A stretch of 59,728 nucleotides of DNA, filler included, from Globobulimina sp. (GCA_003354225.1; 13 parts of 13 records of this genome joined end to end with filler, not necessarily neighbours in it), one strand, 5' to 3'; shown: positions 1 to 59,728, counted from the whole stretch's first letter. The notes: a model not told the origin generated them from the letters alone. Numbers and translations are program-made.

Positions 1-241
1 ATAATCTGTAAAAAACTGTAAATTCAAAGAGTTTACAGTAAAAACAGTAATTTCAAACTGAAAAGCAAAAAGTTAAATGTTACCTTTAACATTTTATTAT
101 TAACCTATTTTCCTTCCTTGCTTTTACGTCTTTCTTCAAATTCTGCCGGACTATTATCCCCTAAAAAGGTGACAGCTAAATTTAAAACGCGACATTTTAA
201 TATATTAAGTACATTCTCAATTGTATTAAACGCAGCCTATA

Positions 242-418
242 CTATCCTATACTAATACTAATACTATCATGAGCTACAATCTGTGTCGCAGTGAAACCAA
301 CTCCCAAATCAATCTCTAATAAATAATCTCCCATTTCATTTGCTGCATCTCTTGTATCATTTACATCTCCATATCCTAACTGACCAAAATCATTCCTCCC
401 CAACCATTTGAGTGCGTC
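242..418 (-). CDS. RCC1-like repeat exon or remnant
   Basis: Manual translation gives DALKWLGRNDFGQLGYGDVNDTRDAANEMGDYLLEIDLGVGFTATQIVAH, containing the RCC1 WGxNxxGQLG motif. It follows a CAG acceptor and stops after one repeat, so it may be a pseudogene fragment. Confidence 0.65.
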   Translation of the reverse strand, partial: DALKWLGRNDFGQLGYGDVNDTRDAANEMGDYLLEIDLGVGFTATQIVAHDSISISIG

Positions 419-970
419 ACTGGTGGGTTTGTTTTAATTCTTTGTTTCTTTGACACCGAATTTTGGAATATTCTTTCACGCCATAACCATTCTTATTTAG
501 CATATAAATAAATTGCTTTTTCATATAGATTTCGACCACTCGTATAACCTCCTGGCTCCGTCTATTCTGGTTGTGGTTTTGGACGTGGACTGGACGATGG
601 TGTGTATGCTGCATATTGGTGCGGATGGTCTACGACGACAACGTGGTGGTCAGTTGTTTTGAGGATGTGGTTGTGAATGTGCCTGTTTGTGATGTGGTCT
701 GTGATGTTTGACGATGGTAACGCCATGGTAACGATGGTTAAAACGATTTTGTACGTTACAAAATAAGAATAAATTCTTTTGTACTTTGTTTTTAAATTTC
801 GCACATTCGCAAGTCCTTTTGTTGGAGCTTGGGAGATCATCAGCCAGTGGTTGATAATGATACAGTATATAAAAATATATATATTTTACATTTAATATAA
901 TAGTATACAAAAAAAACAAAATACTGCACAATACACATAAATAACTGAAATAAGATCACATAGACTATTA

Positions 971-3900
971 TTAAAAAATAGAATATCTTTTATTATGGAC
1001 CCCTTGGGATGAAACTTGTAGTGTCAATGGAGTTAAATGGTTGATGTCATTTGCGCCAATTAGTGGGATATCGGGTGATGTAGGGTTTGATCCGGGATTT
1101 GATGATATTGTCGCTCCGACGCGAAGATGATATCGATACCAGGCACCATCCAATTCCATTAATTGTTTTGTTTGCTCTTTTCTAAACTCTTTGGATGATT
1201 TATTCATTTCATTCATTATCTGTTCAAATCTTTTATCGTTTATTTCCTTTGAACCTGGATACAATCTCTCCGACGATGGGTCTTTACTCAATCCACACCA
1301 ATTTATACTTGCTTCATTTAGTTGATTCTCCTCCTCCTTATCCTCATCTTCATCTTCGTCATCATTATAAATGGATAAATCCAATGGTTTTTCATAAATC
1401 AGAGTTATATTTTGGGCATTTTCAAGTGCGCACTCAATATGCTTTGACAATGAATGATAGATCTCATTATATGCAGTAATGGGCACTTTGATGGTGTCGC
1501 ATTGTATCGGTTTCCTTATTAAATCCTTGGAAATCAATGGAAGTTTGGGTATAACATCTTTGTTTTTTGGATTTAGAATTCTTTTTGTTGACCGCTTATA
1601 ATTCACAGAATTAACAATATTTGAAGCAGCAGCCGATGATCCACCAATATTATATATTGAGCATAACGCAGATTGATACAATTCGTAACAGTGAAATTCT
1701 ACCTTTTTACTCGTATATGTTTGCTCAATATTTCTGAACAATGTCTGTAGATTCAAACAATTATCAATCAACACTTTAAAATTAGTAATACAATGAAAAT
1801 ATACGCAAATTGCTCGATCACTGCCTTCAATCAACTGCATTGTCAACTTATTTGTTAATTTATTGGTATTCAAAAATATATTCCGGCATCGTTGGACAAA
1901 TTTATATAAATTATCTTCTTTCATATTTATTGAATCTAAAAAGGCTAAAAAATTAAAATATGAATTTCCAATCTCTTCCAATGATGATATCGTGTTTTTG
2001 ATTTCTTTTTTAATTTTATGATTTTCTGTCTTCTCTTTTTCCATTTCATTCAATAATTTATCTCTTTCATATAAAATCTCTTGCTTTTCAGACACAATTT
2101 TATTATTCGCACAATTTAGTTTACTGATTTCAAATTGTAATGTTTTATTATCCATTCTATGATTTTCAATCTCATCCTTTAATTTTATTTTGGTTGCATT
2201 CAAAATCTCGCCCAATTCAAGCAACGTTTTCTCGGAATCTTCCATTTTTATTAATAATTTCTTATTGGTTTCCCGCAACATAATCAATCGTTTATCCTTT
2301 GCCGAATGCGATTTTTTGAATGAATCTTCTTCCGCAGCGAGATAACCTTTTAAGTGACGATCTCTTTTGTTTAATTTGGTGGATAATCTGTGTATTGATT
2401 GTAACTGTTCTTCTTTTTGTTTGTCTAAATGCCGAATACTTCGATTTTTACTCTGTAATAAATGCGAATGTTCACTAAATAAACTCTCTACATTTGACAC
2501 GGTTTGGTTTAATGCAACGATCTCTTTATTCAATGCATTTACTTTATTTTTTAATCGTTTATTCTTAATTTTTTCTTCTTTCCTGTCTTTAACTGCTGTT
2601 TGCAATTTCTTTTTGACGCTGGCGTACTGATCAATGCTCTCTGCACTTTCAATAAGAAGTGTTTCTAATTTTGATTTGATTTCAATATTAATATCTGTTA
2701 ATTGTTTCACCTCATTGTTTAAATCGAATATTTCATTCATTAATTCTTCATTAAACCGCAATTGTTTGTTATGCGCTTTATCCTTTTTCTTAAATGCCCC
2801 CTCTCTCTCTTTCTTATATTGTAAATATCGCTTATTCTCTGACTCCAACGTACAACATTCATCTTTCACTGAATTTAATTGTTTTAACATAACATTTATT
2901 TCATTTTCATGTTTTTGCCGCATATTAATTTCAGTTTTATGTAATTCCATTTCATGTTCTCGCGAGCTTTCTAACTCAAATTCTAATGTCTGTATTTTAT
3001 CCATATACACAGCACTCGTATCTTGTAAAGCATTTATGTTCTCCGTCAATGATTTTATTTCAATCTCTTTATTTGCACTCTCTTTCGCATGACTGGTACG
3101 CTGTGATTTTATTTCACAGTATTTATCCTTCCATACATTCAAATGATTCAATACATTCATAGATACACGTCTCTTTTTTTTAAGTTTCGGTTTTTGTTCC
3201 TTGATATTATAAACCTCATTGCCTGATTTTGCTGCAGATAATTTCAACTTTTTCATACCTTTATAATTATACTCATATTCATCAATGGGCAATATAATAT
3301 CATCATTGTTACACAATGTAGCTGGTTCTAATTCACTTATACTCATATTATATGATTTACTTTCTCGTTTTTTCAGATGTTGGTCATCGCAAAAAATGGT
3401 ACCACTGATAAACAATTCATTTTTGTCGTCGTCGTCGTCTTCCTCAATTAATTCTAACTGTGTATTATTCATTAACTGTTCAGCCGCCGTTTGTTTTTCA
3501 TATAAACTGAGCGATTCTTGCAACGCTTTGTTCTCTTCTTCGCTCTCTGCGATTTGACTGTGTGAGCTCTTCAATTCTCGTCGCAAAAAATTCAAAGCCA
3601 ATTCGTTTTTTTGTTTCTCTGACAAAGTGTCAAACTTTTCTTTTTTTAATTGTTGCGCCAATTCACTGATATCGCTGTGTAATGTATCAATTTCGTGCAT
3701 GTATTGATGCGTTGCTTTATCAGATTTTTGCAATTCGAGTTTTAAATCATTTTCCAACCGACATTTTTCTACGTTTAATAGGGAATATTTATTTTGTAAA
3801 GTTATCAAAACATTTTCAGTGTTTTCAATTTGCTCATATTTCTGATTGCCATCCAATTCGAATTTATTTTTCTCTTTTAAAATTTGTTGGAAACGTTTCT

Positions 3901-4096
3901 CTAAATTTTGTATTTCGGTTTCAAAGTTCTGTCTGGTTTCTGATAAAATGAGATCTGTTGCATGTTTATTTGTTTCCGATGTTTTAATTAATTGTAGGTA
4001 TTTTGCGTGCATTCGGTCATAATCTTCTTTCAATTCGTCATGTAATCTTTTACTGTTTTCCTCATTAGTTTGTGCTGTGATTATTTTATCCTCCAA
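971..4096 (-). CDS. Large coiled-coil protein, probable terminal exon (>1040 aa)
   Basis: 3.1-kb open frame rich in E/K/L heptads. It starts at TTG directly after a TAG acceptor (AG at 4098-4097), so an upstream exon is likely. Confidence 0.8.
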   Translation of the reverse strand: MEDKIITAQTNEENSKRLHDELKEDYDRMHAKYLQLIKTSETNKHATDLILSETRQNFETEIQNLEKRFQQILKEKNKFELDGNQKYEQIENTENVLITLQNKYSLLNVEKCRLENDLKLELQKSDKATHQYMHEIDTLHSDISELAQQLKKEKFDTLSEKQKNELALNFLRRELKSSHSQIAESEEENKALQESLSLYEKQTAAEQLMNNTQLELIEEDDDDDKNELFISGTIFCDDQHLKKRESKSYNMSISELEPATLCNNDDIILPIDEYEYNYKGMKKLKLSAAKSGNEVYNIKEQKPKLKKKRRVSMNVLNHLNVWKDKYCEIKSQRTSHAKESANKEIEIKSLTENINALQDTSAVYMDKIQTLEFELESSREHEMELHKTEINMRQKHENEINVMLKQLNSVKDECCTLESENKRYLQYKKEREGAFKKKDKAHNKQLRFNEELMNEIFDLNNEVKQLTDINIEIKSKLETLLIESAESIDQYASVKKKLQTAVKDRKEEKIKNKRLKNKVNALNKEIVALNQTVSNVESLFSEHSHLLQSKNRSIRHLDKQKEEQLQSIHRLSTKLNKRDRHLKGYLAAEEDSFKKSHSAKDKRLIMLRETNKKLLIKMEDSEKTLLELGEILNATKIKLKDEIENHRMDNKTLQFEISKLNCANNKIVSEKQEILYERDKLLNEMEKEKTENHKIKKEIKNTISSLEEIGNSYFNFLAFLDSINMKEDNLYKFVQRCRNIFLNTNKLTNKLTMQLIEGSDRAICVYFHCITNFKVLIDNCLNLQTLFRNIEQTYTSKKVEFHCYELYQSALCSIYNIGGSSAAASNIVNSVNYKRSTKRILNPKNKDVIPKLPLISKDLIRKPIQCDTIKVPITAYNEIYHSLSKHIECALENAQNITLIYEKPLDLSIYNDDEDEDEDKEEENQLNEASINWCGLSKDPSSERLYPGSKEINDKRFEQIMNEMNKSSKEFRKEQTKQLMELDGAWYRYHLRVGATISSNPGSNPTSPDIPLIGANDINHLTPLTLQVSSQGVHNKRYSIF

Positions 4097-4509
4097 CTAT
4101 AGTTGTGTATAAATGAGAGTTTTCCTAAGTATTTACTAACAGTTTTCTGACATTTTCTGGTACAAAATTAGAAAACGTTAAACGTGGTCAGATAATCAAA
4201 ATAGTCAGAATAGTCAGAAAAGTCAGAAAAGTCAGTATAAAGTAGATAGATTGAAACAAGATATTATGATTGAAAAGAATAACTTTTATGCAAAATTCTC
4301 AATATTTATGAAGAAAAATATTATTAAGTCTTTAAAAAATCATTTTACAATACAATAATTTATTTATTCTATGTCTTATTGTTTATGTTGTTTTATTTAA
4401 TCTTATCTATGTGAAACATTTTTGTGTATTGTGTATCTGTTATGTGCTATTTTTGTGTTATTTTTGATTGTGATACAACAAAAACGTTTGTGTCCATGTT
4501 TTTGTTATA

Positions 4510-4609
4510 NNNNNNNNNNNNNNNNNNNNNNNNNNNNNNNNNNNNNNNNNNNNTTAATTAATTAANNNNNNNNNNNNNNNNNNNNNNNNNNNNNNNNNNN
4601 NNNNNNNNN
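4510..4609. other. Artificial contig spacer (N44-TTAATTAATTAA-N44); 12 copies in the window
   Basis: Identical 100-nt spacers at 4510, 9118, 13725, 18331, 22936, 27538, 32139, 36740, 41340, 45939, 50537 and 55134. Contig lengths between them run down from 4509 to 4495 bp. Confidence 0.99.
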
Positions 4610-5238
4610 CATAATAATTTTGTCGAATTTCATTTTCTCTTATCTTTATCGTATTAGTTGTAAAACGTTTTAAAGTCATTTTAATGGATTAAAAGTAGAT
4701 TTTCGTTGATCGGGTCGATATTACGAAATTCGAAGATTTGGCAGCTCACGGCCGAAACGGCTGACGATTTTGGTTATTTTATGATCCGTACATATCGTAC
4801 GCATAGTTTTAAAACGTTTTTAACTAGTTTTAGTGGATTAAAAGTCGATTTTCGGCGATCGGGTCGACATTCGGGAATTCGAAGATTTGGCAGCTCACTG
4901 CCGAATCTGGAAGTCATTTTGTTCTACTATATGTAGACTACTAACTCCCATCCAATTTTCAGCCCGATCAGCCCACTCAATAAAATTTTACAACAATTTC
5001 CGTAAATTTGGTCGTTTTCCAGACTTCCGGATACCGTATTCACGATTCCGAGGTCGGATCGGCTAACAAAAAAAAGTATCTCGAGCGTCGATGGTCTAGT
5101 ATCTGTGTTCAAAATTTCAGCCCGATCCGTGCATTAGAAAAAAAGTTATGGTCCCGGAGACAGAAAAAAAGAAAAAAAAAAGAAAAAAAACACGGGACAG
5201 CGGTGACGACTACAGTGGCCCCTTCGGGGTCACAAAAA
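4610..5238 (+). mobile_element. Non-autonomous Helentron/HINE-like interspersed repeat (3' part)
   Basis: Two ~100-bp imperfect repeats about 149 bp apart (~4657-4756, ~4806-4905), a repeated TTTCAGCCCGATC, an A-rich spacer, then a GC hairpin GTGGCCCC-TTC-GGGGTCAC (5215-5233) ending in an A run. Confidence 0.5.
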
Positions 5239-8200
5239 GAGGCTCTCGAAGGTGAACTTAGTGATACAGAAACAAGTCAAAAGAAAGTACAGTACTATTT
5301 AGGTAGCGTTATACCTAAAAATATCCCTGATAAAGATGTTTTGATGATGACAGCAGTAACGGATGCTAGGAATAGTCATACAAAACTAAAACATGAATGT
5401 AGAATAATATTGGACATCGGATCACAACGATGTTTCATTTTGAAGTCATTAAGTGAAAAGTTACAGTTGAAACCTATTAGACATGAAACGATTACGATAC
5501 AAAGTTTCAACAACAAAACTATACATGAATTACCGATAGTAGAGGTACAGATACAGTTGCAGGATAAAACATTTATAACGATCGAAGCGGATGTAAAGGA
5601 TGAAATAGCGGGTCCTATAAAGAAGGTCGCCATTGATCCATCCAAATATGATAATCTAAAAGATGTTACGTTAGCTGAGCCAATAATAAAAAGGTCACAG
5701 GACGTAAAAATTGACATTCTGATTGGCAGCGATTACTATGGTAAATTCGTTCCGTCGGAAAAATTAACAGACGATTTATATATGTTTCCCTCGAAACTGG
5801 GTTATCTCATATCGGGTACTATTGAATGTAAAAACGATAATAAAGCCGAAAAAATAATTCAACAAAATTTCGTGTCAACAAAGGTTATAGATACGGAAAA
5901 ATTTGAGCCAGATTTAGAAAATTTGTGGTTTGTCGCAGAGTCAGACACAGATACTGGTTTTACAAGAGACGATGAAATCGCACAAAAACACTTCGATGAT
6001 ACAGTAAAATTTAACGTAGATGAAAAGCGATATGAAGTTCAATATCCATATAAAGATAAAAGTAAAGAGTTAAATGATAATTATGAAGTCGCACATTTAC
6101 GTTTACGCTCATTACTTAAAAACTTGAAAAAACACCCTGGTATGTTAGAAAAATATGATCAAGTATTTAAAGAGCATCTAAAATTAGGAATTATCGAAGA
6201 AGTAACACCGGATATGGAAACCGGCGAAAGGACATATTATATTCCTCATCATTGCGTTATTAAACCTGACAGAGCAACGACAAAAATCAGAGTAGTTTAT
6301 GACGCATCAAGTAAACAAAAACCAGAGGATAGTAGTCTAAACGAGCTTTTATATCGAGGTCCAGTGGGACTCGAAGATATTGTCGGACTATGGTTACGAT
6401 TCCGTAAAGAAAACATAGGAATAGTCGCAGACATAGAAAAAGCATTTTTACAAATTCTCGTAGCACTAATGGATAGAGACGTAAACAGAATACTTTGGGT
6501 ACGAGATATAAACAAGCCGCTTACTGCTGACAATCTAATCATATACAGATTTGCAAGAGTCGGTTTTGGAGTAATATGCAGTCCGTTCCTATTGATGGCC
6601 ACAATAAGACATCATTTAAAACTTGTTGTCAGTAATAAAGACATTGCTGAAAAAATAGCTAAAAATTTATATGTCGATAACGTGATAGTAAGCGAACCGG
6701 ACTTAGAAAAAGCATTACAATTTTACAAAGCGTCCAAGGATATATTCGCACAGGCAGCAATGAATTTAAGAGAATGGAGTTCCAATTCACAAGAGTTTAT
6801 CGAAAACTTGCCCCAAAATGATAAAGCAAAGGGTGACATAATAAAGGTTTTGGGAATAAATTGGGACTTAAAGAACGATCTCATTTCATTAGTTGATCCA
6901 AAATTAAACGAGATAAAAGTAAAAACAAAAAGAAATTTGACGAAAGCAATCGCAAAGTTATTCGATCCATTAGGTTTATTTTGCCCCTACACCGCAGCTG
7001 GTAAATTATTATTGCAAACAGTATGGAAAAGCGGTTTAGACTGGGATGAAAATTTGCCGTCCGATATAAAAGAGCAATGGGAAAAGATAAAACATGTATT
7101 AAACATTGTACCTACAATAAAATTACCCAGAATAGTAGGGCCAATAAAATCAGAATATACGTTAGAATTACATTGCTTCACAGACGCATCAGAGAAAGCT
7201 TACGCAGCGGCCATTTATTTACGTATAATCAATGACGATAAAATAACTGTAAAATTAGTCTATGCCAAGAATAGATTAGCCCCCATTAAAAGAAAACAAA
7301 AACCAATTTCAATACCAAGGTTAGAGTTAATGGGTGTTGCATTAGGTGTAAAATGGGTACAGTTTGTCAAAGAACAACTACGTAGTCGTATTTCGCGCAT
7401 CATTGTATGGTCAGATTCAAAATGTGTATTAACTTGGATCAGCACTAAAAAGGTATTGCCCATATTCGAAACTAATCGCATTAAACAAATAAAAATGGCT
7501 GAAGGATTAGAATTTCGGTATGTACCAACAAAGGATAACCCCGCAGACATACCTACAAAACCACAGGAAAAATTTGACAAAAGTTTGTGGTGGGACGGTC
7601 CAAATTGGTTAAATAAAGTAGAATCTAAATGGGCATGTGAAAAGATACAGGATGCGGAAATTAGTACAGTATTAGTGACATTAACTGATCATATCAAAGC
7701 ACCATTAGATATAAATATTGAAGATTTTTCGTCATTAAATCGGTTAATAAAAGCTACTGCAAGAGCGCATAGATTTTGTTTTAATATAAAAAGTCGATTG
7801 CCAGCGTACGAACAGAACCAAGTACCTACATATTTACAACATATATATTGGGCAAAACGAGCTTGGGAAATGTATACGCAAGACCAAGAATACGCACATA
7901 TAAAGAAGTCAATAAGTAAAAATGAAAAAGGTGCATTCATTAGAGACTTGGGTTTGTACATGGATAAAAATGGTCTAATTAGATGTAAAGGTAGATTAGA
8001 AAATACGAATTTACCAGAAGACACAAAATATCCTAAATTGTTACCAAGACATAGCTATTTTACAAAATTAGTCATAGAGAGATGCCACACGCGTTTAATG
8101 CACTCTGGGGACAAACAAACATTAGCGCAGTTACGGCACGAGTACTGGATACCGCAAGGAAGAGCACAAGTACATGCAGTAATAAAAAATTGTAAAGAAT

Positions 8201-9117
8201 GCAAAAGGTTTTGGTGTGGAACATTCCAACCACCCGCGGCGCCTCCTTGGCCAACGTTTAGAGTGAATCCCAGTCAACCATTTGAATATATCGGTATAGA
8301 TTACTGGGGACCAATCGAAATAAAAAGTTACAAACAAAACGAAAAGATATGGGTTTGTCTATTCACATGCGCTTCTACGAGAGCCATACATTTAGAAGTC
8401 GTTACCGATATGACAAAAAACGAATTTATCGATGCTTTAAAACGGTTTATAGCGCGTAGAGGTCGGCCAAAAATAATTATATCTGACAACGCAAAACATT
8501 TTAAAGCAGCAAATAAATCATTAGAAATCCTTTGGAAATCAGTAAAAGATTATACAAACACCGAAGGTATTGAATGGAAATTTATAATAGAGTTAGCACC
8601 CTGGATGGGAGGGTTTTATGAAAGACTAATCGGTACTATAAAACGGAGTATTCAGAAAACTGTAGGATGTAAACTCTTGACATTGGCGCAGTTTCAGACC
8701 CTTGTAACTCAAGTAGAGGCTGTCGTAAATACACGCCCGTTAACTACAGTAGACAGTAAAGACGTAAATGATTTTTGTCTGACCCCTGCACATTTGCTTT
8801 TTACAAACCCTCAATTAGGTTTGCCTAATGCGGAACTTGAATTAGATCCAGAATATAAATTAAAACCAGATAATTCAGACAAAATAATAAAGTTTTGGTA
8901 CAGTGGCCAAAAGGCAATAAAGTATTTTTGGAAAGTTTGGAAAAACGATTATTTATTGAGTCTGCGAGAACAAAATTGGAACAAAATAATACGAGGTGCA
9001 AGCACTGATAAACCAAAAGTAGGTACAATCGTATTAATAAAAGAAAGCACGCCTAGGGCACAATGGACAATGGCAAAAATTGAAGAATTAATCAGTAAAG
9101 ATGGGCTATGTCGAGCC
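5239..9117 (+). mobile_element. pol: BEL/Pao LTR retrotransposon pol polyprotein (protease, RT, RNase H, zinc finger, integrase); gag and LTRs not in contig
   Basis: ILDIGSQ protease; YYIPHH..V, RVVYDAS, ADIEKAFLQI and NLYVDN (RT); FTDASEKAYAA..Y..K.RLAP..SIPRLEL (RNase H); H..H..C..C; GIDYWGP, SDNAKHF and APWMGGFYERL (integrase); FW..W...YL..LRE tail. The frame is uninterrupted to the contig end. Confidence 0.96.
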
Positions 9118-9217
9118 NNNNNNNNNNNNNNNNNNNNNNNNNNNNNNNNNNNNNNNNNNNNTTAATTAATTAANNNNNNNNNNNNNNNNNNNNNNNNNNN
9201 NNNNNNNNNNNNNNNNN

Positions 9218-9806
9218 CAAATACTTGGTTGCATCCTTGGTCGTTGAGTACAGCTCCATCGCCGGCCATTGTTGGTTGCCAAGGAATGCTCTGTCTCTGT
9301 CTCGGAGTGTTGCTGATATTCCATCTTCCTTCGCCATGAAATGTGGCTCCGATGCAACCATCTCCTCTGCAAACAGCTGAGCATTGGGAGGATGCCAAAC
9401 ATTCTATATTTGCACCAAATGCTGCCAAATGACCAAATATCTCAATACTTCCGCCATTTGGTAGTGATATAGTTGTGTTTGAAAGAGAGTATGCGCCAAA
9501 TCCTCTGATATCTGATGTTGAGTTAATAATGGAATTGGAGCAACTTCCTGTTCCCAAACAGTCCATTCCTTCCACCGTCACCGTTGAATCGCTGCAACTC
9601 TCTGAACCGTAACAGCCTGCATATCCTGGAGCGTCAAAGCTGGAGTTGGCTGCACACGAACTTGATCCTTGACAAACAATGTTGTTTCCAGATGATATTT
9701 GAGCTTTGCTTGAACAGCTAAATGATGCATGACATCCTATACTCTCACCATTTACCGTGGTCACTGTAGCTCCATCTGAACATTCCCTATATCTCGAACA
9801 AGACAC
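9218..9806 (-). CDS. Cys/Gly/Ser-rich surface protein exon (CxGxxSC repeats), partial
   Basis: Repeated C-x-G-x-x-S-C units. The exon follows an AG acceptor near 9806-9807 and runs off the contig. Confidence 0.7.
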
Positions 9807-9943
9807 TATATATAAATAAAAACCATATAATGTGATTTATATTGACTTTACAGTTTTCACTAATTGGTGTTGAAAGCATCAAAACTAAAATAATCCTCTA
9901 AAAAAGTACTATTTACAAAATCGACATGCATTATATATAAAAA

Positions 9944-12214
9944 TCATTTTCCGTCATGGCCTGGGTGTATCATAGCCATTTGACTTTGAATATAATGCTG
10001 CTGCGGTTGAATCATAGCCATTTGACTCTGTATATAATGTTGTGGTGGTTGCATCTGCTGTGGCTGTGGCATGATCATTTGAGATTGCTGCTGAAGATAA
10101 TGACTTGGCATATAATTATAACTATGCATATGTCCAATTATTGGTGGTTTTGCTACCGGAACATTACTATTTATCTCATCTTTATGTTGCAAAATAGGTT
10201 TCTCCTCAATCTCAACCATCTCAACCAATTCATTTTCATTTTCAATTTCATCCTCTTGCTCATCTACAGTCTGTACAGCAACATGCGGCATAATCATAGC
10301 CATTTGATATTGAATGAAATGCTGATCCGGTTGCTGTTGCTTTGATGGTGGCGCTGTCATCACAGCAGACACTGCTGTTTTATTTCCATGATTCTTATCT
10401 CTTTGTTTCTGTTCCAACTGAGTTTGTTCAGCGGTTTTCTGTCCCAATACAAATATGGATGGCGACAACTTATAAATAATAATCAATACGACCAACAACG
10501 CAAAAATAACAATTAATATTTCAAGCGGATAACAGTCGTTTCTAAAATCACCAAATTCATTGCAAATGCCATTTATCTCAATTTTATACAATATTTTACC
10601 AAAAACGCTATTCTTTATAAACAATGGTAAATCGTAATGGAAATAAACGCCAAGAATACTCAATCCGACACAGAATAATGTCCATACAAATATATCAGTG
10701 ATGCGCATAAAATACGCCAATTCCAAGCCAAACCTTTCGTGGCTGAATATTAACCATGTTGCCGCTGCATAGATTTTCTGACCAAAAGTATATTTGACAG
10801 GGATCTTTTTAGTAATACAACAGCAACAGGCAGCCAATGCATATTTCCATGCAACTTCAGCTAATAAGATAACAAAACCAATCAAGCCGCCATAGATCGA
10901 CGAAACCATCATAAACCTCAAAGCTCTCAACAATGTCTCAACCAATGCGCGAATACGGAACAATATGACTCTCTGCGTGCGACTTCTTCCACCAACGTCT
11001 CCATCAAACCCCTTAACCATCGGCTCGATGCGAGACCTGTTATAATTTATAAATTGAACGAATTAATACACGTCACAGCATCCAGGCACATACCAAGCAG
11101 CGGCTGACAGCGCAGCGAAGGAGTTATAACAAGCATAGAGCAGGAAGTAAAATTCTATATTGCTATTTGGATAACGTATATCATTGAGCTGTCGTGTATT
11201 ATTACTGTACAACAAGTATTGTCCGACAATATAAATCTGAATACATTCTAATATCGGCGATTCGAAGAAGTTTATTACCAAATTGTAGCGTAACCAGCTA
11301 TTATCGATAAGTTGTTCATATTTGTGTTTGTTGTACATATTTGTTTGGCATTGTAGATATATTAAATGCAACCAGATATAAAGCGGAGTGGCATAAAACA
11401 TTGAGATTAAAAATGAAAAACAAAATGAATGCCGGTTTTTATATATCAACAAGGCGGATTTTGCATAAAATGACTGTGCCATTAATCCGCCAACAAGGGC
11501 TGCAACGGTGACTGCGCAATATCCATATTCTTGACTCGAAATATAATCTCTGATGACTTGATAATTTGCGTATAAACCCGCATAATAACCAAAAGGTCCA
11601 ATGATTTGCCACGACATTAATGCGATATATTTAAGTCTTGAAAGTCCTCTTTTTTTCCTCGATGGCGCCTTTTTAGTCAAATAACAATGTTGTAAGACTT
11701 GGAAAATTAATTCATATCTCACACTGATTGGTAACACATTATCGGTATTATGATTTATATGCATATCTGGAATATGCTGCTTCGTCTCTTCAGTCGTTTT
11801 AATTGGTTCAATCATCATTCGTTGCTTTTCTATGTAATGATCAGACGATATCTGAGGCTGTTGTTGAATCATTGCGCTTTGCTGCTGAATGTAATGTTGC
11901 TTTGTTTGTGGTTCTGTTGGTGGCTGAGATGTTGTTATCGGTGATGTGTTTGCAATATTTTTATATTTGTAACATGGGAAACCATCCACATCAAATTGTA
12001 AATAATTACATTCTCTCCAATCAGCGTCTGGACCCAGCTGTTGTGGTAATACATTTCCATTTAAACCATTATGGTATACGTATTTTAAAAATATACTCTG
12101 TTCTTCATTGGTTGGGTAATAATGATCTTTTAACCCATACATTTCATAATGTTTTCCCAATGCATTGTCGATTTCTTTAAATGTAGTTGGTGTCTTTTCT
12201 TTCTTTTTGGGCAT
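9944..12214 (-). CDS. Multi-pass membrane protein, XK-related/scramblase-like, with an unnamed N-terminal domain and Q/M-rich tail; 2 exons
   Basis: ORFs 11063-12214 and 9944-11020 join in frame through a 57-nt GTATGT...ACAG intron (11093-11037), giving AAAW|SRIEPMV. Several hydrophobic helices, FFESPILECIQIY (XK ES.PQ..LQ-like) and QQHYIQSQMAMI repeats. Confidence 0.65.
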
Positions 12215-12260
12215 GTTTTTAGAACAAAAAGATTTTCAGTTTCAGCAAAAACCTAAACGT

Positions 12261-13336
12261 TCATTTGAATTTAATTTTTTTTTTTTTATTATTTTTGTAA
12301 TGTTTGCATCTGGTATAACACCATGCGGATTTTGTGTGGAATGTTGTTAATCTAAAAAACTGCCTCCACCCAGTCCTTTCCATTGGTAATGCTTCGTGTG
12401 GCGTCCTACCAGTTAACCAATACAATGTATCACCATACAATATACGTTTCCCATATGGATCATTATTTGGTAGACTAGATCTCAATAACTTCAAATGTCC
12501 AATAACTTCATGTCCTGTATCATCAGCAATGACTTTACATCAACAGATGAAGCCATATATATTCAATTCCATCCGTCTGTCTTTCCTCATAAATGCCATG
12601 GCCCCATGGATGGATAACATGTCTCTCCGCTATGCATCCACAGCCATTCTCACATAAACTATTGCAATGATATGGTATTTCAATGTGCAAACCAGGCCTT
12701 CTTTGCGTTTTTCCTTTTTGAAGCAATGATTCTTGGATTGTTAGATAACATATCAGCAGAATAACATATTCGTATTATACCATATGCATCAAAGTAATCT
12801 TTTAAGTAATGCGGCAATTTCGTTTCTGGAAATTTGTTGCTCATAATAAAGGGCATCATATTAATATTTATTACAAACTCTTTTGGTTTGGGAAATTCAA
12901 TCTGCTCTGTCCAACTTCCATTGTATTCTGCTTTGACAAATGCAGTGCTGTCATAATCAATATATGTCAGCCAATAATGTCTGTTAAATTGAATTAAGGG
13001 TTATTTGCCAGATTGCTTTTACAATATAACGCATTCCACGAAATTTCGATAATATATTTTTGTCATCTGACATATACTCCTTTTGAGTAATAGTACTCTT
13101 GCGATTGGCTCCATTCGTTTAGTTGCTACAATATAAGTATAACCATGTTTAGTTTTTTCATCATGATTTGTTTTCATTTCATTTGCATTAAGCAGTCGCT
13201 CGATAATTTCTCCTTTGCTGCCAGAATATGAAACATTTTTAGATTTACATGCTTTAATAAGTTTAGATTTGGTCAATTGCAGTAATTGTCGATGTAACGT
13301 TTTCGAGTCTATGGACCACTCAACAACCGTTGCCAT
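12261..13336 (-). pseudogene. SAP domain + putative 2OG-Fe(II) dioxygenase-like gene, frameshifted
   Basis: N-terminal LTKSKLIKACKSKNVSYSGSKGEIIERLL (SAP). Blocks in shifting frames follow: FPKP..ININMMPF, CYLTIQES...QRRPGLHIE, IYMASSV and YWLTGRTPHEALP...WRQFFRL. Confidence 0.65.
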
Positions 13337-14188
13337 GATTATCGTTTATGGACAATTTAAAATCATGAGATAATGTATTCAATGTAGTGCAAGGATAATG
13401 TATACAATTTCAAAGTATGTACAAAGTGGAATATGTATGTACAAAAACTAAAATTAATTGGATTTTATTTTTTTACCGATTATTCGCGTCGTTATACATA
13501 GTTCCAAATAACAATAATCTTTTATCTATAAATGGGCCATTATTGCCATTTTGCGCGAGATATTCTAATTTATCGTTGGTAGCATTTGTTCCATATTTAA
13601 TGAAACATAAAATATTTGCACCAACAGAATTTACATCAATCAATATTTGAATATCATGAAATCCGATGGTTGCTACACTAGTACTTGTTTGTGACGGCGC
13701 TGTTAACTCCCAACAGACGCCAGANNNNNNNNNNNNNNNNNNNNNNNNNNNNNNNNNNNNNNNNNNNNTTAATTAATTAANNNNNNNNNNNNNNNNNNNN
13801 NNNNNNNNNNNNNNNNNNNNNNNNATTTAGGCAAACAATATATGGCGAATCCAGCTGTAAAAAAAAAAAATTCATCCGAGTCGATTTTCAGGGTGATATC
13901 TGCATTTTTCCCTTTAAAAACAGCATTTTTCCCTTTAAAATTTTTTTTTTGAATATAAATCTGGCATATCGACTGAATGCATTCAAATATGAAATTTCCA
14001 CAACCTTTTCCTACGTTCCTATCACATTTTTACGACTATCCTATATGACAGATTTTTTCGAAATGGATCATTTACTGGTGAAAATGAGCCATTTACTACG
14101 GAAAATGTGTTTTTTCAAGGAAAATTGTCAAAATTGTCAAAAATTTTGTTTTAAAAAAAAAAGTCGAAATATCCTCACTGTAAACATC

Positions 14189-17100
14189 ATGTCGCAAGGA
14201 GGTAACGAAGCGGGCAAATTCAAATTCAAAAAGTCGAAAAAGAAAGAGAAGGCGAGTGTGACGGAAATAGCAAATGAGAAGGCCAAGCAACACCAAAAGA
14301 GACGGAATCTCAACCGCATTCGTACGGGACGTGTTGACACTTCCTACGCATTCGCCATGTCGGGGAGAACCAAAAGACTTCCTACGCATTCGAAATGTCG
14401 GGTAAGAACAAAAAAAAAGAAGACACCTAAGAAGACACCTAAGAAGACACCTCATCCCAATTTCCTACGTGAAATAGTATCACATTCACACCGCTCGATA
14501 AAGGAATTTACGGAAATAAATACGGAACCTCCGGCCAAACGTGCACGTACATCAACCACAATCGCTAACGAAAAAGGAAATAGTTGTAAACGAAAATGGA
14601 AATCGAGTGCAAGGGAAAAAAGACCACAATATGCCGACGTTGACATCGATGGCACTGATGACATCTCTGTATATTTTGCCGGTGAGGATATTGTTGTGGA
14701 AACACGAAAACCAACAAAGGAATTTTGCCAGCATCGTCCTCAGAGTCCTCCGGCTAATGTAGGCGATAACGATGGATACGGAAAAGAGGTATACGATAAC
14801 GTATCAATGTGTTTGCGAGAGGAAGATGAACCCGAGCTTCTTGCTCAGGAATTAAATGAGCGTTACATAATCGATCAGGAAATAGATGAACTGTTTGGTA
14901 TATCTGCGATTGATGATGATGAGATTATCAACAATATCGAAGATGATGTGCTCCAAAATACGGATAAAGAACTGTTTTCAGCGTACATGTCAGAGTTAAA
15001 AAAGAAATCGGAGGTCGTGGGAGGTGATAAGTTTCCCGCAGTTATAAAGAGAACGGATGGGGTTTGGATTGTGCGTGCCTTTAATGAGAAAAAGCACGTA
15101 TTGCAGGCTCATAAATATCATCATGTTAAATCATTAGACAGGGGATTCTCATGTTCCTGTGATAATCAAAATTATTGTACAATGGGTTGCATACATGAAT
15201 CGCTGGTTCGTTTGGTGGTGAAACACGACAATCCAACAGACTTAATATATTCAGTTAAGGACTCTCTAGATGTATAAATGTTTTTGTTTGTAATAATAAT
15301 AATATATGACGTGTGTAGGATTATGGCCGATATGTTTTGGATTATGAAAGTAATACTTATTTATTGCTTGAGTCATCGGACTCCAGACTCTATGCACTGG
15401 TTTTCTCGGTAGACTGTCCAATGGAGGGAGGCCTGGCCATGTGTCATATTAACAAAAGTATGGGTGCTGTTACATGTAAAGTTTGCGGTAGTAATATTAA
15501 ATACTGTCCACATCGGCAAGGTTTGAATAAATACTTAGAAAGCATCAGTGGTCACGATATCAGGAAAACATTCAAGGATGAGAGAGAAAAAATAAATCCA
15601 GTTTACGATCAGCAAACCGACTCGTTCACATATCTAGATTATAAAGATGCAGACTGTATAAGTTCTAAGAGGATTCCCGTTCCATATTGTTTTCATATCG
15701 ACGATGATTTAGACGGTATTAGCACGGATGAGGTGAGAGAAATAAAACGGTATTACAATACACAGCCTCTTGTACTGTGTGGAAGTGGGAACCCAGGCGC
15801 TTTACAGTTAATATTATAATATCTGTTATATTGTAATATTACACAAATAAAACACTTTATCAGACCAAAGAAGATCGGCAAGTGTCCAACTTGTGGAAAG
15901 AAAATGGAAAAAAAATGGTACGTGGGAGGTATAAAAAATTTACAGCGACGGGAGGCAAAACAAGCCACATTATTTACAGCGACGGGATCATATAAGGTTA
16001 GTATCGGTTGTAATGTATGTCCAGGCCTAACTTGTACGTATGAAGAATTATATGACGGTTTGGAGGATAAGATATTCTATCATACAAAATATACATGTTA
16101 CACACACGGTTTGTTGAATGATTGGACGATATCCAGATCCAAATCGCCAACAACATTAACTGCATTTTACAAAACAAGAGCATGCAGCTATTATAACGAT
16201 GGATTTATTGATAAGACAGGAAAGTCTACGTTGCCAAGCATTATGCAATTCACATCAGCGTTTCGAGCATTTGTAGCGATGCAACGATGGTCAAAATCGT
16301 TATCATGTAGGTATTGTGAAAAAGAAGGGCATCTACCAGCCATTGTGGGAATGGATTGCACGCAAATATTGATGAAATATGAGAGAATGAAGCATATATT
16401 GGCACCAAGAGACAGCTACAAATGTTGGCCACACGAGAAAGAAAAAACGGTAAAAATGAGGTACAGAGTGAATAAGACATCAATGGTGTATATTAAGGAG
16501 TATAAGTTGAGGAGAAGAGCGGAGAGTTATTTGATCGGTAAAAAGATTAGGACTTATTCAAAAGATAAGAATGTAGAAAAGATACAAGCATATGAATTTA
16601 ACGAAGAATATACAAACATATTGATGGAAGATTTGGTCGCCGAAAGGAATGAAAAAGGCAAACCGAGACAAAGCGGTCAGACGTTTGTTGATTTATTAAA
16701 ATGGTATGAAGAGAACGTAGATAAAATAAAAAACAGTGGAGTGAGACTACGAATAGGGGACATTTTGAGAGCACTTGCGAATTATGTGCCAGTTTTTAAA
16801 TTATCGCCAAGTCCATTAAATGATATCCTTTGTAATTTTGAGGAATCGTGGATGCGTGATAATCAGAAACGAGAATTGATATTACGTTATGTTCCATTTT
16901 ATGTTAAAATTTACGACGGGTTAAATGGTACTCGAACGGTCCACGATGACGACGACGATGACGATGACGACGACGATGACGAGGAGGAAAAGAACGATGA
17001 CGACGACGACGATGACGAGGAGGAAAAGAACGATGAAAAGGATGATGAGAAGAATAATGGACCATCATGGCCCATTTGTTTGACGGAACTGATTAAAGAT

Positions 17101-17874
17101 TTAGCAAAACGGTCAAAGATTGTATTGGATACATTGATTAAACAAAGGGGCCAAAGCATATCAATATTTGAAATGTCCGATGAAAAAAAGAAGCATTTCA
17201 AGAACGCGAATCAATGCGGAACCAGTACGAAATACGAACCACATCATCTCAGACCAAGATACGATTTCCTATCTGAACACAGCAAATATAGAATGGATAA
17301 AAAGGATACGAAAAAACGTAGGAAAACACCGAGGATTATAGGAGAAACGGAAACGGAACTCGTAGGAGATTGTAAGAAACATTTTGAGGATCATGTTAAG
17401 ATGAGCAGTGGGACGTTAACGGCAATGTGTTTGCAGCATAGGCAAACGTTTCTGTTTTCAAATCTGAAGTCAGCTGAATCTGTGGATAATTATTTCTCTG
17501 CTTTATTAATGTATTATCCTGGCGATACGGCACCAGAGGCTCTAATATCGGATAATCCATGTAATATTCAACCTTATATGATGTATAGGGAACCAAAGAA
17601 ATTTAAGGATATGCAACATCATTCGGACGTGTTTCATGGTTGGACAGGACATAAATGTGGGCCATTGTATTGCTCAAGGTATTGGAAAGATAGTTGTCGT
17701 GAGTATTTTAAAATAAATACGTCCTTAATCGAGTCGAACAACGCTATTTTAAAAAGAATGTATGCATCTGCAATGTGGATGAGGTTGGATACATTCAATT
17801 TATATTTTATGTTGATATTGGAAATTCAAAATAGGCAAATTATAAGGGGGCAGGAAAAAAAACATGTTTTTTGA
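14189..17874 (+). CDS. KDZ (Kyakuja-Dileera-Zisupton)-type transposase with SWIM and CxC zinc domains; 3 exons
   Basis: In-frame introns at 15272-15318 (47 nt) and probably 15807-15863 (57 nt). Motifs: CSC..C..CIH and CKVC..CPH (SWIM-like), CPTC..C..CP..C..YDGLEDKIF, CRYC..VGMD, GTL..MC..H, ISDNPC, DVFH..GHKC and N.S.IES.N. Confidence 0.8.
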
Positions 17875-17973
17875 CGTGGTGGTTTTTTTTTCTTCTTTTT
17901 TTCTTTATTTAATATCGTTTATCTTTTGGAATATATCGTTTATATATATTTTCAAAATCATTGTCGCTCAGTT

Positions 17974-18216
17974 TCTTTTCATAATCATTGTCGTTTTTTT
18001 GGAATTCCAGGACTTTTAGAACTTTACGTATGTACAGAAACGAGTTGCTGGCTGACAAAAACGTTATATGGTAACAAATACGTTGCTGAATGACAGAAAA
18101 ACCTCTCGAAACCTTGATAAACGTTTCTATCTGCAGCGGGACAGAAGAATCGCAAAGTTCCAAAATCCCAAAAGTTTATGGATCCTAAAACATGAACGAC
18201 AATGATTATGAAAAGA
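17974..18216. repeat. Inverted repeat downstream of the KDZ transposase
   Basis: TCTTTTCATAATCATTGTCGTT (17974-17995) is the exact reverse complement of 18195-18216. Imperfect pairing continues inward. Confidence 0.85.
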
Positions 18217-19063
18217 GCATCAGGTTTTCAGCGTCAGATTTTTATTGTTTCTGAGAAACGAAGGCAAACCTATATTATTTTTACCTTTATCAGTCACCAG
18301 AAACGGTTTGCTTACACCTTACCCCAATAANNNNNNNNNNNNNNNNNNNNNNNNNNNNNNNNNNNNNNNNNNNNTTAATTAATTAANNNNNNNNNNNNNN
18401 NNNNNNNNNNNNNNNNNNNNNNNNNNNNNNCATTAATTGATCTTGAATGGGAACTAAAACGTATCTATTTAAACCATAAGATATTCCATTGCCACATATA
18501 ATGACACAAAACACCCAACGAAGCCAAGACCGCTTTATAGATGTTGCCATCGGAAAGACAAGATTTTTCTTCAAAACTTGCTACTAAGAGTTTTTGTGTT
18601 TTTCACAACTGTGTATGATTGCTTAGTAGACGTTAACAAGAGATATGCGACAGTTGTATTGTGTATGAATTGTACTCAGCAGACAAAGACAGTCTTGATC
18701 GAAATTTTCACTTTTTTCAAAGTTGATCACGTTTCAATACTGTTTATTATGTGCGCAAGAAGCTGTTACAGCTGTTTCAAGCAGTTTATTTTACAAAATG
18801 ACGAAAGAGTTAGTGTGCTCATACCTATCTTAGAACTTTTCATCAAAAACTGCTTAGTCTTTATGGGTTCTTGGAGCCTGCTCTATCTATATAGGTATTT
18901 AGTTATCTTGCTAGTGATGTGAAGAGGAAAAAAAAACGAAAAAAATATTATATACTATAACACACAAAGGAAACCTAACAAAAAATAAAAAAAAAAGACA
19001 CACAATACAAAAAACAAAATATATATGCATATGGACATTAATAATACAAAGTATCGCATAATT

Positions 19064-20460
19064 TCAATTCCCCACAACTTTTTCAATTTTCGCATCATTT
19101 TCCAGATATTTGACTTGTGATATTAAATCATTTACCGATTGAGTGACTGCTCTATGATCAGGAATGCAGGGCAAAACAGGTGGTGTTGTATTAAGACTCA
19201 CCAATACCTCATCATTATCATCCTCCGTCTCATCATCATCGGTGTCTTCATCATCATCGGTGTCCTCATCATCAGCCTTATAACGTGTGGTATGTTGGTG
19301 TTGCACAATACTTTCCACAGTAAACGTTTTTGAGAGTTCAATTTCTATTTCTTGAGTCAACAATGTTTCCCCATCGCCACTGGTGACTGGCAAGCAAATA
19401 ATTGGCGATCGCATTGGCGTTTCACTCGCATTAATAATCATTTCCATTGACGGATTATTATGATGTTTAAGCACACCTTTTTTGTTTGATAATGCGCGAA
19501 AACTATCCGATATGGTACGTTTATGTGACGCTGCTATTTTGTTCCGCATTACACGCCGCATTTTACGTTTATTGCAACGCATATAAAATAACCATACAAT
19601 CACCACGCAGACAATGCAAAATGCCATGGTTATGATACCAATAATAGCAATATCGAAACCTTGTATTGCTCCACTTTCCGCGCTTAAATCTTTATCGTTA
19701 TCTATCATTATATCAATTTGTTCATAGATCGAGATTATGCATCAACAACAACAACAACAAATTTGTTGTTAGTTTGCTCATAATTATAAAGTACAAACCG
19801 TTGGTTTCCACAGTTCCATGTGGTATAACAGCATATATCACAGGCGAGGCGGTGGGCGCTGTTGGTGTTGGATTATGATTGTTATTTATTGTTGGTATCA
19901 TCGTAGTGGTCGAAGTTATTGTTGGTACATTTATCTTTGAACTGAATGGTGAGGGTATATTGCCTGGACAGTCCCCAATACATTCAAATGAGGATGACAG
20001 TGAAACGTCAATTGATCCCCAATCCAGACATGCTTTATTATGCTCACAGTGCAATTTGCAATCTCCAGTGCCGCATATTATATTAATACTGTCTTTGCAG
20101 GAATCTTCGGCTGAACATGTTACGGTTACATCGGTTGCTGTGCCAGCATTGATAGTGGTGCCTGACGAACATGATGTAATTGCACTGCAGTATATTTCAC
20201 ATTCATCTCCGGACCGACAATATAGTGTGGATTCTTTGCAAACATCGACATTGTCACAGCTAAGTATTTGTGTATTGATTTGTGGTGCAATCATTGAGTA
20301 GGAATTAGATTAGGAAATGTATTGTTACTTACTCCAATATACATGTTTTGCCTGATGTGGGTGGACAACTGCATGTGGTGCCCTCCTTGCAATCGACTAA
20401 TTGACTGTTAGATATGTTGGATAGTAAAACCATCAGTATGAACACAGTGAGTGATGCCAT
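19064..20460 (-). CDS. Type I membrane Cys-rich surface protein, paralog A (multi-exon)
   Basis: Signal peptide MASLTVFILMVLL, intron 20332-20260, Cys-rich domain, P/T stalk, TM segment IAIIGIITMAFCIVCVVIVWLFY and an acidic cytoplasmic tail. Confidence 0.8.
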
Positions 20461-20533
20461 TGTTAAAATCCGAAAACTATAGGAAAAAAGTGCTGGTTCA
20501 GTATACAAAAACATTCTTATTTTCAACGAAAAA

Positions 20534-22443
20534 ATGCTACTCTGCAATGGTGTACTATTAATTTTAGTTTCATTAGCTATTCACATTACTGCTCAAGTTG
20601 TTGACTGTACGGATGGTTGTGATTGTCCAACCACATCAACACCAAACACAATTTGCATATTAGAGTATGTAAATCAAATCAAAAATAATCGCAAATAATA
20701 ACAAGCCAGATTCACAAAAAAAAATAAAACAAATAACAAACACGCAGTTGTGGCGGGATAGATCGGTGTAAACAAAAAACATTAACATGCAGAGCAAATG
20801 ATCCATGTTTTATACGTTGTGATGCTAAATCAGCATGTTCGGCTGGAACAAGAATTAATGCGCATACAGCCACAGATGTAACAGTGTTATGTCGTGGAGA
20901 CAATGCGTGCAAAGACGATATTGTTATAAATTGTGGTACAGGACATTGCCAATTACAATGTTATGGTAGCTTCACTACAGCATGCGGGAATTTTGGTAGC
21001 ATCGATGCATCATATTCCGAGACATTCGATTGTTTTGGTGATTGTCCAGACAATATACCAGGTGCAAACCATACAAACCAACCAAGTGCAAACCCAACAA
21101 CAGCGCCAAGTTTTGTACATATACAGTTTGCTTTTTGTGTATCGTTTTTGTTATGTTTGTTGCATATTTGTTTGTATTAAGGTGTTGTACCAAGTATGCC
21201 ATCATTGAATCCATCATCAAGTCCTACAAATCGTCCTACCTCGCGACCAACTGCGCATCCAACATCCGCTCCCAGTTTGCATCTTTTATTTTTTTGTGTT
21301 TTTCCGATTCTGTATGGTTTGTTGTCAACAAGCATTAAACCCCACATTTAATCCAATTCGAGATCCAGCATCCCATTCAAGTGTGTGTTTGTTTCAATTT
21401 ACAAGCAAAATTAAATTATATTACTTTTTTTATTGCGAAACATACAGCAAATTTACAAGGTTTGTACTTTGTGCCGTTTCTATTTACAAAAACAGTTCTC
21501 TCAAATTATAAAATCGCAAATACAAAACAAATTGAATAAAGTAACAGAATTAGAAACAAATAATTTTACAGGAGCAACAACAATAATTGCAATGTTATCA
21601 GTTGCTATTTGTTGTGTTTGCATGTGTGTGTTACGTGTATTATTTTTAAAAAATGAGCTGAGTAAACAATTAAAAACATTTGAAGATAAAAATGCGAATG
21701 CAATAGAAATATCGTCACGATCACGTATATCATCAAATATATCAAAATCAGCATCATCAACATCATTACATTATGCATTCACCTCAGTTGGCGACAAAAA
21801 AGATACAAAGTTAAGTAGTATCATAGAAGAAGAGCAAGAAAATGGTTCAACAATAAGTGATATTGAAAATAAAGAAACTGATGATTGCAACCTCGGAGTA
21901 CAAACAGATGCAATGGCAAATAATTATTTGCCACATGTAACCTCACCAACTAAGATCAGTAATGCCACACTTGGCTCACACTTAAATATTAGTGCATGTA
22001 GTGCACCATTTATGAATTCAAATCATACAACACAACCAACACAAATACGCAGAGCAATGAGTTATAATAATTATGGACATTCACCAAATTGTGCATATTA
22101 TTATGGTACACCTGTACAAGTACAACAGAGATCCGTTACAATGAGTCCTTATCAATTAACTCCATCATATACACACGGAATGACTCCGCAATCACAATTA
22201 CAACAAGCTGCATACTATGTTCCTGGAATGGCATTCCCATCACAACTGTCTCAACATTCGCTGCATTCACAGCATTCACAAAACAATAAAAATGTGAAAA
22301 CAGCGAATATGGAACCTACGGAGTTATCTGAGATATCAAGCAGTAGCAATCAGATTGATACTGACAATACATCTGCGTCAAATCCAGGTAATATGAAAGG
22401 AGTAATTACTGGAAAACGGATGATGTTATTGAAAATATTTTGA
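20534..22443 (+). CDS. Type I membrane Cys-rich surface protein, paralog B (multi-exon)
   Basis: MLLCNGVLLILVSLAIHITAQVVDC...CIL, intron 20665-20747, then CGGIDRCKQKTLTCRANDPC. PTxx mini-exons, TM segment IIAMLSVAICCVCMCVLRVLFL and an S/Q-rich tail follow. Confidence 0.8.
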
Positions 22444-22677
22444 TTAAAAATGAAGCTGTTTCAAATGCAAATTAACGTTTAGAATATCAAATCGCAGTTT
22501 TTTTTTATTTTTTATTTTTTGTTTTCAGCACATTATTTTTGTGGTTTAAAAAATATTTGTATTCTTTATACCATGTTTTGTGCTTAGTTATTTAAACTAT
22601 CAGTCAAGCATATGTTGTTTATTTCAAGATGAAGACAATTTCCTACTTAATACTTCAGGCTCCTCCTTTATCACATC

Positions 22678-22935
22678 ATGCTGTCATTCAATAGTATACT
22701 ATTCATTTTGGTATCAATTACTACTCACATTAACGGGCAAACTGTCAGCTGTTCTGGAAATTGTGGTTGTCCAACAGCACCAACAGGAACAACTTGCATA
22801 TTAGAGTATGTTGTATTAAATTATACAAAAATAAAACAAATAATCAACATTTAATACAGTTGCGGTGGCGGTCAAGACAACTGCAAAGGCAAGACCTTAA
22901 CCTGCAGAGCAAATGCTCCATGCACAATACTATGT
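22678..22935 (+). CDS. Cys-rich surface protein, paralog C (5' fragment)
   Basis: MLSFNSILFILVSITTHINGQTVSCSGNCGCP...TCIL, intron 22806-22859 at the same codon position as in paralogs A and B, then CGGGQDNCKGKTLTCRANAPC. Confidence 0.8.
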
Positions 22936-23545
22936 NNNNNNNNNNNNNNNNNNNNNNNNNNNNNNNNNNNNNNNNNNNNTTAATTAATTAANNNNNNNNN
23001 NNNNNNNNNNNNNNNNNNNNNNNNNNNNNNNNNNNCAAAAACAAATAATATTTGCTATGGATTTGGTAATAATAACTATCAGCAATTGAGACTGTATGAT
23101 GACGCAAAAGCAAATGTAAACGAATTTATTCCCTCTGCCATTATGGCCACAAGATCGAATGAGCATATTTGAAAAATTGATGAAATATAACGCAAAAGCC
23201 AACATATTTGCTATTAAACATCATACATATGTTGTCGTAGAGCAATGAGATCATTTTTTGTTGTATTAGATTTGATAATTATTTTTTGTTTTGAATCTCC
23301 AATCAAACATAATAATAAACTAAATGCGTTGTTACAGTGATCGGATTTCAACTTCACACTCTATGAAAACATTATGTGCTAAAATGTCAGGTTTTATGCA
23401 GAAAGACAAATTAAACTGTCTGACTTTTTTCATGTGAAACGAAATCTAGCAATAAAAAGTGGTTGAGCTAGTGCAAGGATTTAACTTTTTTCGATCTTGT
23501 GAGCAGAACAAAACAATGGACATGGAGGTAATATTGATACGCCCC

Positions 23546-24283
23546 CTAATTTTTAGGCATCAGTCTGAGTTTAAATTGTAAGTCCTGATTTGGTGGAATT
23601 GGAGGCATTCCTTTTGCACCTTTTTTACCATAGGCAAAATCAGCAGATATTTTTAAAATTGCGGTATCTCCATATTTCATTTGTGGTATACCATCGTCCC
23701 AACCTCGTATTAATTTGCCAACACCAATAATGTATTCATGATATTTACCATTTGTAGTTTCAAATATTTTCGCATGATCCATTCCACCATAAAACGTGCC
23801 AACATATGAAACCATAATTTTATCACCTTTTTGTGGATGCATTTGATTCTTTGAATTCTTTGAATTATAATTATTTGATTGAATGACATTAACCTCAACG
23901 CCTGACAATAATTTTGCGATAACATGCAATAATTCAATTTCATACAATAAATCCTGATATTTTGGTATCCCGTATTCCATATTGCCATCAATGCCATACG
24001 CCAAACGATATGGTATTTTTAATATTGCCTTCTCGCCCAAACTCATTCTTTTTATTCCTTTGTTCCATCCTTTGATTTCGTCGCCGACTTTAAATTTATA
24101 GGTGTCATCCAAACAAACATCAAATTCTTTATTATGTTTAGTTCCTCCATGAAAACTTCCTTTGTATTTAACTATTACCAAATCATTCTTTTTTGGATAT
24201 GTTTTACCATCGCCTTTATTGATCGTCACCACTTCTAATCCATTGCGAAACGCTTCGACTTTTGACTCTGATTCTTGTGCCAT
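23546..24283 (-). CDS. Tandem double-FKBP peptidyl-prolyl isomerase
   Basis: Two FKBP12-like domains: GDGKTYPKK..V.Y.G..FD..IKGW..G...MSLGEKA.L.IP..LAYG and IRGWDDG..MKYG..A.L.IS.DFAYG...IPPN.DL.F. Confidence 0.93.
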   Translation of the reverse strand: MAQESESKVEAFRNGLEVVTINKGDGKTYPKKNDLVIVKYKGSFHGGTKHNKEFDVCLDDTYKFKVGDEIKGWNKGIKRMSLGEKAILKIPYRLAYGIDGNMEYGIPKYQDLLYEIELLHVIAKLLSGVEVNVIQSNNYNSKNSKNQMHPQKGDKIMVSYVGTFYGGMDHAKIFETTNGKYHEYIIGVGKLIRGWDDGIPQMKYGDTAILKISADFAYGKKGAKGMPPIPPNQDLQFKLRLMPKN

Positions 24284-24417
24284 GTTTTATTTAGGTCAAA
24301 ACTTGAAGGGTACGAAATTTTGTCCGAGAATCAGTGAAAAGAAAAATACAGCTAGATTATGACAATAATTTAGAAAAATATAGATTATGACAATAAAAAA
24401 ACATTTGGAAAAATACA

Positions 24418-27400
24418 TCAACTATTTTGTTTATAGAAGGTTTCAAATCTCAAATCACGCAATTTCGGGGTCATATATTTAACCATTTGCTTAATCTCTT
24501 TACTTGTCGCAAATGCTTTATTTGCATCGCTTTCTATAAAAAACCCAGGCAAAATATCCAATATATCCTGCGGGAAAAACCTGCTCATTTGGCCATTCAA
24601 ATACATATAACACCGAATCTCTTTCAACGATTCCACGTGAAAACTAAACGTCATCACTCCGCCTTTACAGTGCGAATTTGCATTTATATTTTGTGCAAGC
24701 AATTTGTCTCTGGTACTCATATGTTGCTGGAACTGCATCATCTCATTCCTCCCCTCATCATAACCAATGCACGGTATCAAACAGGTTGAGCTCGCATTGA
24801 AATACCATAACGAGCTGTGATCCTCTCGCGGAAACGTATTACAATTTGCCGGCGGCTCATAAAAAATACATTTGTCATTCTTCTGTCCGCGGCGATCAAT
24901 CAATGTACAAAACCTTTTTCGTTTCGGATATTCATTCAAATCGTGTCCCGTATACTTTTTATTCAACTTCTCCCGTTTAAATATCATAAACCTCGCATTC
25001 AAATTCACATTCGAACGGATCTTTGTTTGCGTCAATCCAAATTCTACTTTATTTGCTTCAATCACAGACGCAGCATAAACGCAGTTATTGTTGTTTAACT
25101 TTGCTTTAATATCACCCACACAGTCCACAAATGCATATTCGTCTCTCAGTGCTCGCTCCTCTTCGTCCGTCTCGTCATCGTCGTCGTCATCATCGTCATA
25201 TATCCGCATATAATTACTTGTATCCTGGCTTACTTTTGGAAAAGCAATGCAATAATCATACTGAAACGGCAACAAATCCTCGTTCTTGGCCGCAAAGTTA
25301 TGCACAAAGTCCACGGCATGCGTGACATACTCGCACGTTTTGCGCAAACAGTCGTCGATTCTCGTCTGCGAATGCATCATTAATATGGGAGCTATAATGT
25401 GATACCACGACTTTAAGGCCGCTTGCATGTCCCTATAAGCCTGTTGATTGGGCACTAATTTCTTCAGTTTCAATAAGTGTTTGTTTCGCTGCGCCCAAGT
25501 CTCTATGTTCAGCGCCGCCGTTTTAAATCTATCCCTGGCATACATATCCGCCACCAATTGCAAGTAAGGCTGTTTTGTCCGCGCGCTGACGGCCAGCAAC
25601 CTCGTTATTAACCTGTCTTCCTGGAACCCTTTGCGATAAATCGTCGGTGTCTGTCGCTTATGAATATTACAAATATGTTTCACTTCGTTGCAGTCCCGCC
25701 GTATATTAAAATCATTGGCAGTGATTTCGAATATTTCATACTGTAATTCGTGCATAAATGCTTCCGAATCTTCATAGCACCTTTTGATGACATTGAATAC
25801 TGCAATTTGCCATTTCTCCTCATTGACGGGTTGCTTTTTAAAAGGAAAATCTTCGTCCATGTCCAGTAACATACACTCTGTCGGATCCGCTTCCAGCTCT
25901 GCCTCGACATCGTCATCCCCAAAGCCATTGTCCTCGCAGTATAATTTGAATAATCCTTCGCCAGATTCATTGTAATAATCGTCTCTTCTCTCGTGTTGGT
26001 GATAATATTTACCGAGGCCGCGATCAATTTGGTCAATGATGGATAATGTTTTGCTGTCATCAGTGTCGCTGTCACTGCTTTCTTCTTCGTATTTGGTCTC
26101 AATTTGGGTTTTTTGCATTGTATTTTCGATCTCAATCACTTGCTCAACTGTTAAGTCCAACGATTTAGTTTCTGAAACTAAGATTTTGTAACGTCTGTTT
26201 TGCTTCTCTTCCACGTTAATATTTTGCTGTGAGAATTCCGCCACAAATCGATATTTAATTTGCTGGTTTCGAACCGGTATCAAATTTTTAGATTTCCTGT
26301 CTAATCGAGCTGTATTTACAAAATATTTATGCCAATGTTTGTTATAATTATGATCAATATATTCAATTCGAAATGTTGTTGGATTAAATGTGTCAATTAC
26401 AATATCTCTAATGCCGGTAATATAAAAATATCCCGCTTCAAAATGTAAATAAACATGTTCTCCGATTAACTGTTCAAACGAATCTAACGCAGTATGAAGC
26501 TCTTTCATTTTTGGTATCCGCAATTCATACCTCTTCCATTCAAAAAATAACCGCTCAAACACATTGAGTTTTGCATATTTGGTGCCAGTCTTTAATAATG
26601 CTGTCTTATTTTTTATTTGTTGAATATAACTCTCACTTTGCTCATAATTCCCATACAAAAACTGTCGAATATCTGTTAATTGATGATTTATTTCAACTAA
26701 ATGCGCTTCAATGTATTTAAGAATAACAGTTTCGTTGTCCAACACCACCATAGCTTTTTCAATCGGGAATATCTGATCGTAAATCCACACTTCTTTCTCG
26801 TTTTGAAACCTCGAAAACCAGGAAACATCCATTCCATATACAATCTCTGCAGTATTGGAGCTCACCACAATCCCCTTATTCTCCGCAAACTGGTCCGCGA
26901 CCATCACATCTCGCGTGGTGGAGGTGGGCTGACCACAAAATGGATTAAACGATGGCAATTGTAATACAGTGTCATATCCTCGATATAATCTCTCGCGAAT
27001 GGGCACATTTCCATATTTAAAGGCTCTCCGCAACACATTGGCCCAATGATAAAATTGACATCGCCGAGTAACAATTCCAATGCCACCGTCCCAAAATGCT
27101 TTGGAGAACTCCTTCTGCAAATTATCCAAATCAGTAAATAACTTTAACGATAATATCTCCTCGAAACTCAAATGCTGTTTGTTGGAATGTAGCGAAAAAT
27201 ATCTTGACTTGACCTCATATTTGATTTGTTTCAATGTGCCTCCATCAACGGGTTCATACTTATTCTTCAATACTTCCTCTTCCATACAGACAAACTGCGG
27301 CTCATTACCACGCGGCAGCCATTCATCCACAGATACACCAAATTTCAATTTCGAAAACTTGCCGGAATACAGAGCGACGGGGATTTCATGAATAGTGGGA

Positions 27401-27537
27401 GCTATGTTTATGTTCCGCGGCGAGCGTTTGGACGCGCTGCGGGAGCGCATGCGGCCGTATCTGAATCGGAATGTTTTGGCCTTGTTATGAAACAAACTGC
27501 AATGTATTTTGTCAAATTGAGAAATCCATGTTTTTAT
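24418..27537 (-). CDS. Large protein with an R-S-E clade ADP-ribosyltransferase domain plus unnamed domains; 5'-truncated
   Basis: LYRG, PTSTT and SRFQNEKEVW (ExE) motifs with ART spacing. The frame stays open upstream of 27495 to the contig edge. Confidence 0.75.
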   Translation of the reverse strand: MKTWISQFDKIHCSLFHNKAKTFRFRYGRMRSRSASKRSPRNINIAPTIHEIPVALYSGKFSKLKFGVSVDEWLPRGNEPQFVCMEEEVLKNKYEPVDGGTLKQIKYEVKSRYFSLHSNKQHLSFEEILSLKLFTDLDNLQKEFSKAFWDGGIGIVTRRCQFYHWANVLRRAFKYGNVPIRERLYRGYDTVLQLPSFNPFCGQPTSTTRDVMVADQFAENKGIVVSSNTAEIVYGMDVSWFSRFQNEKEVWIYDQIFPIEKAMVVLDNETVILKYIEAHLVEINHQLTDIRQFLYGNYEQSESYIQQIKNKTALLKTGTKYAKLNVFERLFFEWKRYELRIPKMKELHTALDSFEQLIGEHVYLHFEAGYFYITGIRDIVIDTFNPTTFRIEYIDHNYNKHWHKYFVNTARLDRKSKNLIPVRNQQIKYRFVAEFSQQNINVEEKQNRRYKILVSETKSLDLTVEQVIEIENTMQKTQIETKYEEESSDSDTDDSKTLSIIDQIDRGLGKYYHQHERRDDYYNESGEGLFKLYCEDNGFGDDDVEAELEADPTECMLLDMDEDFPFKKQPVNEEKWQIAVFNVIKRCYEDSEAFMHELQYEIFEITANDFNIRRDCNEVKHICNIHKRQTPTIYRKGFQEDRLITRLLAVSARTKQPYLQLVADMYARDRFKTAALNIETWAQRNKHLLKLKKLVPNQQAYRDMQAALKSWYHIIAPILMMHSQTRIDDCLRKTCEYVTHAVDFVHNFAAKNEDLLPFQYDYCIAFPKVSQDTSNYMRIYDDDDDDDDETDEEERALRDEYAFVDCVGDIKAKLNNNNCVYAASVIEANKVEFGLTQTKIRSNVNLNARFMIFKREKLNKKYTGHDLNEYPKRKRFCTLIDRRGQKNDKCIFYEPPANCNTFPREDHSSLWYFNASSTCLIPCIGYDEGRNEMMQFQQHMSTRDKLLAQNINANSHCKGGVMTFSFHVESLKEIRCYMYLNGQMSRFFPQDILDILPGFFIESDANKAFATSKEIKQMVKYMTPKLRDLRFETFYKQNS

Positions 27538-28209
27538 NNNNNNNNNNNNNNNNNNNNNNNNNNNNNNNNNNNNNNNNNNNNTTAATTAATTAANNNNNNN
27601 NNNNNNNNNNNNNNNNNNNNNNNNNNNNNNNNNNNNNCTGCTCCTGATAACTATATTGAAAAGAATAATAATTTGAATTCAAATGTTGAATGACGCAAAA
27701 ATATAAATGATTTTCAGACTGCTTTAGTTTTATATATATAGACATTGTATATTGTTCAATGTCCTGTTTGTTATATCATAACATATAATATCTAAACCTG
27801 ATTTGCAATTTTGCATTTTTGATTGTGTGATTGGTCAATCCGTTTGTAATTTTTGCAACTCTTGCATGTAGGACAAGATGTACTGCAGGTCGATGTTAAT
27901 TCATATTGCAACTTAACAATTCAACTTCTGAACCTCTCAAACCTCTGACTTTAATGCATTTCTTTCATTAATTTCAGTTTTATTATCCTTGCACAATAGT
28001 TTTTTACATACAATATTACAACTATGTCACTTTAAAACTTCTAAGTTGTACAGGTTTGCTATAGCTTTGTGTTGGGTTTGCAAATCCAGAACAAAGTCAG
28101 AACAAATTTATAATTGAATGGAATGTATACAAAGGGGTGGTTATCCAATGGAATATGTCGTTGGAAGATTACACATGCCCAATAATGGATCATCATTACA
28201 ATTTACAGG

Positions 28210-29455
28210 TTACTTTATGATGGGTTCATTATAAGCATTTATAACAGGATTTGTCAAAGGATACATTTTGTCATATACATCAAGAAAACATCGACATGAA
28301 GCAATTTTCAATTGCGTTTGATTCAATTTCAAATGTTCCTCATTTGGCACAATCATAGAAATATCCAATTCAGGACATTCAACTGCTTTTAATATTTTAT
28401 CCACAGACACTGCATTTGTAACCACCGCCAATGCAATAATCGGAGAATAACAATATTGTATTAATTCGTCGATCATCCACAACCGAGTATCATCCAAATT
28501 ATTCAAAAACTTCCTCAAGGACCCCAAATTTGGCCCTTTTATATTTTTCTCACGATTCGCTTTTATATTATCTTGTAAACTTTCAATGGTTTTTGCAATT
28601 TCAGTGGTTTGGTATTTATCCATAACATCATCCGGATCCATATCAAACATATTTTGTACATCCAATGCCGTCTCAAACTCATCAATTTTATCCTTTTCTC
28701 CCTTCATTAATACATATTGCAATTTTAATTCCGTTGCAAAAGTCTGATTAAACCAATCAATAATTGGTATCCAATGGTTATCATAAAACTTCATATCATA
28801 AAATCTCTGATTCTCTGCAATCCTAAGTACAAAATATAGCATTCATACAATGGATAATTTATAGAAATTTCTAAGTAACATACAGTAAAAGGTCATGCTC
28901 AAAATGGGATAGCACAGATTGTGTATATCCTCGCCGTCTGATATCCATTGGGATAGCATTGCTTCGCGCATCCCTTTCAATCAAATTTATAGCAATTTCA
29001 GAGATTGGCATTGATTCCAATCGAATATATTCCGCTTGGGACTCTAATTCTGATGCAATCATTATTGCCAAATCAAAATGGTCGATTAATATTGGTAACC
29101 CTTGTAAAATTATGGCGCGATCATCTAATTTTATTAAATATGAATGTTTAGAGAATTGAGATGATTCTGGTTCTGAGGGTGATCGTGGTTGATAATCTAA
29201 TTCGTTTTCGTAATTTAAATCATCTGTTCCTGTGATTGCTTTATGTAAAGTTGGTTTATGCGGAACTTTAATGGGTTCAATAAAAACTTGACGATAGAAT
29301 CTTTTGGTGCTTCCTTCTTTGTCAATGAATCGAAACGATACTGTGTTTGGAATTTGATTAATTTGTTGTTCCGCTGTCAATGCGGCTATACGCACATTCC
29401 GTTGTTGTAAATTCCATACGTTTTTGTTTGTTTGTAATATAGCTCGTTTCAACAT
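28210..29455 (-). CDS. ATP12: Mitochondrial F1-ATPase assembly chaperone ATP12 (ATPAF2); 2 exons
   Basis: Basic targeting peptide; KRFYRQV, IKLDDR, LA..IA.E..Q...I....MP, W.PII.WF and S.IIALA. A 61-nt in-frame intron at 28883-28823 joins the two ORFs. Confidence 0.85.
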
Positions 29456-29515
29456 TATCCAATAATTACAAAAAAAATAAATTCAAAATAAAAAAAAAGA
29501 GTTTAGTTTATAAGG

Positions 29516-31591
29516 ATGACTTGTGATTGCAAAACGGTTCGCAAAGTATTTCGTTTATGGAAGAGTTTATTCAGACAAGCATGGCCTATTCTGGTCATCT
29601 CATGCATCGTTGGCTCTGCTTATACTGTTTTTGAACGAGGTGGTCACAGATCAGATGGTACTTTATCTATTTGGTGGTGGTTTACCGCAGAAATGAATTC
29701 GTGGATTGGATTTGGTGTTGTTGTAATATGTCCGTATTTTATATGTGGATGGATTTCATTGCCATGGGGGTTCGTATTGCTTTTTCTCTGCCACATTACA
29801 GATTTGACATTCCGAATACCATACTGGAGAATGGAACATTTACATTATTATTCTACAGATATCATTTCTGATAACACCTACCATTTATATCTAGGGGTTT
29901 GGGCATTTTTTAATGATTTGAATTCATGGATTTGTGTTCCTTTGTTAGTTTATCTATTACAGCATACAAACACCAACAAACACAAAAACAAGACTGGTGC
30001 CAACAAGATTGAATTAGCGGAGCATTTACTAACTCCATCATCATCAATATTCGATGAGCAACAAACTGCAGCAAAATCAAATAAATTGCAAGAGATGAAA
30101 GCGAAGCTAAATATTAATTTTACCAAAGATTTGGATGAAATGATGTGGACTGAAATCAATGGTGATACTCATACCCACAGTCACGCAGATTCTGTCACAG
30201 ATTATCATAAACAATCAGCATTATCGAGTGTAATGTCCACCAATTTGAACGCAGACTCATCATTTTCAAAACATCGCAAAGTAAGTAAAATATTGAAATA
30301 TTCAATTCTTTTTTGTATTGCTTGGTTTTTATGCCAAGATGTTTATGAATATTACTCTCGAGATAGGAATATTTATCCCAGATTTCTACCGTTAATATTT
30401 GTACTGATTGGTTTGATATGGGACTTACAACGGAGCTTTCAGCAAAAACAAATATTTTTCCATTCATTTTGGTACATGTTTGGCTATATCTTGACACAGA
30501 ATTTATTTTCAACCTGGGCTACATTGACTATTTCGTTGGTGGTGTCCGCGTCGAACTTATTTGATGCGGACAATTGGATTGAAAATGCAATTGCGAGAAT
30601 GGTAGTTTTTTCCGCATATTCGTTATCGTTTCAGTTAATTATGTATATTGGCAGAAAGTTTGCGATTCACTCAAAACAACCAAATAATCACAAAAATAAG
30701 GTGCAATGGGATAACTTTAATTCGTTTGATTTACAATTTATATTTATGATATACAGCGATTACTTCTTATTCCAATTTATAACTTTGACAAGTTTTAATC
30801 CGACGTTTTTTGCGACTTTAATTGCGAAGGAAGTATGGACTCTGATTAAATTACACCCGACTTTGAGAAGAAAAAGCAAAATATTTTCAAATAATCCGTT
30901 GCAAGTTTGGTTTGCTTATGTTTATGGAATATTGATCAGTTGGATCGTGTTAATGTGTCAGTTATGTGTAATGTATGCGGATTATTTCCAACCATTTGAT
31001 GGAAAATGGTTGTTTGGGAATAATGACAAAAGGAAAACTAAAACAAATTTATTATTGGCTACATTTATGATTGTTGTGACATTGTTTTGTGATATGATGG
31101 TTTATTTGTTTATATATAAAGTACAAAGAACAAATTTGAAGAAATTTACACAAAAAATAAAAGAAACTAAACAAAGATATAATGCAGGCGCAGATAATGA
31201 GTATTTTGAGCATGGATTTGATATTCGTGACATACGGATAAAGACAATTTGTATCGATGAAATGGGAAATAATGATGATCGCAAAAATAGTTTGCAACAA
31301 AAAAGGACATTTACGGTAATTGACAATTTGAATAACAGATCAAGAGCATGCAGTATGTTGATTACTTTTGATGATGAGGAGGATGAAGCGGAGGATGCGT
31401 TTTATGACAATAATCAAAATACCATCCATATTGAACGTGGAGCTACAATCCGTAAAAATACACACAGAATGGCCACCGGATTGGGTTTGTATATACCATT
31501 TCATTTATGGTATTACACATTTGTGAGTTGCTTGGTTGCAATGAGATGTACAGAAATTATATTCACCAACCTTTATGACTATTTTATTTGA
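29516..31591 (+). CDS. Uncharacterised multi-pass membrane protein (691 aa)
   Basis: Intact ATG-to-stop ORF with many hydrophobic segments and two polar loops; no family recognised. Confidence 0.75.
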   Translation: MTCDCKTVRKVFRLWKSLFRQAWPILVISCIVGSAYTVFERGGHRSDGTLSIWWWFTAEMNSWIGFGVVVICPYFICGWISLPWGFVLLFLCHITDLTFRIPYWRMEHLHYYSTDIISDNTYHLYLGVWAFFNDLNSWICVPLLVYLLQHTNTNKHKNKTGANKIELAEHLLTPSSSIFDEQQTAAKSNKLQEMKAKLNINFTKDLDEMMWTEINGDTHTHSHADSVTDYHKQSALSSVMSTNLNADSSFSKHRKVSKILKYSILFCIAWFLCQDVYEYYSRDRNIYPRFLPLIFVLIGLIWDLQRSFQQKQIFFHSFWYMFGYILTQNLFSTWATLTISLVVSASNLFDADNWIENAIARMVVFSAYSLSFQLIMYIGRKFAIHSKQPNNHKNKVQWDNFNSFDLQFIFMIYSDYFLFQFITLTSFNPTFFATLIAKEVWTLIKLHPTLRRKSKIFSNNPLQVWFAYVYGILISWIVLMCQLCVMYADYFQPFDGKWLFGNNDKRKTKTNLLLATFMIVVTLFCDMMVYLFIYKVQRTNLKKFTQKIKETKQRYNAGADNEYFEHGFDIRDIRIKTICIDEMGNNDDRKNSLQQKRTFTVIDNLNNRSRACSMLITFDDEEDEAEDAFYDNNQNTIHIERGATIRKNTHRMATGLGLYIPFHLWYYTFVSCLVAMRCTEIIFTNLYDYFI

Positions 31592-31639
31592 TTTTCAAAG
31601 AGAGAAAAACTACTTTTAACATCTTTTTTATAAAACATC

Positions 31640-32138
31640 ATGTCAGCAATTGATTTTAAGAAACTAATGGCAAAAGAACTTGCAAAAGCTAAAGCAAAGG
31701 CATTTGGTAAAACAAGGACTGATGATAATAATAATAAAGAAGAAGATGAAAAGAATGATGATGGCGATAATTGTTTGGAAGAGTTTATGAATAAACATTT
31801 AGATTTTGGTATGGTTTTAATTTTATAAACATGCACTAAATAATAATAATATCTTTAACAGATGAATTATTTACGAAATTAGATCCATCAATTCACAAAT
31901 TGGCAGACACCTCGACCGCATATTATATACCAAATTTTCTATCTTTTTCATTTGATAAACATTTGTTATCATTAATTTATTCGGCACCGAAAGCAAGCTG
32001 GATTTTATTGAAACGGCGAAGGTTGCAATGTTGGGGCGGCAAAGCAGACAGAAACAATTTAAATAAATTTAACATTGAAAGAGTGCCAATTTGGTGTTTA
32101 GACATCTTCAAAAAATTAGTGTTTGATTCGAATATCGA
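31640..32138 (+). CDS. ALKBH6: AlkB homolog 6-like dioxygenase, 5' part
   Basis: YYIPNFLS....LL..IYSAP...W..L..RRLQCWGG matches the ALKBH6 N-terminal signature. A 53-nt in-frame intron lies at 31809-31861. Confidence 0.8.
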
Positions 32139-32238
32139 NNNNNNNNNNNNNNNNNNNNNNNNNNNNNNNNNNNNNNNNNNNNTTAATTAATTAANNNNNN
32201 NNNNNNNNNNNNNNNNNNNNNNNNNNNNNNNNNNNNNN

Positions 32239-32551
32239 CAAAATGAATTAGCCATGCTCTCAAAAGAACTAATCCTAAAAATGTGATGAGAAATACATTA
32301 TTCAGCAACCATTGAACTGGCACTGACAATTCCAATATGTTTAATATACCACAGAGTTGAATATTACGTTCTATTAATACAAATAAAGCACTCCAAAGCA
32401 ATACATAGTAGAGCTGAGCAAAATGTCGAGCAGACCACTGAATAATTGCTCGTTTAGGATACACAGTATATAAGCTATGTGTGATTAGACTTGCTGCAAT
32501 CACATTTAGTACAATTCCTATCCATCCAAGCACAATTTCTGCAGCAATCAT
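32239..32551 (-). CDS. Membrane protein N-terminus (three TM helices, receptor-like), partial
   Basis: Three hydrophobic helices ending LLRAWLIHF; truncated by the contig end. Confidence 0.5.
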
Positions 32552-33364
32552 TGCGCATGCAGTGAAGTAAAATTTTCGTCTAGTTTTGTTTTTCTTTATC
32601 TTCCACCATGGCTGTCAGTGCTAATGGATACATTTCAAGGCTAATGAATTAATATTTCTATATTTTTGAAGGGGGAAAGTGTATCCTGAATGGAAGACAC
32701 CTGCTTAAAAAGCCTAAGAAAAGAAGTTAAAGGAATTGGTAACTTTTTCCACAAGTCTTACGAAAAGGAGATGTTTGTTGCGACTTTGCGTGGTAAAAAT
32801 TGTGCGACGTTTGTATTCGTAAGACTTTTGGAATAAGTTACCAATTCCTTGTGTATTGATTGAAAAACGAGTGTTTTTTGTGTGTTTTATGTTTGTGTTT
32901 TTGTGTGTCAAACTAGTATATTACCATAATTCAGTAAAACGAGCGTCTGTAAACATGTTTCCAGAAAACGTTTTCAATCGAGTGCAAGCGGAACTGCCCG
33001 AAGGGCAGTGTAGCGCAGTCACGAGATTGAAATACGTTTTATGGAAACTTGTTTACGATGCGAGTGCATACTGAATTATGGGACTATATTTTACCGACAA
33101 AAACGACCAGACTTACATTTTTCAGAAATTACAGTTTTTTTAAGCGATTTTTACTCTTACAATGCCTGCAATCAATCGACTACACTGGATCAAATCACAA
33201 GTCACAATTGATTCAAATCCCATTCAATCAAATCATTCCAAATCAATGTAGCCATGACAACACTGGCTAATTCAGCATTTTAAAGACGAATAATTACATC
33301 CAATCTACATAAAAAATGGCAAAAAAAAGGACAAAAATATGAAGAATTATTACGAGGGAAGCGA

Positions 33365-33575
33365 GTGGGTTTTGGCGGGTTTTGCGGCGGTGGTTTTCTT
33401 TGGCTTTGCGGCGGTTTTGTGGGGTTTGTCGTGGAGGTTTTGTGGGGCTTTGCCGTGGTGGTTTTATGTGCCTTTGCGGTGGTGGTTTCGTGGGACTTTG
33501 CGGTGGGGTTTTGTGGGGCTTTGCCGTGGTGGTTTTGTGTGCCTTTGCTGTGGTTTTGTGGGGCTTTTGCGGCGC
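33365..33575. repeat. G/T-rich minisatellite (~22-23-bp unit, GCGGTGGTGGTTTTGTGGGGCTTT-like)
   Basis: About 8-9 degenerate tandem copies inside the inverted-repeat element. Confidence 0.85.
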
Positions 33576-33893
33576 CGATTTTTATTGATTTGATTTTGAT
33601 TGATTTGTGTGTTTTCTTTTGTTATTTGATATGTAAAGGTGTGGTAAAATGGAAACGTTTGCACTTTACCAAACCCTCGTTTCTATTTTACCGAAGGGTC
33701 GTTTCTATTTTACGAGCTATTGAGGGTGTAAAATGCAATATTTTGGTTCGGAAAAGCTTACTTTACGGCGTTTTTGGTAGGTAAACTTCAATTAAATACT
33801 AAGGAATTGGTAACTTATTCCAAAAGTCTTACAAATAGAAACGTCGCACAATTTTCGCCACGAAAACTCGCAACAAACTCTTCCTTTTCGTAA

Positions 33894-34023
33894 GACTCAT
33901 CCTGGCTTAAATAAGATATTTGAAATTATATTTTCTGGAAACGTTACACGATTGGATGGCCAAACTGGTTCAATGTTTCCAGAAAATATAATTTCAAATA
34001 TGTTATTTAAGCCAGGTTGAGTC
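33894..34023. mobile_element. 130-bp PIF/Harbinger (Tourist-like) MITE nested in the right inverted repeat
   Basis: ~49-bp TIRs (GACTCATCCTGGCTTAAATAAG... / ...TTATTTAAGCCAGGTTGAGTC). TAA is duplicated on both sides (33891-33893, 34024-34026). The left copy shows the empty site. Confidence 0.8.
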
Positions 34024-34254
34024 TAAGACTGACTTGTGGGAAAAGTTACCATTTCCTTTCTTTGATGTATATTGACAAATTAATTGCGATTTGTGATGTT
34101 CATTCTTAAGATCCGAAGACGGAAGTACTCTTCACCAAAACAATATTTAAAATTTTAATTTTATACAGTATCATGGCAATGTCAGCTGAATTAGAAGTTC
34201 TCCAAAATAAACTACAACCACAAGAGCAGCAGCAGCAGCGAAGATAACCCATCG

Positions 34255-35100
34255 ATGATAAACAACATAACGAGTAACAAATTAAACGAAATCACACTAG
34301 CACCGGACATACAAAAAGAAAGATACAAACGATTGGTGTTTTCAATCATCTTTTTTATCGCAGCTGTGTTGATAATATTTTTAAAATTGGACAGCAGTCT
34401 GTACCATGACATTGCTTACACTCTGTGTCTCGTTCAAGGATTATGGATTTTTCAATTCTGTCTCATTTTATTTTCAATACAACATTTGCATATGATTCAT
34501 GTCTCGCGGCGAATATTAGCAAATACAAAATTCTTGGTTGTACCTCACCACATCTATCAATACGAAAATGTGATAATTTCTTCAATTTCTGCGTTATCAG
34601 CGTTGCGAGGGTCAAACACGTTTGCAATTTTAGGCAAAGCAATGAATATTTCTTTTGGAATGACGTTTGCTGTGGTTTCATTAAAAATTGAGCAGTTATA
34701 CAACAATGGAGACAGAGTAGACACTGAACCACAGAAATTTATGGCAAGTTTTGGTGGCTCGTTATTAGCGCATTGGGAATTAGACACGCATTTATTATCG
34801 ACTGTGTTGCATTATTTGGGAGCGTTCATCGCATTTTTTGGTACGCCAATCGCATTTGGATTGCAGCAAAATTGGAATATTTTGTCTGTGGTTTTGATGA
34901 TTGGCACGTATTTATTTGTTTCTGTATTTTCGGTGATGGGTGCAATAGTGTCTCGTCAAACATTTGATGAAAATAGTAAATGGAAAGTGCATATATTTAG
35001 TTTAATCTCTATTTTATTGGAATTAATTGGTGTGAGTGGTGCCTTAACGTGTGGGATTTTGTTTATTTATTGCATGGAAGGGGATTATATCTTTGAGTAG
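34255..35100 (+). CDS. Multi-pass membrane protein, possibly Frag1/DRAM/Sfk1-like
   Basis: About 7 hydrophobic segments and VLHYLGAFIAF (H..GA motif). The start codon is uncertain. Confidence 0.6.
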   Translation: MINNITSNKLNEITLAPDIQKERYKRLVFSIIFFIAAVLIIFLKLDSSLYHDIAYTLCLVQGLWIFQFCLILFSIQHLHMIHVSRRILANTKFLVVPHHIYQYENVIISSISALSALRGSNTFAILGKAMNISFGMTFAVVSLKIEQLYNNGDRVDTEPQKFMASFGGSLLAHWELDTHLLSTVLHYLGAFIAFFGTPIAFGLQQNWNILSVVLMIGTYLFVSVFSVMGAIVSRQTFDENSKWKVHIFSLISILLELIGVSGALTCGILFIYCMEGDYIFE

Positions 35101-35456
35101 TTTTATATTTTTATACACTTTATTTCATGTTCAACCTCATTCTCGGTTATTTTTTTGTGTTGTGAGTACTTAATTTTAAATTGCCGATTTGATTTGTAAC
35201 CAACATGATGCGAATCTTCTTAACCACACGTTATAAATTTTAAATTTAGATTTACAAATCTATTTTCTCTCGCTTTCCAAAGACACAGTGCAAGGATATC
35301 GTTTTTATATTTGGCCCAAGTTAGGCCGACAAAAGAACGTTTTCAGAGCATGTCGTCATCGACAAAAATGATGGAATCAAATGCAGAAAGCGAGGTAAGA
35401 AATGCATGTTAGTTGTAAGTCCTTCTCGCACAAGGGAATCAACTCGTTCTTTTCAG

Positions 35457-35606
35457 CATACGATGTAAAACATTGACATATCCAAGGATCTGCTGACCAT
35501 GTAAAGCATTGACAAAAATATTCTATTAAAGCTACTATAGGAATTGTGCGGATGTATCGATATGTAAAACATTGACACCAGATGTGTCAATGTTTTACAT
35601 CGTATG
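35457..35606. mobile_element. 150-bp hAT-type MITE
   Basis: 26-bp TIR CATACGATGTAAAACATTGACA(T/C)ATC with one mismatch, a perfect 8-bp target-site duplication CTTTTCAG (35449-35456, 35607-35614) and internal copies of the TIR core. Confidence 0.85.
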
Positions 35607-36363
35607 CTTTTCAGCTTTTGGAATTTGGAATGTCGTACAAACATTCAAAAAGTTTGTACTACTTAGAAACAGTTTTTGTACGCAACATGCTCTCGTGTTT
35701 CGCACCAAACAAAAATGAATAGCAAGTCAGATATCATTTCTGATTTGAGATCAGAAAACATTGCGCATCCACAAGACGTATATTACAACACTAAAATAGA
35801 CATGGACACCAATGCCAAATATACAGAAAGCAAATCATATTATTATGTTTTTGATGAGTCTTGAGTGTGACTGATTGCCATGTTCCGAGACAGCTAAAAG
35901 AGGTACGTTTCTTGTCCCAGTATACAATTTGCGTATGCATTTTATCCATTACGCGGTGGTGCAATGTGCGAATATGCGGGCCCATTTTAACTGTCTCGGA
36001 ACATGTGTTGTTGTTCGAACATTGTCATATCGTTATTATTGAGTACATATGTATGGCCATTATTCTGTCGATTTATAAATGAATTCTGCATTGAAAACAT
36101 TATTAAAATTCCTCTGCTTTTGCTCGATTTATAGGTTTTGCGCATTGGTGAACTGAGTGTTGTTGCTGTGTCGACGACGATATTGTTCTCCAATTCCGAA
36201 ATTAGTTTCGAAGTGTTGTCAATTGGCTTTGCTGTTGGAATGTTTACGTGTTTACACAACAACCAAAAGAATGAGTTGATTCCATTGTGCGCTGAGCACA
36301 GCAGTTTACTGTTGAATTTGGTGAGATTGATTTGTAAATATTGATATATATAATTTATAGTAT

Positions 36364-36739
36364 TTACAATCGTGATACAAGTTTCTTGCACTCTCTCCAT
36401 TCTCTATCCAACCCACTCCTCTCCGGTTTATTATCCAAAATCTGTTCAATCCTGTCCACATATCTCTCTGTAATCTTATTCGCTGCCTCAATCGTTCCCA
36501 TGATCGCTGAATCGATCTGCTTTGCTTTCGTTGACCCCAACAAACACGTGCTCACATTCCCATTCTTTATGAGCCATCCAATGACCAAATTAACCAATGA
36601 CACATTCAATTCCTTTGCAATTTCGTGCAACTGTGCCACTTCCTTCAACTTACCATCAGTCACATAGTCCAAATGACCCTTGAATGACCCCAAGGGATTA
36701 CCGCCACTCAACCTTCCATCTTTCGGCGCTGCCCTTTTG
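36364..36739 (-). CDS. Aldo-keto reductase (Kv-beta-like), C-terminal part
   Basis: L.EIAKELNVSLVNLVIGWLIKNGNVSTCLLGSTKAKQI matches the AKR/Kv-beta C-terminal motif. Confidence 0.8.
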
Positions 36740-36924
36740 NNNNNNNNNNNNNNNNNNNNNNNNNNNNNNNNNNNNNNNNNNNNTTAATTAATTAANNNNN
36801 NNNNNNNNNNNNNNNNNNNNNNNNNNNNNNNNNNNNNNNCGTTTCTCCCACAAAACAAATTTTGTTACATTCACTCATCATAAATACAATTTTGATGATG
36901 AATGTGAGAATATGAATAAAATCT

Positions 36925-36998
36925 GCCCACTTGGTCTAGTTGGTTATGACATCTGCTCAACACGCAGAGGGTCGCGAGTTCGAGTCTCGCAGTGGGTA
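36925..36998 (+). tRNA. tRNA-Val (AAC)
   Basis: Acceptor stem GCCCACT/AGTGGGT, D arm GGTCTAGTTGGTTATGAC, anticodon stem TCTGC/GCAGA with loop TCAACAC, T arm GCGAG-TTCGAGT-CTCGC. No encoded CCA; a downstream T run fits a Pol III terminator. Confidence 0.9.
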
Positions 36999-37210
36999 AA
37001 TTCTTATTTTTTTTGAAAGCAAATTAAATCAATTTATTAAATAATCGGTAAAGTAGGAGTGTGGTAATTGTGGTTTGTTCTACTATTCAAATTAAATTGA
37101 GTCGTTCAAATAAAAAAAATCAACATCGTCAATAATATAGTATTATTTGCATTTAATTTTATGATATATATTGCATATTTTGTGACGTCAGAAACAATAT
37201 TTAAAAAAAT

Positions 37211-38695
37211 ATGGCCAAGAAACAAAATCAAAAAGATAAAAACAAAGAGAATAAATCATCTGATGATGCTAACACTGAAAATACACAAAATATTCATCAA
37301 ATACAAGTTCACGAAAAAAATCAAATCTTAAACAGTCAATGCGAATTACTCGCGGAACAACTAATAAAATACAAAGATGAATCATCAGAAACCGCAAAAT
37401 TAGCAACCAAATTAAAACATGAATTGCGAAAACATGATTTAAAAACCACAGAAATGGTCGCTTATTTACAAAATGAGATTCACCAAAAAGATGCACAAAT
37501 AGAAAAATTAAAAAACGCAAATTATTCATTAAAAACAGAGACCGAAAACCATCAACAACTGCGACAAACAGCGTTATATGAAATAGAACAAAAACACCTC
37601 TCTACCTTTAACGATATGGAAGCAACATTGAAAAATAAAATTCTTTTACTTGAACGAGAAGTGGACAGTTTGAAATATGTGAAAAACAATAAAGAAGAAA
37701 TAGAAAAGGCTCTATTTGTCGCCAAAGCTACAATGGAAGCACAAGCAAAAAAATTTAAGCTATCAATCGATTCACTCGAAAGCAAATATATTGTCGATAC
37801 ACAACGGATTCGCAATGCGACAGATAAACAAATCATAAATTTAAAGAATAGAGCGAGGGATTTGGCTGAACAAGAATTGGATGCTCAATCCAGGCATTTA
37901 CGCCTTGAAAATAAAAAAATGAAAAAAGACTTGTCATTTCATTGCGAGACAACATCCAAATTACACAAAGACAACCAAAATAAAACAAATGATATACAAA
38001 TATTAAACAGAGATATTGAGCTATTGAAAGAGAATCAAATTCAGCAATCAAAGCAAGCAGTTTGTTATAAGCAACGCATTAAACAAATAAATACGAAATG
38101 CCATGAATTAGAAAATAAGTTTTCAAGCGCTACAGACGAATGGCATAAAATACGAAGGGACATAGTTACACAATTTGAGAAAGAATTAGATTCATATAAG
38201 AAAAATTGTAAATCATTCAAATCTAAAAATAAAAGCATACAAAATGAATTAAATGCATTTAAAGGTTACGCGAAAAAATTGATAGCACAAAGAAGTGAAA
38301 TAGAAGAGTTTTTTCATGCGGCTTTAAATGAAACTAAACAAAAAGCACAGAAACGTTTACAACATAGTTATCAACAACAATTAAATGAATACTCCGATTC
38401 ATTGACAAAAATAGGATTAAATGTAAATTCGATTCAAGATCAACGCATTGCAACTGATGAAATTTGTATTAAGCCACCAAATAAAGTAGATACGGTTATA
38501 AAATTAGAGCATCTTACATTAGCAGAAAAAGAACATGTTTTAAAAGTATTAATCTCAAAAATAAATTGCCAGCGTAATATGCAAGCAGCTTTGATGAAGA
38601 ATAAGATCAATGCCAAGAAATCACCAAAAAAAATAATAAATGATGAGGCAAATAATTATAATAAAACATTTATGACACAAAAACAGATTGTTTAA
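37211..38695 (+). CDS. BBOF1: Basal body orientation factor 1 (CCDC176)-like coiled-coil protein
   Basis: Long coiled coil with L.AQRSEIEEFF..AL and C-terminal LEHLTLAEKEHVLKVLISKIN, resembling DLTWEQKEKVLRLLFAKMN. Confidence 0.7.
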   Translation: MAKKQNQKDKNKENKSSDDANTENTQNIHQIQVHEKNQILNSQCELLAEQLIKYKDESSETAKLATKLKHELRKHDLKTTEMVAYLQNEIHQKDAQIEKLKNANYSLKTETENHQQLRQTALYEIEQKHLSTFNDMEATLKNKILLLEREVDSLKYVKNNKEEIEKALFVAKATMEAQAKKFKLSIDSLESKYIVDTQRIRNATDKQIINLKNRARDLAEQELDAQSRHLRLENKKMKKDLSFHCETTSKLHKDNQNKTNDIQILNRDIELLKENQIQQSKQAVCYKQRIKQINTKCHELENKFSSATDEWHKIRRDIVTQFEKELDSYKKNCKSFKSKNKSIQNELNAFKGYAKKLIAQRSEIEEFFHAALNETKQKAQKRLQHSYQQQLNEYSDSLTKIGLNVNSIQDQRIATDEICIKPPNKVDTVIKLEHLTLAEKEHVLKVLISKINCQRNMQAALMKNKINAKKSPKKIINDEANNYNKTFMTQKQIV

Positions 38696-38821
38696 TTTTT
38701 GTAAGTGCGTCCGGACTTAATTGTGCTTGAAAACTAGATTTTTTGCATGAAGGTCAACAGTAACAAAGCGATTTTTGCATTCACTCTAATTTTCTGTAGT
38801 GTAAAATAACTAGAATCCCTC

Positions 38822-40912
38822 ATGGCAGAAGCAAAAGAAGCAAAGTCTGACTATGACGAGACAGATGATTTATGTGTACGCAACATTGGTACCTTCTGTG
38901 CAGACGTAGTCCAAAAGGCCAATTCAGGCCATCCAGGCGCCCCGATGGGTATGGCAGCCATAGCCCATGTATTATGGAGCCGAATATTAAACGCATCGAG
39001 CGCCAACAGTGCCTATCCAAACCGGGATCGTTTCATATTATCCAATGGCCATGCTTGCACCTTACAATATACCATGTTACATTTAAATGGCTATAAAGTG
39101 TCTATGGATGATTTAAAATCCTTCCGTCAATTCGACAGTATCACACCCGGACATCCCGAGAATACATTAACAGACGGCGTAGAATGTTCATCTGGTCCCT
39201 TGGGTCAAGGTATCGCGCAAGCAGTGGGACAAGCGATCGCTGCCAAATATGTGCAATCCATGTTCGGTGCGGACTTATTCGATAACCGCATCTATGTCTT
39301 TTGTGGCGACGGCTGTATGCAAGAAGGCGTAGCCTCTGAGGCCTGCTCATTAGCCGCACACTTAAAGTTAAATAATTTAATCATAATCTACGATGATAAC
39401 AATATCACCATCGACGGCCACACCAACTTGTCCTTCACCGAAGATGTCGGAAAACGCTTCGAAGCGTACGGTTTCAACGTATTGTATGTAGCCGACGGTA
39501 ATCGCGATTTAGCCGCGATCGAAGCGAGCATCCGTACCGCCAGAAACAGTGTGGATAAACCTACCTTGATCTGCGTGAAAACAGTGATTGGATATGGCTC
39601 AAATAAGGAGAATACGCACGGCGTTCATGGCGCGCCTTTAGGCAGTGACAGTTTGGCCGGTTACAAAAAGAAAATGGGCTTCGACCCAGCCCAAACCTTC
39701 GTGATCGACGCCAAAGTCTATCAACGCTACAAAGACACCTTCATTGCGCGCGGAAATGCGCTGGAAAGCAAATGGAATGTCCGCAAAGAAGCATATTGCA
39801 AAAAATTTCCAGAAAAAGCAAAGGTACTCAACCGGTTATTAGCGGGCACATTGCCGGAGAAATGGGAGGATGCGCTGCCAAAATACGATGAAACATCAAA
39901 AGTTAACGCCACGCGGAGTATCAACGGAGAGGTTTTGAATGCGATCGTTGAGATAATACCGGAAATCATCGGCGGCGCTGCGGATTTAACGCCGTCTACC
40001 AAGACATTGTTGAAATGTTCGCACGATTTCCAGGCCAATAGTCGCGACGGTCGCTATTTGCGATTTGGAGTGCGAGAGTTTGCTATGTTCGCCATTGCCA
40101 ATGGCATCGCCTCGTATGGCTGTAATTTGGTGCCATTTACTGCCACTTTTTTGAATTTTTTGACCTACGGATATGGCGCAGTGCGGTTAGGGGCGTTGTC
40201 GCATTTGCGGCAGATTTATATCATGACGCATGACAGCGTGTTATTGGGGGAAGACGGCCCAACCCACCAACCGGTGGAGGTGATCGCGTGTTGCAGAGCG
40301 TTGCCCAATATGTTGACCTTTCGGCCCTGTGATGGCAATGAAATATGCCAAGTGTGGAGGCTTATGTTGAATCGGTGTAATGGGCCGTCGGTTATATGTC
40401 TGTCGCGGCAGAAAGTGAACACGAACATTGTCAGTAAGTATACGAAGAGCAGAGCGGAGAAAGGCGTGTCCAATGGGTTGTATGTGTTGAATGAAGAGGA
40501 GAAGTCTGACGCGGCGGATGTCATTGTGATCGCGACCGGGAGTGAGGTGGAGTTGGCGTTGGATGCAGCACGGCAGTTAGCTGCGGATAAGAAGCTCACT
40601 GTTCGTGTTGTGTCGGGTGTCTGTTTGGAGTTGTTTGATGCGATGGATTTGCGATATAGAGAGGCGGTGTTGAGGCCGAATCAGGGGAAGAATACTTTGG
40701 TGCTTTCGTTGGAGGCGTCTTTGCTGTTTGGATGGGCGAAATATTCACATAAACAGTTTGGTGTTCCTGGATTTGGGAAATCTGCACCTTTGGCGAAAAT
40801 AAGGGAAACGTATGGTTTTACTGCAAAAGCATTTGCTGACAATAGTGTGAAAACGCTGGAATTGTGGAAGGGGAAAGAAATACCATTGTTGCCTATTTTG
40901 TATCCAAATTGA
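38822..40912 (+). CDS. TKT: Transketolase
   Basis: SGHPGAPMG, NRDRFILSNGH, TPGHPE, GDGCMQEG..DDNNITIDG, FGVREFAM and THDS..LGEDGPTHQP; complete 696 aa. Confidence 0.98.
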   Translation: MAEAKEAKSDYDETDDLCVRNIGTFCADVVQKANSGHPGAPMGMAAIAHVLWSRILNASSANSAYPNRDRFILSNGHACTLQYTMLHLNGYKVSMDDLKSFRQFDSITPGHPENTLTDGVECSSGPLGQGIAQAVGQAIAAKYVQSMFGADLFDNRIYVFCGDGCMQEGVASEACSLAAHLKLNNLIIIYDDNNITIDGHTNLSFTEDVGKRFEAYGFNVLYVADGNRDLAAIEASIRTARNSVDKPTLICVKTVIGYGSNKENTHGVHGAPLGSDSLAGYKKKMGFDPAQTFVIDAKVYQRYKDTFIARGNALESKWNVRKEAYCKKFPEKAKVLNRLLAGTLPEKWEDALPKYDETSKVNATRSINGEVLNAIVEIIPEIIGGAADLTPSTKTLLKCSHDFQANSRDGRYLRFGVREFAMFAIANGIASYGCNLVPFTATFLNFLTYGYGAVRLGALSHLRQIYIMTHDSVLLGEDGPTHQPVEVIACCRALPNMLTFRPCDGNEICQVWRLMLNRCNGPSVICLSRQKVNTNIVSKYTKSRAEKGVSNGLYVLNEEEKSDAADVIVIATGSEVELALDAARQLAADKKLTVRVVSGVCLELFDAMDLRYREAVLRPNQGKNTLVLSLEASLLFGWAKYSHKQFGVPGFGKSAPLAKIRETYGFTAKAFADNSVKTLELWKGKEIPLLPILYPN

Positions 40913-41015
40913 TTCATATAACAAATTAACAATATTTTATATTAAGGTTGTTTAATTTTCCTTTGTTTATATGCATAGACTAGTTTTGCTACAGATTTTG
41001 CACTTGCTTCGGTTC

Positions 41016-41339
41016 ATGGCACAACAAGGAAAATGTTGTGAACTTGAGGTTGGGAAATGGCTGAAAGCCAATAAACTTGGTCAATTTTATGATTTGTTTA
41101 AATCGAGGGATATCGCAATAGAGCAAATTGCCGAGTTGGACGATATTGGCATAGAAGAGTTTGCGACGCAAACCTTAAAATTAGATATTTTATCAAAAAA
41201 AAGATTTATCAACGCAGTCAACAAAATAAAACAAAAGAAGCAATCATCAGTCATTATACCAAGAAAAAAGCGCCATGTTATAATATCATCCGCAGAAAAC
41301 GAAGGAATGCTAAAACTGTATGAAAGATTTGACGAATGC
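41016..41339 (+). CDS. SAM-domain protein, 5' fragment
   Basis: VGKWLKANKL..FYDLF.....I.....LD...........L.IL.KKRFINAV.KI fits a SAM pattern. Confidence 0.6.
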
Positions 41340-41439
41340 NNNNNNNNNNNNNNNNNNNNNNNNNNNNNNNNNNNNNNNNNNNNTTAATTAATTAANNNNN
41401 NNNNNNNNNNNNNNNNNNNNNNNNNNNNNNNNNNNNNNN

Positions 41440-42489
41440 TTATTAAGATTGTAAGAGAACGTCAACCCGATATATTAGTCCATCTGTTCCATCCTTCACA
41501 AATATAATTAAATGAATTGGGAGCATGCGAATTTGATGTTGTTACTATTACATTTGAAAGTGTTGCATTTGCTGCATCATGCCACGGATCTCCAAAATAC
41601 ATTGTTCGGTGAAACATGATTGGATGAGAAGCTGTCTCATTGTCATAAACACTCATATTATTCATTGTGATTGTTAAACGTTGCTGAGTTTGATACAATG
41701 TGACATGATATAATGTGCTCAAATTGACCACATCCGATGTATGAACGGGATCGAAATTAGAAACCAGAGAAAAACGCAAATAAAACTTCTAATTACATGT
41801 AATATTTTTGAGATCACAAACAGATTAAAACTGATTTAAACATATATAGTACGTACCTGCGAGCCAGAAATACAAATTCCAGGAAAGCTTTGGCTGATAT
41901 TAGTATCCCCAAAATGCAATATTGTAGCACAGGATTCCGGATATGAATGCAGTATGACATCAAATTCAACATACACTTCATCTAAAATGTCAATGTAGCC
42001 AATGCTATGATTGGATGTAGGTATTCGTTGATAATCTGACGGATCTTTGAGGATATAGATAGGTTTTGGATAGTTACATAGTGCATATCTTAAATTGGAG
42101 CACTGTGCATCATTCCAAAAACCATGCATTGCTGCCTTCATTTCAACACAGTCTTCAGTGCCACTGTAATAATCGTTAGGTTCATTGGTAAACCATGGGG
42201 GAGATATTCCAATGGGATTGTTTCCATACTCAAACGAAGTGCTATCAACATATGTCCACAAATTAGTAATTTCAGTCAAACCAATCCATACGCTATAGGT
42301 TCCTCTGGTTCTGTTAGCATCTATCAATGCCTGTAATGTGTGAATTGATGCCAAATGTCGATCGTAATTAAAAAGACATAAAGCGTCTGCGTCTTCAAAA
42401 TTAAGAGCTTCCTTTTGCAACATATAAGACTGGGAATGGAGAGTGTGGAATCTGATGACCATTACCAACAATATAATCAGAGTTGCCAT
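41440..42489 (-). CDS. Secreted/surface C-type lectin domain protein, multi-exon, partial
   Basis: Signal peptide; A...C.....HLASIH, WIGL, W..NEPND, EDCVE and WNDAQC....ALC. A beta-rich domain continues after an intron into ORF 41462-41779. Confidence 0.85.
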
Positions 42490-42541
42490 GATTTCAAATA
42501 ATAAAATGTGTACTGACTGTACTTGACTGAAACACTGAGTT

Positions 42542-43666
42542 ATGACTTCTACGACTCACGGAAACCAACGCGCACGGTTTCAGCTGTTGATAATTGGTTA
42601 CCTGGTAAGTCTGTCCAATCATACTATACAAACATGCATCATTGACTTAATAACCAAATTTTATAATCCACTGTCAATTCCACCATCCACTTTAATTTCA
42701 TTTCCATTCCAATTGTCTCAACAAAAAAAACAATACTTAATCTCTGGATTTATACGAAAGCTAACATCGTTTTTAATACCTGAATTGATAAAACTATGTC
42801 TGTTGTTCTATGACGAAGTCTATCATTGGCTGATTTACTGCAAACAATTAGAAAAACTACAAGTTGATGAAAAAGTGTATTCGCAACAATTCAGTTATGA
42901 TGAAATTACATTCAAATATTCATTAATTAAACGCATTAATAAATTTACGAAACAAATGGTGTTTTCAAAGCACATCGAACTAATCACAGCGCCCAAATAT
43001 GTAAAAGATATTGCTTTATACTCAGAGATATATTGTCCAACAAACAATGATCGATGGAAATCTACAAGAATATTATTAGCGAAATCTAAAAATAATCATT
43101 CCAATATTGGTTCTATTACAGAACAGCAAGTCCAACAAAACTCGAATGTATCCTTTGTTAATATAATGAAAATAGTGCGTATTGACATGGAGCAAACTCA
43201 CAGAGCGGTTCCGATAATGTTTGATAAATATTATTTGAATGCAGTCACTAAATTTGAATGGTCCGTTGATAGGAAATATTTGGAAAAATGTAGATTGGGA
43301 CAAACAATATTTAGCCCAAATTCAGAAAATAATACATTTACAATGCAGATACGTCCATTCTTTAGAGAGGCGGCGCCAAATTGTTTGTTTGGTGTACGCT
43401 TATTGGTATTACCCAGACGAGTTAAAAAAATTGATACAACTGTTATTTATAGCAACAGCAATATGGACAGTTTGACCAAACATTGGATATTTTCATACAC
43501 TGAAGCTGGAATGGGACATATTATGGGGATTGAAAAATTGATTGGAAAGAAACGGGCCAATCCGAAAGTGACCAATGTTGTTTTTGTGACAGTACATGAT
43601 GTTTATGATATGAATGACCAACGTATCTCAAGGGATGATTGGCAAGAATACGGTGTATATTATTGA
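42542..43666 (+). CDS. Uncharacterised protein with duplicated 'LI.G[FY]....I..LI..FY' motif and two MATH-like beta domains
   Basis: The motif occurs twice at the N-terminus. Two repeats of the pattern '.W.I...LEK....+.S..F....F...+' follow. Confidence 0.55.
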   Translation: MTSTTHGNQRARFQLLIIGYLVSLSNHTIQTCIIDLITKFYNPLSIPPSTLISFPFQLSQQKKQYLISGFIRKLTSFLIPELIKLCLLFYDEVYHWLIYCKQLEKLQVDEKVYSQQFSYDEITFKYSLIKRINKFTKQMVFSKHIELITAPKYVKDIALYSEIYCPTNNDRWKSTRILLAKSKNNHSNIGSITEQQVQQNSNVSFVNIMKIVRIDMEQTHRAVPIMFDKYYLNAVTKFEWSVDRKYLEKCRLGQTIFSPNSENNTFTMQIRPFFREAAPNCLFGVRLLVLPRRVKKIDTTVIYSNSNMDSLTKHWIFSYTEAGMGHIMGIEKLIGKKRANPKVTNVVFVTVHDVYDMNDQRISRDDWQEYGVYY

Positions 43667-43784
43667 TGAGATGGGTACTTTTTCTAAATCATAAAATGTG
43701 ATCATATTTTAAACTATGAGTTGAAACAAATATAACGTACACACAGCTGTACAATATCTGTATAAAAAACCGTAACTTTGCATC

Positions 43785-45326
43785 ATGGCTCTTTCTACTG
43801 ATTCACAAAATGATGCAACAACAAGTGATCCGACTTCGAACGCCGCAATACCAGGTACGTATTTTGTTTGTTTCCTAATTCTTATTCTAATTAACTTTTA
43901 TTTGTCAGCTCATCTCTCCATTACTTCCATTTCGTCGATTCGCTATGCACAGCAAAACCAAACACAAAGATTTATGTCGTTTGACAATTGTTTTAAACGA
44001 TTAATGAATATAGAATGTATTAAGGACCACATTGATATTGAATTTGAAAAATTTGGATCATTTCGACTATTTTGTGCTTTTTTTACTTTATACATTATTT
44101 CGTTGATCGATATCGTGACTGATATTCTTTTAGCTTTTTCCATATCACGAATTCCGCCGTTTGTATTAAAATTATAATGGGAGACGGTGCATTCGTACTA
44201 ATTGTTATTACGGCGTGGTTCTCTACATTAACCGCAGTAATTTATTCCTTTTATTTTAAATATATCAAAGCATTTAAAGTGATGCATAGATATAAAATTA
44301 GTTTCTGGTCATCAATAAAATATGTTTCGTTGTACACCGCATTAAAATGCGATATGCAATATCAAAAGCTTATGAATGATACCAATCGGTATAGACTCAT
44401 GGCCTTATTCTTTGAGGATGCTTTGCAATTTGCCATCGCGCTGCTGATTAGTTTCTATATCCCCAAAGCTGATATTTTTGTGATTTTGTCAATGTATTTA
44501 TCGGCCACTGCCATTTGTTACCATTTTGCAAAGATGATTCAATGGGAAATGCGTGATTATATTCGTAAAAACGCAAAACGATGTTTTCAAAAATGTGCAT
44601 CTTTGGGAATCAATAAAGTTTGCAATATATTTTGCAAATTTGTCATATTTGGTGGTATTGCCTTTGCTGTGGTACTTTTATTATTAATACCAATTTGGAG
44701 ATCATATGAACGGTTTGAACAAACTGTTTATGCGGATTATGGATTTATAATTGCTGATATTCGATATAATATTGAATATTTGCATATTAATATCATTAAT
44801 AACACACATCAATGTTGAGCTTTTGAGTGGGAAATAAATGAAATATCCAATTGCTATTATTGTTATTTTAATGATTAAGATATTTCGCTCATTTCCCGCT
44901 CAAAATATTCTATATTTAGATGAAGATTTTTATGAAATAACTTCTGTTGATTTAACAACGACAATAGATGAAGATACTCGATATTTATGTATTGATGCTA
45001 ATTTAGATGAATTTAATAAGGGAGTACATATTGATGAGACTGGAATGTCTGTGAACGATGATAGCAGATCGAAGCCGGTGACTTGTTTTAAAGTGAATAA
45101 ACGGAAACTATTAATTTGGTTTATTTACGACACTTTTGCACAATGTTATGAATCAAAGAATGAATTAAAATGGACAGAAAATGGACATCTATTGGAACAA
45201 CCGAATGATTTTATTTTTTATCAATCATGGAACGATGATCAGGACTCTGCTCAAGAAATGTCATTTGATGGGGAATGGAAAATTTCTTATAGCTCTACAA
45301 ATACTGCATTTTGTGATGATTTCTAA
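43785..45326 (+). pseudogene. XK-like membrane protein gene broken into three frames
   Basis: DIVTDILLA and LFFEDALQFAI motifs. One probable intron (~43855-43908). Frame changes near 44170 and 44800-44840 lack clear splice sites. Confidence 0.45.
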
Positions 45327-45655
45327 TGTCATTCGAATGGTGGCATCAATTTTTCGTGTGTGTATATACATGTTATACCTGATGGAACGTACATGTTTTT
45401 AATGTTCTTTTGGTTTTTGATTGAACAATAATTATGAGCTTGCCACTGCAAGCTAAGGATATTGCGAAACCAAATCCTTCTAAAGCGAGAGAAAAGATAA
45501 CCCACACCCTGCAAAAGTCGAAACCCGATCACGTGACCTGGAGGGAGTTATTTATGGAGGGAGTTACCGGACGGGGATAATTGAATAGAAACACATATAA
45601 TCATTTTGGCCCACTATAATCACAACGATGCCAAACGTTGTTTTTAACTTAAAAA

Positions 45656-45938
45656 TTAAATGGTCATATATTCAACAGTCAGTGGTTTGTTGTTTGGACG
45701 TACAACTTTCTCATCAATTTCATCATAGCAATGCAATGCTTTTCTCCAGTTCTTAATTGTTGCGTCGAACCTGCTCTTTGAAACTTGCCTCAGTGGGTTT
45801 GGCATTTCTGGCTCACAATCAATACTTGCATAATTATGCCATCCTGTCGTATTTTTCCCGATATTTATCTTTCTTAATCTCCTCACAATTCGGTAAATCG
45901 GTGGGTGATTCACATTTGTTTGCTTTATTGTCTGTAAT
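45656..45938 (-). CDS. SLBP: Histone RNA stem-loop binding protein (SLBP) RNA-binding domain, partial
   Basis: RRLRKINIGKNTTGWHNY...P.P....SKSRFDATIKNWRKALHCYD matches the SLBP pattern RRQKQI.YGKNT.GY..Y...S.R.WD..I..WR..LH.WD. Confidence 0.85.
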
Positions 45939-46038
45939 NNNNNNNNNNNNNNNNNNNNNNNNNNNNNNNNNNNNNNNNNNNNTTAATTAATTAANNNNNN
46001 NNNNNNNNNNNNNNNNNNNNNNNNNNNNNNNNNNNNNN

Positions 46039-46965
46039 CCTGTTGACGCGAGATCTTTTCGGACTTGAATCGGCTCGAGATCCAATTCATTGGCAATGAC
46101 TGTACCGGATATAATTTCCACACCATCTTCTTTGAGGATATATTCGGGACTGTCAAATATAACTTCTGTGTTTAAGTTTGTCTTAAAAAGACCTTTTATT
46201 TCCATCATTACCAGCACTGGAAACAGGTATTGTTATGGGATGGGACCAGACAAACGCAAAAATGGACTCGCCTCAAATAATTGCCCAAAACTAACGCAAT
46301 ATCGCTGGTCGGGTCAATTAAAACTTTACAAAAACGCTTTGTTTCTTGTTTGTTATCGTCATAATCACCACACGAGTTTGCTGCGTCAGTGCTTTCATGA
46401 TCGCATTTCAATATTTCTTCAATGTCATATAATTTAAGGTAATATGGATTATCATCTCCAGTGCCTTGAATACGTATTTCCATAATTGCTAAACATGAAA
46501 TTTTATCTTCACATTGCATGGCTTGTCCCATAACGGAATGTTTATTCAATATCGCCATAAAATTTGCATTTTTTGCGGTTAATTTACCGTAAGGAATGTC
46601 TGCCGCGTTTTTGTTTCTTATTATAAATGTATAAAATGACATATTTTGTATATAAAATTCAAAATTTGTCGAATGATGATTAAAAAAAGACGATCGTCCT
46701 TGAATCAATCGTCTTTGGTAATCCTCAAATTTTCTCATTTCTTCGCTGGCTAATGTATAATCACATTTTTTTCGTGTTGCTATTTATTATATTAATATGG
46801 ACAAATAAAAAAACTGTTTCTGTGAAACATACCTGTTCGATATGACGTACTTGGCCATCCCTGTTTCTTTAATAACCATTGGTCAATTAATCGTTTTTGT
46901 TCTACTGAACCTAATGTGTCCCACCAAATCGTCTGCGTCTTAATTTCGTCTTCATGTCCCGCCAT
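46039..46965 (-). CDS. Hypothetical protein, three exons, partial
   Basis: Three consecutive same-strand ORFs (46792-46974, 46208-46738, 46039-46217) bounded by GT...AG signals. Confidence 0.5.
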
Positions 46966-47248
46966 ACTTCTCACTGCTTATCACTTCACGCACTAATATC
47001 AATTGTGAGGAACCCGAACCCAAAGGTAGCAACGATGGATAATTTCAAGCGGCTCCGGAATTACGTGATGAAAGTTGGTTAAGTTTAATATAAAAAAAAA
47101 AACTTTTTTTCCCAACAAATATATAATTTAATAACAACCTCATAATCTCACGGGGTGTTCCAACAATGTCTGTATTGACTCTGTAATTACAATTTTAATT
47201 AAAAGAAAAAACGTAAACGTTAAATGATACAATACACATTCTATTATC

Positions 47249-50200
47249 TTATGTTTTCGCATTTAGATTCCGTTTTTTATATTGAACAACATATTTATTC
47301 ACTAAATCATTGATCTTCACTTGCATATTGTCAATAAACTGCGACAAACTTTGTTTATCCGCTTCATTGCTTTGTTTCTCGTTAATTTGTTTGTACGCTT
47401 TCAAAACTTTCTTGTACGAACTCTCCAATATCTTATGTCTCTGCTCATCATCAAACAAAAGAACCATATCCTTATTCTCCTCCTTTTTCAACACAATGTC
47501 CAACTGTGCGCCCAAACACTTCTTCAACTTGACATCCGAGGACATTTTATTCTGACTGCCCTTATGATTGTGGCTGTGCTCGCGCCCAACGCCCAGCATA
47601 TCCTTTTCCTTTTGCTCCAACCATCGGACCATAGTCACCGGCAGCTCCTTATAAATCTGCTTACTTCTCCGCAGATCCTTCGGTCGCTGCTTCAAATACG
47701 ACACGCCCCAGATCTCCAGCAATGGGTTGTATTTCGACAGACCTATTTTCAAAGAAAACTGCTTCTGATGGCCATTAAACTGCGGCCGCTCGCATTCTTT
47801 CTGATGTTTATAGCGCGCAAACAACCCACCGATGCGCGTATTGCCCGAATATATCTCACTGCCATACGGCACCGTCGCCAATGCGGCCAATATCGACGTC
47901 GCTTCGCCGCCATTCTCCGCACCGTCATAGCTATCCTTTTTGCGATTGGCGCCGGTGTTGTTTTGATGCGATTTGATGATGATATCCATTAAGGGGTTGT
48001 CCAATGATTTGGATTTCTTGGCATTCTGCCTCTTCTTTCGCTTTTTGCGCCGATTACGAGGACTCTTACTCGGCGAACGAGACCGCGACCGCGAATACGA
48101 CGAATCGCTCGAATGCGAATAGGAGGAAAACGAGGACACTGTGCTGCTGCTCAGATGCGAGGAGGACGAGTCTGAGGATTTGTTGTGTTTCTTTCGCCGA
48201 ATACGCGACTTTTTGTATGATTGGACGCTCGCACTGCTCTCCGGTGAGGATACGGACCGAGAACGCGAACGAGAGCGCGAATCGGATGAAACGGAGCGAG
48301 ATCGCCGACGACTGCGGCATTTTTTGTCTCCGTTGGATTTGGTTTTGGTTTTCTTGGTGGATACGGATTTTAATTTGGATTTTGGTTTCTTTTTGTTTGC
48401 CGAGGTGGAGGTTTTCGGAGTGGCTGTTTTGGTTTTTTTGGTGGATTTGCTTTTCTTTTTTTTGGCTGATTTGGTAATTGGCGTCGCTGCGGATCGCATA
48501 TATTTGCTCTTTTTAGTGGCATTGGCGTCGCTGTCTTGTTGGTTGACGTTTGCATGGCAGGTCTCGTCCGGCGGTGCGCCCCAATCATCTTCGTCGGGAT
48601 GCACGTGATGGACATTGTGCATATTATGAATATTGTTGTCCATCTCCAACGGTGGCGGCGCGATGATATTATTGGTCGGACCGTGCGGCAATAAATCGCC
48701 ATATATCGATGTGTTGTTCTGTTGTGGTGGGAGGCTATGTGGATGCGGATGGACCGGCGGTGGTGGTCCGGGTCCCACACTGTGATGCATCGGCGGTATG
48801 CTATGTGGATGGTGTTGCGGCGGCATATTATGTGGATGCACCGGCGGGGCATGGCCGGGAGGCACAGATAGTGGCGGCGGCGGAGCGAGATACAGTTCCT
48901 GTGGATGGTGCATCGGCGGAGGAGCCACATGCGTTGGATGCGAAGGGTGCGGCGGCGGCAATTCGTAGTGCATAGAGTGTGGAGGCAGTTCGTAATGCAT
49001 TTGCATCTGTTGTTGTTGGTGCAGCTCCAGTTCCATCTCCATCTCTATCTGTTGCTGATGTTGATGTTGTCGCACAATGTGCGGTGGTGGCGGCTTAAGT
49101 GGCTCTTCTCCGCGTTTTGAAGCAATATGAATCTCTTCTTCCTCTGACGATGTATCTATTTCCATGTCGACAGAGCTCGCATTGGACGCTTCTTTGTCTT
49201 TTGGCGCTGTTTTTGGATCGGCGTCGCTGTGGTCGTCATCGTTGTGTTTGTTTTTCCACGCTTTTAAGCGGGCCAATCGTTCGTTTTTTTTCTCGTCTAA
49301 ATCTTTGGAGGTCGTCAAGGTGTCATCTCCTTCGATGTCGCGTACTGTCAATTTCATTCGAGACATATTGCGATCAATATCTGTGTCGGCCTCTTTCTCT
49401 GTGTTTTCCTTTTTTATTTCTGTTTCTTTATCTGTTTCTGCTCTGCGTTTGTTTTTTGTGTCGTCTTTGTTCTCTTCTTTTGGATCTTTTTTTTCTTTAT
49501 ATTTCTCACGCTCTCTGCTCTGCGGTTTATCGCGGCCATAATTATCCTTTTTATATTTATATTTATCTCTGTCCCTATCTCGCGATCTATCCTTTGATCG
49601 ATCTTTCTCTCTCAATTTATCCTTCGATGGGTCTCTATCTCTCGATTTATCGCTGTCTTTCTTATCTTTCTCGCTGTCTCTTTCCTGATATTTTCTATCT
49701 TTTCTATCCTTCCTATCTTTGCTGCGGCTCCTTGTCCTGATTGGCAGTCAAAACACAAACACATTCAACAAACACTGCAAACAATGCAACAAAAAGCAAC
49801 ACACCTTTGACGCTGCCTAGTTTTGCTGGAACTCCTTCGATTCCGTCCATATCGATCCGTCTTCCTATCCCTTGACCTATCTCTATCTCTGTAACTGGAC
49901 CTATATCGATCTCGAGTTCTGTTCCTATCTCTTTCTCGATCCTTCCTCCGATCCCTGGATCGTGACCGTGACCGCGACCTTGACTTTGAGTGTGACTTAG
50001 ATCGAGATTTCGAGACTTTATTCTTCCGCGATTTCACGGGTGTGGTGGACCTGGATTTGGATTTCGATTTGGATTTGGATCTATCCTTTTTTCTGTCTTT
50101 ATCCTCATCCTTATCCTTACTCCGATCGCCATCTCGCTCTCTGTCACGGTTACGAGTTCGATCTCGGTCTCGCGCTCTGTCCCGATCTCGGTCTCTATCT

Positions 50201-50536
50201 CTCTCTCTTCGTACATTCATTTTGGTGGAATACGACTTTGATAATCTATGCCTTGAATAGGATGGCGACCGCGATTTAGATTTTGTTTTTGCTTTTGCTT
50301 TTATGGGTGTTTTGGATTTAGATTTGGATTTGGAGCGAGACCGTGATCTATGCCTCGATTTTGAGGCCGATTCGGATGTGGATGCAGGTGCAGAGGGCGG
50401 TGCTTTATGTGTTTTTGAGTGTGATTTGTATCTGCAATGTGAGGGGGATTTGGAGCGTGATTTTTTCTTTGTTGAGTTTGTTTTTTTATCGTCTTCTGCA
50501 ATATCTATGGCTGGTTCTCGTGGTGGCGGTGACGGA
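47249..50536 (-). CDS. Very long Arg/Ser- and RD-rich low-complexity nuclear protein with a Pro/His-rich region; 5'-truncated
   Basis: The frame is open from the contig edge through RS/RD tracts. An intron near 49800-49737 leads into the 788-aa ORF, which has a globular C-terminus. Confidence 0.75.
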
Positions 50537-50636
50537 NNNNNNNNNNNNNNNNNNNNNNNNNNNNNNNNNNNNNNNNNNNNTTAATTAATTAANNNNNNNN
50601 NNNNNNNNNNNNNNNNNNNNNNNNNNNNNNNNNNNN

Positions 50637-52231
50637 GCCGAACCAATGGCAAATCCCTTGCCGGTCGCCGCCGTGGTATTACCCAAAGCATCTAAACCAT
50701 CCGTGGTGTCTCGCACATATTTGTCTAATTCGGCCATCTCTGCGATGCCACCGGCATTGTCTGCCACGGGCCCAAATGCGTCCGTCGCTAAAGTCACTCC
50801 CAAAGTGGACAACATACCGACTGCCGCTATCGCGATGCCATAATCGCCGCTTAATTCGTAACAGCCCAACACGGCGATGCAGATCACAAACATCGGTGCG
50901 ATGGTCGACAACATTCCGACACTTAAACCTTGGATTATGACTCCGGCCGAACCAATTCGTGATTTTTTCGCTATGGATATGGTTGGTTTGTATGCGAACG
51001 AAGTCGCATATTCGGTACAAATGCCAATGGTTTCGCCGGCAATTAAGCCGATTGTGATGCAGCCCAACACATAGTAACACGTCGAGGAGTCGAAGGAGAA
51101 GAATAAGCCGCAAGAGACATACGAGAGGCCCCACGACAAGACGGTGGCCGTGGTGATGCCGCGTCGGATGGTATGCAATAAGGTATTTTGTAGGTCTTCG
51201 TGTTGCTGGGCGGCGGCTTCTAATAACACTTTTTTGTCGCTGTCCTGCTTCGCCTCTTGGTTTGGGCCATGTTTGTCGCTGCTTGTACGCACCATAAATA
51301 TGCCAATAATACCGGCGAAAATGCCAAACCCTGCGATCCAAAACGGTAAAGCAACAAAATGGTCGCGATCTAATGAGTATCGCTCGTCATCGGCGGTATC
51401 CTCGCCGACATCGGTAACGACCCGAAAAGTGGAGACCGCAGCCTCGGATAATTGGATGGTGGCAATAATGGAACCCACGAAAGACTCAAACAAATCGGCC
51501 CCCATTCCAGCTACATCGCCGACGTTATCACCAACATTATCCGCGATGGTGGCTGGATTCTTGGGCGAATCCTCAGGTATATCGGCTTCCACTTTGCCCA
51601 CTAAATCTGCCCCGACGTCCGCCGCTTTTGTATAAATACCACCACCGACGCGCGCAAACAATGCAATCGCAGAGGCTCCAAAGCCAAAGCCAGCCATATA
51701 AGAGGTATCGCGTTGCGTATTGCCGCCGATTATCACATATATCACAATTAAACCTAATAATCCTAAACATACCACAGAGAGACCCATCACTCCACCACTC
51801 CCAAACGCGACGGATAAGGCTGCGTTCAAACTGGTCTTCGCCCCGTTGGCTGCTCTCACATTGGCTTCCACCGCAATTAACATACCGGCATACCCACAAA
51901 AAGCAGACAATGCTGCGCCAAACAAAAACGAGACTCCCGTTTCGAGCCATTTTGCAGTGATACCGCCAATGATGACATACATCAAAATTACAAAGATAAA
52001 TAAATAAATATACTCTCTGTGTAAAAAGGCTTTTGCGCCTTCTTTTATTGAGTCAGCAATTGCTACCATTTTGGGAGACCCTTTTTCTTTTTTCAAAACA
52101 CGAAATATTGCTAAATACACTATAACAAATAAGCCAACTACGGATCCTGCCAAAGCTGGTGCTATTTTCATTAATGTCTCATCCATATTCCCAATTTGAC
52201 CCACTTCTTCGCCTTGCGCACGGCTTGACAT
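50637..52231 (-). CDS. Membrane H+-translocating pyrophosphatase, K+-dependent type, 3'-truncated
   Basis: [52 protein letters not shown] and GNTTAA (Ala indicates K+-dependent). Confidence 0.97.
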
Positions 52232-53540
52232 CTTGTTCTTATTCTTATTCTTATTCTATCCAATCTGGTTTATTATGGCTGTTTTTTTCGTTGTTGTAGG
52301 AGTGGTGATGGTAAGTCAGAAGTAGTTGGAGTCAGTAGAATGTTTTTGGTAAGTCACAAATTACAATTTAGTAAAGATTTATATGAATAAAAAATAATAA
52401 ATATTTGAATTTTTTATAAGAGCAACCATGGAAATAGTATTTTATCAGAAGTCAATAAAATCGTGCCTGGGAACGAACGTGTTTCTAAAAATAAAGTTTT
52501 CGAGTGGGGGGTGAAAGAGAATGTGATTGGATGTTGCCGAATGTGATTATATAGATTTAATAAGATATGTTTGTTATGTTTATTATTATAATTAAAACAA
52601 ATATGAGCTGCTTTTTTTGCGTAAATATCCGCAATCCGAATGCCATGATTTATTTTATAATTTCTATACAAATAATTTATCAAAACATAGTAAGGCATTA
52701 ATATTAAGCATGCATTTCAGAGTAAACATCAATGTTTGTATGTAAACAATGATTTTGTGTGTATTTATTATAAATTCAATATATTGTTATCCGATGTGGC
52801 GGTCCAAACAACCAATTAATATGAAACAAGATCGAATTGGTTCATAATTAATATCGGTTAAAGTCCGATGGCAGGTTACATGATTGTCATGGACAAATGT
52901 ACCAATATCACGACGGGCAGGTTCGCAGATTATATATGGGACATAATGTTTGCGAACGGAAATACTGCCAATTTTCCGTAGATACCGCATGGATTTATAG
53001 ATGTTTCGTTTTCCAGCAACAGTTAATGTCATATTCTTACGCAATTTCTTCTTCTTTGCCTGTTTAAAAAGTGTTTTCAATCGATGCAAAGCGCACTCCG
53101 ATGGTATCGAGCAAGACAGCCAAATACGTTTCAATTTTTTCAAGGCATTGCTGTCATCAACAATCTCTTTTGTACACCATGTCGATAGACATACTTTGTT
53201 TTCCCAACACAGCCAATATGTTTACTGGCATTTCGATGAATGATACAATAAAATTCGTGGGCAATCTCATCAATGACATGCTGTGAACTATTACCATTTC
53301 TAACGGAATTAATTCGTGTTTGCAACAGGCGTAAATCGTGTATACAATGTAATTTATACAAATTAAGATGTCGTGGATTCTGAAAACGATAATTGATATT
53401 ATTAACATTAAATGACTGTGCATAATATTATTAACATTAAATGATCCTGGTGAGGCCAGGTGACGAGCTCAGTTCTTGTGTACAACTGAGCTCCCGTGAG
53501 GCAAAGTGTCTAACTGTGTTCCATGAAATTATTTTTGTAA

Positions 53541-53873
53541 AAACATAATATTGTAAAAATAGAGGAATCAATTGTTCTTTCAAGTGATCACGGTTATGTT
53601 GCATATGTTCCGTTAAGTGTAATTAAACACACCGGTGGGGAATCAATTGAAGGAGGGCATTTTATTACTGAAAAATATTCTAAAAAAATAACTCTATTTG
53701 ATCAGAGAAATTGCTATGTTATTATTTATAAAAAAGCACAGCAATCAGAGCAACAAGTTTTTGTCTCAAAATATTTACAAGAAAAAAATGAACAAAAACA
53801 AATCACGAAACAAAATAATAAAAATAAAAAACAAAGGAAACCAAATGTAACTGAAATAACAGCAATACAATAA
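53541..53873 (+). pseudogene. Ubiquitin-specific protease His-box fragment
   Basis: A frame without a start codon reads KIEESIVL...YVPLSVIKHTGGESIEGGHFIT...CYVIIYKK. No Cys box is visible upstream. Confidence 0.5.
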
Positions 53874-53970
53874 TCTTATTTTCAAAAGATTAATAAATGA
53901 TTCCACAACTAAAGACACAATTATTAATTATATATGTGCAAATGGCTGGGATTATAATAAAATAATTTGT

Positions 53971-55133
53971 ATGAGTGCCAACCAGTTTGCAGAAAGTATT
54001 TCTACACATTTACCAAATACAAATATTAAAAGTAAATTAAAATTATTATATGAGAGAATATTGGATCGCATTAAACTTAATAAAAATAACAATAAAAACA
54101 AACATAAAAAAAGAACGTACAATACAATGACTGGAGATATAAATATGGATAGTGACTCCTATACTAAAAAACCAAAAATAATTAGTAAATTAACTAAACA
54201 ACAGAGATATAACCTCACACTTAAAGGTAAAGCTCGGAAAAAAAAATATGCCGCCACCAAAAAGGGTAAAGAAACCCAAAAAAAATATGTGAAAACAAAA
54301 AAGGGCAAAAAAAAAACTAAAGAAACCAAAAAAACATATGTCGCCTCCAAAAAGGGTAAAGAAACTAAAAAACAATATGCCGCCTCCAAAAAGGGTAAAG
54401 AAACCAAAAAAAAATATGCAGCCACCACACAAGGTAAAAAAACCCAAAAAAAATATGTCAAAACAAAAAATGGTAAAAAAAAAACTAAAGAAACTAAAAA
54501 AAAATATGCTGCTTCAGACAGAGGAAAAGAAACAAAAACAAAATATGCAAATAATAATAAAAAAAAACAATTGCCAGATTATTTTGTAAACGATGAGTGG
54601 CAATTATATAAAAAATACCAAAAAACTCTAAAACATGAATTTGATGCTGATGATTTAATTAATTTGAGCATACAAGAAATAAAAAACATATTTCGATTAA
54701 GAACAACTGGTGTAGTTGCAAATGAGTCTGCGTTACAAATAAAACGGTCAATAGTTGAAGAAATTATTAAGTATATCAAAGCTAAACATGAACCAGAATT
54801 ATTTGAACGAGCACAATCACACATGACTCATTTTTTTGATGATTTTGAATCAACAATCATTTTGTTCAAAATTTTGAATTTAAAATTAATAGATTGCTGG
54901 AGATTAACACAGTCTACATCTGTCAAAATACTTGGTAAAACTATATTTAATATAATTAAAGAAGATAAGGAAGAAAAGAAAGTCAATGGTGATATTAATC
55001 ATATTGAAAAACGATTCGAAACATCAGAATTGCTTAATTTATCGATACAAGAACTCCGCGAATTATTTAACATTTCGTTGCAAAAAGCTAGAAAATTAGT
55101 TAAAGAAATTCCAAAAGATAATTCAATCAAAGC
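53971..55133 (+). CDS. Protein with Lys-rich 13/17-aa tandem repeats (KKYAATKKGKETQ), partial
   Basis: About 8 repeats of 39/51 bp at ~54240-54550, and a duplicated (D/E)L(I/L)NLSIQE motif. Confidence 0.65.
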
Positions 55134-55376
55134 NNNNNNNNNNNNNNNNNNNNNNNNNNNNNNNNNNNNNNNNNNNNTTAATTAATTAANNNNNNNNNNN
55201 NNNNNNNNNNNNNNNNNNNNNNNNNNNNNNNNNTATTAAAATATATATGTTATGTTAATTTTTATTCAGTTTAATTGGTTATTAATAGTATTAGTTGATT
55301 TTTATTCAATTTACTATATTTAAAAATAAGTCCATTATATATTCTTGTTTTTAAAAAATTAAATATATTTAAATGA

Positions 55377-58097
55377 TTATTGTTTTAAACGTTCAATTAA
55401 TTCTGCTTTTTTCCCAGAAACTTTTAATCCTCTCTTTTTACATTCTTTTTTTAATTCACTTACTTTTGTTTTACTTGTAATTATAAATTGTTCAACTAAT
55501 TCAGTTACTTCTTCAGATGATTGTTCTTCTTCTGTTAATTCTTCTCCAATTTCTTCAACTTGTTCTTGTTCAGTTGTTTCTACTATTTGTTGGTCTTGTT
55601 GTTCAATAGTATATGATTGTGTAATTATTTCTTTAAGTAAATGATTAATTTCTTGAACCTCTGTTAAAATATCATTTTTTCTTTTTTCTAATACATTTAA
55701 ATAACTTACGACCCTATTAATATTTTTATCATCTACGAATAATATATCAATTTGTTTAAGATTTGTTTTTGATATAACTTTTTGTCCTGCTCCATGATAA
55801 TATCTCTGTAAAATATTTTTATTAAACTTTAAGAAATAATATATGTATTTTGTTTTAATATTATCTTCAGTTTTTATGGCAAAAGCATTATCTGTTAAAT
55901 ATATTTTTTCAGTATTATAAATAATATGAATATCTCCTACTCTTGTTAGAATAATATTATCTCCTTCCTTATTATAAGTATTATGTTTTCCCATAACTTT
56001 TCCACCACCAATAACATTATAATCACCTTGTATCATTCTTTTTTTTGGTAAACATTTTCCAGAATCAATTGTAGTGATATCATCTAGTTTTATTAATGTA
56101 TTATTATTTTTCTTTAATTCTTTTCTTAAATAATATTCCATTTGATTTTCAATACCATTATATCTATTAAGTAAAAAATTAGTTTGGTCTGTTAGATCAT
56201 TCCCAGAAAATATAATTTCTTCTTTAATATAATTTGTAGGATTTGGTATTGATATATTAATTAATCTTTCTTTTGTAATTGATTTTCTACCTGAACCAAT
56301 CATTATTTTTTCTAAAACATCAATGTTGTTTTTTAAATAATAATAAATATATTGTGTAGTCAAGTCGTCCTTTGCTTTAAAATGAAAAACAGATGAACCA
56401 ACTCCATATTTTTCTTTTGTTAAATATATATTAACCTTACCTGAACCATTAATAGCATTAATAACAAGAGCAACACCTTGGAAATCTTTTTTCTCATTCC
56501 AATCTTTCATATATATGTTTTTTTTATAACTACAAAAATATAAAGGATAATTTCCAGTTTCTAAACCATCTCTTTTAGAATTTCTTGTTCCTATTTTTAA
56601 AAATGTTACTAAATCTCCAAGTTTTTTTAATTCACAAGTTGAATTATCTTGTAATTTTTTATATGTTTCATCAATTAAATAATCAACTGGATTCCAAGAA
56701 TAATTATTTTTTTCTAAATCATCAATTGATACATTACATATTTCAATAATTTTTGAACCATCATCATTAATTTCTAAAAATTGTATATTTTCTGTTTGTT
56801 TTCCTTCCTTTTTAATGAAATATATTGCTACTGTTTCAACACCTGTATGTGTAAAAGAACCAGAAGGAATTTTTAAAATCTTTTTAATAATACAATTCTC
56901 ACAAAAATATTTTCTATAATCTTTATAATTTTTACTAGATGTTTCTTCACCGTCTTTTATAATTAATACTCCTATTTTTTTCGTTTTATATAATACTAAT
57001 TGTGATGATAAAACAGCATCATTTTTTCTACTATTATGAGGTATAATTTTTTCAATATTAGGTAAATTTGGTTGAACTTGTTGTAATTTTTCATATGAAC
57101 TCTTAATCATTTCAAAATTCATTGAAGAACCAAAAGGAACATTATGAGTTGAAATATCTAAATGTGGAGAAATAAATTTTTCAAATGAAGTTCCTTGAAT
57201 AATATTATCAAATTTATCAATTGATAACATAGCATTTAAATAAGCATAATGATATGTTTTTTCATTATATTCAACACCATACATATTTTTACCTTGTATT
57301 TTAATATTAAATTTATCTTCTAAAAATTTTTTAGCATGTAATGGATAACCAAATGTTCCACAAAATTCATCTCCCAATGTAGAATTATCATTAATGTCTA
57401 AATCAATTAAATCTTGTTTATCAATTAATTCAAAAGTCATTCTCATAACAGGTCTTTCTGTAAAGAATTGTCCCATATCTTTACCTCCACCACCACTATA
57501 ATTATTAATAAAATGTTCATATGTATAACCAATTAAATCAGATAAATTTGTATTATTCATAAGACCAATTTTATTATTTTTAATTCTATTAAACATTTTA
57601 GAAATAACCAATCCATTCTTACAAATTAAGAAATTTTTATTTCTAAAAATATTTTTTGTAATTGGATGAATACATAATAAAGCACCAGCTTTATTAATAG
57701 CATCTTCACCTTCAAATGTTCTTAATTCATGTGTTTGTCCAATTAAATAACTAATTTTTAAATATTTTATTAAATAATCAAAATGTTCTAAATCATCTTC
57801 ATCATTTATATTATCAATACCTTCAATGCGACCTACATAATATTTTATATTTTCTAAATCAAAAAGCCCTTTTGTTGATATTTTATCTTCAATAAAACAT
57901 AAAGCAAATGTTTTTATTATATCATTAAGTGCTTCATTCCCAGTTACACCTGAACCTCTTAATAGATTATGTATTGAAGTAAGTAAATTTACTAATTCTT
58001 CTTTGAATTGTTGCTCTGTTGTTAATTCTTTTTCTTCTTCTTCGCTTAACGAAAAGATAATTTTATTACTTCTTGTTTTTTTGGTAAAATTAGACAT
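55377..58097 (-). CDS. Type I-like N6-adenine DNA methyltransferase fused to two HsdS-like target-recognition domains and a C-terminal SAP domain
   Basis: MTase motifs GQFFT, DEFCGTFG (I), YGVE, NVPF (IV) and FTHTGVET. TRD1 runs KLGDLV..YPLY..GSGRKSITK and TRD2 runs KLDDI..GKCL..GAGQKVISK. An acidic linker leads to VSELKKECKKRGLKVSGKKAELIERL (SAP). Confidence 0.9.
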   Translation of the reverse strand: MSNFTKKTRSNKIIFSLSEEEEKELTTEQQFKEELVNLLTSIHNLLRGSGVTGNEALNDIIKTFALCFIEDKISTKGLFDLENIKYYVGRIEGIDNINDEDDLEHFDYLIKYLKISYLIGQTHELRTFEGEDAINKAGALLCIHPITKNIFRNKNFLICKNGLVISKMFNRIKNNKIGLMNNTNLSDLIGYTYEHFINNYSGGGGKDMGQFFTERPVMRMTFELIDKQDLIDLDINDNSTLGDEFCGTFGYPLHAKKFLEDKFNIKIQGKNMYGVEYNEKTYHYAYLNAMLSIDKFDNIIQGTSFEKFISPHLDISTHNVPFGSSMNFEMIKSSYEKLQQVQPNLPNIEKIIPHNSRKNDAVLSSQLVLYKTKKIGVLIIKDGEETSSKNYKDYRKYFCENCIIKKILKIPSGSFTHTGVETVAIYFIKKEGKQTENIQFLEINDDGSKIIEICNVSIDDLEKNNYSWNPVDYLIDETYKKLQDNSTCELKKLGDLVTFLKIGTRNSKRDGLETGNYPLYFCSYKKNIYMKDWNEKKDFQGVALVINAINGSGKVNIYLTKEKYGVGSSVFHFKAKDDLTTQYIYYYLKNNIDVLEKIMIGSGRKSITKERLINISIPNPTNYIKEEIIFSGNDLTDQTNFLLNRYNGIENQMEYYLRKELKKNNNTLIKLDDITTIDSGKCLPKKRMIQGDYNVIGGGKVMGKHNTYNKEGDNIILTRVGDIHIIYNTEKIYLTDNAFAIKTEDNIKTKYIYYFLKFNKNILQRYYHGAGQKVISKTNLKQIDILFVDDKNINRVVSYLNVLEKRKNDILTEVQEINHLLKEIITQSYTIEQQDQQIVETTEQEQVEEIGEELTEEEQSSEEVTELVEQFIITSKTKVSELKKECKKRGLKVSGKKAELIERLKQ

Positions 58098-58125
58098 ATT
58101 AAGTGTTTTATTATATATTATACAA

Positions 58126-58133
58126 TCAATTTT
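58126..58133 (-). promoter_or_regulatory. AAAATTGA Mimiviridae-type early promoter motif
   Basis: TCAATTTT on the + strand, about 30 nt upstream of the MTase ATG (58097). Confidence 0.7.
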
Positions 58134-58233
58134 ATTTTATTTTATAGTAGTATAAGTAATGAGTTTATAATGGATTAAATATATAGTTATGATAAGTTTT
58201 GGATAATTATATGGATTATATATAATATATAAA

Positions 58234-58241
58234 TCAATTTT
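58234..58241 (-). promoter_or_regulatory. Second AAAATTGA motif
   Basis: TCAATTTT on the + strand in the same 215-bp intergenic gap, in the same orientation. Confidence 0.55.
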
Positions 58242-58312
58242 AACAACAAAAAAAACATTTTTTAAATTAAGTCCATTATAAAACTTTATTTTTAAAAAAA
58301 ATAAATATTGTT

Positions 58313-59728
58313 TTAAACATTATTTTTATAAAATCTATGAAATGGATATTGTGGTATTTTATTATCAAGTTTATTATAATATTTATTTTTATTCATTTTG
58401 ATTTTTATGTTATTCTTTTTTATTATTTTTTTTGAAATTATACCATTTAATTTATCTTGCTCATATTTTATATTAATTTCTTTAATTATATTATTACATT
58501 CTTCTTCTGTTTTATAATATAATTTTTGGAATGGATCTACGACTTCTTGCCAATGAAAGTTTTTAAAATCATAAATATTTTCTCTAAATCCTTGTTCTGG
58601 ATTATTCTCTTTGAAAATATTGTATTCTATTTCATTATATATTTTATATTTTCTTAATATTCCTATTAATTTCTTTTTCTTAATAAAACTTTTTCTATCA
58701 CCACCTCTTAAAAATTGAGTTGTTAATGCTTCTACTAAACTACTAGACATTTCAATATCATCACTATAATCTATATTATCACTACCAATACCACAACTAA
58801 TTCCACTATTTTTAAAATCTAAATATTCAATGATATCTTCTTCTACTTCTTGAACTACATATGTTAAATATGCTACAATATGGTCGTATTTTGATTCACC
58901 TACTTCTATAAATTCTGGTAATAATATAACTAATTCTTTATTAAGATTTCTACCATTTTCTCCTTTTTTATCTGGTCTCAATCCTCTACCTACACATTGT
59001 CTAATATCTATTTGTTGAGTTTTTGGGTCTGTAAATGTTATAAAATCTATTTTAGGATTATCATAACCATAAGATATTTTTTTACAAACAATAATAATTG
59101 AATTATCTTCATCATCTTCAAACTCTTTAATTGTTTCATCATTTAAAAAATAATTATAAGGACAAATATTATTTAACAATTCTATTTTGTTATTAATTCT
59201 AATTTCTTCTTGTTCTATTTCTTGTAATTTTCTATTATATTCAATATTTGTTATTTCTTCACTTTCTAATTGTGATCTTAAGGTTCTTTTTTGTTGTCCA
59301 TAAGACATATTACCAATAAATAAATAAGGTTTGATCTTATTATTTACATTACCTAAATGTTTATCTAACATCATACTAAACATATTTAAACATCTTTTTT
59401 GATTTCTATGAAACGATATACCTTTTTTACGATTTGTTTTATTAAATGTATCATATACTAATCCGAGTAAAGAACTATCTTGATTATCTACTGGTTTAAT
59501 ATATGTTTTAATAGGGCATAAGTATCTTTCGGTAATTAAGTATTTAATATTAACTAATTTAATATGTTCTCCAAAATATTCTGGATTTTCAATCATTTTA
59601 TCTTGTGGTGTTGCTGTTACAAATAATTTTTTAATATTTTTATTATTACCTAACCAATATTTTAAATGGTCTTTATTCTCTTTTGTTTCATCGTTTAATT
59701 GTTTTAACCAACAACAAGTTTCATGTGC
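58313..59728 (-). CDS. Superfamily 2 (DEAH, restriction-enzyme Res-like) helicase, 5'-truncated
   Basis: The frame is open to the window edge and begins ...AH (end of motif II). KKLFVTATP (III), SFH (IV), CKKISYGYDNP.IDFI.F.DPK (V) and QCVGRGLR (VI) follow. Confidence 0.88.
   Translation of the reverse strand, partial: AHETCCWLKQLNDETKENKDHLKYWLGNNKNIKKLFVTATPQDKMIENPEYFGEHIKLVNIKYLITERYLCPIKTYIKPVDNQDSSLLGLVYDTFNKTNRKKGISFHRNQKRCLNMFSMMLDKHLGNVNNKIKPYLFIGNMSYGQQKRTLRSQLESEEITNIEYNRKLQEIEQEEIRINNKIELLNNICPYNYFLNDETIKEFEDDEDNSIIIVCKKISYGYDNPKIDFITFTDPKTQQIDIRQCVGRGLRPDKKGENGRNLNKELVILLPEFIEVGESKYDHIVAYLTYVVQEVEEDIIEYLDFKNSGISCGIGSDNIDYSDDIEMSSSLVEALTTQFLRGGDRKSFIKKKKLIGILRKYKIYNEIEYNIFKENNPEQGFRENIYDFKNFHWQEVVDPFQKLYYKTEEECNNIIKEINIKYEQDKLNGIISKKIIKKNNIKIKMNKNKYYNKLDNKIPQYPFHRFYKNNV

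Follow-up and report, generated by a model that had tools for sequence, protein, structure and literature searches.

Gene content of the terminal contig

The analysed window (59,728 nt in full) consists of 13 contigs of ~4.5 kb joined by 44N-TTAATTAATTAA-44N linkers, and is not one stretch of a genome. The genes described here occupy the last of these contigs, with the following features.

55234..59728, no strand: last of the 13 joined contigs, a separate 4495-bp contig of 21.3% GC (N-run map, per-segment GC, linker sequence)
55234..55319, no strand: 3' flank, a high-depth repeat at the contig end, 97.7% identical to positions 3830-3915 of locus L008
55377..58097, minus: M-S-SAP gene, 906 aa (ORF; Pfam; PADLOC)
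57543..58097, minus: N-terminal conserved region, residues 1-185, ahead of the catalytic domain, without the C2H2 finger head typical of relatives
56751..57542, minus: N6-adenine MTase catalytic domain, residues 186-449, motif I GDEFCGTFG, motif IV NVPF (Pfam; alignment; PDB profiles)
56208..56642, minus: TRD1, about residues 486-630 (Pfam; PADLOC; PDB type I S subunits)
55656..56096, minus: TRD2, residues 668-814 (Pfam; similar to TRD1 of the otherwise distant protein P0277)
55467..55610, minus: acidic Glu/Gln-rich linker, residues 830-877, common to P0277 (read from the sequence)
55380..55466, minus: SAP domain, residues 878-906 (PF02037)
58126..58133, minus: AAAATTGA early-promoter motif, 36 nt upstream of the M-S start codon
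58234..58241, minus: second AAAATTGA motif, 144 nt upstream of the M-S start
58313..59728, minus: R-like SF2 helicase/translocase, C-terminal 471 aa, 5'-open (ORF; Helicase_C; alignment to relatives)
58976..59143, minus: Helicase_C (RecA2) segment with motif VI QxxGRGxR (invariant Q244, G247, R248, G249, R251)
58316..58861, minus: family-specific helicase C-terminal domain, ~residues 290-471, proposed M-S adaptor (conserved Y369, Y405, P459, Y467)

The first-pass annotation had described an HsdM-like module and a two-TRD HsdS-like module fused in one 906-aa chain, which lacks an evident nuclease and ends in a SAP domain after an acidic linker. Each part of this description was borne out. The methylase matched N6_Mtase (PF02384, residues 186-449, E 1.4e-24) and, in a PDB profile search, the type I M subunits 2okc, 3khk and 5ybb. 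Methylase_S (PF01420) matched in two stretches (E 9.2e-21, the best at 668-814), and the PADLOC type I specificity models (Specificity_I) covered residues 486-810 and 486-629, which means that both TRDs are present. The best PDB matches of this reader were type I S subunits (1yf2, E 1.2e-32; EcoR124 S 7bst, E 9.6e-29). SAP scored 44.6 bits (E 1e-11; cutoff 23.9), and Pfam, NCBIfam and PADLOC models detected no nuclease family in the chain. Both GDEFCGTFG and NVPF were invariant in a 28-sequence alignment. Motif IV is canonically NPPF/Y; the invariance of the variant in the close family argues that it serves some function, although not which one.

The M-S-SAP architecture is not an artefact of the window's assembler, since record 4 (3610 nt) of X1, an independent assembly of the run that is the likely source, covered 55323-58932 with 0 differences and contained the entire ORF plus its junction with the helicase gene. 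Record 8 of X1 continued ~460 nt past 59728. One run contained two variants, at depths of about 13x and 4.5x, as expected of two virus strains, and an unrelated metagenome run, X2, yielded pieces that are nearly identical, differing at 1 position over 151 nt and at 1 over 203 nt. The draft assembly is of eukaryote type, and other contigs in it carried a BEL/Pao retrotransposon, a transketolase and an H+-PPase.

The octamer AAAATTGA is the early-promoter motif of Mimiviridae (PMC5294985). Both copies on the contig, at -36 and -144, lie in the 150 nt that precede the M-S start codon, the placement that marks a Mimiviridae-type early gene. The motif occurred at -28 to -43 in 7/7 M-S genes checked and upstream of three of five helicase genes, against a background of 0.0065 per 20-nt window.

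The helicase partner and its full-length relatives

An SF2 Res-like helicase had been proposed upstream on the same strand, and the 471-aa fragment did align to full-length ResIII helicases (30–36% identity). Its own Helicase_C match was weak (E 6.4e-5, residues 196-251), and the alignment showed that motifs III and VI are kept. The fragment starts with 'AH', opening inside motif II (DE|AH), where it is cut by the contig end; alignment to relatives of 650-790 aa placed about 290-335 aa upstream of it. The N-terminus is thus missing, as first noted, but because the window is made of joined separate contigs, to lie outside it means to lie past a contig end.

We collected 195 cluster representatives of the helicase (E<=1e-30), mostly 650-790 aa long. 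ResIII was found in 66/66 of those scanned with Pfam, and T5orf172 and/or MUG113 in 16 of the 66, with the domain assigned by alignment in the others. The full-length partners begin with a T5orf172/GIY-YIG-type nuclease domain with conserved Y, KxG, R and E residues. In a 61-sequence partner alignment, G22, R30 and E83 of this domain were invariant and Y6 and K20 at least 90% conserved; in the motor, T178, G181 and K182 of Walker A were invariant (G179 at least 90%), as were D274, E275 and H277 of the DEAH motif. Partner residues 1-118 found T5orf172 clusters of Nucleocytoviricota as their structural match in the ESM Atlas. The contig's own helicase begins downstream of the nuclease domain, Walker A and the larger part of motif II, which fall past the contig end, and the GIY-YIG-type head is known from the relatives. 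The prediction of a nuclease at the missing N-terminus therefore stood for the full-length relatives, whereas the PD-(D/E)xK or Mrr head that had been expected there was rejected, because T5orf172/MUG113 occupies its place.

The partner motor was closest to Type ISP enzymes in PDB profiles (LlaGI 5ffj, E 1.6e-16; LlaBIII 4xqk, E 3.4e-16), in an alignment that takes in both RecA lobes and the stretch past motif VI; HsdR 3h1t matched at E 1.6e-9. Neither PADLOC nor NCBIfam models recognised the partner as a restriction subunit or HsdR.

Linkage and proposed exchange of modules

We found 266 M-S homologues of ~900 aa, including two proteins of Cafeteria roenbergensis virus (CroV) and proteins on GVMAG contigs. 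The relatives are Mimiviridae-like giant viruses, both CroV copies included, and pattern scans of prokaryotes (one genome per species, 185,579 species) found no relatives of either protein. Of 17 distinct, informative M-S-anchored loci, 16 had the helicase adjoining the M-S gene, and an M-S gene adjoined the helicase in 9/11 helicase-anchored loci, both CroV pairs among them. Linkage of helicase and MTase in related genomes thus held up. There was no partner at M-S-anchored locus L003/L011 (709 nt of flank) or at helicase-anchored locus L034. Adjacency persisted down to about 22–28% M-S protein identity. On the contig the genes lie 215 bp apart, with promoter motifs of their own, and their co-directional order recurs in L008, L037 and L038; across loci the pair occurs in both orders and orientations, mostly convergent. 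In CroV, the MTase parts of the paralogues share 80% identity, each being the other's closest among 120, and the helicases, at 58% identity, are likewise each other's closest, indicating that the pair was duplicated as a unit and that the TRDs then diverged.

Both ORFs are intact, with dN/dS of 0.19–0.6 against the sister allele L008 (helicase core 0.19, MTase core 0.23). In this comparison, a single allele pair on which the recombination mosaic rests, dS jumped from 0.19 to about 0.55–0.63 at helicase residue ~330, and dN jumped too. In partial Mantel tests, which are liberal for related sequences, the helicase C-terminus correlated with the M-S N-region (r = 0.42, p = 0.0002) and with the MTase core (r = 0.49, p = 0.0004), but not significantly with the TRDs (r = 0.02). 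The helicase C-terminal domain and M-S may have been swapped together between co-occurring strains. The sister allele P0001 has a single TRD.

The SAP tail was absent from all of the 120 closest homologues, most of which have an N-terminal C2H2 finger. SAP-like Rho_N modules stood at the N-terminus in 12 of 54 scanned relatives; a DNA-tethering appendage is thus a habit of the family, and not unique to M-S-SAP. The body of the distant M-S protein P0277 shares 23% identity with M-S-SAP, against 59% for the tail (65% by the search), and its TRD1 is 50% identical to TRD2 of M-S-SAP. Two otherwise distant proteins thus have this tail and a specificity domain in common, which marks both parts as shuffled modules, and TRDs and tail may in general be exchangeable. 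The acidic linker and SAP domain would form a non-specific anchor for AT-rich DNA, which in this lineage may stand in for the N-terminal C2H2 finger (sometimes with Rho_N) of most relatives. We found no SAP-tailed R-M enzyme in the literature, in line with the first-pass annotation, which knew of no characterised one; the M-S fusion itself was already annotated in CroV, and similar ChlorV genes have been published (PMC13196603).

Interpretation and comparison with known systems

We concluded that the contig probably derives from a Mimiviridae-like (Imitervirales-type) giant virus and carries a conserved, early-expressed two-gene cassette, and that this cassette works like a type I ('Type IMS'-like) R-M system, a reading to which we assign a probability of roughly 0.6 and in which the restriction activity is inferred. 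The R-M-like interpretation offered at first pass was supported when tested on linkage, nuclease and prior characterisation. In the proposed mechanism, M-S would use its two TRDs to recognise a bipartite target and would methylate adenine in the viral genome, while the helicase-nuclease would dock on the methylase part via its family-specific C-terminal domain. On unmodified host, virophage or rival-virus DNA, ATP-driven translocation would be followed by cutting by the GIY-YIG domain.

The cassette might instead be a methylation machine that does not restrict, which we consider unlikely, though likelier than the other alternatives. That is, the translocase would aid M-S scanning or access to packaged or protein-coated viral DNA, or couple methylation to replication, repair or packaging, with the GIY-YIG-type domain acting in repair or recombination. 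Most giant-virus MTases studied are orphans (PMC7253447), the partner was unmatched by restriction-subunit models, DNA-anchoring heads and tails would fit a processive modifier, and PMC7824862 proposes T5orf172 in phages for recombination or as a Holliday-junction-resolvase-like enzyme. However, the nearest solved relatives of the motor are restriction enzymes, and the nuclease domain keeps its catalytic-type residues throughout the family. The TRDs also diversify and shuffle between strains and paralogues, like those of conflict systems, and similar genes are present in a strain-specific manner (PMC13196603).

Less probable still is a selfish, addictive mobile module, in which the GIY-YIG helicase cuts genomes without the cognate methylase and the pair spreads by recombination between co-infecting viruses, with little benefit to the virus. 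GIY-YIG domains are common in homing endonucleases, giant viruses included (PMC5871332), and such a module would suit the duplication in CroV, the variable gene order and orientation, and the two alleles whose flanks are identical while the interior is divergent. Yet this describes a mode of spread and not another mechanism, for the same restriction chemistry is required, and the pair has been kept under purifying selection over the very deep divergence noted above, which suggests lasting utility. A decaying endogenous viral insertion in a eukaryote genome, or a SAP tail that is an assembly chimera, with nothing functional in either case, is very improbable: the draft assembly is of eukaryote type, the contig is only 4.5 kb and no RNA holder is listed, but the ORFs are intact and constrained, the whole ORF recurs without differences in X1, P0277 has the same tail, the two depth variants fit virus strains, near-identical pieces occur in X2, and the early-promoter motif is in place.

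Within the restriction-modification reading, we suggest tentatively that the cassette could be a strain-level self/non-self weapon. It would be an ATP-driven bacterial-type system rebuilt for the eukaryotic cell, with a GIY-YIG head replacing the nuclease, interchangeable DNA or chromatin anchors (C2H2 finger, Rho_N, SAP, Lys-rich tail) by which it is guided to the AT-rich DNA of the viral factory or to that of the host, and a specificity unit (helicase adaptor, methylase, TRDs) exchanged as a block between co-circulating strains. If so, co-infection by rival strains or virophages would be decided by the cassette allele that each carries.

Classical type I R-M systems (EcoKI, EcoR124I; HsdR2-HsdM2-HsdS1) have in common with the cassette a gamma-class HsdM-type N6-adenine methylase, a two-TRD HsdS-type reader (by Pfam, PADLOC and the 1yf2 and 7bst matches) and an SF2 motor that is a subunit of its own and bears a nuclease at its N-terminus, as in the full-length partners. 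Differences were also evident. The cassette's M and S share one 906-aa ORF, likewise in the ~900-aa relatives, and are not separate subunits, so that there is one methylase per two TRDs versus an M2S1 core. HsdR joins a PD-(D/E)xK nuclease to the motor, whereas the motor here has T5orf172/MUG113 (GIY-YIG-type) N-terminal domains in its relatives. Also unlike classical type I are the NVPF variant of motif IV, the added DNA-binding appendages (SAP here; C2H2 or Rho_N in relatives), the eukaryotic-virus carrier, the separate early promoters and the mostly convergent genes that form no operon.

The Type ISP enzymes LlaGI and LlaBIII (5ffj, 4xqk), the best solved-structure match of the partner motor, follow the same nuclease-motor-methylase-TRD logic, but as a single chain with one TRD, unlike the two genes and two TRDs found here. 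Their nuclease is of the Mrr type. The cassette methylase resembles type I HsdM more than it does its ISP counterpart, with no ISP chain among its PDB matches listed. Type IIB R-M-S enzymes (AloI, CjeI type) place a methylase and then two TRDs in one chain, with the nuclease at the N-terminus of that same chain and no motor; the M-S-SAP chain has no nuclease family match, and its motor-nuclease is encoded next door.

Type IMS, named by Roberts et al. 2012, denotes the combination of a separate R with an M-S fusion that has one or two TRDs (PMC3510504). The cassette has a two-TRD fusion and a tightly linked gene for a putative motor-nuclease, although family models do not identify the partner as an HsdR homologue. 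In the EcoKI system, an engineered M-S fusion was able to restrict together with a separate HsdR, and required extra free HsdM in vitro (PMC3510504).

The literature yielded no biochemical characterisation of the M-S/helicase pair, and no description of the pair or of a helicase-nuclease partner of giant-virus M-S fusions. The CroV M-S proteins P0090 and P0120 are family members (38–41% identity) annotated as 'putative type I restriction modification enzyme, M and S domains', and the CroV helicase partners are annotated as 'hypothetical protein crov384' and 'putative superfamily II helicase'. A ChlorV gene with a 6mA MTase domain and one TRD is linked to bipartite CANNNNNNTG methylation, and a second carries two TRDs (PMC13196603); these are likened to the cassette M-S by domain description. 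None of the CroV and ChlorV fusions has a C-terminal SAP. Amoeba-infecting Mimiviridae were found unmethylated (PMC7253447), which would count against the R-M reading if they carry the cassette. The 638-aa 7eew ('Type I restriction-modification system methyltransferase subunit') joins methylase and TRD in one chain and resembles the sister allele P0001. Unlike M-S-SAP, it has a single TRD and no SAP or zinc-finger appendage, and it matched the TRD1 region of the family profile with E 4.8e-12.

The M-S-SAP protein and its viral contig

The window consists of 13 contigs, running from 4509 down to 4495 bp and joined by 44N-TTAATTAATTAA-44N linkers. A feature "outside the window" therefore lies past a contig end, and no feature is to be read across a linker. 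The two genes studied here are on the last contig (55234–59728, 4495 bp, 21.3% GC). The remaining twelve contigs (31–43% GC) carry eukaryote-type genes, including a BEL/Pao retrotransposon, a KDZ-type CxC4 cluster, a transketolase and an H+-pyrophosphatase.

55377–58097, minus strand: M-S-SAP open reading frame, 906 aa
58313–59728, minus strand: helicase fragment, open at its 5' end, 471 aa, with a weak Pfam match to Helicase_C
5008–9117, plus strand: near-complete BEL/Pao-type LTR retrotransposon polyprotein (Peptidase_A17, E 1.3e-50; integrase zinc-binding; rve; DUF5641), by which the assembly would derive mainly from an animal-type eukaryote

An independent assembly of sequencing run X1, from which the contig likely stems, reproduced positions 55323–58932 with 0 differences, and a second contig of that run extends ~460 nt past 59728. 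We concluded that the finding of an M-S-SAP gene beside a helicase gene is real. At the 3' contig end (55234–55383), summed depth in run X1 was 278 versus ~13 over the genes, with many variant contigs, which points to an AT-rich repeat as the probable cause of the assembly break. Composition also shifts abruptly within the contig at 50637–55133, where an H+-pyrophosphatase fragment (~46% GC, PF03030 E 1.3e-156) gives way to AT-rich sequence. The latter holds a 386-aa Lys-rich ORF (53971–55130) with repeated 'KKGKETKKKY'-like units and without a Pfam match.

Pfam searches of the 906-aa chain (hereafter M-S) placed N6_Mtase at residues 186–449 (E 1.4e-24), Methylase_S in two stretches (E 9.2e-21) and SAP at residues 878–906 (PF02037, E 1e-11, 44.6 bits against a cutoff of 23.9), the last behind a Glu/Gln-rich linker at residues 830–877. 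PADLOC models of type I specificity subunits spanned residues 486–810. No nuclease family was detected in the chain by Pfam, NCBIfam or PADLOC, and NCBIfam gave no match for either M-S or the helicase fragment. In profile comparisons with the PDB, the reader part matched type I S subunits (1yf2, E 1.2e-32; EcoR124 S, 7bst, E 9.6e-29) and the catalytic part matched type I M subunits; also among the matches was 7eew, a solved M-S fusion with a single target recognition domain (TRD). These results confirmed the first-pass annotation, which had described a fusion of HsdM-like and two-TRD HsdS-like modules with no evident nuclease, ending in SAP behind an acidic linker, with an SF2 helicase upstream on the same strand. 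An 'EDK' stretch in the M-S N-region was considered as a PD-(D/E)xK motif and dropped, as it fell outside the columns conserved in at least 90% of sequences and resembles the HsdM N-terminal helix.

Homologues of M-S numbered 266 at E<=1e-3, mostly ~900 aa long and metagenomic. Two belong to Cafeteria roenbergensis virus (CroV), where they are annotated as 'putative type I restriction modification enzyme, M and S domains' and 'putative DNA N6-adenine methyltransferase'. Scanning viral contigs with the single 906-aa sequence gave no match; an alignment-based scan placed related loci in the CroV genome and on contigs of giant-virus MAGs. Neither M-S nor its helicase partner had a relative among 185,579 prokaryotic species, each represented by one genome, in pattern scans whose limited sensitivity may miss distant ones. 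The Mimiviridae early-promoter motif AAAATTGA (PMC5294985) occurs 36 and 144 nt upstream of the window M-S start. It was present at −28 to −43 in 7/7 M-S genes examined and upstream of 3/5 helicase genes, the two helicase genes without it being the CroV copies; its background rate in these loci was 0.0065 per 20-nt window. Judged by its homologues, the related loci and the placement of AAAATTGA, the contig is that of a Mimiviridae-like giant virus, and its M-S gene bears the hallmark of an early gene.

The helicase partner and its linkage to M-S

Loci anchored on M-S numbered 30, of which 28 were distinct (L011 repeats L003, and L014 repeats L004). The helicase adjoined M-S in 16 of the 28. 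In 15 of these it lay directly downstream on the opposite strand, with stop codons that often overlapped or abutted (the gap in L019 was ~1 kb); L008, the sister allele locus, alone had the helicase upstream on the same strand, as in the window. Twelve loci had no helicase match, and 11 of them are uninformative for the downstream side because their contigs stop inside M-S or less than 100 nt past its end. No helicase match was found in the 709 nt downstream of M-S in L003/L011.

The reverse test used 11 helicase-anchored loci not counted before (L033–L042, L045), and an M-S gene adjoined the helicase in nine: seven convergent and two co-directional (L037, L038). Locus L034 had no M-S gene within 5 kb of sequence, and L042 had none adjacent, on a flank of only ~0.6 kb. 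In several of these loci M-S was only 22–28% identical to that of the window and carried a canonical NPPFG motif IV. The pairing is kept with M-S proteins this distant, and is therefore older than the close family. The two CroV pairs are mutually closest (methylase parts 80% and helicases 58% identical, with differing TRDs), a pattern that we read as duplication of the cassette as a unit followed by divergence of specificity. We concluded that M-S/helicase adjacency is near-obligate across deep divergence, and the proposed linkage of the two genes in relatives was thus borne out from both sides.

The helicase fragment starts inside motif II (DE|AH) and, by alignment to relatives, retains motifs III and VI but misses ~290–335 residues. 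A word-based homologue search with the fragment gave only 3 weak matches; an exhaustive profile search gave 1645 proteins at E<=1e-3. Cluster representatives at E<=1e-30 numbered 195, most of them 650–790 aa long and matched end to end. ResIII was found in 66/66 full-length partners scanned, and T5orf172 and/or MUG113 at the N-terminus in 16 of these 66 and also in both CroV copies. In an alignment of 61 partners, numbered by the CroV partner crov384, the N-terminal residues G22, R30 and E83 were invariant, with Y6 and K20 at least 90% conserved. The Walker A residues T178, G181 and K182 were invariant (G179 at least 90% conserved), as were D274, E275 and H277 of the DEAH box. The Y...KxG...R...E spacing agrees with the catalytic layout of GIY-YIG nucleases (I-TevI).

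T5orf172 has been termed a Uri (GIY-YIG) endonuclease family (PMC7824862), and it is listed among the uncharacterised NCLDV gene groups of varied architectures (PMC3493329). The ESM Atlas model of crov384 residues 1–118 matched T5orf172 clusters structurally (TM 0.60–0.64 by query). Several Nucleocytoviricota clusters in the Atlas share the T5orf172-ResIII-Helicase_C build, and one bacterial cluster has T5orf172 fused to an EcoRI-type methylase, offering a lead that T5orf172 may serve restriction-modification (R-M) systems. The first-pass annotation had pointed to the helicase N-terminus as the place for a nuclease, of the PD-(D/E)xK or Mrr type. The relatives support the position, through T5orf172/MUG113, but the predicted type is GIY-YIG.

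The partner's motor was closest in PDB profile comparisons to the Type ISP enzymes LlaGI (5ffj, E 1.6e-16) and LlaBIII (4xqk, E 3.4e-16), with both RecA lobes and the stretch after motif VI aligned. The next matches were RadD (E 1.5e-10) and then the type I HsdR 3h1t (E 1.6e-9). PADLOC restriction-subunit models did not match the partner; PbeA matches were weak for L002 and L004 and stronger for the distant member P0215. The CroV partners are annotated as 'hypothetical protein crov384' and 'putative superfamily II helicase'.

Co-variation, alleles and exchange of modules

Pairwise identities were compared over 17 loci in which both genes are complete (136 pairs; L025, whose M-S is truncated, was left out). 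Identity in the helicase C-terminal domain tracked that in the M-S N-region (Spearman 0.76) and MTase core (0.77), and the helicase core tracked both less closely (0.59 and 0.68). In partial Mantel tests (5000 permutations, liberal for related sequences), the C-terminal domain was associated with the N-region when both cores were controlled (r = 0.42, p = 0.0002), and with the MTase core when only the helicase core was controlled (r = 0.49, p = 0.0004). The coefficients were 0.02 for the C-terminal domain against the TRDs, −0.28 for the helicase core against the N-region, and 0.03 for the nuclease domain against the N-region. These values are suggestive of a helicase C-terminal domain that docks on the methylase, in a comparison where fast-evolving regions can correlate trivially. 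Over the same number of loci, the nuclease-type N-terminal domain (helicase residues 1–185, L004 numbering) gave a Spearman coefficient of 0.07 with its own helicase core; this reflects either independent exchange of the domain or a divergence (mean identity 23%) too great for a reliable alignment.

The sister allele locus L008 (4175 bp, 21.4% GC) and the reverse-complemented window contig start at exactly the same base and do not differ over their first 100 nt. Identity in the helicase core was mostly 93–97% (two 100-nt stretches at 83–86%). It was 56–69% in the helicase C-terminal domain and 50–91% in the methylase, and the TRDs were unrelated; at the other end, an 86-nt stretch was 97.7% identical. 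The M-S of this locus, P0001, has 714 aa and one TRD, and ends in a Gln/Glu linker and a Lys-rich tail. Depth in run X1 was 12.7–14.8 for the window form and 4.4–4.7 for a second form with many differences, which fits co-occurring strains better than equal-copy paralogues. Two co-occurring strains also explain why both contigs break at the same base. Run X2, from an unrelated metagenome, held short near-identical pieces (1 difference in 151 nt and 1 in 203 nt). Downstream of the P0001 gene, at L008 3939–4175 (plus strand), an ORF with a Cys/His-rich, zinc-finger/RING-like start runs off the contig.

Between window and L008, dN/dS was 0.19 for helicase residues 1–330 and 0.60 for residues 330–471; for M-S it was 0.53 for residues 1–185, 0.23 for residues 186–480 and 0.53 for TRD1, the last saturated. 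At about helicase residue 330, dS rose from 0.19 to 0.55–0.63. These ratios indicate that both genes are under purifying selection, and the divergence pattern argues that the helicase C-terminal domain has been inherited together with the M-S gene rather than with the motor of its own protein.

Nearly all of the 120 closest M-S homologues listed end at the residue aligned to window residue 829/830, and therefore have no C-terminal tail; they carry 70–90 extra N-terminal residues instead. The pattern C-x2-4-C-x8-14-H-x3-6-H occurred in the first 130 residues of 78 of these 120 (61 with strict spacing), with weak Pfam matches to zf-C2H2. Among the other 42, some began with a Lys-rich 'MPPKRESKK' head, a degenerate finger or a SAP-like head, and some had no head. 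Among 54 homologues scanned with Pfam, picked for unusual-looking heads or tails rather than at random, 12 had an N-terminal, SAP-like Rho_N (three above the curated cutoff) and none had PF02037 SAP. The window M-S has no head, because the 215 nt upstream are full of stops; it bears the C-terminal linker-SAP tail instead. A hidden zinc-finger exon upstream of its start was ruled out by the stops that fill 58098–58330.

A search with the tail only (residues 826–906) found one further M-S protein, P0277 (930 aa), whose body shares only 23% identity with the window M-S and whose motif IV reads NPPFG. The tails of the two proteins share 59% identity (65% in the search listing); in Pfam, the P0277 tail matches SAP (E 3e-4) and Rho_N (E 3e-3), neither score reaching the cutoff. 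TRD1 of P0277 shares 50% identity with the window TRD2, and TRD2 of P0277 shares 36% with the one TRD of P0001. No relatives of P0277 were found in viral contigs. The same search returned P0276 and P0278, UvrD-type helicases of ~650 aa with a C-terminal SAP: P0276 has three SAP stretches in Pfam, the best segment being 61% identical to part of the window tail, and P0278 carries PF02037 in precomputed Pfam results. Similar SAP units thus circulate in the gene pool, and these helicases are possible donors of the tail. From the P0277 matches and the SAP-bearing helicases, we infer that the SAP tail is a real, rare and shuffled module, as the TRDs are. The window version represents a rare lineage: SAP anchors the C-terminus, both genes run in the same direction, and two alleles occur together. 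What it adds is this SAP-tailed variant. It also shows that the TRDs, the tails and the C-terminal domain of the helicase can be swapped like modules.

A putative motor-driven restriction-modification system

The earlier interpretation of the pair as an R-M-like system held up in silico. We put the probability that M-S and the helicase form one functional module at roughly 0.85; that this module restricts unmodified DNA as proposed below is somewhat favoured. By its sequence, the cassette would be a giant-virus R-M system of type I or 'Type IMS' character, driven by a motor and equipped with a putative GIY-YIG-type restriction subunit.

In the proposed mechanism, M-S would read a bipartite target with its two TRDs and methylate adenines there, and the partner would bind M-S through its own C-terminal domain. 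The partner would then translocate on DNA with unmethylated targets and cut with its GIY-YIG-type head. The SAP tail may boost non-specific affinity for AT-rich DNA, its likely counterparts being the C2H2 or Rho_N heads of relatives and the Lys-rich tail of the sister allele. Likely prey would be DNA of the host, a virophage or a rival virus; the authors of the ChlorV giant-virus study weigh the same options for their own methylases (PMC13196603).

That study linked nanopore 6mA at CANNNNNNTG in ChlorV-1 and ChlorV-3 to a gene that combines a 6mA MTase domain with a single TRD, reported a second gene with two TRDs in ChlorV-3, and placed the methylase genes in strain-specific loci; the passages considered make no mention of a helicase partner (PMC13196603). 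In a giant-virus methylome study, all predicted targets are type II, amoeba-infecting Mimiviridae are unmethylated, and CroV is discussed only as a prospect (PMC7253447). The AaV methylases have all been treated as type II (PMC12700378), and BsV is said to have 'partial restriction modification systems' (PMC5871332). 'Type IMS' has been proposed as a name for systems in which an M-S fusion carrying one or two TRDs works with a separate HsdR (PMC3510504). In literature drawn mostly from outside subscription journals, we found no description of the M-S/helicase pair or of a SAP-bearing R-M enzyme.

R-M in eukaryotic viruses has so far been known mainly as type II, from chloroviruses and marseilleviruses. 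If the pair restricts, a type I-like system that runs on a motor and uses a different nuclease would be widespread among Mimiviridae-like viruses of both marine and freshwater habitats, as judged by the 195 partner clusters (E<=1e-30) and 266 M-S homologues. Such a system would open to molecular study the DNA conflicts that viruses in protists have with one another, with virophages and with their hosts, would explain strain-specific bipartite 6mA motifs, and would offer a new R-subunit design for restriction enzymes, with a GIY-YIG head on a Type ISP-like motor. Because CroV is culturable and has two cassettes, the idea is directly testable.

One methylase per two TRDs poses a stoichiometry problem. 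An engineered EcoKI M-S fusion restricted in vivo but depended on extra HsdM in vitro (PMC3510504). The balance may be supplied by a dimer or by an M-only protein. Locus L022 contains an extra methylase-domain gene (4638–5441, minus strand), head to head with its M-S gene, that shares 30% identity with window M-S residues 206–477 and 31% with the P0277 body; free M subunit may come from this gene. Likewise P0116, a 598-aa protein on a 16.4-kb contig with a methylase domain and no TRD in precomputed Pfam results, may be a natural M-only form.
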